Origin: an uncultured Chloroflexia bacterium | Lineage (GTDB): Bacteria > Chloroflexota > Chloroflexia > Thermomicrobiales > CFX8 | NCBI GenBank assembly: GCA_963709995.1 | Contig: CAVPYN010000017.1 | Location: forward strand, 197,509 to 261,508 | DNA: 64,000 nucleotides | Reading direction: 5' to 3' | Shown: positions 1-64,000 of the stretch, one piece after another | Layout: each line of letters opens with the position of its first letter | Numbering within the stretch: position 1 is the stretch's first letter | Program-made: the position numbers and the translations under genes | The notes under the pieces: model-generated | What the model saw: only the letters and a program-made list of their open reading frames with translations | Told to the model about the DNA's origin: nothing | Databases searched by the model: none

Positions 1-315
1 GCGCCAGAGTCGCCTCCTTCCAATCTCGCCCTGACACTCCAGTTTCTCGACTGGCTCGCGCATCAGCCCCGCAGCTATCAGCAAACAATGGACGCCTGGC
101 AGACGCACTGCCCACGTTTCACGATCTGGGAAGATGCCTATGACTTGGGGCTGGTACGTGTGCGACTGGCAAGCGGCAGCGGTGCGCTGCAAGTGGAGCT
201 GACTGCTACCGGGCGCAACTTCATTGCGTCGCAGGCTGAATCCGCCAGCAACACCTCTTTCCGAAAACAGCGAGGGGAGATTGGTGGTTCATGCTCCCGG
301 CCATCGTCGGGGTGA
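1..315 (+). CDS. conserved hypothetical protein, 5-prime end cut by the window edge
   Basis: The frame of ORF 88..315 stays open back to position 1 (APESPPSNLALTLQFLDWLAHQPRSYQQTMDAWQTHCPRFTIWEDAYDLGLVRV...). From memory it resembles a small conserved hypothetical family. It is convergent with nuoD. Confidence 0.4.
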   Translation, partial: APESPPSNLALTLQFLDWLAHQPRSYQQTMDAWQTHCPRFTIWEDAYDLGLVRVRLASGSGALQVELTATGRNFIASQAESASNTSFRKQRGEIGGSCSRPSSG

Positions 316-439
316 ACCTTGTGTGCACCCGCGAACCTATGCCTGCTCGTGGCCGGACGAAGACGAGCATCGCCCCGAGGATATCCCCAGATTTCGTCCT
401 CTTCGGCGCTCAGTATGTTTGAGATCCGGTGTAATCGCC

Positions 440-1682
440 CTACCGGTCGACCGAGCCAAGGACGATGTCGATCGTGCCGATCAGGGCGACGGAGTCGGCC
501 AGCATGGCCCCCTGGGCTATGTAGGGCAGCACCTGGAGGTTGACGAAGTCTGGCGTGCGGATACGCATACGGTAGGCATCGAGGTGCCGTCGGAGACGAT
601 GTAGTGGCCAAGTTCGCCCTTGGAGTGCTCGATGGCGCTGTAGACTTCGCCCTTCGGGGCGTTGAAGCCCTTGATCACCCAGACAAAGTGGCGCTGCATG
701 TCCTCGGCGGTCCGCAGGACGGTGTCGTGCGGGGGGATGACGTAGTTGGAGTCGTTCGCCATGATCGGGCCATCGGTACGGCATCTGGTCGAGACACTGG
801 CGGATGATCTTCAGCGTCTGGCGCAGTTCCTCCATGCGGACCAGATAGCGATCGTAGACATCGCCGTTGGTGCCGAGCGGCACTTCGAAATCGAGCCGGT
901 CGTAGATCAGGTAGGGCTGTGCCTTGCGGATGTCATAGTTGATCCCGCTACCGCGCAGGCACGCGCCGGTGAGTCCGTAGTCGAATCGCCGCCTCGGGCT
1001 CGATGACGCCGACACCACGCGTCCGGGCAATCCAGATCGGATTCTCGGAGAGCAGATCCTCCCAGTCCTGCTGCGCGACCGGGAATTCCACCAGGAACTG
1101 CTCGATCTTCTCGATGGTCGGGGCCTTGATGTCGCGGGAGAATCCACCGATCTCCATCATGTTCGTCGTCAGACGCGCGCCACAGAACTCCTCGAAAATG
1201 TCGAGGATTTTCTCGCGCTCGATGAAGGTGTAGAGCGCCATCGAAAGCGCGCCAATATCGAGCGCGTGAGTCCCGAGCCAGACCATGTGCGCGGCGATCC
1301 GGCTGAGTTCGGCCATCAGCACACGGATGTACTGAGCCCGCTCCGGGGCGACGATCCCGCAGAGCTTTTCGACGGCCAGGATGTAGCCGAGGTTGTTCAA
1401 CGGGGCGGCGGTGTAGTCTGTGCGATCAGTCCAGGGCGTGAACTGGCTGTAGCGCTTGTTTTCCCCGATCTTCTCAACACCCCGGTGAAGATAGCCGATA
1501 ATCGGATCGGCATGAACGATCGTCTCGCCGTCGAGCTTCAGCAGCAGCCTCATGACGCCATGCGTGGATGGATGTTGCGGCCCCATGTTGAGGACCATCT
1601 CGCGCCGCCCGCCGCCGAGATCACGCTCCTCGGTAACGTCCCAGGTTCCGAAACCGCTCGTTTCCTGCTCGGTCGTCGCCAT
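440..1682 (-). pseudogene. nuoD: NADH-quinone oxidoreductase subunit D (NuoD), split over three reading frames by at least 3 frameshifts
   Basis: The N-terminal 2/3 lies in ORF 948..1682 (MGPQHPSTHGVMRL, HRGVEK). It continues in the frame of 440..1147 (DYGLTGACLRGSGINYDIRKAQPYLIYD...CLDQMP), then in ORF 517..762 (DGPIMANDSNYVIPP...HYIVSDGTSMP). It returns to the 440..1147 frame for the C-terminus (YRMRIRTPDFVNLQVLPYIAQGAMLADSVALIGTIDIVLGSVDR). The junctions are near 983, 775 and 585. Confidence 0.85.
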
Positions 1683-1684
1683 AA

Positions 1685-2392
1685 TTAGAGCCTCCGGAAG
1701 TCCTTGACTCGCGGCGCTGCGCCATCTTCAAAACCGGGCTCGACATACTGGCTGTAGCCGCGAATCGGATAGTCCTTACGCAGCGGGTGACCCTCGTCCC
1801 AGTCATCTGCCAGAAGCATCCGGCGCAGGTCGGGGTGTCCATCGAAAGTGATGCCGAACATGTCATACGTCTCACGTTCCAGCCAGCCGGCTGCCGCATA
1901 CACGCTGGTAAGCGTCTCGATCGACTCACCATCCTCGATGCCAGCCTTGAGCCGTAAACGCCAGCGTTTCTTGATCGAGTAAAGCGTGGACACAACATCA
2001 AAGCGCGGCAGCGCGCGCAGTTTCAGCATGTCGACCGCCGTCAGATCGGAGAGCATCCTGTAGGCAAGATCTGGGTCGTCTCGCAAGAGCATGTGCGCGT
2101 CCACCCAAATTGAGGGTGCAAGCCGGATCGTCACTTCGTCTCGGAAGAAGACGATCTCCTCCACATCGTCGCCAAACGCAGCCACAAGCGCGACGTAGGC
2201 AGGATGATCCATCTGCAGCGGTCCCCAGAAACCAGTCAACACAAGGGAAGGATGGATCCTGGCAATGCCGGTCTTGTCATGCGCCTGTTCGGTGAGCTGC
2301 TGCTCCGCGATCTCGGTGAGCCACGGGTTGTCTTTCTCAATTGAGGCAGTGTCGGGGGTCGCGGTTGGCAGCAATTCCTCGCGGTCAGCCAT
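1685..2392 (-). CDS. nuoC: NADH-quinone oxidoreductase subunit C
   Basis: 235 aa carrying the NuoC/30-kDa subunit signature ([23 protein letters not shown]...[11 protein letters not shown]). It sits between nuoB and nuoD, 2 nt upstream of the nuoD start. Confidence 0.9.
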
Positions 2393-2406
2393 CGTGAATC
2401 TCGCTC

Positions 2407-3000
2407 CTAGCGTGCCGTGGCCGCGACGGGGCGTCCCATCGCCGCGCTCGTATCAGCCCGCTCCTTCTCACGCAGCTGTTCTGCGGCATCCCGTCCCTCT
2501 TTGCGCAGCACGCGGTCATATTTGATGACCTTGTTCTGAAGTTCGAGGACGCCGTAGTAGAGGGCTTCAGGAACCGGCGGGCAACCGGGGACATAGACGT
2601 CGACCGGGATCACCTGATCGACGCCCTGAACGACAGCGTAGGTATCAAATGGGCCGCCGATGTTGGCGCACGAGCCCATCGATATGACCCACTTCGGCTC
2701 GGACATCTGGTCATAGAGCGTCCGCACGACCGGCGCCATCTTCTTGGTCACCGTGCCGGCGACGATCATGAGATCAGCCTGTCGAGGCGAAGCGCGGAAC
2801 AACATGCCGAATCGCTCGCCCATGTCGAATCGCGGCTGCATCGCGGCGATCATCTCGATCGCGCAGCAGGCCAGGCCGAACTGGAGCCACCACAAGCTCG
2901 AACGTCGCGCCCAGTTGAAGACCCAATCAACCGACGTTGTCAGGACATTCTCTTCGAATCGGTTTTCCATCAGACCCATTCGAGAGCTCCCTTTCTCCAC
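2407..3000 (-). CDS. nuoB: NADH-quinone oxidoreductase subunit B
   Basis: Carries [20 protein letters not shown] and PGCPP cluster-N2 motifs. The start is ambiguous: an ATG at 2970 overlaps the nuoA stop (TGATG) and an ATG at 2979 is also possible. Confidence 0.9.
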
Positions 3001-3344
3001 TCGTAGGCGAGCCCGCCAAGCAGCAGGGCGATGAACACTACCGCCTGGATGTAGCCGTATAACCCCAGGGCATCAAATGCAACGGCCCATGGGAACAGGA
3101 AGATCGCCTCAATATCGAAGACGACAAAAAGGAGAGCCACAACATAGAAGCGTGGCGTATAGCGCTGCCGAGGCGGTTCAATGCCGGGAATGCCTGACTC
3201 GTACGGAGCCTGCTTTCGCGCATTGGGACGGTTCGGGCGAAATAGCGTGCCGAGGAGCAGGAGCGACCCACCCATGGCCACGGCAAGGATCAATGCAACC
3301 CCGATGATCGCGTAACCTTCTAGCACGACTCGCTTCGCTCCCAT
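2970..3344 (-). CDS. nuoA: NADH-quinone oxidoreductase subunit A
   Basis: 124 aa with three hydrophobic helices and the YESGI...FDIE..FLFPWA motif. It is the first gene of the cluster. Confidence 0.85.
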
Positions 3345-3392
3345 CTATCATCGTCGCCCGCGCTGGCGCAGCTTCGCGAAGAACTATAGCAC

Positions 3393-4034
3393 TCAGCCCC
3401 TGGCAAACAGTGGGCAGGACAGGCAGTACGGCAGGAGCCGGTATGGCTCGCTGACCGGCGCTGGAACTCCCGATTCCTGAAGCAGTTCAATCGCGACGGC
3501 CAGTGGCAATCCGACCACGTTACAGTAACAACCATCGAAGTGGGCGACCGGAACAAACTCCTGATCCTGGATTGCGTAGCCGCCGGCCTTGTCGAAAGGT
3601 GTTCCGCGTTGAATCGAATCGGCGATTTCATCGTCCGCGTACGGCCTCATCGTGACCCGCGTCGTCGTCGAGCCGACGCGCAACTGTCCCTGTTTGCTAA
3701 CCACCGCGACACCGGTTGTCACCTCGTGTGCGCGTCCGCGCAACTCCTGCAACATCGCAATCGCCCCGGCCGCATCCTCAGGCTTTCCCAGCAAACGGCC
3801 ATCCAGGCAAACGATCGTATCGGCGGCGAGAACCGGAGTGCCAGGATTCCGGCTAGCGACGACGCTGGCCTTGGCCCGTGCCAGTGCGCGAGCGAACGCC
3901 TCGGGGTTGTCTACAGATCCGGGCGCGGGCTCATCAATGTCAGCTGGAATGATGGTGAATTGCAGCCCAAGCATCTCAACGAATGCGCGTCGGCGTGGTG
4001 ATCCCGATGCGAGAATAATTCGCGCCATCATCAA
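3393..4034 (-). CDS. maf: Maf-like nucleoside triphosphate pyrophosphatase (septum formation protein Maf)
   Basis: ILASGSPRRR at the N-terminus and a KAGGYAIQ motif. Its start overlaps the stop of the upstream methyltransferase (ATGA-type overlap at 4031-4034). Confidence 0.85.
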   Translation of the reverse strand: MMMARIILASGSPRRRAFVEMLGLQFTIIPADIDEPAPGSVDNPEAFARALARAKASVVASRNPGTPVLAADTIVCLDGRLLGKPEDAAGAIAMLQELRGRAHEVTTGVAVVSKQGQLRVGSTTTRVTMRPYADDEIADSIQRGTPFDKAGGYAIQDQEFVPVAHFDGCYCNVVGLPLAVAIELLQESGVPAPVSEPYRLLPYCLSCPLFARG

Positions 4035-5236
4035 TCCGCAAGTTCGAGTGTGGAAACCGATTCGATGTGATATGTCTGCGGGAACATGTCGACCGGCGTC
4101 ACGTCCAGCAGGTTGTAGCCGCCATCAATCAACGTGCGCAGGTCTCGGGCCAGGGTAGAGGGATTACACGAAACATAGATCAACTTTGCTGGCCGGAACT
4201 TCAGCACGGCGCGAAGCGTTCGCTTGTGACATCCGGAGCGGGGTGGATCGAGAATAATCGCGTCCGGCGTTATGTCGAGCGTATCAAGCACGTGTTCGAC
4301 TTTGCCCTGGTGATACTCGATGTTTTCGATTCCGGCGACGTTCTTCCTCGCGTCGATCACAGCCGACGCCGCCTCTTCGATCGCGATGACCGAGCGGGCA
4401 TGCGGAGCCAGCAACAGGGCAAACGTGCCGACGCCAGCGTAAGCGTCAACCACCGTCTCTGTCCCGCCCAGGGACAATTTCTCGCGCACCAGTTGGATCA
4501 ATGCCTCCGCCTGCTTCGTATTGGTCTGGAAGAATGATGGCGCCGAAACGGTGAAGCGAGCGCCAAGCAATTCCTCATCGTAGCCGGGCTGACCAGACTC
4601 AATCGCAGTCGTCCGCTCACTCACATCAGGCTGGATGAACAGATCTCCCGTGTTCTCTCCCAGGCGAATAACGACCTGATGGAGCCCGGCACCGTGTCCC
4701 TGGAGTTCTTTCAGCATTTGGTTGATGGCCGGGTTCATGATCATGCACTGATCAATTCTCAGAAACTCGCGCCCGCCCGGACCTCGGGTAATGAAGCCGA
4801 GACTTCCATTTTCATCAGTCGAAAAACGCGCGTTGTTGCGATAGCTGTACGGGTTAGATGAGCCCACCATTGCCGAAACCGGCGGTGATTCGATCTTTCC
4901 AATCCGGCGGAGTTGATCGTGAATGACATGTTGCTTGAGGCGTAGTTGCTCTTCATACTCGATGTGCTGCCACTGGCATCCCCCACACCTGCCGAAGTAC
5001 GGGCATGGCGGTTCGACCCTGCTTCCGGCCGGGGAGAGAACGTCAATAACTCGCCCCTCCACGAAGTGCCGTTTCGTAGACTCGATCCGAACGATGACTT
5101 CTTCCCCCGGGATGCCGTAATCAGCGAAGACGACGCGTCCATCGGCGCGCCCCAACGCTGCGCCCTCGAAGGCCATGTCATCCAGAGTCAGCTGAATCGT
5201 TTCTTGCCCGGTGCTTTCTGCAGTCTTTGTGCTCAT
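4031..5236 (-). CDS. 23S rRNA (uracil-C5)-methyltransferase, RumA/TrmA family, with an N-terminal TRAM domain
   Basis: TRAM-like N-terminus, a Cys cluster (CPYFGRCGGCQWQH), a SAM motif (DAYAGVGTFAL) and the catalytic region (DPPRSG...YVSCNP). Confidence 0.8.
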   Translation of the reverse strand: MSTKTAESTGQETIQLTLDDMAFEGAALGRADGRVVFADYGIPGEEVIVRIESTKRHFVEGRVIDVLSPAGSRVEPPCPYFGRCGGCQWQHIEYEEQLRLKQHVIHDQLRRIGKIESPPVSAMVGSSNPYSYRNNARFSTDENGSLGFITRGPGGREFLRIDQCMIMNPAINQMLKELQGHGAGLHQVVIRLGENTGDLFIQPDVSERTTAIESGQPGYDEELLGARFTVSAPSFFQTNTKQAEALIQLVREKLSLGGTETVVDAYAGVGTFALLLAPHARSVIAIEEAASAVIDARKNVAGIENIEYHQGKVEHVLDTLDITPDAIILDPPRSGCHKRTLRAVLKFRPAKLIYVSCNPSTLARDLRTLIDGGYNLLDVTPVDMFPQTYHIESVSTLELAD

Positions 5237-5338
5237 TACCTGTCAAGTGTATGCCGAGACGTCCGGCGTCTGCCAATCACGGCATGGCGCGTTCGGTTGC
5301 GGAAGTCACTTGGCCGCCAGTTAGTTTCACAGAGGAGA

Positions 5339-8074
5339 TCAGGCATCTCGTATTGCCAGCGAAACGGCGTCCCCAATGCTTACCAACGTGCCCGGCGCTG
5401 GCGTCTGGAAGTACACCTGACCAACCGAGACGATCGTGATATCGAGGCCCGGCGGCAGATCAGCCTGGGTGAGATAGACAACATCGCCAACCTCAAGACC
5501 ACGAGATGACAGGGCAGCGATGGCTTGATTAAGCGAAAGGCCCTGCACGTTAGGAACTCGAGCCTGACCAGATCCCGGTGGACCACCCGAGTCCGTCGGC
5601 GATGGTGATGGCGACGGTGTCGGGGTCGGCGTCGGGAACGCTGTCGATGTTGGTCTTGCAGTGGCCGCCGGGCGCGAGGTTGCCGTCGGCGACGCCGCTG
5701 GAATTCCGGTTGGTGTCGCGGTTGGTTCCACGGCGTTTTCAGCAACGCCGATGCCACCGTCCACCGCGCTGGCGTAGTCGATAAGCGCGGCCTGCGCTGC
5801 ATCGGTAAATGATCCCGCATCCACGCTCACGGCGAACAGGGCAGCCTGCAACTCCTCCCACTCTCCGGCCGTCAGTTGATCACAGCGCACCGCAGGTCTA
5901 GCGTTCTGGTCCACCAGGACGGTCATCGACGAGTCAGCCGGACGCGCCAACCCTCCGGTTGACCGGCACACGTCAAGGCTGATCAATCCATCCGGCACTG
6001 AAAACGCGCGGGCGGGGGTCGTGCCGCGGGCTCCGGCGAGCGTCCCATCGAATGCTCCACTATGCGCGGCAACCATTACATCGTGAAAGATCGGGGCTGC
6101 GCCAACGGCCCCATCGAGCTCACGCAGGGGAAGATTGGAACTGTTGCCTACCCAGACGCCAACGACGAAATCCGGAGAGTAGCCAACGGTCCAATTGTCA
6201 AACCAGTCAAATGACGTTCCCGTCTTCACCGCAACCGGAATACCATTGAGCTCTGGAAATTCGAGCGGCCCCCCTTCCCCGTAGGCAGGCAATCGCGCTT
6301 CGTCGTCGCTCAGAATATCGCTGATCAGGTAGGCAGTTTCTGGTCTGATAACCTGCTGGCCCTGATTTTCTCGAACTGCTTCGTCGAGGCTGAAAATCGA
6401 TTCACCTCCACGGTCAATGATCTCGAGAATCGCATTTGGCATGACATAGCGGCCGCCATTCGCAAATGTGGCGTATGTACTGGTCAACTCCAGCGGTGAA
6501 ACCTCGCCTGCCCCGAGGGCCAAGGCAAGTCCATAGAAATCCAGCCCGCGCCAGAGTCCGGTTCGAACGCCAAGCTGGTGTGCAAGGTCGATCGTCGGGC
6601 CAATGCCAGCCATGTCAAGCGTCTTGACCGCCGGAACGTTGATCGAGCGGGCCAACGCCTCACGGGCAGAGACCGGGCCATAGTGCCGATGGGTAGTGTT
6701 CTGTGGAACGAACATGGGCGAAGGCGCCCCGGGCGTCGAATACTGAACTGGATAATCCAGGATGACTTGTGCCGGACTCCAACCCTGCTCGAAGGCGGAC
6801 GCGTAGACGACCGGCATGAAGGCGGAGCCAGGTTGCCGCTCCGACGTCGCAACATTGAATTGACCGGAAATCGAGTCATCGAAGTAGTCGCTGGATCCAA
6901 CCATGGCGACGATCTCGCTCGTGCCGGGTAGCATGGCAACGACCGCGCCATTGTTCGCGTCGAAAGCATCGAGTGTCTGGAGATGACTGGAAAGGGCACG
7001 CTCGGCTTCCTCCTGCAAGGCGAGATCGAGCGTTGTACGCACCGACAGCCCGCCGCGATAGACCAGTTCCGCGCCCAGCCGGGCCTCCAGATCGCCGATA
7101 ACGTAGTTCACCCAGTGTGGCGCGAGGATCTCCGCGCTCTGTCGGGGATAGATAACGAGAACTTCCTGCCAGGCCGCCTCGGCTTCCTGGCGGTTGATTG
7201 ACCCGGCTTCCACCATCTGATCCAGCACATACCGCTGGCGTGCCTTTGCCGCGGCCAGGTTGACCGTCGGATCGTAGGCGCTTGGAGCCTGGGGGAGACC
7301 GGCGAGCAACGACGCTTCTGCAAGCGTCAACTCAGACGGAGCCTTGTCGAAATACGCCCTCGCGGCAGCGTCGATCCCGTATGCCCGATTACCGTAATAG
7401 ATCGTATTGAAGTACAGCTCGAGGATCTCGTCCTTGCTATACGCCTGGGTAAACTGCGTCGCAACGATAGCTTCGCGCAGCTTCCGGTCCAACGATCGTT
7501 CATAGCCGATCGTGTCAGGATAGAGCTGCCGGACAAGCTGCTGGGTGATCGTCGATCCACCAGAGCGCCCGTCACCTGTCAGCGTGATATATACCCCGCG
7601 AATGATCGCGATTGGATCGATGCCGAAGTTGCTCCAAAATGTGCGATCTTCCGCGGCGATGGTGGCGTCCACCAACACCATGTTTTCTCCGTTTCCAGTG
7701 ATGTCTTCAAGGGTGCTGTAGGTGCGGAACCCGGTAAGCGGATCATTGACTTCGTACAGTAGATTCCAATTGCGGTCGTAGATCCGGGTGGTTTCAAACT
7801 GACGCGCTTCGACCGCGCTCAATTCAGGGAGATCGGCGCTGAAATAGTTCCAGATAGACAGGCCGGCCACAATCGCCACCAGCAACATCGCGGCGAGCAT
7901 CGAACCGGCAAAGACGACCGCGATCCCGAGCGTCCGGAAGAGCGTAATTCCCCGCCGCGCGGCGCGGTGCGACCGGGCAACACGTAACGACGCTAGCCGC
8001 GCCGCCCGAGACTGGCGCGACCCGCGTCTCGCAAGACCTCTTCGAGATGTTCGCCGGATTCGTCGCCGCACCAT
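5339..8074 (-). CDS. class A penicillin-binding protein (transglycosylase/transpeptidase) with a Pro/Thr-rich linker and a C-terminal PASTA domain
   Basis: An N-terminal TM helix, GT51 motifs (EDRTFWSNFGIDP, GGSTITQQL) and a transpeptidase SxxK-type region (PGSAFMP). These are followed by KTGT, a PTPTPSPSPSP linker and a PASTA-like tail (VPNVQGLSLNQAIAALSSRGLEV). Confidence 0.85.
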   Translation of the reverse strand: MVRRRIRRTSRRGLARRGSRQSRAARLASLRVARSHRAARRGITLFRTLGIAVVFAGSMLAAMLLVAIVAGLSIWNYFSADLPELSAVEARQFETTRIYDRNWNLLYEVNDPLTGFRTYSTLEDITGNGENMVLVDATIAAEDRTFWSNFGIDPIAIIRGVYITLTGDGRSGGSTITQQLVRQLYPDTIGYERSLDRKLREAIVATQFTQAYSKDEILELYFNTIYYGNRAYGIDAAARAYFDKAPSELTLAEASLLAGLPQAPSAYDPTVNLAAAKARQRYVLDQMVEAGSINRQEAEAAWQEVLVIYPRQSAEILAPHWVNYVIGDLEARLGAELVYRGGLSVRTTLDLALQEEAERALSSHLQTLDAFDANNGAVVAMLPGTSEIVAMVGSSDYFDDSISGQFNVATSERQPGSAFMPVVYASAFEQGWSPAQVILDYPVQYSTPGAPSPMFVPQNTTHRHYGPVSAREALARSINVPAVKTLDMAGIGPTIDLAHQLGVRTGLWRGLDFYGLALALGAGEVSPLELTSTYATFANGGRYVMPNAILEIIDRGGESIFSLDEAVRENQGQQVIRPETAYLISDILSDDEARLPAYGEGGPLEFPELNGIPVAVKTGTSFDWFDNWTVGYSPDFVVGVWVGNSSNLPLRELDGAVGAAPIFHDVMVAAHSGAFDGTLAGARGTTPARAFSVPDGLISLDVCRSTGGLARPADSSMTVLVDQNARPAVRCDQLTAGEWEELQAALFAVSVDAGSFTDAAQAALIDYASAVDGGIGVAENAVEPTATPTGIPAASPTATSRPAATARPTSTAFPTPTPTPSPSPSPTDSGGPPGSGQARVPNVQGLSLNQAIAALSSRGLEVGDVVYLTQADLPPGLDITIVSVGQVYFQTPAPGTLVSIGDAVSLAIRDA

Positions 8075-8230
8075 CTGTGTCTCATCGAATCTGCCGGACG
8101 GACCAACGACCGTACAAGCCTACAACGCCACAAGGAGTGACGTGACCGTACTCCCGGCTCTCCCGCATGGAGCCACCCCATCTTGATTCAGATGTTCATG
8201 TCACCCGGAACCTCGTAGTTTGACTACGGG

Positions 8231-9316
8231 CTAGTGTGCTTCCGATTCCGGATCGCGTCCAATCATGAAGGCGTAGTCTCCGGCCTCGATCCGTGTCACC
8301 GCGCCGCGCAGCAAGACGAGCAACGACCGTTCAAACGGCGCGTACAACCCTTCCAGGGTTTCGAACGTTTGGGCGTTCACGACGACGCCAAGCAACGACC
8401 CACCCTCGACCACAGTGCCAAGTTGATCGACCCCAACATCCGGCACGAGCAACCCACCGTGGTGCGGGCGGAGGATGGCAAGTTCGTCGATGACTTTCTT
8501 CGGCCCGAAGTCGACGACCGGCCCGTCCAGTACGCCAGCGACCCGTAGCGCGTTCTTCAAGCCTTCAAGTGTCCGGTCCACGTAGATCTCATCGGCAAGC
8601 ACGCCGCCTCCAAACTCCGTTACGACACATCGGATGCCTCGCTTCACTGCTTCAGCGCTCAACGTGCCCTCGTATCCCAGTCCTCGATAGAGAATCGGCG
8701 TGTTGAATGCTCGCGACAAAGCTTCGTCGTTGTCGATATAGGCGTAGTCAACGGTCGCCAATGCGCCGCCGGCGTGAAGATCTAGAAGGACGTCAAGGTC
8801 GCCGAGGAACCCATCGACGAACGCCTGGCCAAGCTGTTCCGTCAGCCAGCCATCGGCATCGCCGGGGAAGACCCGGTTGAGGTTCTGCATGTCCTGTGGC
8901 GTGTGGCGGGTATGAGATTGGAATGCGAGCGGATTCACCACCGGCGCGACAACCAGACGGCCTTTGATGTCCTCGGGGCGGATGCCCGCGAGCAAGCGTC
9001 GCACGGCTTCGACCGGGGTGACCTCGTCCCCATGAATCGAGGCAGTTATGCCAACGGTTGGGCCGGGCCGCTGTCCACGAATTTCGTGTATGGCGATTCT
9101 CAGGGGCAAGCCCGTCGAAAGCGTCCCGACATCTATCCAGCGAAGACTGCCTGCTCCTGACACGGGTACCCCATCTCGTGATAAATCGTCTGACTTGAAC
9201 TCAGGCCGGCCCTTTTTGCGCTGACCGGCGCTGGCGATCATCTGCCCGATCTGGCGGCTAGATATGCATGCCCGCGCGCCATCATCTAGGATCTTACCTG
9301 CCATATGCCGTGACAT
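8231..9316 (-). CDS. succinylglutamate desuccinylase/aspartoacylase (AstE/AspA) family deacylase
   Basis: Zinc-site-like SIHGDEVTP, DLHAGG and an overall M14-like layout. The start codon is uncertain because internal Met codons are available. Confidence 0.7.
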   Translation of the reverse strand: MSRHMAGKILDDGARACISSRQIGQMIASAGQRKKGRPEFKSDDLSRDGVPVSGAGSLRWIDVGTLSTGLPLRIAIHEIRGQRPGPTVGITASIHGDEVTPVEAVRRLLAGIRPEDIKGRLVVAPVVNPLAFQSHTRHTPQDMQNLNRVFPGDADGWLTEQLGQAFVDGFLGDLDVLLDLHAGGALATVDYAYIDNDEALSRAFNTPILYRGLGYEGTLSAEAVKRGIRCVVTEFGGGVLADEIYVDRTLEGLKNALRVAGVLDGPVVDFGPKKVIDELAILRPHHGGLLVPDVGVDQLGTVVEGGSLLGVVVNAQTFETLEGLYAPFERSLLVLLRGAVTRIEAGDYAFMIGRDPESEAH

Positions 9317-9339
9317 GAGAGATTGGGAGACGGATCAGG

Positions 9340-10368
9340 ATGAGCGGACAGGATGCGTCGATTCGTAACACCGAAGCCTATTACCACGTCGTGCTTGAGC
9401 GCATTCCGCCGCGCGCCACACCAGCCTTCCACGAGCCAGAGATGCAGGAGCGGGTCTGGGGACAGAGGTGGGGCGTCCTGAATGATGTCGGGACGCTGAA
9501 GGTCGTCGCCTTGCACCGGCCCGGCGCTGAAATGGAAAACATTGACCCGGACAAGTATGACGACACCATCGAAGCGCTGATCGACGATCATGAGCAATGG
9601 TACTGGCGGGACGTCAATCCACCCGACATCCCGTTGATGCAGAGGCAACACGACGGGCTGCGGGCTGCGCTAGAGGCCGAAGGCGTGAGCATAGTCGATG
9701 TTGGAGGATCAGACGGCGACGTCAAAGCAGTCTTCACTCGCGACATGGCCATTGCGATCAACGGCGGCGCAATCATCTGTCGCATGGGACCGGTCGGTGT
9801 ACCGTTCGGCTATGGACGGCGCGGCGAAGAAGCCTATGTCACGCGTGTGCTCGCCAATCTCGGCATGCCGATCATCAGAACGATAGCCGGGACCGGGCTG
9901 CTTGAGGGAGGGTCGTTCTGTTTTCTGAACGAGTCGACAGCCGCGGTCGGGATGTCATTTCGCCAGAATGCGGAAGGTGCGAGGCAGCTTGAGGAAGCTC
10001 TCGCCGTCACCGGAGTGAGGCTCATTTGCGTTCCGCTCACCGGTCACGCGCTGCACCTTGATGGCGGAATCGTGATGGTGGATTATGACAAGGCATTGAC
10101 TAACATAACCAGGCTGCCGTACTGGTTCTTGGACGAACTCAACAGCCTTGGAATCCAGGCCGTCCATGCCTGGCCAGGTGAGGGCCACGCCGTAAACTCG
10201 CTTGCGGTGCGGCCCGGGCGAATCCTCATTTCCGAGGGCGCGCCACGCACGGTCGAACGCCTCCACGCGGCGGGTGTCGAAACCGTCGAAGTTGAATACA
10301 GCGAAGTGAGAAAGAATGGGGGCGGCATTCACTGCTCGACGCTTCCACTGCTTCGCGACGCCAGCTAG
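9340..10368 (+). CDS. amidinotransferase/guanidino-group-modifying enzyme superfamily protein
   Basis: C-terminal GGGIHCSTLPL (catalytic Cys context of the amidinotransferase/ADI/DDAH fold). It is divergent from the AstE-like gene. Confidence 0.7.
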   Translation: MSGQDASIRNTEAYYHVVLERIPPRATPAFHEPEMQERVWGQRWGVLNDVGTLKVVALHRPGAEMENIDPDKYDDTIEALIDDHEQWYWRDVNPPDIPLMQRQHDGLRAALEAEGVSIVDVGGSDGDVKAVFTRDMAIAINGGAIICRMGPVGVPFGYGRRGEEAYVTRVLANLGMPIIRTIAGTGLLEGGSFCFLNESTAAVGMSFRQNAEGARQLEEALAVTGVRLICVPLTGHALHLDGGIVMVDYDKALTNITRLPYWFLDELNSLGIQAVHAWPGEGHAVNSLAVRPGRILISEGAPRTVERLHAAGVETVEVEYSEVRKNGGGIHCSTLPLLRDAS

Positions 10369-10613
10369 ATGATCCTGAGGCGACATGTGCCGGACAGCGA
10401 TGATAGGCGCTATTTCCTTGTCATCTTGACGGTACGCCCCCATCGAGATGATGCAACACGAAATCCGGCCGTTTCCGTCTCGACCTGCTCCCGAACGCTA
10501 GTTAACCACGATCGCGTCGCAGCTACCGGGAATGGGAATTAACCGAAACGAATTCGTATGACCGGCAGATGTTGCAGAATGCGATGAAAGCGAAGATCGA
10601 CCGTCATCGACGG

Positions 10614-10648
10614 CGAACCCGCCGGGGCGACTGGCCCACCGGCGGGTT
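10614..10648. terminator. stem-loop between convergent genes (11-bp perfect stem)
   Basis: GAACCCGCCGG-N13-CCGGCGGGTTC lies between the ends of 9340..10368 (+) and 10683..11036 (-). There is no clear U-tract on either strand. Confidence 0.4.
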
Positions 10649-10682
10649 CACAATGACCAAAGCGATCAAGCTATTGGATGGT

Positions 10683-11036
10683 TCAGATTCCCGTGCTCGC
10701 TGTCGAACTCGCGCGGGATTCCTCGCTTTGTTCCGGGAGCAGCGTGATGCCGGTCTGTCGCTGGCTCGAAGCATCTTCGTTCTCACCGCGAGCAATGAGA
10801 ACGAATGCTACAACGATGCCTACCAGCAGCCCGAGCAACAGCCCGCCCGCGAGTGAGAGCAGTGGGGAGTCCTGGCTTGCGGAACGCTTTGACCGTCCGG
10901 GAACCCGAATCTCCCGGAGACTGGGAACGTCGGGAAAGTCCGGCAGATCCGGAGGTTCCGGCAGGCGCTCACGCAGATCTCGAACGTGGCGTCTAACCCG
11001 TTCTCGACGCGAACGTCGCCGTCTTAGAAATGGCAC
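10683..11036 (-). CDS. hypothetical protein with an Arg-rich N-terminus and one TM helix
   Basis: This is the tail of ORF 10683..11165. I place the start at GTG 11036, preceded by AGGTGG with a 6-nt spacer and just after the stop of 11062..11604. A hydrophobic segment LLSLAGGLLLGLLVGIVVAFVLIA is present. Confidence 0.35.
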   Translation of the reverse strand: MPFLRRRRSRRERVRRHVRDLRERLPEPPDLPDFPDVPSLREIRVPGRSKRSASQDSPLLSLAGGLLLGLLVGIVVAFVLIARGENEDASSQRQTGITLLPEQSEESRASSTASTGI

Positions 11037-11061
11037 AACTTCCCACCTCTCTGTGCGAGGC

Positions 11062-11604
11062 CTATTTGCTCTTCTTCTTATCGCCGGTAGCGAACATCCG
11101 AGCGGTGGTTCGCCACTTCGCCACTGTGGACAGTGACGTGATGATCGGGTTGGCGACCCGCTCACTTACGAACTCAACCGTCCCACGGGCGCGCCGTACA
11201 ACGACCGTCGTCTCGCTCGACGTGTCTTTGACGGTGATCAGGATCTCCTCAAGCATCGGCAAGACGCGGTTCTTGACCTGGAAGGCAAGCCAGACCATCA
11301 CGAACGTGATCACTGTCACGAACACGAGGATCATCAGGACGAAGACACCCATAAGGATGATCGTCACATCTCGCAATCGCACCAGGGCTGCAGGCTCATA
11401 GACGCCCAACATGTACAGCCCGACGGGAATGCCGATGACAAAGAGAAGCCCGAGCAACGCAACCAGGATATAGATCAGCGTTTGGCCGAAGGTCCGCCCC
11501 TCGTCTGGCATCTCGGTCTCGAGATCCGGCTTCCCGTTCGCCACATCGACCTTCAGAGCAGTCACATCATCTGGCAGCTTATTAGATTTCGCGGTGTCGT
11601 CCAA
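11062..11604 (-). CDS. hypothetical membrane protein (tentatively DUF948-like)
   Basis: Two long hydrophobic helices are followed by an amphipathic C-terminal region. The family call is from memory only. Confidence 0.55.
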   Translation of the reverse strand: MDDTAKSNKLPDDVTALKVDVANGKPDLETEMPDEGRTFGQTLIYILVALLGLLFVIGIPVGLYMLGVYEPAALVRLRDVTIILMGVFVLMILVFVTVITFVMVWLAFQVKNRVLPMLEEILITVKDTSSETTVVVRRARGTVEFVSERVANPIITSLSTVAKWRTTARMFATGDKKKSK

Positions 11605-11670
11605 TCCGACCTTCCTCCCCCCGGCACTGGTCGGCTCGTCTATTCAAGAACTATTGTCGCACAAATCGAA

Positions 11671-11955
11671 TTAGCTGTTTGAGTCGGGCGTTGCCGAACC
11701 GGCCGCTGGAGATGAGAAGAACCAGGCAAGAGCAATACAACCTGCGGCGCCGAAAGTGGCCGCCAGAAGCGGCACGTCGCCCACGCGAACAAGATCTATA
11801 CTCCAGACAACACCAGCCACGAATCCTCCAACGTAACCAACGAAGGCTGCCGCCAGAAATAGCGGCCACTGCCAGATCCGTCGTCCAAGCAGCATATGGG
11901 CGACGCTACCGTAGAAGATGATGAGAACCAAACTCAGAACGGTGGCAGGCGACAT
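11671..11955 (-). CDS. small hydrophobic membrane protein
   Basis: Internal Met start (MSPATVLSLVLIIFYG...) chosen so the gene does not overlap mnmA. Three predicted TM segments. Confidence 0.5.
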   Translation of the reverse strand: MSPATVLSLVLIIFYGSVAHMLLGRRIWQWPLFLAAAFVGYVGGFVAGVVWSIDLVRVGDVPLLAATFGAAGCIALAWFFSSPAAGSATPDSNS

Positions 11956-11969
11956 CTCCTGAGGCCTGC

Positions 11970-13067
11970 TCAGACTTGCTGCAGATGCAAGCGAACAGAC
12001 GGCTCTCCACGCTCGATCGTGCCGCCTCCCAGCACCTCGCTGCCGCAATACAGCACAACCGCCTGGCCGGGGGCAACCGCGCGGGGAGGCTCGGCAAACC
12101 GCACTCGCATCCTTCCCGGCGACAAAGGTTCAACGGCCGCGGGATAGCGATTCCCCTGATATCGCACTCTGGCTTCAGCCTCGAACGGCTGCTCCGGCCA
12201 TATACCGGATGTCAACGACACATTCTCTGCCGTAAGCGATGTAAATGACAGTTCTCCCCGGGTGCCTACCACCAGTTGGTTGGATTCAGTCTCCAGCGAC
12301 AGGACATACAGCGGCTCGGAGTGGGCGATGCCCAGGCCCCGGCGCTGTCCGACGGTATAACCAATCAATCCCTGATGCTCCCCAACGACTTCGCCGCTGG
12401 TCAGGACAATCGGTCCAGCTTCGTCGAGACCACCCCGGCGGGCCTTGACGAACTCGGCGTATGCTCCCCTGCCGACGAAACATGTCTCTTGGCTGTCCGG
12501 CTTGCCCGCGACATCAAGCCCGTAAAGCGATGCGATCTCCCGCACCTCGGACTTCAATAGACCGCCAAGCGGGAACTTCAGGAATCCGAGTTGATCCTGG
12601 CTCATGGCATAGAGGACGTATGACTGATCCTTCGCGGCATCGACGGCCTCGTAAAGGCGATGCGTACCCTCCGCATCGCGGACGACCTGCGCGTAGTGCC
12701 CGGTTGCCAGGAATTCCGCGCCGATGCGCCTGGCCCGATCTATGAGGTGGCGGAACTTGACCTCCCGGTTGCATTCAAGACAAGGGTTCGGAGTCCGCCC
12801 ACGAGCATATTCGTCGACGAAGTAGGTAATAACCGTCTCGTTGAATTCTCGCTCCAGGTTGATCGGGTAGAAGGGAACGCCGATGCTCCGGGCGGTCATT
12901 CGCGCGTCTTCTAGGGATTCCGGGGCACAACAAGGGTTCGGGTACTCCTCACCGTCCGGCGGAGTGTAAAGCCGCATATTGATGCCAACGACCCGGTAGC
13001 CACGCTCACGCAGCACGAGCGCGGTGACGGCGGAATCGACGCCGCCACTCATCGCGACGACGATCAT
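11970..13067 (-). CDS. mnmA: tRNA-specific 2-thiouridylase MnmA
   Basis: PP-loop VVAMSGGVDSAV at the N-terminus and conserved CLECNREVKF and QSYVLY motifs. I chose ATG 13067 (GGAGAGG 5 nt upstream) over the longer ORF start at 13196, which has a poor RBS. Confidence 0.85.
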   Translation of the reverse strand: MIVVAMSGGVDSAVTALVLRERGYRVVGINMRLYTPPDGEEYPNPCCAPESLEDARMTARSIGVPFYPINLEREFNETVITYFVDEYARGRTPNPCLECNREVKFRHLIDRARRIGAEFLATGHYAQVVRDAEGTHRLYEAVDAAKDQSYVLYAMSQDQLGFLKFPLGGLLKSEVREIASLYGLDVAGKPDSQETCFVGRGAYAEFVKARRGGLDEAGPIVLTSGEVVGEHQGLIGYTVGQRRGLGIAHSEPLYVLSLETESNQLVVGTRGELSFTSLTAENVSLTSGIWPEQPFEAEARVRYQGNRYPAAVEPLSPGRMRVRFAEPPRAVAPGQAVVLYCGSEVLGGGTIERGEPSVRLHLQQV

Positions 13068-13285
13068 GCGACCCTCTCCGTCTCTCGGGCCGACATCGTA
13101 GTTCTCGAAGAGTAGGCGCGACGAGTCCCCTCCCAACAAGGGTATCGATACGGCAGCCTGAAGTGGCGCCCTGGGATCGTTGGTGGATGTGATCATGACG
13201 AACGTACAACCTCAGCGTGCTGCGGACGGGCAAGCGATCCAGAGCGACCATCATCGCCGCAGGATCACCGACAATTGTACCGGCG

Positions 13286-14626
13286 CTAGAGCGCTTCCGG
13301 CAGAACGGGCTCGCCGCGAGGCATGCGCTCCAGGAAACGAAAAGGGATCGGCACTTCGTGCAGGTATGCCGGATCGTATGCCCGTCGGGCGAGCGGGCCC
13401 TCATTCGCCGATTCGAACTGCTTCAGCATTGTCCGGAGATCCTCGATTTGACGGGGCGACGGTTCGTCGGTGAATCCCGCCATAATCAGCACAAACTCGC
13501 CATGCGCGAAATAGAGCACTTGCCCTTCGGAGAGGGACGTCTTATGGACGCGTGAACCGAAGACTTCTTCGCTAAGACTGTCAAAGGCGCTGAGCATGCC
13601 AGCGACAATGGCATCATCAAGTTGGAATTGACCGTAGGTGAAGATCGGCACTCCATCTGGCGTCACAATAGCAATTGACTCAACAAGCGTCTCCGAAGGC
13701 CTCCGCAGGCGCCCGTCATTTGAATCGAGATGGTGGGATCCTACATTCTGAACGCGCGTCTCAAGCCCTGATAACTGGCTTCGCAGCCGGGCCTCTTGCT
13801 CGTCAAGGTCCGCATTGACCTGATCGTAGCGGCGCTGGCTGACCTCGCCCAGCGCCAGCAATTGGTCGTGGTATTCGCGCTGGAGAGAAACCCGCTCAAG
13901 CTGCGTCTCGACGCCAGAGATCATCGTGCGGCGCTCCTGTTCAGTACGCAGCATTCGTGATGATTTCTGCAGCCGTTCGATCTGCCGCTCGCGTGCCCGT
14001 CGCGCGCGCTCTTTCTCCTCCTCGGGCGATTGACCGAGGTAGATCCGCCGGGGGATCGGGTCCGTCCAGTCCGCGTTCAGAAACGCATGTATATCAGCAG
14101 TGCGCCCGGCGATGGCAATCAGGAACCCGAACAGCACGGCGAGCACACTGAGAACGACCGGCGTCACCAACCACGGGGCGGCATCGCCGCGCCAGACATC
14201 GCCAATCGGGGCGCCTACCGTGACCATCGTAAAGAGATCGATCATCAAAGAGCGCAGCTTGCCGCTGGTTTCAATTCCATCCGGCTGCCGCCACCACCAA
14301 ACTGAAACGATCACGCCCGTCCAGATCACACGAACCAGGAAGAGGGTTAGCGCCACGCTGGCATGCCGCCGAATGAACCGCGCCCTGGGTCGGGTCAACA
14401 CGATGAAGACGGAGAAGAAGCTGATGTAGGCGAGACTCGCTAGGATGCGAACCGAAAGCGAGAGACCCGGATGTGAGGGCAGCATAGCGTCGCTATCCGG
14501 CCCCGGCGACTCCGGCTGGATGCCCGTGAACTCGTCTACCGGTTCAGGCGCCTGAACCGAATTCACGGCGCTGTTGACTTCCGTACGACGCTTCTGGAAT
14601 ATGGGTACACCACGCGGACAACCCAT
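13286..14626 (-). CDS. hypothetical multi-pass membrane protein with a central coiled coil and a C-terminal alpha/beta domain
   Basis: 446 aa. The N-terminal half has several hydrophobic helices. The middle is a charged heptad-like segment (EEEKERARRARERQIERLQKSSRMLRTEQERR...). The C-terminal ~120 aa look globular (IAIVTPDGVPIFTYG...VLYFAHGEFVLIMAGF). Confidence 0.6.
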   Translation of the reverse strand: MGCPRGVPIFQKRRTEVNSAVNSVQAPEPVDEFTGIQPESPGPDSDAMLPSHPGLSLSVRILASLAYISFFSVFIVLTRPRARFIRRHASVALTLFLVRVIWTGVIVSVWWWRQPDGIETSGKLRSLMIDLFTMVTVGAPIGDVWRGDAAPWLVTPVVLSVLAVLFGFLIAIAGRTADIHAFLNADWTDPIPRRIYLGQSPEEEKERARRARERQIERLQKSSRMLRTEQERRTMISGVETQLERVSLQREYHDQLLALGEVSQRRYDQVNADLDEQEARLRSQLSGLETRVQNVGSHHLDSNDGRLRRPSETLVESIAIVTPDGVPIFTYGQFQLDDAIVAGMLSAFDSLSEEVFGSRVHKTSLSEGQVLYFAHGEFVLIMAGFTDEPSPRQIEDLRTMLKQFESANEGPLARRAYDPAYLHEVPIPFRFLERMPRGEPVLPEAL

Positions 14627-15004
14627 CTACCTGGTGGATCGATCGAGTTTCAACACTCGTTATGAGTATAGGAACGTTCGCATCTTGGGTCATCACAAGC
14701 TAATCACCAGAAAGTCCCGAACATTTCTCGAAGCCGAATGGAACCGCTTAGTTCACCTTCTGCATGGGAATTCCGTACTGAGAATTCGCCGTTTCTATTG
14801 ACGCGCGGCGCCAGAGACCTAACACTGATATCCAGCAGTACTCCGCCCTCGTTCAATGCCGCGAAAACAGTTTCGTCAAGGAACGAGCGTCTCTGGGGAG
14901 CAGGCCGTGAGCGTGATTGCCAGCTGTCCATGTTTGAACTGGACCACGGCACGACGAATGTGTCGTTCCGGCTATCTTGATGCTCGCTTCCGTCAGGATG
15001 TCGG

Positions 15005-16300
15005 TTGATGCGCGGGTCAGCAAGCATCGTCACCCTGCTCGTTGCGATCTGCGGCATGCTGCTGGTGATCTCCTATACCGCATCAGACGCTTATCTGAAG
15101 TTCCGAGACCCCGAAACCGATCTCAATACATCACTGCTTCTCGGCACGCTCGCTCCTGACGGCTGGACCGCGTCACCCCAGTCACGCGCCAACTTCAACG
15201 AGCAGTTCCTGACGCCATGCCTGGCCGTGCCAATGCTCGAAGGAACGAGCATCGCTGGCAGGGGGGCGATGAGCTTCCGTCCTCGCGGGTCAGAGGCTGG
15301 CATCGAACTGCTGATGATCGAGACCACCGGTGAAGACGCGCGGGCGGTCATGGATTCGGCGCGTCGCGACACCGAGGCTAACTGCCAGCGAGGGCTCACC
15401 GTCGGCACCGTCACCGGGGCCGATGTCTCCACGCCATCTTCCATTGATGCGGACGAGGCATACGTTGTCGATCTCAGCCGGCAAGCCGGCAATGAAACGG
15501 TCGACTTCACCGAGGCCGTCATCCGCAACGGCGACTACATCGCCCGGCTCAGTTACCGGCACGAGCCCGGAGTCAAGCTGGATCAAGCCGATGTCGCCAG
15601 CCTTGCCGCCGGGTTAGTCGAGCGGACCAACACGCCGCCAACTGAGGCGGAGTTGCGCGCCGCCGGGGTGAACGTTGACGGAACCCTTGTCGATCGAACC
15701 GCAGAGCGGCTGCAGGCCGAGTCGACGCGAGCGCTGTCCTTCGACGACCGGGCTTCGCCAATTGTCGGCATGGCGATCGTTGGAGGGGTCGTTCTCGTTC
15801 TTTACCTCATCGGCATGAAGCTGAGCAAAACACGCGAAGCCGCGCCAGAACCTGTGACGGTCTCCGGGCCGGTGCTGGCGTGGAGCACTCCCGCAAAGGA
15901 GAGCACACCAACGCAGAACCGGCAGCGCTGGATCCAGCGTAGCGCGCACCGGAGCACTGACCAGCTGGACGACGACCCGGCAGACGACGAGGGATTGGAA
16001 CTGGAGCCGGCATCGACCGGGGAAGCTCAGCCATCCCCGACTCGGGACTTCCCGCAGCGTTCGATCGAGGAAAAGCTGAAGATCCTCAAGGAAGCGCGTC
16101 TGCACGAGCCTCGATCCGAGCCGATCACCCCGCTGCCGATCGTTCCATCGGTGGACTGGACTGAAGAGATTTCCCGCCATGAGCGCCGCCAGGCTACATC
16201 GCCGAGGATGACCGAATCAACGGATGCGCCGAACCGCCAGATCCTGCTGAAGAAGCTGCGTCCCGGCGCTCCCAACACCGCTCCTCCAGCGGCGAGCTAG
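15005..16300 (+). CDS. hypothetical membrane-anchored protein
   Basis: N-terminal hydrophobic anchor, a second TM helix (IVGMAIVGGVVLVLYLIGM) and a low-complexity C-terminal tail. No family recognised. Confidence 0.55.
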   Translation: MMRGSASIVTLLVAICGMLLVISYTASDAYLKFRDPETDLNTSLLLGTLAPDGWTASPQSRANFNEQFLTPCLAVPMLEGTSIAGRGAMSFRPRGSEAGIELLMIETTGEDARAVMDSARRDTEANCQRGLTVGTVTGADVSTPSSIDADEAYVVDLSRQAGNETVDFTEAVIRNGDYIARLSYRHEPGVKLDQADVASLAAGLVERTNTPPTEAELRAAGVNVDGTLVDRTAERLQAESTRALSFDDRASPIVGMAIVGGVVLVLYLIGMKLSKTREAAPEPVTVSGPVLAWSTPAKESTPTQNRQRWIQRSAHRSTDQLDDDPADDEGLELEPASTGEAQPSPTRDFPQRSIEEKLKILKEARLHEPRSEPITPLPIVPSVDWTEEISRHERRQATSPRMTESTDAPNRQILLKKLRPGAPNTAPPAAS

Positions 16301-16390
16301 AGCCGGAGCCTCATCACCCCCGTCCCTCTATTCCATCGTCATGCCCTGCGGGACGCGCAGAGCCCGGTATGGAAATCGATCCCGAACCGG

Positions 16391-16600
16391 CTACCCGGCG
16401 CGGGCCTCTTCATCGGAGACAAGGAGATCAGCCACGAGCCTTTCGAGCATGTCGTTTCCCTGCTCGACATCGCTAATCGTATGCCCGGTCGGGTCGGCAT
16501 AGCGCATCGGGTTGTTCGCCACATACGCATAACGTTTGTAGCCTTGCGCCCCGGCGCGTTCGGCTGCACCGTATCGGTGTCCCTCTTGTCCCGCAACGGG
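16391..16600 (-). pseudogene. orphan fragment matching the C-terminal end of an RHS/YD-repeat core
   Basis: Not in the ORF track. The frame 16600->16394 reads PVAGQEGHRYGAAERAGAQGYKRYAYVANNPMRYADPTGHTISDVEQGNDMLERLVADLLVSDEEARAG*. The YxYVxNNPxxxxDPxG motif is the hallmark end of RHS cores. A stop lies immediately upstream and there is no proper start. Confidence 0.4.
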
Positions 16601-16657
16601 CTAGACTGACCTCACACGCTTGGATCCGCAACGGCAGCAAGAAGGAGACGAACCCGC

Positions 16658-16858
16658 ATGGCAGATGAAAAGCTGGTTGACGCACTCGTAGCCCAGCTCA
16701 GGGCGAGTGTCGATCATCAGATCGAGGAGGAGCACATCGAACGCATCCGCAGGGGGATCGACGACAAACTCGATCAGGGGGCGACGCTTCGCAAGCATCC
16801 GGTTAGCAATGCCGACGAACCCTACACAATCTTCCGCGCCTACCGGGAAGGAGCCTGA
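16658..16858 (+). CDS. small GatC/AtzG-like amidase accessory protein (tentative)
   Basis: 66 aa ending 3 nt before the amidase start codon, with an acidic helical N-terminus and a ...ADEPYTIFRA C-terminus. Function is inferred from context. Confidence 0.6.
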   Translation: MADEKLVDALVAQLRASVDHQIEEEHIERIRRGIDDKLDQGATLRKHPVSNADEPYTIFRAYREGA

Positions 16859-16861
16859 GCA

Positions 16862-18253
16862 ATGGCAGCTTCCCACTACAAGACCGTGGCGGAATTGGGC
16901 GCGATGCTCCGGCGCGGCGAAACAACGCCGACCCGGCTTGCTCGCGAGGCCATTGGACGACTCGAACACGTCGGGCGACAGCTCAACGCGGTCGTCACGA
17001 TCACCGATGCGCGCGCGATGCGCGAGGCGGAGAACGCGGAGCGTGAGCTGAACGAAGGCATCGATCGCGGCCCGCTGCACGGCATCCCGTATGGCGCGAA
17101 AGATCTGCTGGCGGCTTCTGGTTATCCAACAAGCTGGGGCGCTGCACCATTCAAGGACCAGATGTTCGAGCAGGACGCAACCGTGGTTCGAAGGCTCCGC
17201 GATGCCGGAGCGATTCTGGTGGCGAAACTGGCGATGATCGAGCTCGCCGGTGGCGCTGGCTACGAACAACCAAACGCATCCTTTACCGGCCCGACGAAGG
17301 TACCCTGGAATCAGGAAGCCTGGAGCGGCGGATCGTCGAGTGGTTCGGGGTCCGCGCTCGCCGCAGGATGCGTGCCGTTCGCGATTGGCTCGGAAACCGC
17401 TGGTTCGATCCACTCGCCCGCCAACAATTGCGGCGTCACCGGCCTGCGACCGACCTACGGGCGGGTGAGCCGGTCGGGAGCGATGGCGCTCTCCTGGACG
17501 ATGGACAAGCTCGGTCCGATGGCGCGCACGGCACACGATTGCGGGCTGGTGCTGAACGCCATCGCTGGCTACGACCCCGCTGATCCATCGTCGCTAACCG
17601 ACAGCTATCGCTATCCGGGCAGCGCGGTTCCGTCTCGCCCGTACCGTTTTGCGGTCGTCGAGTCGGAGGTCGAAATTGCCCAGCCGGAGGTCGCCGAGAA
17701 TTTCCGGGCGTCCGTGGAGGTGTTGGGCCAGTTTGGATCGGTCGAGACCGTCGAATTTCCAGAGCATCCCTATTCCGAGGCGACCGCGCTGATCATCCGG
17801 GCCGAGATGGCTTCAGCGTTCGAGGAGATGATTCGCTCGGGCAAGATCAGGGAACTTACCGCGCCCGAGGATGGGATCAACCCGTACACCGCGCTGACGA
17901 TACCGGCGGTGGACTATCTGCGGGCGATGCGCCTGCGAGGCGCGATGTGCCGCGACATCGATACGCTGCTCGGCAAGTACGACGCGCTCCTCTCTCCAAC
18001 GATGCCCAACGTCGCCGCGCCAATCGAGGGACGCTTCGACGCGTACGATTCCAGCCGGAGACGTCGCACGTTCGGATCGGCGGTCAATATCACCGGCGTG
18101 CCCGGGATCGCGGTCATGAACGGGTTCGGCGAGCGCAACCTGCCGACATCGCTCTGCATCACGGGTCGCGTTGGAACGGAAAACACGCTGATTGCAATCG
18201 CCAACGCGTTCCAGCAGGAAACAGACTGGCACACGATGACGCCGAAGATCTAG
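16862..18253 (+). CDS. amidase signature (AS) family amidohydrolase (GatA/AtzE-like)
   Basis: GGSSSGSGSALAAG...GSETAGSIHSPANNCGVTGLRPTYGRVS is the classic AS signature carrying the Ser-cisSer-Lys triad. Confidence 0.9.
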   Translation: MAASHYKTVAELGAMLRRGETTPTRLAREAIGRLEHVGRQLNAVVTITDARAMREAENAERELNEGIDRGPLHGIPYGAKDLLAASGYPTSWGAAPFKDQMFEQDATVVRRLRDAGAILVAKLAMIELAGGAGYEQPNASFTGPTKVPWNQEAWSGGSSSGSGSALAAGCVPFAIGSETAGSIHSPANNCGVTGLRPTYGRVSRSGAMALSWTMDKLGPMARTAHDCGLVLNAIAGYDPADPSSLTDSYRYPGSAVPSRPYRFAVVESEVEIAQPEVAENFRASVEVLGQFGSVETVEFPEHPYSEATALIIRAEMASAFEEMIRSGKIRELTAPEDGINPYTALTIPAVDYLRAMRLRGAMCRDIDTLLGKYDALLSPTMPNVAAPIEGRFDAYDSSRRRRTFGSAVNITGVPGIAVMNGFGERNLPTSLCITGRVGTENTLIAIANAFQQETDWHTMTPKI

Positions 18254-18317
18254 CCAGTCTCGCGTCCATCGAGCCAATTCGAACCGAAGAAGGAAAGCTG
18301 TGACACATATTGACGTT

Positions 18318-18879
18318 ATGTGGCAGTCGCTGGCCTGGACCGGTATCGAGCACCTGCAGTTGTCCACGACCCGATCGGGTTATGCGGCTGATGGGCTGGT
18401 TCTCGCCTGTCAAGAGGAAAGACGCTTCAGATTCCACTACCAGATTGACGTCGACGACGATGGGGGGGGTCAGGCAGTTGCGGGTAACACCCCCCGCCTT
18501 CCAGGCTCCGGGCAACCCTCGCCAGCCGGCAGTGCTGCGCCGGGATGCATCTGGGCATTGGGAGCACCACGGTTTCGAGCAAACAACGGACCTTGAAGAC
18601 TGCATCGACATCGACCTCGCTGTTACTCCCTTTACCAACACGTTGCCGATCCGGCGCCTCAATCTCGATCCGGGCGAGTCACGTGAAATCGTCGTGGCCT
18701 ACATCGCGGCGCCAGCGCTGCGCGTCAATCGCAGCCGCCAGCGGTACACACGTCTGAAGCCGCTCGAAGACCTGAACCGCTATCGATATGAAGGGCTCGA
18801 CTCCGGCTTCCAGACTTTAATCACCGTGGACCACGACGGACTGGTGATCGACTATCCCGGCCTCTTCAAGCGAGTCTAG
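18318..18879 (+). pseudogene. putative glycolipid-binding-domain (PF06475-like) protein, frameshifted at a G8 run
   Basis: The N-terminal part is in the frame of ORF 18300..18596 (MWQSLAWTGIEHLQL...YQIDVDDDG). The C-terminal part is in the frame of ORF 18310..18879 (VRQLRVTPPAF...DLAVTPFTNTLPIRRL...). The frames switch at GGGGGGGG 18462-18469. Confidence 0.6.
18462..18469. repeat. G8 homopolymer coinciding with a frame switch
   Basis: tcgacgacgaTGGGGGGGGTcagg, read directly from the sequence. Confidence 0.9.
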
Positions 18880-19673
18880 GTGGAAGGAGGATCGGCCCCT
18901 GGGACAGTTCTGGACGCGGGATCGAACGGAGCAGCGAGACGTTCGATGAGTTCATAGACGCCATAGAACAGCGCGAGCGCAAAGGTCACGTGGATCAGCA
19001 ACGCGAACGCTATGCCGAAGATCGCCGCGGCAATCCGCAGCCGCCCCCAGAGCAGGGCCAGAGCCAGCGGGATCAGCACAGCGAACAGGCCTCCGAGCAG
19101 TACTTCCTGCCACCAGACGCGATCGCCCATCCAGGGCAACACGTTCCAGACGTCAAACAGATCGAGCGTCGCCATCGTTCCGAGGATCAGAATGATTCCC
19201 ACCGTTGCGACCCAAACCCCACGCCAACGCCGGACGGGCTTGAGATCGAGCCAGGCAGTCGCCATGATGACGGCGGTCCAGATCAGCCAGCGCCGAACCA
19301 GCGGTGTTCGCAGTTCCCGCATCGCATCGCGCAGAATACGATCCGCCTCTTCCCGTTCAATCTCCGGACCGTCGTGTTCAGGTTCTCCTCCATGATCGAC
19401 CACCAGACCATCGTGGAGGACGATTGCTGGCAAATGCTCACCTATGCTTGGAATGAGCCATCGAAAGTAGCGCGGAATCGACGCCAGATCCGTCTCCCAT
19501 TTCTTGAGATCCCCCGGTATGACAAATGGGTTGTCCGGATACTTCGGATCGATGTAGGCAAACTTCCGGAGCAGCTTGAAGTAGCCGGGACGGCTTGAGC
19601 GCAGATCGAGCTCCAGCTTCCCGCCGGTCGCATAATCGTAGAACTCCCCAGGGCGGTGCATTTTGGTTCCCAA
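18876..19673 (-). CDS. DUF1353-like domain protein with C-terminal TM helices
   Basis: DLASIPRYFRWLIP...LPAIVLHDGLV matches the DUF1353 core as I remember it. It is followed by about 4 hydrophobic helices. Confidence 0.65.
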   Translation of the reverse strand: MGTKMHRPGEFYDYATGGKLELDLRSSRPGYFKLLRKFAYIDPKYPDNPFVIPGDLKKWETDLASIPRYFRWLIPSIGEHLPAIVLHDGLVVDHGGEPEHDGPEIEREEADRILRDAMRELRTPLVRRWLIWTAVIMATAWLDLKPVRRWRGVWVATVGIILILGTMATLDLFDVWNVLPWMGDRVWWQEVLLGGLFAVLIPLALALLWGRLRIAAAIFGIAFALLIHVTFALALFYGVYELIERLAAPFDPASRTVPGADPPST

Positions 19674-19850
19674 TCTCGGGCGGCCTTGCCCGCTTGATGG
19701 ATTGTCGATTCCTTTCCATCCTACCGGTAGTTTCGATTCCGGCCATCCGTCAATCTACGGAGATCCCCCGGTCTCGCCAGATCTGCTGTTGCCGTTGACG
19801 CTTATACTGAGCTTGTCGGCGGGTTGGGCGTAACGAGGAGGATGCAGGAC

Positions 19851-20996
19851 ATGCCATTGACTGACCGGAGCTCATTTACGAACCAGCAACGAATCTATGA
19901 CGTCATCGCAGCCCATCAACTCGATGCGATTGTTGTCGCGCAGATGGAGAACGTCGTCTATTGCTCCGGCTTTTACAATTTTGATCTCCGGTTGCTGCCC
20001 GATCGGATATGCATGGTCGTCTGGCCCCGTGAGGGCGATCCAGTCTTCGTCGTTCCCGACCGGCGCGCCGCCAGCGATGGACAGATGAGCTTCATTGAGG
20101 ACATTCGCGGCTACAAGCTGCTGGACGGCGTTTTCAATCCATATCCGATGGAGATGGTGCGCGATGTCCTGGCTGAGAAAGGTCTCCTGACGGGAAGAAT
20201 CGGCTATGAAGAACTGTACGTTCCGGTCTATCACGCCGACCAGCTGCGTCAGAACCTGCCCGAAGCCGAACTGGTGAGTTGCGACTACGTCATGGACGAA
20301 ATCCGCATGGTGAAGACGCCAGCCGAGATCGAACAACTGCGCTTCGCAGCCGTCCAGACCGAGAAGGCCATCGCCAACGCCTACGAATTCACACGCCCTG
20401 GAGACACCGAAAAGCAGATTGTCGATCACATGGGCTACGCGATCACCAAACTGGGCGCGGACTTCGTTTTTGCCAATGTCTTCGCCGCCGGACAGCGCAC
20501 CCCGCTCGGCCACCATCTGGCAGAGGAGATCCCGGTGCGACATGGCGATATCATCCGGGTGGATTACGGCGGCTCATTCGACGGCTATGTCTCCGATCTG
20601 GTGCGGATGGCCGTCGTGGGCAAACCCAACGGTCGACAGGCCGCCGTCTATGGGGCGCTCGCCGAAGGGCAGCAGGAAGTGATCGAGTGGCTTCGCCCGG
20701 GACAATCCATGGCTGAGATCGCCAGAAAGATGCAAGAGATCACCGGCCCCAAATTGCCGGAGGGCCTCAACGTGCACGGCTTCGGTCATTGCATCGGCCT
20801 CGGCATCCATGATCGACCTTTCATCACGGTCGATGATGACCGGCTGACGGAGCCGGGGATGGTCATGCAGATCGAACACATCACGACTGACGGGCGCGAA
20901 ACGTATCATGTCGAAGATACGGTGCTCTTTCGAGAAAGTGGCGCCGAACTGCTCTCTGACTACAGCGACACCACGTCGATGTACGTGATCGAATAG
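19851..20996 (+). CDS. M24 family metallopeptidase (Xaa-Pro peptidase/creatinase-like)
   Basis: Creatinase/prolidase N-domain plus a pita-bread C-domain (VDYGGSFDGYVSDL, HGFGHCIGLGIHD, QIEH). I chose ATG 19851, 9 nt after GAGGAGG. Confidence 0.85.
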   Translation: MPLTDRSSFTNQQRIYDVIAAHQLDAIVVAQMENVVYCSGFYNFDLRLLPDRICMVVWPREGDPVFVVPDRRAASDGQMSFIEDIRGYKLLDGVFNPYPMEMVRDVLAEKGLLTGRIGYEELYVPVYHADQLRQNLPEAELVSCDYVMDEIRMVKTPAEIEQLRFAAVQTEKAIANAYEFTRPGDTEKQIVDHMGYAITKLGADFVFANVFAAGQRTPLGHHLAEEIPVRHGDIIRVDYGGSFDGYVSDLVRMAVVGKPNGRQAAVYGALAEGQQEVIEWLRPGQSMAEIARKMQEITGPKLPEGLNVHGFGHCIGLGIHDRPFITVDDDRLTEPGMVMQIEHITTDGRETYHVEDTVLFRESGAELLSDYSDTTSMYVIE

Positions 20997-21007
20997 GCCG
21001 GGCGCGA

Positions 21008-21406
21008 TTGCGGCGACGGATTTCAACATTTCGTTCGTACTTTATCGGCGCGGCGACCGAAATCTACGCATTGTCGTTGGCGCTGCGGGATCCGCATGCA
21101 TCATGGGCGGCGCGTCTGGTTGCGCTAGCATTCGCGCTCTACGTTCTGAACCCGATTGACATCATCCCGGAACCGCTTCCGTTCATCGGCATTGCGGATG
21201 ATCTCCTGGCAATCCCCTTGGCCTATGTTGTCGTTTCGAAGATGATGCCCGACCAGCTCATGGAGGTGGCCCATCGCCATGCCCAGGCGTCGAATGCAGG
21301 CGACCGGCTCTGGCGGGTCTTCCTCGTCGCACTCGGGCTCTTGTCAATCCTGTGGATCATCGCCTTTATCGGCCTTGGCATTACGATCTGGCGGGCACTG
21401 AGTTGA
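21008..21406 (+). CDS. DUF1232 (YkvA-like) membrane protein
   Basis: LNPIDIIPEPLPFIGIADDL motif plus a C-terminal TM helix. Confidence 0.7.
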   Translation: MRRRISTFRSYFIGAATEIYALSLALRDPHASWAARLVALAFALYVLNPIDIIPEPLPFIGIADDLLAIPLAYVVVSKMMPDQLMEVAHRHAQASNAGDRLWRVFLVALGLLSILWIIAFIGLGITIWRALS

Positions 21407-21544
21407 TAGATATAGCCAGCGCGCCAAAGACCGATCCTGAATACAAGGGAATGCTTATGGATCGCGCTGGACCGCTGCTTGCGGATCTATCCTCGAATGT
21501 GCCTGGAAGATACGTGGGCACAGTCCTGAGTCAGTAATAATTGG

Positions 21545-21997
21545 ATGGTGCTAGAGCGAACAATCTGGAAAGGCCTCTGCATGGCACTGATCAAACGCGT
21601 TGGCCGGCTCGCGACCAAGACCGGCAAATTCTGGACCGACGCATACATCCTTTATCTGGCGGCACGCGACGGGAGAGTACCGGCCTACGCGCGCCTGGCG
21701 GCCGCGGCATTCGCGATCTACGTGATCAGCCCAATTGACATTGTTCCCGATCCGATACCGCTTATCGGCATCGTCGACGACTACATGATCATCCCAATCG
21801 GCCTGCTGATTGTCCGGCAGCTCGTTCCGGAGTATCTGCGACTTGAGCATCAGCAGTTGGCGATCGCTCGCCAACCGCAGCGTCCAGGCTTCGGCGAAGC
21901 GATCTCGATTGCCTCCGGCCTGGTGCGACGCGTTCCATTCCCGGAGAAGCTGAGCATCCAGGATGTGCCGCGCATGTTGCGACTGCGGGGCCAGTGA
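21545..21997 (+). CDS. DUF1232 (YkvA-like) membrane protein, tandem paralog
   Basis: ISPIDIVPDPIPLIGIVDDYMI motif; second copy in tandem. Confidence 0.7.
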   Translation: MVLERTIWKGLCMALIKRVGRLATKTGKFWTDAYILYLAARDGRVPAYARLAAAAFAIYVISPIDIVPDPIPLIGIVDDYMIIPIGLLIVRQLVPEYLRLEHQQLAIARQPQRPGFGEAISIASGLVRRVPFPEKLSIQDVPRMLRLRGQ

Positions 21998-22010
21998 GGG
22001 ACGGCGCCGC

Positions 22011-23213
22011 CTACCACTCGGCTCCCGAGAGGACTTCGGCTCTATCGGCCGTAACCAGCACAGATTCTTCAACGACCGCAGTGCCGAGGCCGTACCGCAC
22101 CAGCATGGGCTCAAGTGCGAAGATCATGCCCACTTCGAGCAGCGACTCGTCGCCGGGGCCGAGAAACGGCATTTCGAAGAGCGAGAGACCAAGACCGTGC
22201 CCGAGCCCGTTTGGCATGTAGTCTGCGCTGAATCCAGATCGCCGCGCAGTGCGCTCCGCCGCCCGATAGATATCCCGAACCGGCGTGCCTGGACGAATCA
22301 CCCGCAGACATTCGCGGAACATGTCAACCGACGCGTCAAGCATCGCCTGCTCTTCGCTGCCGGCTTCTCCGACCGTCAATGTGCGAGAGAGGTCCGCATG
22401 ATACCCGCCCATCACCGCTCCGGTATCCAGGAAGACCAGGTCGCCAGGCGACATGACCCGCTCGGTCGGGTCAGCGTGCTTCAGCCCGGCTCGCGGACCG
22501 CTCGAAACCGCCGTTTCGAACCCGATGCGCTCGGCGCCCGACTCCATCAACCTTGCCTGCATCGCGGCGGCGACCTCACGTTCGCTGGCTCCGGGCTGGC
22601 AGGCAACCATCCCGGCTTCCAGAGCGACCCGGGTCATTCTGCAAGCATCGCGGAAGTACTCGATCTCGCGCGGGCTCTTGATGGACCGTGGGCGAAGAAC
22701 GGTTGCGGCGCCCTCTCTCCAATGGACGTCCGGCAACCTGGACCTGAGTTCGAACCCGATGGAAGCCGGGAGATTGGCAAACGACGCTACGCCTAGTGTG
22801 CCAGTCGCCAGTCCGCGCTCATGTATCGCTTCGACGATCAGATCGGCGACAGTCCCTGGCTGTGAGCCAGGAAGGACCGATGCCGGGCGAACATCATCGA
22901 CGATCGCATCCCAGATCATCGAGTGCATCGGTTCACCATGCAAGATGTAGTTGAAGACCAGCACCGGATCGGCATCGAGCGGCACGAGCAGGAATGCCGT
23001 GCCACCATGCGGCTTGTAGTTCGACAAATAGGCCAGGCTGGCAGAATCCTCGTGGTTGCCAACGACCAACAGACCGTCAAATGCGGCCCCCGCCATCTGA
23101 ACGCGGACAGACCTCAATCGTTCAGCGTATTCGTCGAGCGAAAAGCGCAGATTCGTCCACTCGCGCCGGGTCTCGGCATCATAGGGCACGGCACAGGGAT
23201 ATTCGGCTGGCAT
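22011..23213 (-). CDS. M24 family metallopeptidase (Xaa-Pro dipeptidase/creatinase-like)
   Basis: FLDTGAVMGGYHADLSRT, GHGLGLSLFE and ALEP metal-ligand contexts. Confidence 0.85.
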   Translation of the reverse strand: MPAEYPCAVPYDAETRREWTNLRFSLDEYAERLRSVRVQMAGAAFDGLLVVGNHEDSASLAYLSNYKPHGGTAFLLVPLDADPVLVFNYILHGEPMHSMIWDAIVDDVRPASVLPGSQPGTVADLIVEAIHERGLATGTLGVASFANLPASIGFELRSRLPDVHWREGAATVLRPRSIKSPREIEYFRDACRMTRVALEAGMVACQPGASEREVAAAMQARLMESGAERIGFETAVSSGPRAGLKHADPTERVMSPGDLVFLDTGAVMGGYHADLSRTLTVGEAGSEEQAMLDASVDMFRECLRVIRPGTPVRDIYRAAERTARRSGFSADYMPNGLGHGLGLSLFEMPFLGPGDESLLEVGMIFALEPMLVRYGLGTAVVEESVLVTADRAEVLSGAEW

Positions 23214-23312
23214 CGATGTCTCCTCGTCTTCTCGTCGAACGGACCGGCGGAATTGTAGACGCGAAACGGATCGACGCTGAGCGAGCGACGGCGATTGCCC
23301 CCTCTTCGACGA

Positions 23313-23957
23313 TCAGAGCTTCCGGGCATGGATCTGGATCGACGGGGGTGGCGCGCGGTGGGACAACCGGCGCGCCCAGCTAGTGCGGAGTCGCTGGAGA
23401 TCATCCGGACCCACCTCGTCCACTGAAACAATGTCCAGCCCGGCCTCGCGATAAGAAGGCCGTAGCTCATCCTCGACATATTGCACTGTGACCTCCGGCA
23501 AGTCCCGGGCGTCAAGTGGAACCGGATTATCGAAGATCCGAAGATTGAGAATGATCCGGTACGCCGCGCCTGGCGCCCCGACCCGCGCCAGGGCTTTCAA
23601 CACCTCTTGATCTGGCACGATCAAGCCACGCATCAGACTGCCCCACGGGAAGTTGACGAACACATTCTCCACCAACCCGTCCAGTTCTCCCGGCATCCGC
23701 TCGACGCTCCCCACGACGAACAGCACATTGTCCCGGCGCGACTTCTTCCGGGTAATCCGGCTGGCGGCGTCGGCCATCGCCTCGGGAACGGGATCCAATC
23801 CGACGACGAGCCGGTGGGGATGGGCCCTGGCACGGTCAAGCACGAAGCCGCCATCACCGGTTCCGATGTCGAGGTCCACACCGGAGTAGCCCGACGCCAT
23901 CTGTCGAAACGCATCCGAGCCGATTTCGTTCTGGTTTCGCCCCTGAAGCACTCGCAT
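23313..23957 (-). CDS. KamB/NpmA-family 16S rRNA (adenine1408-N1)-methyltransferase-like protein
   Basis: DLDIGTGDGGFV (SAM motif I), VGLDPV, NFPWGSLMRGL and LRTSWARRL. These line up with the VGTGDG, MPWGSLLRG and TSWTRRL blocks I recall from KamB/NpmA. I chose the internal Met (MRVLQG...), giving 214 aa, the family-typical size. Confidence 0.75.
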   Translation of the reverse strand: MRVLQGRNQNEIGSDAFRQMASGYSGVDLDIGTGDGGFVLDRARAHPHRLVVGLDPVPEAMADAASRITRKKSRRDNVLFVVGSVERMPGELDGLVENVFVNFPWGSLMRGLIVPDQEVLKALARVGAPGAAYRIILNLRIFDNPVPLDARDLPEVTVQYVEDELRPSYREAGLDIVSVDEVGPDDLQRLRTSWARRLSHRAPPPSIQIHARKL

Positions 23958-24026
23958 ATCAATGATCCTACCGGCAGAGCCATACGGTCGGCTACGATGT
24001 CGAACGAATCTGGAAAGGGGCATGCC

Positions 24027-25542
24027 ATGACCGGCGGCAAACGAGTGGCAATCGGAATGATCTCGCACGAAACAAACACCTTCTCACCGATTCCAACAGA
24101 TATCACCGCATTCGCGGAGCAGCGCTACGGGATCATCGAAGGCGCTGCCGTTGTTTCGAGTCTCGGTGGAACGAAGACCGGAATCGGCGGCTTCCTGGAA
24201 GTCGGAGAAACGCATGGCTGGGAAATGATCGGGACGGTCGTTGCCTCGGCAACACCATCAGCAAACGTGAGCTCGCGCGCCCATGATGCCCTCAAAGGGA
24301 AGTTGATCGACCACCTCGTGGCGGCAGGCGAACTGGACGGCGTCCTGCTCCACCTGCATGGCGCGATGCTCTCGGAGAATGCGCCGGATGCCGAAGGAGA
24401 TATTTGCGAGGCGGTCCGGGAGGTGATCGGCCCTGCGATCCCGCTGATCGTCGAGATGGATCTTCACGGCAACATCACGCCGGAGTTCTGCGCGGTCGTC
24501 GATGGCGTCATCGTCTACGACACGAATCCCCATATCGATACCTACGAACGTGGCGTCGAAGCCGCGAACCTGATGGCTGCGATCCTGAATGAAGAGATCC
24601 TGCGTCCCGGGGTTCACATCTCGAAACCGCCGATGCTCCCACCAACGATCAACATGCGCACCGCTGAGGGGCCGATGGTCAAGCTGCTGGAACGCGGGCG
24701 AGAGTGGGAATCCGGCCCTGGCATCGTCAACGTTGCCGTGTTTCCCGGATTCCCCTACGCCGACTTCGCTGGCGCGGGGACCTCGATCGTCGTGACGGCG
24801 ACCGATCCCGATCTGGGGCAGCGTTGCGCGCGAGAGATGGGAGCAGCTCGCCTGGAATCTGCGTGATGAGTTCCTGAAGCCGATCCCACCGGTTGATGAA
24901 GCCCTCGAACGGGCACTGATGATCGCGGACAACGATACTGCCGGGATAGGTCCTGTCATGCTTGCCGATGTCGCCGACAACCCGGGCGGCGGGGGATCCG
25001 GGGATACGCCTGAGCTAATCCACGAACTGGTCCGCCGGGGAGCACGGGGCGCGGTTGCCTGCCTGTGGGATCCCGAAACGGTCGACGAAGCTCATATCGC
25101 CGGTATTGGCGCGGAACTGGAGTTCAATCTCGGCGGCAAGGCAAGCTCCCTCTATGGGCCACCCGTTGTGGCCCGGGGCATCGTACGCTGTCTTTCGGAC
25201 GGCATCTTCATCGGTTACGGGCCAGTCGTCCGCGGGCTCACGGTTCGCTGCGGCAGGACCGCGCTGATTGATGTCGGTGGACTGAAAATCGTCGTCACGA
25301 CGGTCCGGCATGCCGCGAATGACCAGGGCTACTTCAAGATGGTTGGCATCCAGCCAGAGCGAGAACCCTTGTTGGTCATCAAGTCACGCGGTCACTTTCG
25401 GGCCGACTTTGAACCGCTCGCCAGGACAATCATCGAGGTGGACGCGTCGGGAGCCGCAAACCCGAACCTTGATCGCTACGATTTCCAGCATGTCCAACGC
25501 CCGATCTGGCCGCTCGATCCGGAGACGAGTTGGGACGCTTAA
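24027..25542 (+). pseudogene. M81 (MlrC/microcystinase C-like) peptidase, one frameshift near 24851
   Basis: The N-domain runs from ATG 24027 (MTGGKRVAIGMISHETNTFSP...) to the stop at 24866. The C-domain continues in the frame of ORF 24919..25542 (WNLRDEFLKPIPPVDEALERALMIADN...MLADVADNPGGGG...). The ORF-track extension 23481..24026 is antisense to the methyltransferase and I ignored it. Confidence 0.8.
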
Positions 25543-25584
25543 CCTTACTGGAATGCCCCAAAACGGGATCCCGACACAGTTCCT

Positions 25585-26028
25585 TCACATCGCATCAGGG
25601 TCGCGGGTTTCGGGTGGAAGGGCTCCGAGCTGCCGCAAGAAGCGATGGTGATCGAAGTTGAACCATCCCTCGGAAATCTTTCCGTCTTCTATCCGAAACA
25701 TGCCCATGCCGGTGTATGAAATCTGGCGGCCGTCGTGGTCGAGGCCGTCCCATTCCCCGGCAAGATGCCCGACGAACTTGACCCGAAAGGCAACCCGGTC
25801 CTCCTCTGCGGTCACATCATCGAGTTCAAAGCGCTGGTCTGGAAAAGCAGCCCGCGATCGCTCGATCATCGATTTCAGCTTGTCTCTGCCTTCGCGCATT
25901 TCCGAAGGGAGACTGGGGTCGTGAGCGACATAGTCCCGGTCGAAGAGATCATCGACGACCGTCACATTGCCACGATTGAGCTCTCCATAGTAGTGCTCGA
26001 CAATCGTCTTGTTTCGTTCAATATCCAT
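25585..26028 (-). CDS. SnoaL-like/ester cyclase (NTF2-fold) protein
   Basis: MDIERNKTIVEHYYGELNRGNVTVVDDLF..YVAHDP is a typical predicted ester cyclase N-terminus. AGAGG lies 7 nt upstream of ATG 26028. Confidence 0.7.
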   Translation of the reverse strand: MDIERNKTIVEHYYGELNRGNVTVVDDLFDRDYVAHDPSLPSEMREGRDKLKSMIERSRAAFPDQRFELDDVTAEEDRVAFRVKFVGHLAGEWDGLDHDGRQISYTGMGMFRIEDGKISEGWFNFDHHRFLRQLGALPPETRDPDAM

Positions 26029-26257
26029 CTTCGAGCCTCTTCTTCCACGTAGCATTCTCGTCCTGAGTGGCGCTACGATCTATTAATCCGGCTGCGCAGG
26101 TCGCGCCCACTGCTCAGGAGATCATCGATTTCCAACCGAACCCGCGAGAGCTGATCATGTTCACTCGCGACAAATCGGGTGTACGGAGACAGTGCCTCCC
26201 GCACCCGCCGGATCGAACGGGCTATCTCCGCGTGAAAACCGTCTTCGAGCACGTCGC

Positions 26258-27814
26258 TCAGTTGTTGTTCGAGTTCGGCGGAGCGCGTCGCAGTTCTGTG
26301 CGGGCAGATCTCCTGCGAGCCGGCAGAATCAGCAGTCCCAGACCCGCGACGGTCGCCGCGGCAAGGATCCCCGTGACGTCGGCGGCGGCGGTCGTGGCAA
26401 GCGCCACGACAACCGCGCCAAGTGACACGGCCCCGGCCTGGGCGACCGCTGTCTGAGCGATGGCAGAACGGACGTTCTCGGCGATGTGAGCGGCCTCCGC
26501 ACGCTGATCGTAGCGATCGACAACCTCATCCGCCTGCCGCGAGACCTGGTTGATCAACGTCTGACGATCCGCATGAAAGCGCGTCCCGATATCGCCCACC
26601 ATATCGGCACGGTAGCGTTCCAGCGTCTTCCGGTCGAGCATCGCGTTGACCGCTTGCCAGAGTCGCAGATCCTGGGCCACCATCCAGTCGATCAGTTCTT
26701 CAACCGTCTGATCGATCTGCTGCTCGGTGCCCGCCACGACATCTCGCTCGAAGGCGCTTCGCGTCTGCTCGGAACGCATGAGATCAAAGACGCTGCCGAT
26801 CCGGATGTACTCTTCGAAGAAACGGTCGGCTCGCTCATTCAGCCGGTGGACGATATTCTCGATGCGTGTCTCAAAAATGGCGAATTCGCGTGTCGTTTCC
26901 GACTCATGGCTGTCGATGAACGTTTCGATGCGCTCGATCGTCGCCCGATCTTCCCCGAGCATCGCAAGACGCTCATCGGCAACGCTCGCGTAGCGTTCCA
27001 GCAGACGTTCGGCTACGCCGATCGGGTTCAGCAACTTCAGCCGCAGGCGTTCCGTTTCATCGAGGGTCGCGAGGATGTAGTCCCTCAATGGCGCAAACCT
27101 GCCATTCGCATCGCCACGTTCGGCTAGCCGGGCGGAAATCGGGAACACCAGAGGATCGATAGCCAGCAGTTTGCGTCCATTCTCGGCAATGAAATCCAGC
27201 ACATCCTGAAGCTCGGATTCGCGCTCGAAGAGGTCGATCTTGTTCAACACGAAGACGATCTTTTTGCCCCATCGCTGGATTTCTTCGAGAAAGTCACGTT
27301 CCGACTCGGTGAACGGCCGGTCTGCCGAGGTGACGAAGAGCACCAGATCAGCTCTGGGGACGAAGTCCCGCGACAGCATTTCGTGTTCGCGAATGATCGC
27401 GTTCGTGCCGGGCGTGTCGACGATGTTGATCTCCTGGAGAAACGGGGCTGGATTGGTGCGCACGATCACACCATCCGGGGTAGTCTCATCTGGCCCCTCT
27501 TCACCGTAGGTCAGTACATGAATCCGGCTGGTTGTCGGGGTGACGCCCTCGGGCATGATCGGTTCGCCAATGAGGGCATTGATCAGCGCCGACTTGCCCG
27601 AGTTGAACTCACCGGCGACGACAAGGAGAAAGAGTGTTTCGACATTGCGCCGGGCTTCACGAAGTAATGTCAGGTCTTTCGCGACCGATTCAACCCGTGG
27701 AAAGCCCCGCAATAGCCCGTCAGCCGCGGACAGGATCGCGATGACATCATCGCGGAGCTCTTGTTGTCCTGGTTTCAGGTGATAAACCGTCGGACTGGAT
27801 TTTGGCTCTTCCAT
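26258..27814 (-). CDS. bacterial dynamin-like GTPase; the C-terminal ~70 aa continue in another frame down to 26073
   Basis: P-loop VVAGEFNSGKSALINALIG, DTPG and NKID. A hydrophobic paddle (AVSLGAVVVALATTAAADVTGILAAATVAGLGLLILP) follows. After about 26285 a second frame reads SAELEQQLSDVLEDGFHAEIARSIRRVREALSPYTRFVASEHDQLSRVRLEIDDLLSSGRDLRSRINRS*, with its stop at 26073-26075. Confidence 0.8.
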   Translation of the reverse strand: MEEPKSSPTVYHLKPGQQELRDDVIAILSAADGLLRGFPRVESVAKDLTLLREARRNVETLFLLVVAGEFNSGKSALINALIGEPIMPEGVTPTTSRIHVLTYGEEGPDETTPDGVIVRTNPAPFLQEINIVDTPGTNAIIREHEMLSRDFVPRADLVLFVTSADRPFTESERDFLEEIQRWGKKIVFVLNKIDLFERESELQDVLDFIAENGRKLLAIDPLVFPISARLAERGDANGRFAPLRDYILATLDETERLRLKLLNPIGVAERLLERYASVADERLAMLGEDRATIERIETFIDSHESETTREFAIFETRIENIVHRLNERADRFFEEYIRIGSVFDLMRSEQTRSAFERDVVAGTEQQIDQTVEELIDWMVAQDLRLWQAVNAMLDRKTLERYRADMVGDIGTRFHADRQTLINQVSRQADEVVDRYDQRAEAAHIAENVRSAIAQTAVAQAGAVSLGAVVVALATTAAADVTGILAAATVAGLGLLILPARRRSARTELRRAPPNSNNN

Positions 27815-27902
27815 TGGTGGCGCCGGTCCTTTCCAATCAGCATCAAATGTACGCTATTCTGCGCGGTGGACCTGTCGGGAGATCGTCAAACAAGGAACCA
27901 CT

Positions 27903-28319
27903 TTGGCTAACCACCCTGCAAATCTCGCTCTCCGCTTTCTACTCGAAGTCGTGGCTGTCTCGGCGCTCGCATTCTGGGGCTGGGCATGGGGCGGCTGGTA
28001 TCGCTGGCCGCTGGCGATCGGGATCGCCGCCGCTGCGATGGCAATCTGGGCGATCTTCCGAACGCCGGGAGACGCGTCGAGCGGCGGCCAGGGCATCGTG
28101 CCAACCCCGGGCCCGATCCGACTTGTGATTGAACTTGGCCTGTTTGGGCTGGCGGTGGCCGCGCTTCTCACCGCGCACGCAAATAGCCGGGCCACGACAA
28201 TGGCGCTTATTCTCGCCGTCCTCGTCATCGTCCACTACGCACTTTCCTGGGATCGAATTTTCTGGCTTGTTGGCCGATCGGCTGGCGCCCAATCGAAATC
28301 AGACCCTGACTCGCACTGA
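27903..28319 (+). CDS. small membrane protein (DUF2568/YrdB-like, tentative)
   Basis: LRFLLEVVAVSALAFWGW...WAIFRTPGD... pattern with 4 hydrophobic segments. TTG start. Confidence 0.6.
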   Translation: MANHPANLALRFLLEVVAVSALAFWGWAWGGWYRWPLAIGIAAAAMAIWAIFRTPGDASSGGQGIVPTPGPIRLVIELGLFGLAVAALLTAHANSRATTMALILAVLVIVHYALSWDRIFWLVGRSAGAQSKSDPDSH

Positions 28320-28468
28320 TTGTCGACTTGGGCCAACCAAATGGAGAGCGGTGGCGATGAAACCCGCCAGACCTTGACGACCGTCGCTCGGTGGGGGTAG
28401 AAGTTAATGGTCAATAGATCGAATGTTGCCCCATCTTCTGTGGGGTGATGCACGCAAAGGAGGTTCGA

Positions 28469-28705
28469 ATGGCCGACGATCGAAGGCCAGTGACGATCGA
28501 GTACTGCACGTCTTGAGGGTATCTTGAGAAAGCCGTCAGTTTGACGGAAAAGCTACTCGACGAAAAGAGCGACAAGATCAGCCAGGTTACACTTATCCCA
28601 TCCGGTGGTGGCGTCCATGAGGTCACATACGGGGATACAGTCGTCCACTCAAAGCAGGAGACTGGCGAGCATCCGAATCCGGATGCGGTTCTGGCCGCGA
28701 TCTAA
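28469..28705 (+). CDS. SelW/Rdx-family selenoprotein (CxxU), in-frame TGA at 28514-28516 read as Sec
   Basis: AAGGAGG at 28457-28463, ATG at 28469. Translation: MADDRRPVTIEYCTS-U-GYLEKAVSLTEKLLDEKSDKISQVTLIPSGGGVHEVTYGDTVVHSKQETGEHPNPDAVLAAI*, 78 codons. It matches the bacterial SelW-like pattern (I/V)xYCxxC/U...RA..L...L....V.L.P..GG.FEV...G..V.S(K/R)...G.FP. A hairpin follows the TGA and a terminator follows the TAA. Confidence 0.75.
28533..28547 (+). promoter_or_regulatory. candidate bacterial SECIS apical hairpin
   Basis: CCGTCA-GTT-TGACGG starts 16 nt after the UGA. The loop contains GU. Possible extra pairing GAG/CUC flanks it. Confidence 0.4.
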
Positions 28706-28739
28706 TCAGATCGCAACCTCTTAACCACTGCTAGCATGC

Positions 28740-28776
28740 ATCCCGCGCCAACTGATCCGGCGCGGGATCTGTTTTC
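28740..28776 (+). terminator. rho-independent terminator of the selenoprotein gene
   Basis: TCCCGCGCC-N9-GGCGCGGGA followed by TCTGTTTT. Confidence 0.6.
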
Positions 28777-28859
28777 ACGATGGATTTGCGATAGACACCA
28801 GCCTCGGAAGGTGCGATGATTAGGTGGTACTATCGTCTTACTTTACTTAGGGTGTCATC

Positions 28860-29552
28860 GTGATTCACGCCGTCGACCAGACCATTGCGACAATCCAGGA
28901 CGGACCGGTCAGGGGTCGTGGAGCCAGCCTTCTCGTCGTCGATGAGGGCCGGTTTCTCGTTGCCGCTCGACCTCCAATTCCCGCGCCATCGTGCACGTTG
29001 ATTAACCTCACCGGTGTCGGTGGATGGGTTGAGGCAGGCGAGAGCTTTTCTGAAGCCGCGCTGCGGGAAACGGTTGAAGAAACCGGAGCGCCTGTCACTC
29101 TGATCAATCTCAAAGATACCTTGATCGTTCATGGCCCGGACACGATCGAAGACGTTTGCATTGTCGGCGAGATCGGTCCCGCCGCGATCGTGTATTGCCG
29201 GCTCGGGACCCCGCCATTCGATCCGTGGTCAGACGATTACGATGCGGTCGTACCGGTCACGGTGTATGCTGGCGCGCTCGTCGGCCGTCCGGTTGTCGCC
29301 GCTCCCGAGGAACATCCGTTCTTTCTCTGGTTGCATCCAGAGCAGCTCATCGCGCTAGCTGACGGCGAACTGCCACTCGAGTTCCTGCTGTCTGACGGCG
29401 CGAAGATCGAGGGACACTTCGATCCCGGGGATGAACGCGTTATCGTGCGCCTTGGAGACAGTATCCCAGCGTTGCTCAGCGCCCTCGGGCCAGCGGCCTA
29501 TGCCTTCCTGGGGCGAATAGCCCGCCTTTCTCAGCCAACCCGGGTCGAATGA
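28860..29552 (+). CDS. NUDIX hydrolase family protein
   Basis: Nudix box GGWVEAGESFSEAALRETVEETGAPV. GTG start. The stop overlaps the start of the next gene (ATGA). Confidence 0.75.
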   Translation: MIHAVDQTIATIQDGPVRGRGASLLVVDEGRFLVAARPPIPAPSCTLINLTGVGGWVEAGESFSEAALRETVEETGAPVTLINLKDTLIVHGPDTIEDVCIVGEIGPAAIVYCRLGTPPFDPWSDDYDAVVPVTVYAGALVGRPVVAAPEEHPFFLWLHPEQLIALADGELPLEFLLSDGAKIEGHFDPGDERVIVRLGDSIPALLSALGPAAYAFLGRIARLSQPTRVE

Positions 29553-30034
29553 CGATCTACGCGTTCGAAGCTCAGGAATCGTGGCTCCCGACTGCAATCG
29601 GAATGGCCTGCGCCTCGGTCGAATTCGATCAGGAAGCGAACATTCTCACGCTGCTGCTCTACGAGGCCCGATTTGGCATCGAAACCGAATATGGAGAGCC
29701 CGAGCGAGCGATTTCGATGTCGGGCATCTGGCGCATCGAACAGGAAGATACAATCATTGCCGCCTCCGGAGATCTCAACGACCCCGATCGGGAATTACAT
29801 CTCGATCGACTCGTCGGGCGCGAGCTCGTGCGAGCGGACGTCAGTCATCCCGGTTACGATCTGAGTCTGCATTTCACTGGTCCATTCATCGTGCGGTGCT
29901 TCCCCTGCGACGCGATGCAGTTCAACGAAGATCCGACCGACGACGAGATCTTCGTTAGCTGGTGGGTCGATGGCATCGACGTTCCCGACGATTGGGAAGA
30001 ACCAAATGCAGCATTCTTCTCAACTGAGGTTTGA
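29549..30034 (+). CDS. hypothetical protein, paralog 1 of a tandem pair
   Basis: 161 aa. It shares the block WRIE...L..LVG..L....V..PGYDLSLHF.....VRCFP with the next gene. Acidic C-terminus. Confidence 0.6.
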   Translation: MTIYAFEAQESWLPTAIGMACASVEFDQEANILTLLLYEARFGIETEYGEPERAISMSGIWRIEQEDTIIAASGDLNDPDRELHLDRLVGRELVRADVSHPGYDLSLHFTGPFIVRCFPCDAMQFNEDPTDDEIFVSWWVDGIDVPDDWEEPNAAFFSTEV

Positions 30035-30537
30035 CGATGCGGTTTCGAGAAGCACTTGAGATACAGGCTGCCCTGGCGCCGAAGATTACGAGTTCCATCT
30101 GCACTCAGGTGTCGATCGGCATGGCCGAGTCGCTGATCGTCGATCTAGGCGATCTCGCGCCTGTGGCAGGCGGGCAATTCGCCGGCGAGTACGTCCTCGC
30201 GATCGAGTGCCCCTGGCGCATCGATGCGCCGGAGATTCCTGTGGTTGGCTGGGATGACAATGAAGAGGACGTTGCCGATCTCGCGACCGTTCTGATTGGC
30301 GCCTCCGTCAACGAACTTGATGTGCGAAGACCGGGCTTTGATTTGACCATTCAGTTCTCGAATGAACACCGGCTGCGCGTTTTTCCAGATTGTCGTGCCT
30401 ACTATGTTGACGAAATGTCTGGCGGCGCTTTGCCCTGGAGGATCGGCGGGCGGGGCATCGCTGAACCACCGGCGCAGGTGATCCTGGACGATGCCGATGA
30501 CGTGTCCGGAGAAGATCTGGGCGAAGAGTCCTTGTAG
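30031..30537 (+). CDS. hypothetical protein, paralog 2 of a tandem pair
   Basis: 168 aa with WRID...L..LIG..V....V..PGFDLTIQF.....LRVFP and an acidic C-terminus. Its start overlaps the previous stop. Confidence 0.6.
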   Translation: MTMRFREALEIQAALAPKITSSICTQVSIGMAESLIVDLGDLAPVAGGQFAGEYVLAIECPWRIDAPEIPVVGWDDNEEDVADLATVLIGASVNELDVRRPGFDLTIQFSNEHRLRVFPDCRAYYVDEMSGGALPWRIGGRGIAEPPAQVILDDADDVSGEDLGEESL

Positions 30538-30560
30538 AGATCAACCCATGCGACTGCGAA

Positions 30561-31787
30561 TCAGTCCTTGCCGCTTGCGAGCGACTCCGCTCCGCCATCG
30601 TCAGGCTTGTCCTGGTCGCGAGCAAACCAGTTTGCAACCAGCACATCCGTGGAAGAGTGGAGGAATATCGAGATGACGATCGCTACAGCAATGATGTGAA
30701 AGATGAAGTCCCGCTCCGATACCGGAAAATCCGGATCGCCGGGAAGGGTGCTCAAGATCAGCAGTCCAAAAGCAACCGACGCAAAGCCCTTCGGACCAAA
30801 CCACATCGCGGCCACTTTCTCTTTCCGGGTGAGCCCGCTACGAATCAGGACCAGAAGCAGGGCGACCGGCCTGGCCACGAGCAGCAGCAATAACGCGAAG
30901 GCGACACCAGCCCAGCCGATATCGGTGAGATAACTCGCCGTTATCAGCGCGCCGAACAACAACAGCGCAGCGAGCTTGAGCAGTTCAGCGATCAACTCTC
31001 CGAATTGGTGGAAGGCGTCCCTGAATCGAGGCGCCACGGTCGAGACGGTGATCCCGGCGGTGAACGCCGCCAGAAAAGGATTCCCGTGCGACAGAACCGC
31101 AACTGAATAGACCAGCAATCCAATCGCGAATGTGTTGAGCGGCTCATATACCAGCTCAGCAGAGAAGAATCTAGACCGCTCAAGGCGCAAAGCTACCACC
31201 GGAATCCCGATTCCGATCGCGATACCAAGCAGCACCTCGATGGTCAACTCACTGACGGACAAATGCTCTCCGCTGATAATTTCCAGCAGGATGAGCACAA
31301 CCGGCAGGGCAAGTCCGTCATTCATGCCGCTCTCGACACTCAGCATCCGGCGCAATCGAAGTGGCACCTCCTTCCGGCCAACGATTGCTGACGCAAAGAC
31401 AGGGTCGGTCGGGCTGAGGACAGCGGCGATCAGAAGGGCCTGCGCCCAGCTCAGATCGAACAGGGCATAGGCGAAGAGCCCCAACATCAGAAAGGTGAGC
31501 GGCATCCCGAATAACAGGGCGCGCCCGGGCAAGCGCCAGGAGGTGCGCAAATCTCTGAAACCGATCAGCATACCGTCCGTGAATAGCACCGCAAACAGGG
31601 CTAACTGGACAAATTGACTGAGAACCGGATCATCGGGCGTCTCAAGAATGAGTCCCAGAACGTCACTTCCGAAGAGGTATCCGGCGACGAGGAAGAGTAC
31701 TGCCGTCGAAAGAATCGTCCGGTGAGCAATACCGGACACAAGGACAGCAATGAGAAGGACGACAGCAAAGAGGAATACTTCGGTCAC
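30561..31787 (-). CDS. cation:proton antiporter (Na+/H+ exchanger family)
   Basis: 408 aa with about 11 TM segments and the SPTDPV and ESGMNDGLALP motifs typical of the CPA1/NhaP type. Confidence 0.85.
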   Translation of the reverse strand: MTEVFLFAVVLLIAVLVSGIAHRTILSTAVLFLVAGYLFGSDVLGLILETPDDPVLSQFVQLALFAVLFTDGMLIGFRDLRTSWRLPGRALLFGMPLTFLMLGLFAYALFDLSWAQALLIAAVLSPTDPVFASAIVGRKEVPLRLRRMLSVESGMNDGLALPVVLILLEIISGEHLSVSELTIEVLLGIAIGIGIPVVALRLERSRFFSAELVYEPLNTFAIGLLVYSVAVLSHGNPFLAAFTAGITVSTVAPRFRDAFHQFGELIAELLKLAALLLFGALITASYLTDIGWAGVAFALLLLLVARPVALLLVLIRSGLTRKEKVAAMWFGPKGFASVAFGLLILSTLPGDPDFPVSERDFIFHIIAVAIVISIFLHSSTDVLVANWFARDQDKPDDGGAESLASGKD

Positions 31788-31910
31788 GTCTCACCCCGTC
31801 CTTCCACACTGTGTCTACCAGGTAACGCAGCGTCCACCGGCAGAATAGCAATCACCGGGAGCAAGACGGAATGTGGGCGCGAGTCATTTCAGGTGCGAAG
31901 GATTCTCAAC

Positions 31911-33236
31911 TTAGCGAGACATTGCCATGAAAGCTTCCCGAGCGATAGAGACCGTAGCGTCCAGATCGTCATCGGAGTGAGCTGTGGAGACAAAGCCACA
32001 TTCGAATTGCGATGGAGCGAAGTACACACCTTGCGAAAGCATTGCGTGGAAGTAGTCTGCATAGCGCCGGGTGTCAGCTTCCTTCGCCGAGGCGTAGTCG
32101 GTCGCCGGCTGCTCGCTGAAGAACATGGTCATCATCGATCCGACTCGTTGTAACTGCACCGGAATGCCCGCCTTTTCCGACGCGCCAGCGAGGCCCGCCT
32201 CGAGACGCCCGGCTTGCTCCTCCAACCCCTCATAGACCCCTGGTCCGTCAAGCAGCTTGAGACTGGCGATCCCGGCCGCCACCGCGAGCGGGTTTCCCGA
32301 TAGCGTCCCCGCCTGGTAGACGTTGCCGACCGGAGAAAGCTGATCCATGAGATCGGCCGCGCCACCATATGCCGCCAGCGGCAAGCCGCCCCCGATGATC
32401 TTCCCGAGAATCGTCAGGTCGGGCGACACGCCGTACAGGTCCTGGGCACCCCCACGGGCAACACGGCAACCGGTTATCACTTCGTCAAAGACGAGCAGGG
32501 CCCCGTGAGCGGATGTCAGGCGTCTCAAGGCCCGCAGGAATCCGTCCGCGGGCGGGATAACGCCCATGTTGCCAGCTACCGGCTCGACCAGGACACCGGC
32601 GATGCGGTCCCCACTTTCCGCGAACAACCGCTCCAGTAGTGGAACATCGTTGAACGGAATCGAAATCGTGAGCCGCGCCAATGCCTCGGGCACTCCCGGG
32701 CTGTCCGGCTGGCCAAAGGTCATCACGCCGGAGCCCGCCGCAACGAGCATGCTGTCGGCATGGCCGTGATAGCAACCGTCGAACTTCACCAATAGATCGC
32801 GGCCAGTCGCGGCGCGGGCTAGTCGCGCGGCGCTCATCGCGGCTTCAGTGCCCGATGAGACGAAACGTACCTTCTCGACCGAAGGAAAACGTTCGATCAC
32901 CAGTTCGGCTAGCTCGTTTTCGCCTTCCGTGGGCGCCCCGTATGAAGTGCCTCGCGCCGCCGCCTGCTGGACCGCTTCGACGACGGCAGGGTGAGCGTGG
33001 CCGGAAATCAGCGGCCCCCACGAGCAGACGTAGTCGATGTAACTGTTGCCGTCGACGTCAATGACTTTGGAACCAGAAGCTCGCTCGATGAACCGCGGCG
33101 TCCCGCCGACCGCGCCGAACGCGCGAACCGGGCTATCAACACCGCCGGGCAGCAGTTGGCGCGCGCGCTCAAAGAGTTTCGCGGATACGGCTGTGGAAGG
33201 GGTGGCGGTGCGTGACAACAGGTGTTCCTCGATCAC
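31911..33236 (-). CDS. hemL: glutamate-1-semialdehyde 2,1-aminomutase
   Basis: GGVDSPVRAF, FDEVITG and LGKIIGGGLP (PLP lysine context). Adjacent to hemA. Confidence 0.9.
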   Translation of the reverse strand: MIEEHLLSRTATPSTAVSAKLFERARQLLPGGVDSPVRAFGAVGGTPRFIERASGSKVIDVDGNSYIDYVCSWGPLISGHAHPAVVEAVQQAAARGTSYGAPTEGENELAELVIERFPSVEKVRFVSSGTEAAMSAARLARAATGRDLLVKFDGCYHGHADSMLVAAGSGVMTFGQPDSPGVPEALARLTISIPFNDVPLLERLFAESGDRIAGVLVEPVAGNMGVIPPADGFLRALRRLTSAHGALLVFDEVITGCRVARGGAQDLYGVSPDLTILGKIIGGGLPLAAYGGAADLMDQLSPVGNVYQAGTLSGNPLAVAAGIASLKLLDGPGVYEGLEEQAGRLEAGLAGASEKAGIPVQLQRVGSMMTMFFSEQPATDYASAKEADTRRYADYFHAMLSQGVYFAPSQFECGFVSTAHSDDDLDATVSIAREAFMAMSR

Positions 33237-33246
33237 TAGTACAAAC

Positions 33247-34545
33247 TCAGGCAGCCGGGCTCGTCCTCGACTGTGGCGTGGATTCAGTTACTGGCGCAGG
33301 GCTTGGTTCGTCAAGGCCAAAGAGTCGCCGGATCGCATCGGCATTGGACGCGCCGATCTGGTGATCCCATATTTGGCTGACTGGCTGGTGCAGGAGCGCG
33401 TTGACCAACTGGCTTGAAAAGATCTCGATCTGCTCCCGCTCGCGATCAGAGAGATCACAAAGCTTTCGCAGCACTCGCAAAACCTGATCGGCGCGCACCT
33501 GTTCGGCGTGGTCGTAGAGGTCGCGTATGGTCTTGCCAGCGCTGTGGCCAGACATCCAGCTCATGAACGCGGTCGTCCGGGCATCCACATCGTGTTCGAT
33601 ATCGACGGCGATGCTCTTGCGGCGCTCCAGGTTCGTCTGAATCAGCGCCTGGAGATCATCCAGATCGCAAACGGTCACTCCCGGAATCTCGGCAACTCGC
33701 GGGTCGATATCACGCGGGATGGCAATGTCGATCATCAGCGTGTTTCCTGCCGGCAGCGCCTCCCGCTGGGCCAACACGACTTCCGGCGTAATCAACGCTT
33801 CCGGCGCGCCGGTACATGCGATCACGATGTCGGCCTGATTCACGACCATTGGCAATACTCGCAACTCCACCGCCTCGCCGTAAAGATCGGCGGCGAGGTG
33901 TTGCGCTCGCTCGAAGGTGCGATTGGCCACAATCAGTCGACCGACGCCACGGGACTTGAGACTATGGGCAACGATCGCTCCCGTCTCCCCGGCGCCGATG
34001 ACAAGCGCCGTCCGCCCCTCAAGATCCCCCAGCTTCTCCCGGGCCAGATCAACGGCGGCTTGAGAGACTGAGAGCGCGCCCTGAGAGATTCCCGTAAGCG
34101 CGCGAGCAGTCTTCCCGGCATTCAGCGCGGTCTGAAATAGTCCATTTATGACTGGACCGGCAGCATTTGCCTCCTGGGCGAGTTGCAGCGCTTCGCGCAC
34201 CTGGCCGAGGATTTGCGGTTCTCCCACGACCATCGAGTTCAAGCCACAAGATACGCGCAGGAGGTGCCGCACCGCGTCGCGGCCTTCGAGCCGATAGAGA
34301 GCATGATCCAGCACACCCTCGTCTAGCTGGGAATGCCGGTAGATAAAGTCGCGCAGCTTCCGCTCGGCATCGCTCGACGCGGCGTAGAACTCAGTCCGGT
34401 TGCACGTCGAGATGACGGCCAACTCGCCCGTCGATGGCGCGAGGAAACGAAGCGTGTCGACGATGCGTTCCGCGGGAATCGCGAGACATTCGCGAACGGC
34501 AACCGCCGCGGTATCGTGATTCGCGCCCAGGAGAAAAACCGTCAC
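33247..34545 (-). CDS. hemA: glutamyl-tRNA reductase
   Basis: VISTCNRTEFY active-site motif and the GAGETG NADPH-binding motif. Confidence 0.9.
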   Translation of the reverse strand: MTVFLLGANHDTAAVAVRECLAIPAERIVDTLRFLAPSTGELAVISTCNRTEFYAASSDAERKLRDFIYRHSQLDEGVLDHALYRLEGRDAVRHLLRVSCGLNSMVVGEPQILGQVREALQLAQEANAAGPVINGLFQTALNAGKTARALTGISQGALSVSQAAVDLAREKLGDLEGRTALVIGAGETGAIVAHSLKSRGVGRLIVANRTFERAQHLAADLYGEAVELRVLPMVVNQADIVIACTGAPEALITPEVVLAQREALPAGNTLMIDIAIPRDIDPRVAEIPGVTVCDLDDLQALIQTNLERRKSIAVDIEHDVDARTTAFMSWMSGHSAGKTIRDLYDHAEQVRADQVLRVLRKLCDLSDREREQIEIFSSQLVNALLHQPVSQIWDHQIGASNADAIRRLFGLDEPSPAPVTESTPQSRTSPAA

Positions 34546-34749
34546 GCCGGCTCGCCGTCCTCACCATCCCTTGCGTGGCAAATCCACGCAAACCCCCATG
34601 AGCGCTCAGTGTACTTGCCACGCTTGATGCCGTCAAAACGACAGCGGGCCCCACAACAGTGCCTCCCGCCACATTCAATCCCGTGAGAGCACAACCGCAG
34701 CGCTGGGTCCGTCGAGCAATCCTCGCGTCCGGCTGGTCTTCCTGTCAGG

Positions 34750-35034
34750 CTATGCCTCTATGTGGACGCCATTCCAGAAGGCCACGTAGCCGGCGATCTC
34801 GCTCGCGGCAGCCATCGGTTTAGCGTAATACCAGGCAGCGGATGGATTGCGATCCCCGTTTACCACGATGTCGTAATAGTTCGCTGCGCCCTTCCAGGAA
34901 CAGATCGTTGTTTGGGCTGATTCCTGGAAGTAATCGGTTTTGACCGAGTCCGGCGGGAAGTAGTGATTGCCTTCGATGATGATCGTTTCGTGGCTCTCAG
35001 CCAGGATGGTTCCGTTCCAGATCGCTTTCGCCAT
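34750..35034 (-). CDS. DUF427 domain protein
   Basis: MAKAIWNGTILAESHETIIIEGNHYFPPDSV...CSWKGAANYYD...AWYY matches DUF427. I rejected the longer N-terminal extension to 35226 because it overlaps the upstream gene. Confidence 0.7.
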   Translation of the reverse strand: MAKAIWNGTILAESHETIIIEGNHYFPPDSVKTDYFQESAQTTICSWKGAANYYDIVVNGDRNPSAAWYYAKPMAAASEIAGYVAFWNGVHIEA

Positions 35035-35098
35035 AGATTCCTTCAATTCGTGAGCAGTCGATCGGCGCCTAACGCTGAAAACATGATCGCCACCACGG

Positions 35099-36358
35099 CT
35101 ATTCCCTGAAGATGTTCTCATTACCGTCGAGCCAGGCGCGAATGTTCGGTTCCGCGGCAAGGATCGCAAGCGCGCTCTGGGAATCGGCGATCTCCCCGCG
35201 CCGCGCCATGTCGACTGCCAGGTCAAGAGGCACGGTCAGTGACGCTAGCAGTTCAGTTGTTTCCAGTTCAGCGTCGCCACAAGAAATCCCGAGCGCAACA
35301 TAGACATGGCCCTGATGGGTTGTGTGAGCCGATGCCGGGAAGAAGCTAGCTACCCGGGTCAGGCGCTCCGCGACACAACCAGTTTCCTCCCGCAGTTCAC
35401 GACGGGCGATCTCCTCAGGATCGCCATCGCCCCCACCCGCTGGAACCTCAAGAATGATCTCGCCAATCGGATGGCGATACTGCCGAACGAGGACGACCCG
35501 GCCTTCGGTCGTGACCGGGACGATCCAGACTGCCTGCCCGGTCTCCAGATACGCATAGTCAATGAGGTCGCCGCGATGCGTCGCGAGCCGATCTTCAACC
35601 AGAGTTCGCCAGGGCGTAGCGTAGACTACTGTTCGCGCTTCAACATGCCAGGGCGACTGTGTCCGCAGATCACGCCCTGACAGCTTGAAGTCTCGCAGGG
35701 CTGCACGACTGGCTGCCGCACCGAGCGCCACGTTAGTCGAGAGATCGAGCGCTAGACGCTCCAAATCCTCGATTCCATCAATGTCGTACCACTCGGGCAG
35801 AATCGTTACCTGCAATCCGCAGGACGACGCGCGGCCCGTCACCTGAGCACAGACTCGATTGCTTCCCCAGTCAATTCCAGCAAAGAGATCGGGATAATCG
35901 CCGTTTGTCGCCAGCATATAGAACCCGCCATCGGACGAAGGGCCAATTGCGATGCCGTCTGCGGCCGTCTCCACCGCTTCAAACGCTTGCATGATGATGG
36001 CTTCGGGCACCCCGGGAGAATCCGCTCCGAGCAGGGCCGCCACGGGCGAGTCCTGAAGCATGCGCCTCAACGCTGCTGGCAGGATCGCGTCGTAGCCCTG
36101 GCCTTGATCGGGCAACAGGCGCACGCCCGGCAGGCAAAGTCTCTCGATCGTCCCGAAGGGATCATTCCGAGGATGAAACACCGTAACGGCTGTCTCCGGA
36201 ATCGCGCTCGCGGCCACCAGCACGTCACGCAGAAACGCCGCGTAGAGCGTCGCGGCGGCTTCGCTGCCGATAGCTCCCGCGAGACGTGACTTGACGTTGC
36301 CAGGCACGGGCGCTCTGGTAACGACGCCAATCGCCCGGCAAGGGCTACCAGACGGCAT
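35099..36358 (-). CDS. fusion protein: DUF2064/TIGR04282-like glycosyltransferase-fold domain plus a C-terminal NUDIX (ADP-ribose pyrophosphatase-like) domain
   Basis: N-terminus AIGVVTRAPVPGNVKSRL...FLRDVL. C-terminal Nudix box EVPAGGGDGDPEEIARRELREETG. Confidence 0.75.
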   Translation of the reverse strand: MPSGSPCRAIGVVTRAPVPGNVKSRLAGAIGSEAAATLYAAFLRDVLVAASAIPETAVTVFHPRNDPFGTIERLCLPGVRLLPDQGQGYDAILPAALRRMLQDSPVAALLGADSPGVPEAIIMQAFEAVETAADGIAIGPSSDGGFYMLATNGDYPDLFAGIDWGSNRVCAQVTGRASSCGLQVTILPEWYDIDGIEDLERLALDLSTNVALGAAASRAALRDFKLSGRDLRTQSPWHVEARTVVYATPWRTLVEDRLATHRGDLIDYAYLETGQAVWIVPVTTEGRVVLVRQYRHPIGEIILEVPAGGGDGDPEEIARRELREETGCVAERLTRVASFFPASAHTTHQGHVYVALGISCGDAELETTELLASLTVPLDLAVDMARRGEIADSQSALAILAAEPNIRAWLDGNENIFRE

Positions 36359-37430
36359 CGAAGATGCGCAGGTAGTTAGCGCCGAGGACTTTGACTATCG
36401 TCTCCTCGTCATAGCCACGCCGGAGCATTGTCTCGGTGAGCACGGGAAGCTGGCCAATATGGTGGAGATCACGCGGGGCGCGATCGAACCCATAGAAGTC
36501 CGATCCGATTCCAGCGTGGTCAGGGCCGGTCTGGGCTATTATCGCGTCGATCTCATCAACAAGCGTCATCGCGTCCGGCTGTCCCCAGAAGACAACGCCG
36601 ATCAGTCCCCCGTTGGCGGCTATCGCCTGCGCCTTCGTCATGCCGTACGTCGGGAAGACATGGTCGAACGCCACGCGGTACGCGGGATCCACCTGCAGCA
36701 GGCTTGTGTGCGAGAGAAGGAGTGGACCGGGAACGCGCTCAATGATATCCCAGAATGACTCGTCCGAAATATGGGCGAGGTCGATGACGATCCGATTCTT
36801 GCTCAGCCGCTCCACCGCTTGGATGCCGGAATTGGTCAGTCCGCCGGTCGTGCGCCCGAGCTGCGTGCCGTCCGCCAGCAGATTGCGCCTGCTGTGAGTC
36901 AGCGTCGCCATCTTCAACCCGAGTTCGGCAAAGATGTCGATCAGCTCCAAGCTGTGCTGAAAGGGCTCAGCACCCTCCATCGTCAGAATATAGGCCACTT
37001 TTCCCTCGGCTTTGGCCCGGTGGATATCCGCCGTCGACCTGGCCAGCAGGCAGCGCTCGGGATGTTCCGCGATCGCGCGATTGAGCGCGGCAATCATTTC
37101 GAGACTGATTGTGAGGGCAGTATCGAGCCGGTCATCGGGGATGTAGATGGCAACACATTGCGCCGTCACCCCGCCCTGTTCCAGCAATGGCAATTCGTAC
37201 TGGCCAGCCGGCGCTGTCAATTGGGCGAGAGCGTCGAGCTGGTAACTGTAGTTGGCGCTATGGGCGACGCGTTGCTTGCGTGCGATGGTCTCCCACCGTT
37301 CCCGCTCGGCGCCCGGCCAGGGATCGACGAGCGAGGTAATCCCATCGACAACCGGAAGCAGGATGTCGCTGTGACCATCAATCACGATTGCCTGGCGGTG
37401 AATCTCCCGAGCGTGCTCCGAAATCTCCAA
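36345..37430 (-). CDS. membrane dipeptidase (peptidase M19)
   Basis: VIDGHSDIL, DLAHISD and IGSDFYG, the typical renal-dipeptidase family metal-site contexts. Confidence 0.85.
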   Translation of the reverse strand: MEISEHAREIHRQAIVIDGHSDILLPVVDGITSLVDPWPGAERERWETIARKQRVAHSANYSYQLDALAQLTAPAGQYELPLLEQGGVTAQCVAIYIPDDRLDTALTISLEMIAALNRAIAEHPERCLLARSTADIHRAKAEGKVAYILTMEGAEPFQHSLELIDIFAELGLKMATLTHSRRNLLADGTQLGRTTGGLTNSGIQAVERLSKNRIVIDLAHISDESFWDIIERVPGPLLLSHTSLLQVDPAYRVAFDHVFPTYGMTKAQAIAANGGLIGVVFWGQPDAMTLVDEIDAIIAQTGPDHAGIGSDFYGFDRAPRDLHHIGQLPVLTETMLRRGYDEETIVKVLGANYLRIFDAVW

Positions 37431-37545
37431 TTGGCCAGCCCTCTCAGATCATGTGACCGGAGTCGTAGCCTGAAAGTGTAAGAAGTTCTCCGCTCACCGG
37501 TCATAGCCACAAGAGAGGTCGCATAGCGAGTCATAGGAGGATACG

Positions 37546-37650
37546 ATGACACTCTCAATAGGACCGGCCGCACGATTGATGCTTCTGGCGATCATCGTTC
37601 ACTACTGCTCGTGGACGTGCTTACCCCGGCGGGGGCGAGCGCGAATATAA
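37546..37650 (+). CDS. candidate 34-aa hydrophobic small ORF
   Basis: AGGAGG at 37535-37540, a 5-nt spacer, ATG. Translation: MTLSIGPAARLMLLAIIVHYCSWTCLPRRGRARI*. No homology recognised. Confidence 0.3.
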   Translation: MTLSIGPAARLMLLAIIVHYCSWTCLPRRGRARI

Positions 37651-38029
37651 CCGGCGGGGTCGAACGATGCGTCGATCGTTGGCGCATCCGAGATGCCCGA
37701 TCCTACAGATTATAGCCGCAACTCCGACTGCTCGCAACTTGTATCCGTCAAGGGCGATCACCACCAGAGGCCGTCGTGGGAAGATCAGGCGAAAGAGTTT
37801 CGAGCGAGCAGCCGGGAAGCACATCAAGGCCGAGAATCCAGGTTCGGCCGCGACCGCCTATCGGCAGGCAGCCTGCCATTGGAAATGCGCAGGGGAACTC
37901 GACAAGCCGCCGAAGCTGCCCTTGACAAAGCTGAGGAGCAGCACGAATGAGTCGGGCCAGCCAAGGCCAAGTAGGCCGGGAACTGAGCCCCCGTTCATCC
38001 AGTCCGTGTTCAGCGTGATGCTAGCGGGA

Positions 38030-38058
38030 GAGAAGGGCGCCGATACGGCGCCCTTCTC
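38030..38058 (-). terminator. 12-bp perfect stem-loop just downstream of the lipoprotein gene stop
   Basis: GAGAAGGGCGCC-GATAC-GGCGCCCTTCTC, about 20 nt after the minus-strand stop at 38079-38081. The U-tract is weak. Confidence 0.45.
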
Positions 38059-38078
38059 GTTGAGCGAGAGGGTGAAGG

Positions 38079-39149
38079 CTACTGGTAAATGACGACCACC
38101 GGCGGCGGGTTGAGCGTAAGCAGGGTCGCTGGATCAAGCAGTGGGTCGTCCTGATTGAAGAAGAGCTTGATGCCGCCATACTGGATCAACTCGTCGGTGA
38201 CGTAAAGCTGGTAGCCATTGAATTTGTTGTTGGGCTACCGAAGCCGTCCATGTCGACGACGACGTCAACACCTGGTTTTGGCACGATGACGTGCTTTTCG
38301 TAGATCATCTCTTCTTCGAACTGGTGGACAATCAGGATCTTGTTCGGGATATCGTTCTCGGCGACGATCTGCGACAACATGTCGATCGCCGTCTGCACCT
38401 GATAGCCGCTGATCTCACCGATCAACGATCCAGGCACTCGGTCGGGGCGCGGAATGTCGTTCGCTGTCGTGGCGAACTCCGGATCGAGCGCGACGTGGAC
38501 GTTCGGTAGCGCCAGCCAGTGACGAACACGATTGATCTCGTTTTCGATCGTGTTGTGGCCAATCTGAAGGTCAAGGATGACGATCATGTCGTTGGCGGTT
38601 GCGAAATCGACATATTCGCCGATCCACTCGTCACCGGTGTAGAGCAGGTAGGTTCCGTCGTCGCCGGGGTTCGGCTGGGCGACGGTCGCGATGAGTTCGA
38701 AGGCGAGTTTGTTCGGTGTGTGCGGGTCAACGGCCAGGAATTCGGCTTCGTGCTGTCGAACCCGGATCAAGCAACTCCTTCTTGCGCGCCAGCGCCGAGG
38801 ATGCCCATCGTTGGCGTGCTTGGATGACCGTAGTAGGAAATAATGCGGTGTCCCGGGAGCAGACTCTCGCTGCTTGGCGCCGGCGTAGGATCAATGACCG
38901 CCGTTGGCGGCGGTCGCTCGTCGAAGGGACTTCGCCTGGCGTTGTCTGCGCTTGCTGGACGGGGTCTGGGGTTGACGCGACTCCGGCACTTCCGGCGTCG
39001 CCGGGCGCCGTCGCCCCTGCAACCTCTTGCAAGACCGGCGTCGTCGCAGCTTGCTGATCGCCTGCTTCGATGCCGCCACCAGCATCAGCCTCATCGTCAC
39101 CGCCACGGCAGGCAGCAAACAACAAGGTGACTAGGAGCAATATTGACAA
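38079..39149 (-). pseudogene. secreted lipoprotein of unknown function, split by at least 3 frameshifts
   Basis: Lipobox signal MSILLLVTLLFAAC in ORF 38727..39149. A second frame reads VIDPTPAPSSESLLPGHRIISYYGHPSTPTMGILGAGA (about 38915-38795). ORF 38186..38770 follows (LIRVRQHEAEF...DLQIGH...ALDPEF...IVHQFEE...DMDGFG). The last frame reads NKFNGYQLYVTDELIQYGGIKLFFNQDDPLLDPATLLTLNPPPVVVIYQ*, with its stop at 38079-38081. Confidence 0.6.
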
Positions 39150-39309
39150 GACTCTGATATGTTGATCCTCGTACTCATTTCGCGAATCGTACCGAAACAG
39201 ATAACCAGGCGTACAATCACCGGCTTGTGATAACGGTCACTCTGGTAGACTGACCGACGGAAATTCCGGGATTTCGACAGGCAATTCGCGAGAAAGGGCC
39301 CACAATCCG

Positions 39310-39942
39310 TTGGAATTCTTGCACGACGCAACCGACTGGATGCTCAATTGGGCAGGTTCTCCGTGGGCCCCGTTTGCTCTGGTGCTCTTCGCCTTCTGGG
39401 AATCCAGCTTCTTTCCGATCCCCCCTGACCCGCTCCTGATTGCGATGGCCGTCGCCAGGCCGGAGTTCGGGTTGATCTACGCGGCGATGGCCACGGCTGC
39501 GTCGGTTGCTGGCGCGGCGTTGGGCTACTGGATCGGACGAAAGGGTGGCGCGCCGATCGTCGAGCGGCTTTTCAGACCGGATAAGATTCTCATGGCCCGC
39601 AGGCTCTTCCAACGCTACGACGTCTGGGCGGTCACGGCGGCGGCGTTCACCCCGATCCCGTTCAAGATCTTTACGATAACGGCCGGGGTCGCGGAACTCA
39701 ACTTCAAGCGCTTCATGATCGCGTCTCTGATCGGGCGCGGCAGCCGATTCTTCATCATCGGAGGATTGGTGACGATCTTCGGCGAGACGATTGAGAACTG
39801 GATCGATCAGTACTTTGAACTCTTCACCATCGGATTCCTCGTACTGCTCGTCCTCGGGTTCCTGACTATTCGCTATGTCGGCCACTACCTTGCCCGCCGC
39901 GAAGGCATCGACAAAATCACCGAGGCCCAGGCGATCGACTGA
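39310..39942 (+). CDS. DedA/YqaA family (VTT domain) membrane protein
   Basis: FWESSFFPIPPDPLLIAMA, FTPIPFK and RFFIIGGL. Confidence 0.75.
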   Translation: MEFLHDATDWMLNWAGSPWAPFALVLFAFWESSFFPIPPDPLLIAMAVARPEFGLIYAAMATAASVAGAALGYWIGRKGGAPIVERLFRPDKILMARRLFQRYDVWAVTAAAFTPIPFKIFTITAGVAELNFKRFMIASLIGRGSRFFIIGGLVTIFGETIENWIDQYFELFTIGFLVLLVLGFLTIRYVGHYLARREGIDKITEAQAID

Positions 39943-41138
39943 TGGCCGCTTCTGGCGACGGGACACGCTACGTCCACGCGGGTGAAGATGTCCACATCGA
40001 ACCCTCGGCAACGGCTCCGCTCGCGCCGCCGATCTTCCAGACGACCGTTTATCGCTACGACGACACGAGCCAGATCGACCGCATACACGCCGGGGAGGAC
40101 TCCGGCTATATCTACGGTCGATACGGTCTGCCCAATTCTCGCGCGCTCGAACAAGCACTTGCAGAGCTTGAAGGAGCCGCGGCGGGGCTGGCGACGACAA
40201 GCGCGACAAGCGGCATCCTGGCGACGCTTCTCGCCATGACCGAGTCGGGAAGCCGGCTAGTGGCCGGGCACAACACCTACGGCGGCACACGCGGCCTGCT
40301 CGACGCCGAACTTTCCCGGTTTGGCGTGGTCACGACCTACGTCGACCTCGGTGACCTCGATCAGGTCGCAAGCGCGCTGTCGACCGACCCCGCGCCCTGC
40401 CTTCTCTGGGCCGACACAATCTCGAATCCAACGCTGCTCACCAACGACATCCCGGCGCTTGCCAGCCTGTCAAATACAGCGAATCTGCCCTTGATCGTCG
40501 ACAACACATTCGCGACACCGTTGCACTTCAACCCGCTCAAACATGGCGCAACGCTGGTCATCCACTCTGGAACGAAGTTCATCGGCGGGCACAACGACGT
40601 CACCAGCGGCGCCGTGCTTGGTCCATCCAGCCTGATCGAGAGAATTCGGCGCACCGCTATCCTGACCGGCGCCGTCGTAACTCCGTTTGACGCCTGGCTC
40701 TCGCTGCGCGGCTTGCGCACCATGGAGCTTCGCCTTTCCCGGTCTTCCGCGACCGCGCTCGCCATCGCCGAAGCGCTCGACGGCGTGGATGGGGTCGAAC
40801 GGGTCTACTACCCTGGGCTCGCTAGCGATCCGCGTCATGCCGTCGCCCGGAGAATGCTCAAGAACGGCTATGGCAGCCTGATTTCGATCGACTTCGGCGA
40901 CGAAGCAACGGCCCGCGCGGTTGTTGACGGTCTGAAGCTCGTCCAGATCGCGGAGACCCTTGGCGGCCTGATGACGACCGCAGTCTTACCAGCGGTGAAC
41001 TACTATCGTCATCTCGACGCTGCCGGGCTTGCCAGCATCGGCGTGAGCCCCGGTCTGGTGCGCTTCTCGATCGGCATTGAATCACTGGATGATCTCATCG
41101 CGGACCTCCTGCAAGCGACGTCCCGGGTCGCGGCTTAG
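39942..41138 (+). CDS. Cys/Met-metabolism PLP-dependent enzyme (cystathionine gamma-synthase/lyase or methionine gamma-lyase family)
   Basis: DNTFATP and HSGTKFIGGHNDVTSGA (PLP lysine). The start is adjacent to the stop of the DedA gene. Confidence 0.85.
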   Translation: MAASGDGTRYVHAGEDVHIEPSATAPLAPPIFQTTVYRYDDTSQIDRIHAGEDSGYIYGRYGLPNSRALEQALAELEGAAAGLATTSATSGILATLLAMTESGSRLVAGHNTYGGTRGLLDAELSRFGVVTTYVDLGDLDQVASALSTDPAPCLLWADTISNPTLLTNDIPALASLSNTANLPLIVDNTFATPLHFNPLKHGATLVIHSGTKFIGGHNDVTSGAVLGPSSLIERIRRTAILTGAVVTPFDAWLSLRGLRTMELRLSRSSATALAIAEALDGVDGVERVYYPGLASDPRHAVARRMLKNGYGSLISIDFGDEATARAVVDGLKLVQIAETLGGLMTTAVLPAVNYYRHLDAAGLASIGVSPGLVRFSIGIESLDDLIADLLQATSRVAA

Positions 41139-41210
41139 ACTGCCTGTAGAAATCGCACGATCACTTATGCAGTTCGTAGGACTATTCCTGCTATCTATGA
41201 GTGCTATTCC

Positions 41211-41239
41211 TTGACACATATAGACTCATATGTTATTCT
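41211..41239 (+). promoter_or_regulatory. sigma-70-type promoter upstream of hsp20, overlapped by an inverted repeat
   Basis: TTGACA (41211-41216), a 17-nt spacer, TATTCT (41234-41239), inside the only clearly AT-rich intergenic stretch. The spacer carries ACATAT-N6-ATATGT. Confidence 0.5.
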
Positions 41240-41341
41240 CAACGCGTAAGAGAGTATGAGCCGTTCCGGTGGCAAGGTTCGAGCCGCGACACCGCACCGG
41301 CGAGAGGCAAAAGATAGTTACTATCGACTGGAGGGACATTT

Positions 41342-41827
41342 ATGGTTGTTCGACGGGTCAGCCCGATGACCGATTTCGCGTATCTCTTTGATCAGATGGA
41401 TCGAATGGCCCAGGAAGCGATCGCAGGCAGCGCTCGCGCCCGTGTGGCGACGCTCCCGGTTGATGTTTTCGACAAGGGCGAGGAACTTATCGTTCAGGCA
41501 TTCGTCCCGGGCATCCACGCCGATTCGCTCGACATCACGGTCGATGACGGCGTTCTGACGATCGCTGGCACCTTCCCGGATCTCTATTCGAGTGACGAGT
41601 CCGGAAACTGGTCCTGGTACACCAGGGAATTGCGGAGCGGGTCATTCCAGCGCAGCTTCAACCTGCCCTACAAGATTGATCTGGAAAGCGTCTCCGCCTC
41701 GGTTGAAGACGGCATTCTGAAGCTCACGATGCCGAAAGCGCCCGAAGCGAAGCCACGACGCATCCAGGTCGGCGGCGGCACGACCGAAGTGCATCAGGTC
41801 GAAGCCAGCACGACCAGCGACAACTAG
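41342..41827 (+). CDS. Hsp20/alpha-crystallin family small heat-shock protein
   Basis: Alpha-crystallin domain (PVDVFDKGEELIVQAFVPG...F.RSF.LP...V.ASVEDGILKLTMPK). GGAGGG RBS. Confidence 0.9.
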   Translation: MVVRRVSPMTDFAYLFDQMDRMAQEAIAGSARARVATLPVDVFDKGEELIVQAFVPGIHADSLDITVDDGVLTIAGTFPDLYSSDESGNWSWYTRELRSGSFQRSFNLPYKIDLESVSASVEDGILKLTMPKAPEAKPRRIQVGGGTTEVHQVEASTTSDN

Positions 41828-41845
41828 TTTCACCCATCACGAACT

Positions 41846-41881
41846 CAGAGAGCCAGGCGGGGATCCCCGCCTGGCTCTCTG
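41846..41881. terminator. 17-bp perfect palindrome between convergent hsp20 and protease genes
   Basis: CAGAGAGCCAGGCGGGG-AT-CCCCGCCTGGCTCTCTG. Confidence 0.6.
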
Positions 41882-41902
41882 TCTCATAATCCCAAAACGT
41901 CC

Positions 41903-44320
41903 TTACGAAGCCAACGCGTAGATCTCAAGATTCCGGAACTGGAACGTGGAACTTGAGGCTCCTTCGGTAGCATCCAGGTTGAGCGTCAGCATTCCCACCT
42001 GGCCGCTTCCGGGGCCGATGTCGTGAGTGATCGAGCCGGCTATTTCTCCATTGACTTCAAGCCAGAACTTCTGGCCTTTTGCGACGACTCCGATCTGATG
42101 CCAGTCCGAGGCCAGCGGATATGGTTCGAGCGCTTCGGCACCCGCGATTTCAGTTGTTCCAGCGACCGTCTCGTAGACGACCGCGACGCCTACCACACTG
42201 GGACCCTCGTAGACGAGACAGAACCAGTAGCCGAAGTCGTTGTAGAGCGGATTGGCCTCGTTCGGATCAGCACGAAAGAGAAGGCAGGCCGCCCCGGCGC
42301 CAGATGTCTGAGTCGCGCGCGCTTCGAGCGAGTAGTAAGCATCTCCGAATGTGCCTTCGGCAAGCACCTGCAGGAATCCACCTGGCGGGTCCGTCACCTG
42401 ATACACGCCGTCCACCGGACCGCCCACATCGCCATTCGTCGTTTCTAGTTCTGGCCACATCGAAAAGTCGGCTCGCCCAAGCAGCTCGCCAATCGCCGGC
42501 GGAGGATCGGCCGGACCGCCGCCGTTGCCTGAATCTTCGGATGGAATAAGCTCGTAGCGCCACTGATGATAGTGGACGCCAACATTACCGGCTTCAACCA
42601 GGAAGCCCTCGGGATTGCCCGGCGTGTAGGTCAACACTCTCCGCTCGAACGCCTGCGCCAGCACGACTCGCTCGGTGCCGCCGACCTTCACCGTTGCCCA
42701 ATACGCCTCGGTGATCGGGTATCCTGTCGCGAAAAAGGGATTGGTGAAGAGCTGGTCCTGGACGTACTGACCGTTCTGCCAAACAGTCCCGGACGAGTTC
42801 ATGAACTGCCAGAAGACCGAGGCCACCCGGTGCTGGGTCTCGGGCACATAGTGGTCGGCAGTCACACCGTAGGTCGCCAGCGATTGATCGTTGCCGACAT
42901 TGCCAGCGCGGTCCACAGTTGATGTGATCAGTGCCGGCCCGCCCTCCAGTTCGGAGGAGAGCGCCGGGGCGCCGCCATGGGGCGGCAAAGAACGTAACCC
43001 GGCAAAGGTGACGTAGGTTGGGCCGTTCGGATCGTCGCCGTCGCCAGCGACGTTTATCTCTGCCGGATTGTGCTGCTCGAATAGATCGTTGCCGAGTTGC
43101 AGTTCTCCGGTCATCATCTCCACGGTGGCGAGGCCGTTGGTGACGTACCAGTTCGAGTTGGCGTCGCTGCTTGGATCGGTGATCTCCATTCGCGATTTTT
43201 CCTGGTAGAGCACGGCACGAAAGCCATTCGGCGCTTCGGCGTAGGGTTCGAGCATTACTTTGGTAATCGGTTGCGGCCCCCACATCCAGGTGCGTGGCTC
43301 AACCTGCTGGGCTACCGGCTGGTCAGTGCGTTGCCAGACGCGATCGTATGCGCCCTCGTCACCGGGGATGTCCGTTAGAAAGTGATTGAGCTGGCAGTCG
43401 AACTCCAGGCAAGCGCCGAGGAGGTCGTAGATCAGCGGCAAATCGATTCGAACGGTGAAGTTGTAGTTTTGATTCTCCCATGATTCGACCCCAACAACGG
43501 CCAGGTCACTCGCTCTCCACACTGCGGATCCGCTCTGACCCTGGAACGAATCGATTTCATGAACCAGCCAGTCATCATCGACATCGACAAATGCTGGTTC
43601 ACTGCCGATCCACTGTGTAAATCGGGTCTTGTCTCCCGGGTAGCCGCTCGTTGTCGGATTGAAGCTCGCGGACTGCAACTCACTCGTCGTCAGGACGCCG
43701 ATGGTCAGACTACCGACAACTTCCTCCACGCTTGTATCTGAAACAGTGATCAACGCGTAATCCCAGGGAGAGTTCACCGCGTCGTTCTCCACGTACTCAT
43801 CCGGAAACCAGATTGTTTCTGGCACAAGCACTCCAAAGGGCGCGGAATCCCCGTTCATCCCTGGAATGATTTCAACCTCATCGATCCAACCGCCAAATCG
43901 CTCAACGCTCCAGACGCAGTGCGCTGCCGTCAACAACACATCCGGCCCGACGAACGTGGCCGTGCATCCGGAGGCGAATCCCGGCTCCAGGCTCGCGTCA
44001 TAGCCAATAATCTGGGCGACCGCGGAATACGGGTATATGGTGGTGTCGCTCACCTGAATCCGACTATCCGGCCCGATGACGATCTGGGGATGCCTCTCCT
44101 CATCATCTACGTGTTGCAATGTCGTTCGATCGTGATGTGAAACCGCGTCGGCGCCAAAATGCTTGACGTTCAAGGGTGGTGATTCCAGGCCCTCGAACCG
44201 GAACTCACTCAGGTCGGGAGCCTTTTGCGACCCGCTCTCCGCGCCAACCGTTCCCGCGCTCGCGACCAGCGTCACGATCAACGCAAACGCCAGCACTACC
44301 CGCACCCCTCGCACACCCAT
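41903..44320 (-). CDS. secreted trypsin-like (S1, Glu-endopeptidase-like) serine protease with large C-terminal extensions
   Basis: Signal peptide, a catalytic His context (LLTAAHCVW) and a Ser context (GQSGSAVW). The C-terminal ~200 aa look like a ConA/LamG-type beta-sandwich (inference). Confidence 0.8.
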   Translation of the reverse strand: MGVRGVRVVLAFALIVTLVASAGTVGAESGSQKAPDLSEFRFEGLESPPLNVKHFGADAVSHHDRTTLQHVDDEERHPQIVIGPDSRIQVSDTTIYPYSAVAQIIGYDASLEPGFASGCTATFVGPDVLLTAAHCVWSVERFGGWIDEVEIIPGMNGDSAPFGVLVPETIWFPDEYVENDAVNSPWDYALITVSDTSVEEVVGSLTIGVLTTSELQSASFNPTTSGYPGDKTRFTQWIGSEPAFVDVDDDWLVHEIDSFQGQSGSAVWRASDLAVVGVESWENQNYNFTVRIDLPLIYDLLGACLEFDCQLNHFLTDIPGDEGAYDRVWQRTDQPVAQQVEPRTWMWGPQPITKVMLEPYAEAPNGFRAVLYQEKSRMEITDPSSDANSNWYVTNGLATVEMMTGELQLGNDLFEQHNPAEINVAGDGDDPNGPTYVTFAGLRSLPPHGGAPALSSELEGGPALITSTVDRAGNVGNDQSLATYGVTADHYVPETQHRVASVFWQFMNSSGTVWQNGQYVQDQLFTNPFFATGYPITEAYWATVKVGGTERVVLAQAFERRVLTYTPGNPEGFLVEAGNVGVHYHQWRYELIPSEDSGNGGGPADPPPAIGELLGRADFSMWPELETTNGDVGGPVDGVYQVTDPPGGFLQVLAEGTFGDAYYSLEARATQTSGAGAACLLFRADPNEANPLYNDFGYWFCLVYEGPSVVGVAVVYETVAGTTEIAGAEALEPYPLASDWHQIGVVAKGQKFWLEVNGEIAGSITHDIGPGSGQVGMLTLNLDATEGASSSTFQFRNLEIYALAS

Positions 44321-44553
44321 ACTGCACCCCCAGGTTGTGAGACGATTCGATCTCTACCAACGTTACGCCATCATACCCGTGCCGGATGCTCCGATGGTCG
44401 ACAGCGCGGGAATATTGGGGACAGATGTACCGCTCTCTCTCCAAAGCCCGTACTTCGATCCGTTCGCCATTTGAGGCAGTCCAAGCGCCCGGCAATGCTA
44501 GGATGCCGCTGATTTGCGAGATCGAGTCGAGTTCAACACGAGGAGAGAAACAG

Positions 44554-45954
44554 ATGGCTGAAAACGATCTGCTCGCCATGGAGAAGGAGATCCTGGCGAC
44601 AATCTGGACCTCCGACGAAGCGTACGAGACGCTGCGGATACTTTGCGACGATATCGGACACCGCTTCGGTGGTTCCGAGTCAGAACGCAAGGGCGCGGAG
44701 TTCCTCAAACAAAAAATGGAGGAATACGGTCTCGAGAACGTCCACATCGAAGAGTTCCCAATGGCGACCTGGGAACGAGGCGCAGCCGAACTCACGTTGC
44801 TGGAACCGGTCGAGCGCGAGTTTTCCTGCATATCCCTGCCCTATTGCCCGGCCGCCGATCTGACCGCCGAACTGCTCGACGTTGGCGATGGCGAGGAAGA
44901 TGATTTCGAGCGGCTTGGCGATCAGGTCAAAGGCAAGATCGTCATTTCTGCCGCCGAGACGAATCGCCCCGGCGAGCGGGGCAGCCACCGGACAGACAAA
45001 TACCGCTGGGCGCTGGAACACGGCGCGGCCGGATACATCTATGTGAATCAAAACCCTGGGCTGCTCCATATCACGGGCTCGCTTCGCGGGCGCAACCCGC
45101 AAGGCAACACCGCACACGACCATGAAGCGCCGATTCCGGCAATAGGCGTCTCAAAAGAGTCGGGCTCGATGATTCTCCGCTTGATGGAGCGCGGTCCAGC
45201 GAAGGTCCACATGAAGCTCGAGAACGAGACGATCATGTCGACCAGCCGCAACGTCATCGGCGAGATCACTGGCTCAGAGTATCCGGAGGAGGTAATCCTG
45301 CTCGGGGGCCACTTCGACGGCCACGACATCTCCCAGGGCGCCGGAGACGACGGCGCGGGAACGATCACCGGACTGGAAGTTGGCCGTGCGCTGGCTCAGT
45401 TCAAGGGTCAGCTGAAGCGCACGGTGCGCGTCATCTGCTTCGGTTCGGAAGAACTCGGGCTCAACGGTGCGTGGCATCACGCGGACGAGACGAACCCAGA
45501 TAGCTACCGCTTCGTGATGAACCTCGATGGGGCAGGACGCGGCCAGGGCGGGCAGGAGCGCCTGGTCCTTTCCGGTTGGCCGGAGCTTGTCGAGTATTTT
45601 TCAGCATGGTCCGACGAACACCACTACGATTTCATCATCCAGGATCAGCTCAACTCCCATTCCGATCACTATCCGTTCGCCGTTCGTGGCATACCGAACG
45701 GAACGCTCAACTCGCTGGACGCGACCGCTGGCATGATCGGCCGGGGTTACGGCCATACCGAGGCGGACACCTTCGACAAGATCCACCCCCGCGGTCTCCA
45801 GATGTCCGCCGCGCTGGTCGCCCGTCTTGCGCTGGCGATGTCCCAGGACGACGACTTCCCGGCCCATCGCCGCACGGTCGAAGAGACCCGCGATCAACTC
45901 GAAGAGGCTGGACTCCTGGCCCGCCTCGACGAAGCCGGCCGCACCGTCGGATAG
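44554..45954 (+). CDS. M28 family metallopeptidase
   Basis: Start at ATG 44554 (AGGAGA 7 nt upstream), sequence MAENDLLAMEKEIL.... Motifs: GGHFDGHD, GAGDDGAG, FGSEELGL and SDHYPF. Confidence 0.8.
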   Translation: MAENDLLAMEKEILATIWTSDEAYETLRILCDDIGHRFGGSESERKGAEFLKQKMEEYGLENVHIEEFPMATWERGAAELTLLEPVEREFSCISLPYCPAADLTAELLDVGDGEEDDFERLGDQVKGKIVISAAETNRPGERGSHRTDKYRWALEHGAAGYIYVNQNPGLLHITGSLRGRNPQGNTAHDHEAPIPAIGVSKESGSMILRLMERGPAKVHMKLENETIMSTSRNVIGEITGSEYPEEVILLGGHFDGHDISQGAGDDGAGTITGLEVGRALAQFKGQLKRTVRVICFGSEELGLNGAWHHADETNPDSYRFVMNLDGAGRGQGGQERLVLSGWPELVEYFSAWSDEHHYDFIIQDQLNSHSDHYPFAVRGIPNGTLNSLDATAGMIGRGYGHTEADTFDKIHPRGLQMSAALVARLALAMSQDDDFPAHRRTVEETRDQLEEAGLLARLDEAGRTVG

Positions 45955-45971
45955 AAGTCAGAGGAATAGTC

Positions 45972-46038
45972 GTGGGGAGGTTGTAGTTTGTAGGTAGAGA
46001 CTGGTCTGTCTACCGCCTACTCACCACAACCTCCCCAC
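45972..46038. terminator. long composite hairpin between convergent genes
   Basis: Outer 13-bp stem GTGGGGAGGTTGT ... ACAACCTCCCCAC enclosing inner pairings GTAGG/CCTAC and GGTAGA/TCTACC. Confidence 0.5.
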
Positions 46039-46079
46039 TCCTCGACTGTTCCCTGTTACCTCTTCCCTGGTCCCTTCCC

Positions 46080-47891
46080 CTACTGAGCTTCCCGCCACAT
46101 CTCGTGGAAGTTGTAGGAAGCAATGTAGATGCCGTTAGGCGTGAAGCCCATGATGTCGCTGGAGAGCATCGTTGACCGGGTGATCTGGGCATAGAAGACT
46201 GCGGCAGGGTCGTCACGGATCATGATCTGCAGGATCTGGCTCGTCAGATCAACCAACTCCTGCTCCGTCTCGGCGTCCCGCGCCTGGTCGAGCAGGTCGC
46301 CAACCTCTTGGTTGCCGTAGAACATCGAGTTCGAGCCATTGCTGCCGGCCGAATCCGGATGGAAATTCGGGAAAAGCTGGTTGTAGGAGTCGTTGTAATC
46401 TGGCCACCAGCCGCTCGACATCATGTGTGGGCGTTCTTCCGGCGGTGAATCACCGTAGGCCATGTCGATCAAAGCAGAGCGATCAACTCTGGTGATCGTC
46501 AGGTTGACATCGATCTCGGCCAGGCTCGCCTGGAAGAGTTGGGCGACGGCGTCATCATCGGCATTGCCCTCGGCCAAGATGTACTCGAGGTCTTCGCCGT
46601 CGTAACCAGCCGCGGTAAAGAGTTCTTGCGCCTTTTCGAGATCGGTATCGAAGAGTTCGATCGTCGGGTCAAAGCCAACGACCGTATCGGCAATCGGTCC
46701 CTGCTTCTTGGCAAGCCCCTGGAGCACCTGGTCGATGACGTCGTCGTACGGGAACGCCCAGCACAGCGCCTCGCGCATGTCCCGGTTGAGACGAGCGTAA
46801 TTGAGGCGAATCCAGCTGCACTGTGTCGTGTCATACGACACCACATTGACGTTCGGGTCCGAACGCAACGCAATGATGTCGTCGGCCGGCAACACCGCTA
46901 CCGCGTCGACCTCACCCGCTTCCAGCAACTGACGCCGGGTAACGCCTTCCTGTACGACGCGCGCGATGATCTCGTCAAAGAAGTGTTCCGGGCCGTTGTA
47001 GTCTGGGAAGCGCTCGAAACGGAAGCGTTCCTGCGCTTCGATCTCGATCGGAATATACGGTCCAGTGCCCACCATGTTCTGGCTAAACCATTCGTGTGCC
47101 CACTCGTCTTCGGCGGTCTTGTTCTCTTCAACAGCCGCCGGCGAGACGATCAACGGCCCATACTCCGAGGCCATGGCCGCAAGGAAGAGAGGCTCGGGCT
47201 TGTTCATGATGAACTTGATCGTCACGTCATCGACGGCCACCATCTGGTCAGCAGGGTCATCGATGAAACGGGCGATGACATCGACTGGTCCCCGGCCCAT
47301 CTGGTGAAAGCGGGTCAGCGAGTCCTTGACCGCCTGAGCGTCACAGGGCGTGCCATCATGGAACACAACGCCTTCCCTGAGCGTGAACGTGAACTCGGTG
47401 AGATCCTCGTTCGACTCCCATGAATCGGCAAGCATCGGCTCATATTCAAATGTCGAAGACCCCTTGAGTCGCAGTAGCATCTCATATACGGCCAGGAACA
47501 TACTCGATGCCTGGTTGTCGTAGGCGGACTGGGGATCGACATCCGGGACGCCGCCGGTGAAGGCCATGACAAAAGTTCGATTGTCCGACATATTGCGTTC
47601 GTCGCCGGTCGTGGGCGTCGGTTCATCCGAGGCGGTCGTGGCGGTCGCGCGGCCAACCGGGACAGCCGTGTTCGTCGCTGTCGGCTCGGCTCCCGCTGAA
47701 TCCCCACTTGTGGCATCTGCGTCGTCATCGTCGTCGTCATCGCCGCCACAAGCAGCGAGGAGACTGACAATGAGTGAACTGGACAGGCCCAACGCAAGAC
47801 CCCGTCGCAGGACGTCGCGGCGTGACAATCGACCCGCGCGCACCTGCGACAGCAGGTTAAGAAAATCCCGGCTATTTTCTCCGGTTGACAT
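46080..47891 (-). CDS. ABC transporter substrate-binding lipoprotein, family 5 (peptide/nickel type)
   Basis: Tat-like RRDVLRRGLALG, lipobox LLAACGG, a poly-Asp linker, then the SBP_bac_5 fold. Confidence 0.85.
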   Translation of the reverse strand: MSTGENSRDFLNLLSQVRAGRLSRRDVLRRGLALGLSSSLIVSLLAACGGDDDDDDDADATSGDSAGAEPTATNTAVPVGRATATTASDEPTPTTGDERNMSDNRTFVMAFTGGVPDVDPQSAYDNQASSMFLAVYEMLLRLKGSSTFEYEPMLADSWESNEDLTEFTFTLREGVVFHDGTPCDAQAVKDSLTRFHQMGRGPVDVIARFIDDPADQMVAVDDVTIKFIMNKPEPLFLAAMASEYGPLIVSPAAVEENKTAEDEWAHEWFSQNMVGTGPYIPIEIEAQERFRFERFPDYNGPEHFFDEIIARVVQEGVTRRQLLEAGEVDAVAVLPADDIIALRSDPNVNVVSYDTTQCSWIRLNYARLNRDMREALCWAFPYDDVIDQVLQGLAKKQGPIADTVVGFDPTIELFDTDLEKAQELFTAAGYDGEDLEYILAEGNADDDAVAQLFQASLAEIDVNLTITRVDRSALIDMAYGDSPPEERPHMMSSGWWPDYNDSYNQLFPNFHPDSAGSNGSNSMFYGNQEVGDLLDQARDAETEQELVDLTSQILQIMIRDDPAAVFYAQITRSTMLSSDIMGFTPNGIYIASYNFHEMWREAQ

Positions 47892-48206
47892 TCACTATTC
47901 TCCTTCTACCCTCGGAAATACAACCACCCTCGGAAACACACCGCATCACGCCTGAGAACCCGCACCTCCCTACTTCACCCACCTTGCGCCGGTGCGTCCG
48001 ATCACAAGCTGTGTGCGTACCTCATATTAAGGGGCCACCCAGGCAGAACGAACACCGCCAACGCTGCTAGCGTAAGGTCATGCGGAATCTAGCACATGGT
48101 AGCGGAGGAAGGGGCAGCCTGGAGACAAGGTCGACTCGTCGCCCGGCTTGCAGACGGGCAAGTCAAAATGAGTGGGGTTTGTAGATTTCATTCTAAGGAG
48201 GATCCT

Positions 48207-50033
48207 TTGCAGTTTCGAAAGCGTCCCGAAGACGACCCACAAAGCGACGATTACGCTCGTCTCTTAAGCGACGCGACCAGTCGCCGGATGAACCGTCGAC
48301 AACTGCTGCATCGGGGGCTTGCGCTCGGGCTATCCGTGCCTGCGCTTGCAGCCATCCTGGCAGCCTGTGGCGGCGATGACGATGACGACGACGATAGTGG
48401 CGGCGACTCCGGCAGCGCCGATCAGACAGCCACATCTTCCGACGGCGGCGGGGGTGACGACGCAACCGCGACGAGCGGCGACGGTGGCGGCAGCGGCGAC
48501 GAGACGCCTATTAATGGCGGCACGCTGACGATCATCCAGACCGGTAGCATCCCGGATCTTGATCCACAGTCGGCTTACGACTCGGACGCCAGCGCGCTCT
48601 TCTTTGGCGCTTATGAAATGCTGCTGCGGCTGAAGGGCAGCGACACCTTCGAATACGAGCCGATGCTCGCCGATTCCTGGGAATCGAACGAGGATCAGAC
48701 CGAGTGGAGCTTCACGATCGCCGATGGGATCAAGTTCCAGGACGGCACCGATTGCGATGCCCCAGCCGTCGTCAAATCGTTCCAGCGATTCCTGGAAATG
48801 GGCCTCGGCCCGGTCAACGTGATTTCGCGCTTCGTCGCCAGCTCCGACGACATCACCGCTCCGGACGCGAACACGATCACCTTCAAACTCATCTACGGCA
48901 CCGATATCTTCCTTGCGGCCATGGCGTCGCAGTATGGCCCGCTCGTCGTGTCGCCAGCTGCCGTCGAAGAGCACGCAACCGCAGATGACCCCTACGCGCA
49001 CGAATGGTTCCGCGAGAACATGGTGGGCACCGGTCCCTATATGCTCGAAGAACATCAGCTTGGCGATTTTGCGCGGCTCGTCCGTTTCGAGGATTACCAC
49101 GGCGGATGGGAAGGCAACCACTTCGACGAGATCGTATTCCGAAACGTCGAAGAATCGACCACTCGTCGCCAGCTCATGGAGTCTGGCGAAGCAGATGCGC
49201 TGACCCAGACCTTGACGCCCGAGGACGTGGTGCAGATGGAGCAGGAAGGCGCGTTGACGGTCTTGCGCTACGATACGACTAACGCCGACTGGGTACTGTT
49301 CAACTACGAGCGCTTGCCGGATCCAAAGGTTCGCGAAGCATTTGCCTGGGCGTTCCCATACGACGACGTGCGTAATGAGGTCTTCCAAGGATTGATCGTG
49401 CCGTCGAGCGGTGCGATCACACCAACGACACGCGGGTATCCCACGGACGGATTCATCTTCACGACCGATCTCGAAATGGCCAAGAGCCTTCTGGATGAGG
49501 CCGGATTTGACTACAGCGAAGAGATCGAGTTCATCATCTCCTCCGGCAGCGCGCTCACTCAGGCCGTGGCCGAGTTGTACCAGGCGACCCTTTCCGAGAT
49601 CAGCGTTAACATGAAGATCACCGAACTGGAAGAAGGTCAGTTTACCGACCTCATGTATGGCGAGGCGCCACCCAGCGAACGTCCACACCTGGCGGACTGG
49701 GGATGGTGGCCGGACTACAACGACGCATGGAACGAGATCTACCCGAATTTCGCGACGGCATCCCTCGCTCCGAACGGCTCGAATGCTCTCGGATACAGCA
49801 ATGAGACGGTCGACGAGCTGCTCGACAAGAGCTCGACGATGGGAGCGGGCGAGGAATACGATCAGACGATTGCCGAGATCAACCAGATCATGGTTGTCGA
49901 AGATCCAGCTGCTGCGTTCTACGGATCGGTGCAGTGGTACACGGTCCTCGATCCGTCCATTCGCGGGTTCGTTTACAACCCGATCTACATCAACACCTAC
50001 AATGTCTACGACATGTATCGCGTCGAGATGTAG
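48207..50033 (+). CDS. ABC transporter substrate-binding lipoprotein, family 5, divergent paralog
   Basis: NRRQLLHRGLALG, lipobox ILAACGG and a poly-Asp linker. Long collinear identity blocks with 46080..47891 (AYEMLLRLKGS.TFEYEPMLADSWESNED). The start is tentative: TTG 48207, 4 nt after AAGGAGG. The ORF is open from 48096. Confidence 0.85.
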   Translation: MQFRKRPEDDPQSDDYARLLSDATSRRMNRRQLLHRGLALGLSVPALAAILAACGGDDDDDDDSGGDSGSADQTATSSDGGGGDDATATSGDGGGSGDETPINGGTLTIIQTGSIPDLDPQSAYDSDASALFFGAYEMLLRLKGSDTFEYEPMLADSWESNEDQTEWSFTIADGIKFQDGTDCDAPAVVKSFQRFLEMGLGPVNVISRFVASSDDITAPDANTITFKLIYGTDIFLAAMASQYGPLVVSPAAVEEHATADDPYAHEWFRENMVGTGPYMLEEHQLGDFARLVRFEDYHGGWEGNHFDEIVFRNVEESTTRRQLMESGEADALTQTLTPEDVVQMEQEGALTVLRYDTTNADWVLFNYERLPDPKVREAFAWAFPYDDVRNEVFQGLIVPSSGAITPTTRGYPTDGFIFTTDLEMAKSLLDEAGFDYSEEIEFIISSGSALTQAVAELYQATLSEISVNMKITELEEGQFTDLMYGEAPPSERPHLADWGWWPDYNDAWNEIYPNFATASLAPNGSNALGYSNETVDELLDKSSTMGAGEEYDQTIAEINQIMVVEDPAAAFYGSVQWYTVLDPSIRGFVYNPIYINTYNVYDMYRVEM

Positions 50034-50071
50034 GGGCACGCTTCTAGCCACCGGTCGAACCTGGCAATAGA

Positions 50072-50106
50072 GATGGATGGCATCGCTAGCGATGCCATCC
50101 ATTTTT
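50072..50106 (+). terminator. rho-independent terminator (perfect 30-nt palindrome plus T-tract)
   Basis: ATGGATGGCATCGC-TA-GCGATGCCATCCAT followed by TTTTT, 40 nt after the SBP stop. Confidence 0.75.
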
Positions 50107-50403
50107 GCTTACGGCTACAACGCGTCGCGTGGAAGCATCACGAGCCTCGCGAGCAAACGAGGAGAAGCGTCACTCCAGGTGGAGGCACAGCGAAACGAGC
50201 GCTCCCAATCTCAAACCTGAGTGAACGCGACATGGGACAATGTTCTTGCCAGTGCCGGGCCTCTGGACATGATCGTTTGGAATGCGCTCCGCCCGGCAGA
50301 GATTGGGCCAGCTTAGAGGGTATCTGTAAAGCTGGGGAGTTTGTCCAACCCTTCCCTTTGAAGTTGGCCGATCTCAAATTCTTGACTCAACTGGCTCAGG
50401 GAC

Positions 50404-50658
50404 GTGCCTCCGATGGACCCAAGAACAAATATTACCTTGCGCAACGCGCTGGTCGGGATTGTTGTCGGCAGCGGACTCGGCATCGTGTTCGCGGTTATGT
50501 CTGGCAGCACAGCATTCATCGGCTTTGGCCCAGCTGTCGGCGTCGCAACAGCGCTTTCACTGGCCAATCCTCCACAGCGTCTCCTGCACGTCGTGCTTGC
50601 CGTCAGCATTACCACTCTGGTCGCGCTCTCAATCATCTATTACTTCTTCTTCCGATAG
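50404..50658 (+). CDS. small hydrophobic protein (two or three TM segments)
   Basis: ORF 84 aa; an alternative ATG lies at 50413. Only the hydrophobicity pattern supports it. Confidence 0.4.
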   Translation: MPPMDPRTNITLRNALVGIVVGSGLGIVFAVMSGSTAFIGFGPAVGVATALSLANPPQRLLHVVLAVSITTLVALSIIYYFFFR

Positions 50659-50836
50659 TCCTCTGCCATGCTGCTTTACTCCCTTCGCAGATCGGACAGG
50701 TTCCTCCGATCGAAGGTACCGTCGTTCTATCTGGCTAAGAGCCCTTGAAAGACAAAAGTGCTGTGAGTAGCCGGCCAGCGACCCGGCTTGTTCCTCAGAA
50801 TCGAGTATCTGATCGCAACACCGAAATTCTGATGAC

Positions 50837-52321
50837 CTAACCCTGGGCACCCGCGTCTGTCGGCAGGACTACCTCCGGCGCTGGGGTCTCATTCAACGTT
50901 CCCGACCGGCTCGCGATCTCCACACCGCCGAAAGCTTCCACGAGCGCGGCCTGATCCCGCTTGGCCTCTGCATCGATGGCTTCTGGATCGAGAATCAACC
51001 GCAGTTCGCGTTCAAATTCAGTGACCGTCGCTCGATATGCATCCTCCCGCGCTAGATTGTCCAGTTCGTCGGGATCAGTCTCGAGGTCGAAGAGCTCAGG
51101 CTCGAAGCCAACATAGTAGATGAACTTGTAGCGGCCGCGGCGCAGCATGTAGGCAGCTGAAGCTGCGCCGTAGGCGTGGTATTCAGCGAACATCAGGCGC
51201 TCGAGATCGTCTTCTGCCGCGACAATATCGAAGATCGACGTTCCCGGGAGAATCTGCCTCTCGTCTGGACTCAATTCCTCCCCTACCGCGTCGAGAATCG
51301 TTGGATAGAGATCGACCAGCGAGATCGGCGTTTCGCAGACCCGACCAGCTGGCACCTCCGGACCAGCAACGATGAACGGGATGGCGACGCTGTCCTCGTA
51401 GTGCAAGGCTTTGCCCCAGTGGCCACGCGAACCAACGAGATCGCCGTGGTCGCTCGTGTAGATAACGCGGGTGTTCGCGCCCATCCCTGACTCTTCAAGC
51501 CCTTCGACGATCCGTCCAACATTGTGATCGACGAAGGTGCAGAGGCCGAAGTATGCCGCCATAGCTGCACGGCGCTCATGCTCGGTGTTCTGGTCGACGC
51601 CCGGTCGAACATTCATAAACGCTTCGACCCACGGGTGCCGAACATAGCCATCTTCAGGATGACCAACCGGGCGCGGCAAAGCATCCAGCGGATAGAGGTT
51701 AAAGAATTCCTCTGGGACAACATAGGGAAAGTGTGGCGCTACGAGTCCGACGAAGAGCACCCAGGGGCAGCTGTCCTCATCTCCAGCTCGTCGTCGCAGC
51801 CATGCCGTCGTCTCTGCAGTGACGGCGAGATCGTAGCGGTTGTACTTAGACAACCCAGCACCAGCCTCGCCGACCATCTGCTCTCCTCCATCGCGAACAG
51901 GCAGGGGATCGCGCACCGACCCCCAAATCTGGCCAACGCCATCGAGAATGTGCATCGGAATCGTCTGGCGGTCGAAACCGGTGTCGACGGTCTCGTTGCG
52001 AAAATGCAACTTCCCGATGCTCTCGACTGGCATTCCGCGCTGCCGAAGGGCATGCCCCCACCCGGGCACGCGACCGTCGTAGGCCGTCGCGTTGTCCCAA
52101 TACTTGATCTGGTGGACATAACGGCCCGTCATCATGCTGGCCCGCCCCGGCACACAGAGCGGCGAGTTGCAGTAGGCGGACGAGAATCTCACGCCCCGGG
52201 CTGCGAGGGCGTCGATGTGCGGCGTCTGCACCAGCGGATGACCGCTGCAACCCATCATCCTCGGGTTGTGCTGATCTGACATGATGACGAGTAGATTCCT
52301 GGATTCCACAGCTGCCTCCAC
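50837..52321 (-). CDS. sulfatase family protein (formylglycine-dependent, choline/aryl-sulfatase-like)
   Basis: SPLCVPGRASMMTGRY (CxPxR FGly motif), MSDQHN and YTSDHGD. Confidence 0.85.
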   Translation of the reverse strand: MEAAVESRNLLVIMSDQHNPRMMGCSGHPLVQTPHIDALAARGVRFSSAYCNSPLCVPGRASMMTGRYVHQIKYWDNATAYDGRVPGWGHALRQRGMPVESIGKLHFRNETVDTGFDRQTIPMHILDGVGQIWGSVRDPLPVRDGGEQMVGEAGAGLSKYNRYDLAVTAETTAWLRRRAGDEDSCPWVLFVGLVAPHFPYVVPEEFFNLYPLDALPRPVGHPEDGYVRHPWVEAFMNVRPGVDQNTEHERRAAMAAYFGLCTFVDHNVGRIVEGLEESGMGANTRVIYTSDHGDLVGSRGHWGKALHYEDSVAIPFIVAGPEVPAGRVCETPISLVDLYPTILDAVGEELSPDERQILPGTSIFDIVAAEDDLERLMFAEYHAYGAASAAYMLRRGRYKFIYYVGFEPELFDLETDPDELDNLAREDAYRATVTEFERELRLILDPEAIDAEAKRDQAALVEAFGGVEIASRSGTLNETPAPEVVLPTDAGAQG

Positions 52322-52533
52322 ATGTATTCCCCATACAGCGAGTCCCCTGATCGACGGCCTATTCTAGTGGCGCGCTCAGATCGGTGCGGCCATACGAATC
52401 GATCCCGGCAACACTATATGCAACAAAGACGGATCGAGAGGGCGTTTCGATCGACACTCAACCGCGCACCAAAAAGTACCCGGAGCGTCCGGCTACACTA
52501 GTTGGCGAACGTATGACGAACGGGAGAACGCAT

Positions 52534-53814
52534 ATGACAGCCTATGAGACGATCTTTTCGATGGAAACTTCCAGCATCAAGTATGGGCCGGGCGCGACAC
52601 GAGAGGTCGGCTTTGAGATGGGAAGGCTCGGCGCGCGGCGCGTCCTGATCGTGACCGACGCGAACCTGGCCAGCAGCGCGCCGGTCGAGACAACCATCGC
52701 AGCCCTGCGCGAGGCCGGCATCGAGGCCGAGGTTTTCGACCATAGCCGCGTCGAACCCACCGATGAGTCATTCAATGACGCGATCGAGGTCGCGACGGCT
52801 GGCGAGTTCGACGGCTACGTGGCGGTCGGCGGAGGCTCGGCCATGGATACCGCAAAGGCCGCTAATCTCTACGCAACCTATCCCGCCGATCTTCTGACCT
52901 ACGTGAACCCGCCCATCGGCGAAGGTACACCAGTGCCCGGACCACTTAAGCCGATGATCGCAATTCCGACCACGGCCGGGACGGGCAGCGAGACGACGGG
53001 CGTCGCGATATTCGACTATCTCGCGCTGCATGCCAAGACGGGCATTGCCCACCGCGCACTACGGCCGGCGATGGGAATCATCGATCCAGAGAATACGCGC
53101 AGCCTGCCGCCAATGGTCGCGGCCTGCTCAGGCTTCGACGTCCTCTGTCACGCCATCGAGTCAATCACCGCCATTCCCTACAACAGCCGTGAAGCATCGG
53201 AAAGCCCGGAACTGCGGCCCTCATATCAGGGCTCGAATCCGATCAGTGACATCTGGGCCGCCCAGGCCCTGCGGATGATGTCGCAAAACATCCTGCGGGC
53301 CGTTGAAGAGCCGGAAGACGGTGAAGCGCGCAGTCAGATGCTACTCGCAGCAACCTATGCAGGTATCGGCTTTGGAAACGCGGGCTGCCATCTGCCGCAT
53401 GGAATGTCCTATCCGGTCTCCGGTATGGTGAGGGATTTCCGGCCAGAAGGCTACGAGGTGGATCATCCGATCATTCCCCACGGCATGTCGGTCATCCTGA
53501 ACGCGCCATCAGTTTTCCGATGGACCGCGGAAGCCAACCCAAAGAAGCATCTCTACGCCGCCGAGCTCATGGGAGCCAGCGTTTCCGACGCCTCCGAAGA
53601 GGATGCTGGCGAGATCCTGGCAGCTGCGATCATCGACCTGATGCGGAAAGTGGGGATGCCCAACGGCCTTGCGGCGGTCGGGTTCGAATCCGACGACATC
53701 CCGGCTCTCGTGGAAGGAACGATCCCCCAGCACCGGGTGACCAAACTTTCCCCGCGACCGGCGACACCGGACGACTTGCAAACGCTATTCGCTGGCGCCA
53801 TGCGCTACTGGTAG
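52534..53814 (+). CDS. iron-containing alcohol dehydrogenase family (hydroxyacid-oxoacid transhydrogenase-like)
   Basis: GGGSAMDTAKA and histidine metal ligands (HAIES, HLPHGMS). ATG 52534 is preceded by GGGAGA. Confidence 0.85.
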   Translation: MTAYETIFSMETSSIKYGPGATREVGFEMGRLGARRVLIVTDANLASSAPVETTIAALREAGIEAEVFDHSRVEPTDESFNDAIEVATAGEFDGYVAVGGGSAMDTAKAANLYATYPADLLTYVNPPIGEGTPVPGPLKPMIAIPTTAGTGSETTGVAIFDYLALHAKTGIAHRALRPAMGIIDPENTRSLPPMVAACSGFDVLCHAIESITAIPYNSREASESPELRPSYQGSNPISDIWAAQALRMMSQNILRAVEEPEDGEARSQMLLAATYAGIGFGNAGCHLPHGMSYPVSGMVRDFRPEGYEVDHPIIPHGMSVILNAPSVFRWTAEANPKKHLYAAELMGASVSDASEEDAGEILAAAIIDLMRKVGMPNGLAAVGFESDDIPALVEGTIPQHRVTKLSPRPATPDDLQTLFAGAMRYW

Positions 53815-53827
53815 GGCGGTATCACTA

Positions 53828-55744
53828 GTGACCTCGGAAATCAGGCTGCAAATCGACCTCCGTGAACCCTTCGCGGCAGGCGCCCCGTTTGGAGATACGG
53901 GACCCTACGAACGCATAGTTGGGAAGGCGCACTTCGCCATCGATCCGGATGCGCCGGAGAACCGGCAAATCGTCGACCTGGAGCTGGCTCCACGCAATGC
54001 AGACGGGTATGTCGAGTACACAACCGACATCTACATTCTGCGTCCCATGAACCTTGCGCGCAGCAACGGCAGGTTGATGTACGATGTCAACAACCGCGGC
54101 AACAAGCGGTTGCTTCAATTTCTCAACGACGCGAAGCACAGCAACAATCCCTCGGCGATCGAGCATGCCGGAAACGGCTACTTGATGCGGTGTGGCTACA
54201 CGATCGTCTGGTCCGGCTGGCAGGGAGATCTCCTGGCTGGCGACGGCCGGCTGACCATGGACCTGCCAGTGCCCATTCGCGACGGGCAGCCGGTTGCCGG
54301 CGTCACACGATGCGAGTTCGTCGCCAACGAGCCCGGCATCCGCACAATTCCATTGAGTGCAAACGACTACACTCGTAGCTACCTGGCCGCGTCCCTTGAT
54401 CAGTCCGGCGCGCGGCTGACGATGCGTGAGTACCAGCAGGACTCGCGCATCGAAATAGCGGCCAGCGAGTGGATGTTCGCAACCACTCGCCCGGACGGGG
54501 AACCGGCTCCGTCAACCGGGCATCTCTACTACCCGGCAGCCTTCCGACCCGGCTGGATCTACGAGCTCGTTTACAACGCGATCAACCCGCGAATCATGGG
54601 GCTTGGATTCACCGGAGTGCGGGACCTCATCTCGTTCCTGTTGCATCAAGAAGCCGACAATGCCGGGCAGCCGAACCCCCTGCGCGACAAGGATTCCGGC
54701 ATCGAGCTGGCCTATGCCTGGGGCCGTTCCCAGAGCGGGCGCTTCCTGCGCGACTTTGTCTATCAAGGCTTCAACGAGGATGCCAGCGGTCGTCAGGTGT
54801 TCGCAGGCATTTCGCCGCACGTGTCCGGCGCCGGTCGCGTCTTTCTCAACTATCGCTTCGCGCAACCAGGACGATTTCCCCGCCAGCACAACGACCATCT
54901 TTACCCATCGGACCAGTTCCCGTTTGCCTATCACAAGACGACCGATAACCTGACCGGCAACACCGACGGAATTCTCAAGCGTCCAGACACCGACCCGGTT
55001 GTCATCCATACGCAGACCTCTTCGGAGTACTGGGATCGCCGGGGATCGCTGGTCCATACCGACACCGATGGCAACGACCTCCCGGAGCATAGGCGCGCCA
55101 GGGTCTATTTGTTTGCAGGCTCGCAGCACAACGCCGACCCACTCCTCGGTTCACCGGAGACCTACGTTGAGTCGAGATCAACTGGCGATGTGCCGGACGG
55201 GCAACCGGCCTATCCGACAAACCCGCTGAACACATCGGGCCTGCTTCGAGCTGTCATCGACCTGCTCGATGCCTGGGTGACAGACGGAACCCCGCCGCCA
55301 TCGAGTCGGGTCCCGCGGCGGGAAGATGGGTCAGCGGCCAGCGCGGCTACTGCTCAGCAAGCGTTTCCGGCGATCCCCGGCGCGCGCCACCCCAACGAAC
55401 TATGCAGGTTGCATGTCCAGGACTTCGGAAACCAATTTGAGCGAGGGGTAATCTCCATAGAGCCCCCCGAAGTTGATCTCAGCAGGGAATATCCAGTGTA
55501 TGTCCCGGCGATCGATGCCGATGGCAACGAGATTCCTGGTATCCGGACTCCTCACGTCAGCATTCCGCTGGCAACCTACACCGGCTGGAACTTCCGCCCT
55601 GACGGATCGTCTGGAGACGCGCTGATGGGCACGGTCGGCAGCTACTTCCGGCTACCAGGGACCATCGATGAGCGTCTCGCCTCCAGGATTCTCGCTCCTC
55701 GATCGTTGAGCGTTATGCGAACAACGATGATTACGTCCGGATGA
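53828..55744 (+). CDS. large conserved hypothetical (hydrolase-like) protein; the C-terminal ~55 aa continue in another frame to 55851
   Basis: The N-terminus (PFGDTGPYERIVGKAHFAIDPDAP...NNRGNKRLLQFLNDA) resembles a conserved family often annotated alpha/beta-hydrolase-domain protein (from memory). After about 55686 a second frame reads DSRSSIVERYANNDDYVRMIADAANELVDQGFLLEEDAERYVSAAERGVRELDQ*. Confidence 0.7.
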   Translation: MTSEIRLQIDLREPFAAGAPFGDTGPYERIVGKAHFAIDPDAPENRQIVDLELAPRNADGYVEYTTDIYILRPMNLARSNGRLMYDVNNRGNKRLLQFLNDAKHSNNPSAIEHAGNGYLMRCGYTIVWSGWQGDLLAGDGRLTMDLPVPIRDGQPVAGVTRCEFVANEPGIRTIPLSANDYTRSYLAASLDQSGARLTMREYQQDSRIEIAASEWMFATTRPDGEPAPSTGHLYYPAAFRPGWIYELVYNAINPRIMGLGFTGVRDLISFLLHQEADNAGQPNPLRDKDSGIELAYAWGRSQSGRFLRDFVYQGFNEDASGRQVFAGISPHVSGAGRVFLNYRFAQPGRFPRQHNDHLYPSDQFPFAYHKTTDNLTGNTDGILKRPDTDPVVIHTQTSSEYWDRRGSLVHTDTDGNDLPEHRRARVYLFAGSQHNADPLLGSPETYVESRSTGDVPDGQPAYPTNPLNTSGLLRAVIDLLDAWVTDGTPPPSSRVPRREDGSAASAATAQQAFPAIPGARHPNELCRLHVQDFGNQFERGVISIEPPEVDLSREYPVYVPAIDADGNEIPGIRTPHVSIPLATYTGWNFRPDGSSGDALMGTVGSYFRLPGTIDERLASRILAPRSLSVMRTTMITSG

Positions 55745-55914
55745 TCGCAGACGCAGCCAATGAGCTCGTTGATCAGGGATTCCTGCTGGAGGAGGACGCC
55801 GAGCGATATGTGTCGGCCGCCGAGCGTGGAGTTCGCGAGCTCGACCAGTAGCCACACAACAAAACAGCGCCCGCAGTCGAGCGCCGTTTCGTCAACCAGA
55901 TGTGATCGAACTTC

Positions 55915-56337
55915 TCAGCCAGTTGGACGGAGAAGAATCACCGGAATCTCGCGATCTGTCTTCTCTTCGTACTCCGCGAACTGTGGGAATTCGCTCTCCT
56001 GCCTCTCCCAGACGCGATCCCGGTTCTCACCTTCGAGCACCTGAGCGGTCACCTCTTCGGTGTCCGTTCCAACCTCGATCGTAGTGCTGGGATTGGCGAC
56101 GAGGTTGTAATACCAGTCCGGATTGCTTGGCGCGCCGGCTTTGGATGCGAAGATGGCATATCCGTCGCCGACATCAAGATACATCAGGGGTGTCACGCGT
56201 TCGGTTCCGGTCTTTGCTCCGGTGTGATGCAGCAGAAGCAGCGGGAATCCCTCAAAAACCCCTCCGACCTTGCCATTGCTCTCTCTGAACTCAGCAACGA
56301 TCTGAGCGTTCCAGTCATTCGGTCCTGTGTTCGACAT
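55915..56337 (-). CDS. deazaflavin (F420)-dependent nitroreductase family protein (DDN/DUF385-like)
   Basis: NAQIVAEFRESNGKVGG.FEG.PLLLLHHTGAKTG..R..PLMY...GD.Y.IFASKAGAP.NPDWYYNL is the canonical family pattern. I chose the internal Met (MSNTGPN). Confidence 0.8.
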   Translation of the reverse strand: MSNTGPNDWNAQIVAEFRESNGKVGGVFEGFPLLLLHHTGAKTGTERVTPLMYLDVGDGYAIFASKAGAPSNPDWYYNLVANPSTTIEVGTDTEEVTAQVLEGENRDRVWERQESEFPQFAEYEEKTDREIPVILLRPTG

Positions 56338-56563
56338 CCGGGCCTCGCTTTCATTCTGTCGCATATTCCGAGTCGGACCATACACTTCATGATGCACACC
56401 TCACCAGTAGTTTCTTCCCGGGCGACGCTGGATCGGACGCGAATGTGCCCGAAATCAGCCCTCGCACGGCTACAGGGATATGGCGGCAGCGGCTTGCATG
56501 CTCGCTTTAATCGACGAGCGGCGATGGATAATGTTCACGTAACGCAACCTTCAAGGATCAACG

Positions 56564-57694
56564 ATGGCGAAAGACGCGAGCAGGCCTTTCAACTCAACCA
56601 TCAGAAGAGCGCTTCCCACGTACTACGCGCTGCTCTTCGCGATCCTTACCGTCTTTGGGATCATGATCCTGATTCGTTTGCGGCATGTCTTACTGATTCT
56701 CTTCATCAGCGTTCTCTTCGCTGCGGCGCTAGCGCAACCAGCAGAGTTCCTGACTCGATTCCGAATCCCGCGAGCCGTGGCGGTCGTGCTCCTGTATGTC
56801 GCCGTTGGCGCGCTCCTGGCCCTGGTTGGCTGGCTCGTTGTCTTTCCAGTGCTTTCTGAAATTAGCAGCCTCAGCAACGAATTGCCGGACTATGCCGACC
56901 GTCTCGAAGGCGCGCGCAGGGCATATATGGAATTGAGCGACCAGTACCCCCAGCTGGAATCGTTCGACGAGCAATTCAGCAACGCCGGTCAGCGAATCTC
57001 CGAGCAGGTTGGGCAGAAGCTGATTGGACTGCCTCTGACCGTAGCCCAACTGGCGTTCGATGGACTAAGCGTCTTCTTCATCTCGATACTTCTCGTGACC
57101 AACCGCGAACGCATGCGCGATCTCGCCCTGTTGCTGGTTCATCCAGATGATCGCGACCAGTGGGAGGATGTGCTGACAAAGATCTGGACCCGCCTCGGGT
57201 ACTATCTACGCGCAAAGATCATTGTGATGACGATCGTCGGCATCCTGATGTGCGCAGGCTTGCTTTTCCTTGGGGTCCGATTTCCATTTCTGCTGGCGAT
57301 CATCGTCGCGGCGGTCCAGATCATCCCGCGCATTGGTCCCTGGATTGGACGCGTGCCGCTCGTTGGTATCGCGGCGCTCGACGGCGTTGAGATGGTCATC
57401 TACTTGATGTTGCTCTCTGTGCTGATCGAAAATCTCAAAGGCTATCTGATCGCTCCGCTCATCGAGGCCGATCAGCTCGACACTCACCCGCTGTCGGTCT
57501 TCATTTCGGTGCTGGCCGGTGGGGCGCTTCTCGGCATCCCGGGCGCGTTCATCGCCGTCCCGGCAGTCGCGGCACTCCAGGTGGTCTTCGAAGAGGTCAT
57601 TTTGCCCTGGCGCATTGCTCAGTACGAGAATGAGGAAACGCCAGGGCATCCATGCGAAGCTAACTCACCGGCAGATAGCGTCACCGGCTCGTAG
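56564..57694 (+). CDS. AI-2E family transporter (PerM/UPF0118)
   Basis: 376 aa with about 8 TM segments and the conserved IPRIGPWIG and GIPGAFIAVP regions. Confidence 0.85.
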   Translation: MAKDASRPFNSTIRRALPTYYALLFAILTVFGIMILIRLRHVLLILFISVLFAAALAQPAEFLTRFRIPRAVAVVLLYVAVGALLALVGWLVVFPVLSEISSLSNELPDYADRLEGARRAYMELSDQYPQLESFDEQFSNAGQRISEQVGQKLIGLPLTVAQLAFDGLSVFFISILLVTNRERMRDLALLLVHPDDRDQWEDVLTKIWTRLGYYLRAKIIVMTIVGILMCAGLLFLGVRFPFLLAIIVAAVQIIPRIGPWIGRVPLVGIAALDGVEMVIYLMLLSVLIENLKGYLIAPLIEADQLDTHPLSVFISVLAGGALLGIPGAFIAVPAVAALQVVFEEVILPWRIAQYENEETPGHPCEANSPADSVTGS

Positions 57695-57720
57695 GAGAGA
57701 CCGTGATAGCGGAATCCGGG

Positions 57721-58638
57721 CTAACTTCCGCGGGTTCTCGGATCGAGGTAATCGCGCAATCCATCACCAAGCAGATTGAAGCCCACGACGGTCAGCATCA
57801 GCGCAATCCCCGGGAAGGTGAAATACCACCATGCAACCCGGAAGTAGGTGCGCGAATTGGTGATCATCGTCCCCCATTCCGGCGTCGGAGGCTGGGCTCC
57901 AAGACCGATGAAGGAAAGGCTAGAAGTTGCCAGCACCGCGAAACCGATATCGATCGTCCCTTGAATGATGATCGGAGCGGTCGAATTCGGCAGGATATGC
58001 CTCAGCACCAGCCGGTGGGTGCTGACCCCGAGCGCCCGGCCAGCCTCAACATATTCCTGTTCCTTGATCTGGAGAATCTGACCCCGAACAAGGCGGGCAT
58101 ACCACGGCCAATAGACCAGGGTGAGGGCAATGACGGTGTTACGCAAGTTGGGCCCAAGGGCCGCGGCAATCGCCATCGCCAGAATGATCGCGGGAAACGC
58201 CAGGAATATGTCGGTCAACCGCATCAATATCTCGTCAACCATCCCGCCCGCGTATCCGGAAACCACCCCAACCAGCGTTCCGACTGGGATAGCGATGAAG
58301 AGAATCAGCGCAGCAATACCAAGCGAGTACCGTGCGCCGGACATGACCCTGCTCAGCACGTCGCGCCCTATTTCGTCCGTCCCGAACGGGTGCGAAAGCG
58401 ACGGACCGATTAACCGCTCCGAGGCGTTCGTTGCCAGGGGATCATGTGGAGCCAGTAAATCACCGCCGAGACTGAGGAGCAGGAACACGCCAATGATCAC
58501 AAGCGCCACGACATTGAGCGGGCTTTCCGAAGAGAATCGTTTGATGAAGTATTTGAATCCTGAGCGCTTAGCCCGGACACGGGGTTGTCCGGCTTCCTGT
58601 AGGGTTTCTGGAACAACTGCAGTGTCGGTCGTGCTCAT
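57721..58638 (-). CDS. ABC transporter permease (DppC/OppC type)
   Basis: PFGTDEIGRDVLSR N-terminal motif and the EAA-loop region (EQEYVEAGRALGVS). Confidence 0.85.
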   Translation of the reverse strand: MSTTDTAVVPETLQEAGQPRVRAKRSGFKYFIKRFSSESPLNVVALVIIGVFLLLSLGGDLLAPHDPLATNASERLIGPSLSHPFGTDEIGRDVLSRVMSGARYSLGIAALILFIAIPVGTLVGVVSGYAGGMVDEILMRLTDIFLAFPAIILAMAIAAALGPNLRNTVIALTLVYWPWYARLVRGQILQIKEQEYVEAGRALGVSTHRLVLRHILPNSTAPIIIQGTIDIGFAVLATSSLSFIGLGAQPPTPEWGTMITNSRTYFRVAWWYFTFPGIALMLTVVGFNLLGDGLRDYLDPRTRGS

Positions 58639-59645
58639 GTCACTCGAATCCTTGGATCAAGGAACATATAGGCCACATCTACGATCAGGTTCGCCAGCAC
58701 GTACCCGATGCCGATAATCAACGTCACCGAGATCAAAGCATTCGGATCCTGGTTCTGAATGGACTGGAAGGCATAACGGCCAATGCCTGGCCAGGAGAAG
58801 ATGATCTCCACCAGGACGGTGCCAGCGAGTAACAACCCCATTTGCAGACCGATAACGGTCAGCGCCGGTAGGCCCGCATTCTGAATCGCATGCCTCATCA
58901 CCACGGTTTGCTGTCGCAAGCCCTTGGAGCGAGCGGTGCGAATGTAATCCTGATTGAGCACTTCCAGCATCCCCGAACGCATCATCCGGGTAATCGGCGC
59001 GAGCGAAATGAAGCCGAGAGTAAGGACCGGCAGCGCGAGATGTCGCATGGAAGTAACGAACGTACTGAAGTTGAGCGTAAGCAAGGAATCTATCGTGTAG
59101 AAAGTGGTAATTGTTTCTGGCGGATCGGTTCCTATTGGCAGCCTCTGGCCGTCCGGGAACCAGCCGAGCCTGGCGAAGAACACAAACTGAATGACGATTG
59201 CCAGCCAGAATGACGGAACTGACAGGCCCAAAACCGACACAACCCTGCCCACCGCATCGATAAACGAGTCCTTCTTGACCGCGGAAAGTACCCCTAACGG
59301 CACGCCCACGATGAGTCCAAATGCCATTGCCATGAACGCCAGCTCGAGCGTTGCGGGCAGATAACGTCTCAAATCATCAGAAACCGGGCGACGAGAGCTC
59401 AACGAGACGCCAAAATCGAGCTTGACGATGCCCTTCATGTAATTGACATACTGATCCATCACCGGCTGATCAAGGCCAAATTCCTCGCGAACCTTCTGAA
59501 CTGCTTCGGGACTGGCTCGCGGGCCAGCAATGTTGCGGGCAGGGTCGCTCGGGACTAGGCGCATGAGAGTGAACGTTATCGCGGAGAGAGCGATCAGGAC
59601 GAACACGAGGAAGAAAAGCCTGCGGATAATCAAACCGATGACCAT
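58635..59645 (-). CDS. ABC transporter permease (DppB/OppB type)
   Basis: IRRLFFLVFVLIALSAITF N-terminus and EAA loop (QDYIRTARSKGL). Its stop overlaps the next permease start. Confidence 0.85.
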   Translation of the reverse strand: MVIGLIIRRLFFLVFVLIALSAITFTLMRLVPSDPARNIAGPRASPEAVQKVREEFGLDQPVMDQYVNYMKGIVKLDFGVSLSSRRPVSDDLRRYLPATLELAFMAMAFGLIVGVPLGVLSAVKKDSFIDAVGRVVSVLGLSVPSFWLAIVIQFVFFARLGWFPDGQRLPIGTDPPETITTFYTIDSLLTLNFSTFVTSMRHLALPVLTLGFISLAPITRMMRSGMLEVLNQDYIRTARSKGLRQQTVVMRHAIQNAGLPALTVIGLQMGLLLAGTVLVEIIFSWPGIGRYAFQSIQNQDPNALISVTLIIGIGYVLANLIVDVAYMFLDPRIRVT

Positions 59646-59743
59646 TTACGATACTCACTCCCTGCAAGATCGAAGAGATCTCGCGGTTATCGTTTCCCCA
59701 CCCGGACTCTGGTCAATATAGCGGACCGTGACTCGGATTATAG

Positions 59744-61156
59744 ATGAGACGAGCGTTTATGGGTGAACGTAATTTCGAACACGTATGGATGCCTCGTCCG
59801 GCTATCCTCCGTCGAGACTTGACAAGGCATCCATTGACAGGCTTTGTTGCAGCAATGAAATGGCAGCTTGGACTCGGGCGCGAAAATGGACTGGCATTCT
59901 GGGGGCTACTCTTTATCGAAGGGTCGTTCGGCGCCTTCTTTCCAATCTGGCCCCTCTACATGGAGGAACTCGGCGCGCCGATTGCGATCGTCGGACTCCT
60001 GCTTGCCCTCGGGGGAATCTTCCGGCTCTTCGTGCTATTGCCTACGGCTCGAATCTCGACGGCAATCGGCAACCGGCGCTTGCTCCTCGCATCGCGCATT
60101 GTGTCAACAATCGCCATTGCCAGTGCCGCGCTTGCTCCGAGCTGGCAATGGCTTATCCCGGTTCTGCTCGGATCGGCCATCGGCTCAATGGCATTCCCGA
60201 TCCTTCTCGCTCACGTCAGCACGAACGCCCGGGATGGCGACCGAGTGCGCGCATTCTCGATCATCGTTACGATTGGTCCATCGATCGCATTGCTCATCGC
60301 CCCACTTATCTCAAGTGGATTGATCGAGTTTTTTGGCTTACGGGCGCCTTTCGTACTCTCGGCCACATTCTCATTGATTTCGGTGCTCATCCTCACCCGC
60401 ATTACCCAATCAGCGCCCCAGGAGGAGGACGATTCTGAGACTGAAGATGGGGAAGCGCCATCCCGGGGCGGTTACATTTCCGTCTTGCGAAACGTGCCGG
60501 TCAGAAACCTGCTCATTCTCAAGATCCTCGCCGTCTTCGCTCTCGGGATTGGCAGCCAACTGATTCCAAACTATCTCCGGGATGTTGGGAACTACACGGA
60601 CGCGCGCGTCTCTCTACTCTCCGCCTTTTCTGCTCTGGGAACGATCGGTTTTGGCGCGCTAGTGGTCCGCAACCGGAGAGTGAGCAACGCCCCCCTGCTT
60701 GGAGCGGCGTTCGCTATATTTCTCGTATCGATTGGATACGTCCTGTATCTGTTCCCGGAGGTCCTGCCGCTTATCATCATTGCGTTTCTCTTTCGTGGGG
60801 GCATGTTCGGGTCAATTTCCCTGTTCTCGGCGGTGCTTGGTGAATACACCCGGCCTCGAGATCGAGAGCACGTTTTTACCCTGAGCGAGATCGCCATCGT
60901 CCTCGGCTTTTCCACCGCGCCGCTCGTCGCTGGATTGCTCTACGGCGTTGATCCGACGCTGCCCCTGATCGTGTCGGCTTGCGCCGGTATTCCAATCATC
61001 GCCGTGCTTCTCCGGATGAGTACTTCACGACGCCAGGCGAACGACGGAGCGACACTGGAAGATGTCATGATCATCACCCCCGACGACGCGATCTCGCATC
61101 GCGTAATCGAGCAACCAGATCTGGAACGAGATGAAGCTGAAACGAGGTCTCTTTGA
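59744..61156 (+). CDS. MFS transporter
   Basis: About 12 hydrophobic segments with a central acidic loop. The start codon is uncertain. Confidence 0.8.
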   Translation: MRRAFMGERNFEHVWMPRPAILRRDLTRHPLTGFVAAMKWQLGLGRENGLAFWGLLFIEGSFGAFFPIWPLYMEELGAPIAIVGLLLALGGIFRLFVLLPTARISTAIGNRRLLLASRIVSTIAIASAALAPSWQWLIPVLLGSAIGSMAFPILLAHVSTNARDGDRVRAFSIIVTIGPSIALLIAPLISSGLIEFFGLRAPFVLSATFSLISVLILTRITQSAPQEEDDSETEDGEAPSRGGYISVLRNVPVRNLLILKILAVFALGIGSQLIPNYLRDVGNYTDARVSLLSAFSALGTIGFGALVVRNRRVSNAPLLGAAFAIFLVSIGYVLYLFPEVLPLIIIAFLFRGGMFGSISLFSAVLGEYTRPRDREHVFTLSEIAIVLGFSTAPLVAGLLYGVDPTLPLIVSACAGIPIIAVLLRMSTSRRQANDGATLEDVMIITPDDAISHRVIEQPDLERDEAETRSL

Positions 61157-62766
61157 CTGAACAGAGCGAAATGTACAGACAGATCGATGAAGTGATCGAG
61201 CAACAGATCAAAGCGCAGGGACTTCCCGGGCTCGCGCTCGCGATAACCGACAGAGACGGCCTTCTGCACCGCCAAACATATGGCTACGCGTCGCTCGAAG
61301 CCGGAACGCCGCTCGGGACCAAACACGTCTTTGAATGGGGCTCAATCGGGAAGTCATTCACCTGCATTCTGCTCCTGCAACTCGTCGAGCGCGGGCTGAT
61401 CGACCTTCATCAGCCGGTCGACGAACTCTTACCCTGGTTCGAGGTGCAATCCGAATTCGCGCCGATCACGCTCCATCATCTAATGACGCACACGGCAGGC
61501 ATCATCAGGGGCACCGACTTTCCGGCTGACCCACGCTACGAAGTCTGGGCGCTCCGCCATACTCGCGCAGTGAATCCTCCCGGCGAGCACTTTCACTACT
61601 CCAACGTCGCCTACAAAGCGCTGGGACTCGTCATCGAGGCGGTCACGGGCCGGACCTATCAGAACCTCATTCAGGAGCGCATACTGGACCCGCTAGGCAT
61701 GGGCAACAGCACGCCAGCGATCACGCACTCGCTCCGGCGCGACCTTGCCACCGGCTATCAGCATTTCTACGACGATCGCCCATGGCTTCGAGAACATGGA
61801 CTCGCGCCGGCAACCTGGCTTGAAACAGACACCGCGGACGGTTGCCTGGCTGGAACCGCGGACGATCTTGCAGCCTACCTGCGCATGTTGATGAATGGGG
61901 GCAGTGGTCCAGAAGGATCGATCTTGTCGCCTGCGAGTTTTCAAGCGTTGACCGGCCGGCACGTGCCTCTCGATGACCCTGAGAGCGCTGCATATGGCTA
62001 TGGCCTCTACGGATTCGAGGAGGATGGTCACAGCTTCCTCAGCCATGGTGGGGGGATGGTCGGCTACGCATCATCGATAATCGCCGACCTGACCAAAGGA
62101 GTGGGCATCGTCACGCTCGTCAATGGACCGTTCAGCCAACGAACGGTTGTCAAATTTGTCTTCGACGCGATGCAGGCAGGCTGTCAGGGTCTCCCACTTC
62201 CCGCGCCCGAATCTCCCCCAAACCGAACCGCCGACGCAGATGCCGCGTCCTTTGCCAGCGTCTACTACTCGAATAGCGATGATTTCCGGGTGACGGCAAG
62301 CGGCGACCAACTGAACCTGGACTGGGGTAACGAACGAGCACCGCTCCATCCCCACGGTGAGGATACATTTCTGGTCGATCACCCTGACTTCGAACGCTAT
62401 CCGCTTCGTTTTCGCCGCGACGATTGTGGCGCAATCAGCTCGGTCGTCCATGGTGAACGCGTCTGGCACGTTCAACAGGCGAAGCCGGCGGCAAGCGATC
62501 TTCTGGATGAGTGGCAGGCTTTCCCCGGGCACTACCGCAGCCACAATCCGTGGTTGACGAACTTCCGTATCATCCGGCGCGAGGGAACCCTCTTCTTCGT
62601 GTCACCGGATGGCGACGAAGAACCGCTCACCCTACGCGAAGACGGGGTGTTTCGAGTCGGGGATGACCATTCGCCGGAATTCATTCGCTTCGACACCATC
62701 GTCGATGGGCAGGCGTGGCACGCGAACTATAGCGGCTGCGACTTCTACCGGTTCTTCACACCGTAG
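61153..62766 (+). CDS. serine hydrolase (beta-lactamase/class C PBP-like family) with a C-terminal extension
   Basis: SxxK motif in FEWGSIGKSFT, YSN motif (HYSNVAY) and HGGG. The start overlaps the MFS stop. Confidence 0.8.
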   Translation: MTEQSEMYRQIDEVIEQQIKAQGLPGLALAITDRDGLLHRQTYGYASLEAGTPLGTKHVFEWGSIGKSFTCILLLQLVERGLIDLHQPVDELLPWFEVQSEFAPITLHHLMTHTAGIIRGTDFPADPRYEVWALRHTRAVNPPGEHFHYSNVAYKALGLVIEAVTGRTYQNLIQERILDPLGMGNSTPAITHSLRRDLATGYQHFYDDRPWLREHGLAPATWLETDTADGCLAGTADDLAAYLRMLMNGGSGPEGSILSPASFQALTGRHVPLDDPESAAYGYGLYGFEEDGHSFLSHGGGMVGYASSIIADLTKGVGIVTLVNGPFSQRTVVKFVFDAMQAGCQGLPLPAPESPPNRTADADAASFASVYYSNSDDFRVTASGDQLNLDWGNERAPLHPHGEDTFLVDHPDFERYPLRFRRDDCGAISSVVHGERVWHVQQAKPAASDLLDEWQAFPGHYRSHNPWLTNFRIIRREGTLFFVSPDGDEEPLTLREDGVFRVGDDHSPEFIRFDTIVDGQAWHANYSGCDFYRFFTP

Positions 62767-62799
62767 TCGAGCGACTTATCAGGAAAAGGAAGAGACGAG

Positions 62800-63492
62800 A
62801 TGAGATTGATAGACCTCTCACGCGACATCTCCCACCGCGAACCGTCCAATCCTGGAGCGATTCCACCACAGGTATGGGAGTGGCGCAGCCACGTCGAGAC
62901 CGCGCCGCTCCACAACAGCCCCCATTCGTCCGCGAACCGGCTGCTGATTCTGCCTGACCACTCCTCGACGCACGTTGATGCTCCAATGCACTTCGACGCC
63001 TCGCCGGACGCTCCAGACATCGCCAGCCTCCCGCTGGAACGCTTCTATGGCCAAGCAGTCTGTGTCGACGTGTCGAAAACCGCACGCGAGGGATGGATCG
63101 ACGTCGAAGATCTTCAAGCCGGCCTCGCTCACGCCGGACTGTCAATTGAGCCGGACGACATCGTGCTGCTCTATAGCGGGCACTACGAACGGACCTACCC
63201 TCGCCCGGAATTCTTCAGCGCATATCCAGGGCTCACGGCGGGGGTCGCGCGCTGGCTTGCCAATCGCGGTGTGAGAAACTTCGGCGTCGAGGGACCCAAT
63301 CCCGGACATCCGGAAGACAGGGACTTCTGGGTGCACGTCGTGTGTCAGGAGACGGGCATGATTCACATGGAAGGATTGGCGATTCCGGAAGAACTTGCTG
63401 GAAAACGGTTTACGTTCATTGGATTTCCGCTAAAGATTCGCAACGGTTCCGGCTCGCCTATTCGCGCCGTAGCCGTTCTTGATGAAAGTTAA
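62800..63492 (+). CDS. cyclase family protein (kynurenine formamidase-like fold)
   Basis: HSSTHVDAPMHF metal-binding motif and ...GMIHMEGL. Confidence 0.8.
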   Translation: MRLIDLSRDISHREPSNPGAIPPQVWEWRSHVETAPLHNSPHSSANRLLILPDHSSTHVDAPMHFDASPDAPDIASLPLERFYGQAVCVDVSKTAREGWIDVEDLQAGLAHAGLSIEPDDIVLLYSGHYERTYPRPEFFSAYPGLTAGVARWLANRGVRNFGVEGPNPGHPEDRDFWVHVVCQETGMIHMEGLAIPEELAGKRFTFIGFPLKIRNGSGSPIRAVAVLDES

Positions 63493-63495
63493 GCG

Positions 63496-64000
63496 ATGGC
63501 AGATTACGAAGTTCCGACAGGCTGGAGATCAATCTGGGTCTGGGCCCGCGCGCTTTCCGGCCCACTGTGCGGCATTGCCTTCTTCGGCATCACTTTTGTA
63601 GCGACCGGTCTCGGAAGTCCCTTCCAGGGAAGCATCGACACCAATCCGAATGAAGCGGGACGCCTCACCGCAACGGTGCTCATGCGCAACGCTGCTGATG
63701 TCGAGCAATCAAGCCGGGTGGCGCTCGTCGGGCTGTTCTTCCTCTTCTGGTTCATTGGCTTTCTCTACCGCTGGTTGGAACGAGACGACGGCGACGACGG
63801 CTGGATGGCGCCGACCGCGCTCGCCGCGGGGATCACGACCGCAGCCCTGATTGCCGTCAATTTGCAGATCGACATGGCGGTCGGGTTGGTCGACGACTAC
63901 GGCGAAGATTTCGGCGCCGCCAGGGCGCTCGGGGTCCTGGCCTGGACAACCCATATGACGACCGGGGCGACGATGTCGGCATTGATCGCATCGACCGCCT
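63496..64000 (+). CDS. hypothetical membrane protein, 3-prime end cut by the window edge
   Basis: Absent from the ORF track because there is no stop before the window edge. From ATG 63496 it reads MADYEVPTGWRSIWVWARALSGPLCGIAFFGITFVATG...VALVGLFFLFWFIGFLYRW... and stays open to position 64000. Confidence 0.5.
   Translation, partial: MADYEVPTGWRSIWVWARALSGPLCGIAFFGITFVATGLGSPFQGSIDTNPNEAGRLTATVLMRNAADVEQSSRVALVGLFFLFWFIGFLYRWLERDDGDDGWMAPTALAAGITTAALIAVNLQIDMAVGLVDDYGEDFGAARALGVLAWTTHMTTGATMSALIASTA

Follow-up and report, generated by a model that had tools for sequence, protein, structure and literature searches.

The question raised by this locus is whether a TGA codon at positions 28514–28516 of the + strand, which cuts a short reading frame in two, terminates a small protein or is read as selenocysteine (Sec). 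The locus lies in a 64-kb stretch of DNA from a Thermomicrobiales-like organism, and this stretch is referred to here as the window. A preliminary description of this stretch, made from the letters alone, had proposed that it holds a hidden selenoprotein gene of the SelW/Rdx family with a candidate SECIS hairpin behind the TGA. Judged from its reading frame, its family, its orthologues and the RNA hairpin downstream of the TGA, the locus is very probably a genuine Sec-encoding SelW-like gene, in which UGA codon 16 specifies selenocysteine.

The interrupted reading frame and its surroundings

The coding sequence of the predicted SelW-like/Rdx selenoprotein occupies 28469–28705 on the + strand, from an ATG at 28469 to a TAA at 28703–28705. 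Its translation is MADDRRPVTIEYCTS*GYLEKAVSLTEKLLDEKSDKISQVTLIPSGGGVHEVTYGDTVVHSKQETGEHPNPDAVLAAI*, in which the part downstream of the interruption begins with GYLEKAVSL and the end of the gene reads VLAAI*. The TGA at 28514–28516 (codon 16) is the only internal stop in this frame and, when it is read as Sec, translation yields the 78-residue product with a C-T-S-U motif that had been described before, the predicted selenocysteine taking the last place of the motif (C13-T-S-U16). In a mechanical list of open reading frames, the + strand at this gene is represented by just two pieces, of 23 and 54 aa. The gene itself stands as first described, whereas its beginning has to be shifted: position 28457, previously given as the start, is that of the Shine–Dalgarno site, and the coding sequence begins at 28469. 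A GTG further upstream (28445) was also considered as a start codon and rejected, since the Shine–Dalgarno sequence directly precedes ATG 28469 and conservation among orthologues is seen only from M-A-D onward.

Translation would start at ATG 28469 behind a strong Shine–Dalgarno sequence, AAGGAGG (28457–28463, + strand), which was found as previously reported, lies 5 nt before the ATG, and has an invariant GGAGG in seven orthologues. Further upstream on the same strand, a promoter-like −35 box, TTGACG (28374–28379), is followed after 18 nt by a −10-like TAGAAGT (28398–28404). The seven orthologous upstream regions are poorly conserved apart from these promoter-like elements, with TTGAC (28374–28378) invariant in all of them and the G, T, A, and last T of the −10-like element invariant in the seven-sequence alignment. 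TAGAAGT is a weak match to TATAAT, and a simple sigma-70 scan did not call the −35 box at 28374. Taken as a pair, TTGACG and TAGAAGT look like a promoter belonging to the gene itself, a presumed function that is suggested by their conservation.

The strong intrinsic terminator that had been noticed after the TAA was recovered at 28740–28776 (+ strand). It consists of a G+C-rich, 10-bp stem, AUCCCGCGCC/GGCGCGGGAU (28740–28749 paired with 28759–28768), closing a 9-nt loop, and then CUGUUUUC; it folds with a minimum free energy (MFE) of −26.4 kcal/mol (z = −2.63), and a pattern scan calls its inner part. Orthologues carry a G+C hairpin of differing sequence and a T-run at the equivalent place, and the positions of the Shine–Dalgarno sequence, the −35 box, and the terminator are all conserved among them. 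Because it has a promoter-like pair and a terminator of its own, the gene appears from its sequence to be monocistronic and separately transcribed.

The gene resides in a conserved neighborhood composed of a dynamin-like GTPase, a DUF2568 protein, the Rdx protein, a NUDIX protein, and two small DUF6188-like proteins, and the neighboring proteins are 55–81% identical to their counterparts on orthologous contigs. The NUDIX gene and the two small genes come after Rdx in every orthologous locus that is long enough. The two small genes (29549–30034 and 30031–30537, + strand) are adjacent, with overlapping stop/start junctions, and are weak paralogues; the second is DUF6188-like, and a single orthologue query matches both, with 66% and 25% identity. 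An HSP20 gene and a gene for an 805/812-aa protein adjoin the GTPase/Rdx block in one orthologous contig (L001, 1504–4500), while in the window they are found at 41342–44320, about 13 kb downstream and on the opposite side, and the region has therefore been rearranged between relatives. In the same contig L001, DUF2568 and Rdx are separated by the insertion of an NHL-repeat gene.

Two genes near the locus are frameshifted in the window. In the dynamin-like GTPase gene (26076–27814, − strand), the frame changes near 26285, orthologue residues 1–510 being encoded in frame −1 and residues 511–580 in frame −3. In the gene of an MlrC-like metallopeptidase (DUF1485 + MlrC_C; 24027–25539, + strand), it changes from frame 3 to frame 1 at about 24808–24845, and the orthologue in L006 is one protein of 505 aa. 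The GTPase is intact, with 580 aa, in Logan ERR12037370, an independent assembly with an identical neighboring protein of 161 aa; thus, the defect in the window probably reflects an indel introduced in assembly or a mutation specific to the strain. With two frameshifted neighbors, the window sequence is not error-free, and this lends some support to the view that the TGA arose through a wrong base call, faulty assembly, or a recent mutation and that the real codon is TGC or TGT in the gene of an ordinary CxxC Rdx protein. However, the defects of the window are indels and not substitutions.

Family membership and conservation of the TGA

Profile searches were performed with U replaced by C. The Pfam family PF10262 (Rdx) matches residues 8–78, on both sides of the TGA, with E = 1.7e-18 and a score of 67 bits where the cut-off is 22.6, while the NCBIfam model TIGR02174 (CXXU_selWTH) scores 57.3 bits against a curated cut-off of 34.2. 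As both models exceed their curated cut-offs, the assignment to the Rdx/SelW family made in the preliminary description is upheld, and the predicted gene product is a SelW-like protein of the Rdx family. The top-scoring NCBIfam model, NF041051 (SelTWH_Campy), gives 67.5 bits, under its equivalog cut-off of 88, and the protein therefore falls outside the SelTWH_Campy orthologous group. Moreover, a profile of eight orthologues matches the PDB structures 2fa8 (Atu0228), 3dex (SAV_2001), 2obk, 2oka, 2ojl, and 2p0g and, more weakly, mouse selenoprotein W (2npb). The matches to the structures of Cys-form Rdx proteins, with E-values from 1e-13 to 1e-7, extend over nearly the full length and point to a thioredoxin-like fold for the predicted protein.

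In the profile alignments, ieYCTScGy is placed on IRYCTQCNW of 2fa8 and on IEYCTQCRW of 3dex, so that the TGA corresponds to the second Cys of CxxC, in agreement with what had been suggested. By this alignment, the CxxU redox motif directly follows the first beta-strand, and the predicted Sec takes the place of that second Cys. The six Cys-form Rdx proteins share I.YCT.C and LIPS.GG with the window protein; however, they contain CxxC and have about 105 residues, whereas the window protein has a predicted Sec and 78 residues and lacks their C-terminal extension.

A search of a large protein collection returned nine relatives, eight of which are only 50–54 aa long and must, therefore, have been given a start that lies 3′ of the motif; some of these short relatives carry the JGI label “predicted Rdx family selenoprotein”. 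When contig DNA was read upstream in frame, TGA was found at the homologous codon in all seven relatives so read, preceded by the conserved peptide M-A-D-(D/E)-(R/K)-(R/K)-P-(V/M)-T-I-E-(Y/F)-C-T-S. When GTDB was scanned with a single genome for each species, ten further loci were obtained, again with TGA in every case (10/10), in MAGs of Thermomicrobiales, Chloroflexia, “Chloroflexota”, and Anaerolineae, with 41–86% identity. The orthologues thus number 17 (16 distinct sequences), from seven independent metagenome assemblies and ten GTDB MAGs, and, across this range of protein identity, TGA occupies the codon in 17/17 and a Cys form at codon 16 occurs in none. The 15 closest orthologues conserve (V/M)TIE(Y/F)CTS upstream of the TGA, whereas the GY...LIPSxGGVHE region downstream of it is conserved in all 17. 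By its best matches, the window belongs to a Chloroflexota bacterium within or close to Thermomicrobiales.

The preliminary description had asked for a comparison of TGA with TGC in relatives and had held that a miscalled base at 28514–28516, or relatives with Cys and no conserved hairpin, would speak against a selenoprotein. The opposite was found, i.e., TGA in orthologues from unrelated samples and assemblers and a hairpin conserved with covariation. Since the TGA and the frame on both of its flanks are kept in orthologues, a base-call error or a pseudogene is excluded by this comparison. Moreover, the hairpin is under selection at the RNA level, for which a Cys form would have no need, and the probability left to an erroneous or freshly mutated TGC or TGT is vanishingly small.

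A different possibility is that the TGA is a true stop, and that the gene is decaying or split, with nothing expressed or only the 54-aa reading frame that starts at a TTG (28541–28705). The 50–54-aa products called for all close relatives would agree with this view, as would the fact that no Sec machinery was found in the window. However, the 15 codons before the TGA are strongly conserved as protein, including the catalytic Cys13, and the conserved Shine–Dalgarno sequence fronts ATG 28469 and not the internal TTG. This TTG sits within the hairpin, and a fragment without CxxU would be devoid of the active site of the family. Furthermore, a pseudogene is incompatible with conservation over 41–86% identity. 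Termination at the TGA is therefore considered very unlikely, and the Sec-encoding gene is the reading preferred here.

The expectation that automated callers miss the gene proved right, the eight closest database entries all being C-terminal fragments. In Logan ERR12037370, no gene is called in the gap at 3487–4026 (541 nt) that holds the locus of the Rdx selenoprotein gene; thus, annotation can drop the gene completely. In public databases, the gene and all its close relatives appear as fragments of 50–54 aa that lack the active site or as “Trp” forms, or do not appear at all.

The hairpin downstream of the TGA

The 6-bp hairpin with GU in its loop, proposed to begin 16 nt after the UGA, is present and starts exactly at that distance. 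It has the sequence CCGUCA-GUU-UGACGG and spans 28533–28547 on the + strand, 28533–28538 pairing with 28542–28547, and pairing, covariation, fold energy, synonymous constraint, and the bacterial SECIS (bSECIS) model mark it as a candidate SECIS core. The loop is GUU on a stem of 6 bp or, with the A–U pair open, AGUUU on a stem of 5 bp. In isolation, the hairpin has an MFE of −7.8 kcal/mol in the window and of −9.5 to −10.2 kcal/mol in orthologues.

When 17 sequences are aligned without gaps, all cells (100%) of the six upper-stem pairs are paired, and the pairing holds in 17/17 orthologues. A compensatory change from C:G to U:A is found in the window itself, where it corresponds at the protein level to a change from Ala..Ala to Val..Thr; another, from C:G to G:C, occurs in L019, and A–U is replaced by G–U in L013. 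Over the 17 sequences, this amounts to two pairs with compensatory changes and one G–U change, and, because most stem pairs never vary, the covariation evidence comprises two or three events only; independent events are few, and the sequences are related.

Synonymous sites are constrained in the same place. Codons +6, +7, +8, and +10 after the TGA (GCC, GCC, AGU, and GCG), i.e., four of the five hairpin codons, exhibit zero synonymous variation, while none of 25 codons elsewhere is restricted to a single synonym (4/5 versus 0/25; Fisher p = 1.8e-4). These 25 are the other four- or six-fold degenerate, well-conserved codons, each of which uses two to five synonyms. Pairwise nucleotide identity averages 92% within the hairpin and 70% along the aligned coding sequence.

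The consensus bSECIS has a 3–9-nt apical loop and a 4–16-bp upper stem, with G in the first or second position of the loop, mostly as N1-G-[G|U]-N-N2 in which N1 pairs with N2, a distance of 16–37 nt from the UGA to the loop, and an MFE of −7.5 kcal/mol or lower (PMC13188914). The hairpin at 28533–28547 agrees with this model in all four constraints, the distance from UGA to loop being 21–22 nt. The window loop reads A-G-U-U-U, in which the A (N1) pairs with the last U (N2), and orthologues have AGUCU, AGGUU, GGUCU, and AGUGU.

An extended lower stem (columns 4–12 with 37–45), which appears in the MFE fold of the window, was rejected, since it is only 70.6% paired over the orthologues and many of its pairs are broken. 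The 62-nt region as a whole folds no better than shuffled sequence (z = −0.5) and, given that the lower stem is not conserved either, the case for an RNA element rests on the 15-nt hairpin. Rfam gave no match in the window at the gathering score, and none in 28300–28900 at E ≤ 10.

The hairpin resembles the paradigmatic SECIS elements of E. coli fdhF and fdnG in that it is located within the coding sequence, close behind the UGA on its 3′ side, and has a conserved G-U in a small apical loop. In E. coli, the upper stem has a bulged U, the minimal element is spaced by 11 nt, and the lower helix is longer. The stem in the window, by comparison, is a perfect helix of 6 bp that contains no bulge and starts 16 nt after the UGA, and a lower helix is not conserved. 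The E. coli SECIS binds SelB, and the system has been summarized (PMC1794560). By analogy, the window hairpin may also serve to recruit SelB.

A mechanism can be proposed on this basis. At UGA codon 16, the 6-bp hairpin located 16 nt downstream, with its A-G-U-U-U loop, would act as a bacterial SECIS and recruit SelB-GTP with Sec-tRNA(Sec), so that selenocysteine would be inserted and termination avoided. The product would be a 78-residue protein with a predicted thioredoxin fold and a C13-T-S-U16 redox center, which presumably alternates between the selenol/thiol and the selenenylsulfide states, as in a thiol-dependent oxidoreductase. In this scheme, the binding of SelB, the incorporation of selenium, and the redox chemistry are all deduced, as is the occurrence of selA, selB, selC, and selD at other places in the genome.

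Probable selenocysteine decoding and the SelW-like family

The UGA might also be decoded without Sec, either by a suppressor or near-cognate tRNA that inserts Trp, Cys, or Gly, by reassignment of the codon, or by programmed read-through stimulated by the hairpin. An apparent example of a Trp form exists among the nine relatives, the ninth of which (P0009; L020 2251–2505, LGVF01144711.1) is a distant, low-GC SelW-like homologue deposited as “CTSW”. However, TGA stands at the motif position in its DNA, and behind it comes another, different small hairpin whose loop has GU; hence, the deposited Trp is a translation-table artefact, in which a Sec codon was mistranslated under genetic code 4. In the window, TGA is the normal stop of the DUF2568 (28317), NUDIX (29550), and Na/H exchanger (30561) genes, and the orthologue alignment of the Na/H exchanger stops at its TGA. 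As neighboring genes end at TGA, UGA is not reassigned in this organism. Moreover, the codon falls on the catalytic Cys/Sec column of the family, for which many Sec forms have been documented, and the hairpin fits the N1-G-[G|U]-N-N2 pattern of SelB-type bSECIS elements. Decoding of the UGA by any of these other routes is thus deemed highly improbable, and insertion of Sec is retained as the preferred reading.

The components required for Sec insertion were sought in the window and in related loci. ARAGORN finds no tRNA genes, tRNA-Sec included, in the 64-kb window; in 18 loci, its calls are either unrelated or dubious. Among these calls is a “tRNA-???” with a four-base anticodon (cgcg) within the DUF2568 coding region of L006 (4506–4598) and L016 (7547–7639), which are identical loci, and it is most likely a false positive. 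A Pfam scan for SelA, SelB, and SelD among 20 window ORFs of suitable size returned unrelated families only, and tblastn with the E. coli SelA, SelB, and SelD proteins gave no hit with an E-value below 0.015 over the window and 22 related loci (223 kb of flanks; 287 kb together). The query sequences were validated as full-length matches to PDB 8uzw, 5lzb, and 3u0o. For a genome of several Mb, of which 64 kb is a small part, absence of selA, selB, and selD from the window is expected and says little. A scan for pairs of ORFs joined by a TGA, with gene-like GC3, yields 125 candidates in the window and is not discriminating at 60% G+C. The Sec trait has been documented in the same phylum, in Dehalogenimonas (PMC4918011), while nothing relevant on the use of Sec in Thermomicrobia/Thermomicrobiales or Sphaerobacter was found in the searchable literature.

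Bacterial SelW-like selenoproteins with CxxU have been known since 2005 from the Sargasso Sea selenoproteome and from bacterial genomes; they constitute the most abundant selenoprotein family of the Sargasso Sea set, with 48 genes, and are listed in several bacterial phyla, and their Cys homologues have been noted to be few or absent in organisms that use Sec (PMC1088965, PMC1794560). The family is among the commonest known bacterial selenoproteins. The window gene resembles these SelW-like proteins in domain, size class, and position of CxxU, in a Sec-UGA near the 5′ end with a small SECIS hairpin, with G in the loop, immediately after it, and in the few or absent Cys forms among close relatives. 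It differs from them in its occurrence in Thermomicrobiales/Chloroflexia, its C-T-S-U motif, a hairpin that is near-invariant within the clade, and its conserved neighborhood. Thus, the gene is a lineage-specific addition to the known SelW-like family and no novel system, and it does not point to a new mechanism.

The gene may mark a Sec-only SelW-like clade that extends across Thermomicrobiales, Chloroflexia, and Anaerolineae and has an unusually minimal SECIS, a near-invariant hairpin of 15 nt with neither bulge nor lower helix; this is a tentative proposal, given slightly less than an even chance. If it were true, Sec decoding would be a common trait in a largely aerobic soil and thermal lineage in which the searchable literature does not document it, and the hairpin would also dictate the protein sequence of helix 1, which is A-A-S-L-A and admits V..T only as a compensatory pair. 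The locus illustrates how an RNA element inside a coding sequence can constrain both synonymous sites and the choice of amino acids. Moreover, the gene represents indirect evidence that UGA is read as selenocysteine in this Thermomicrobiales-like organism and in its relatives. Such decoding predicts selA, selB, selC, and selD, a requirement for selenium and, probably, further selenoproteins in these genomes.
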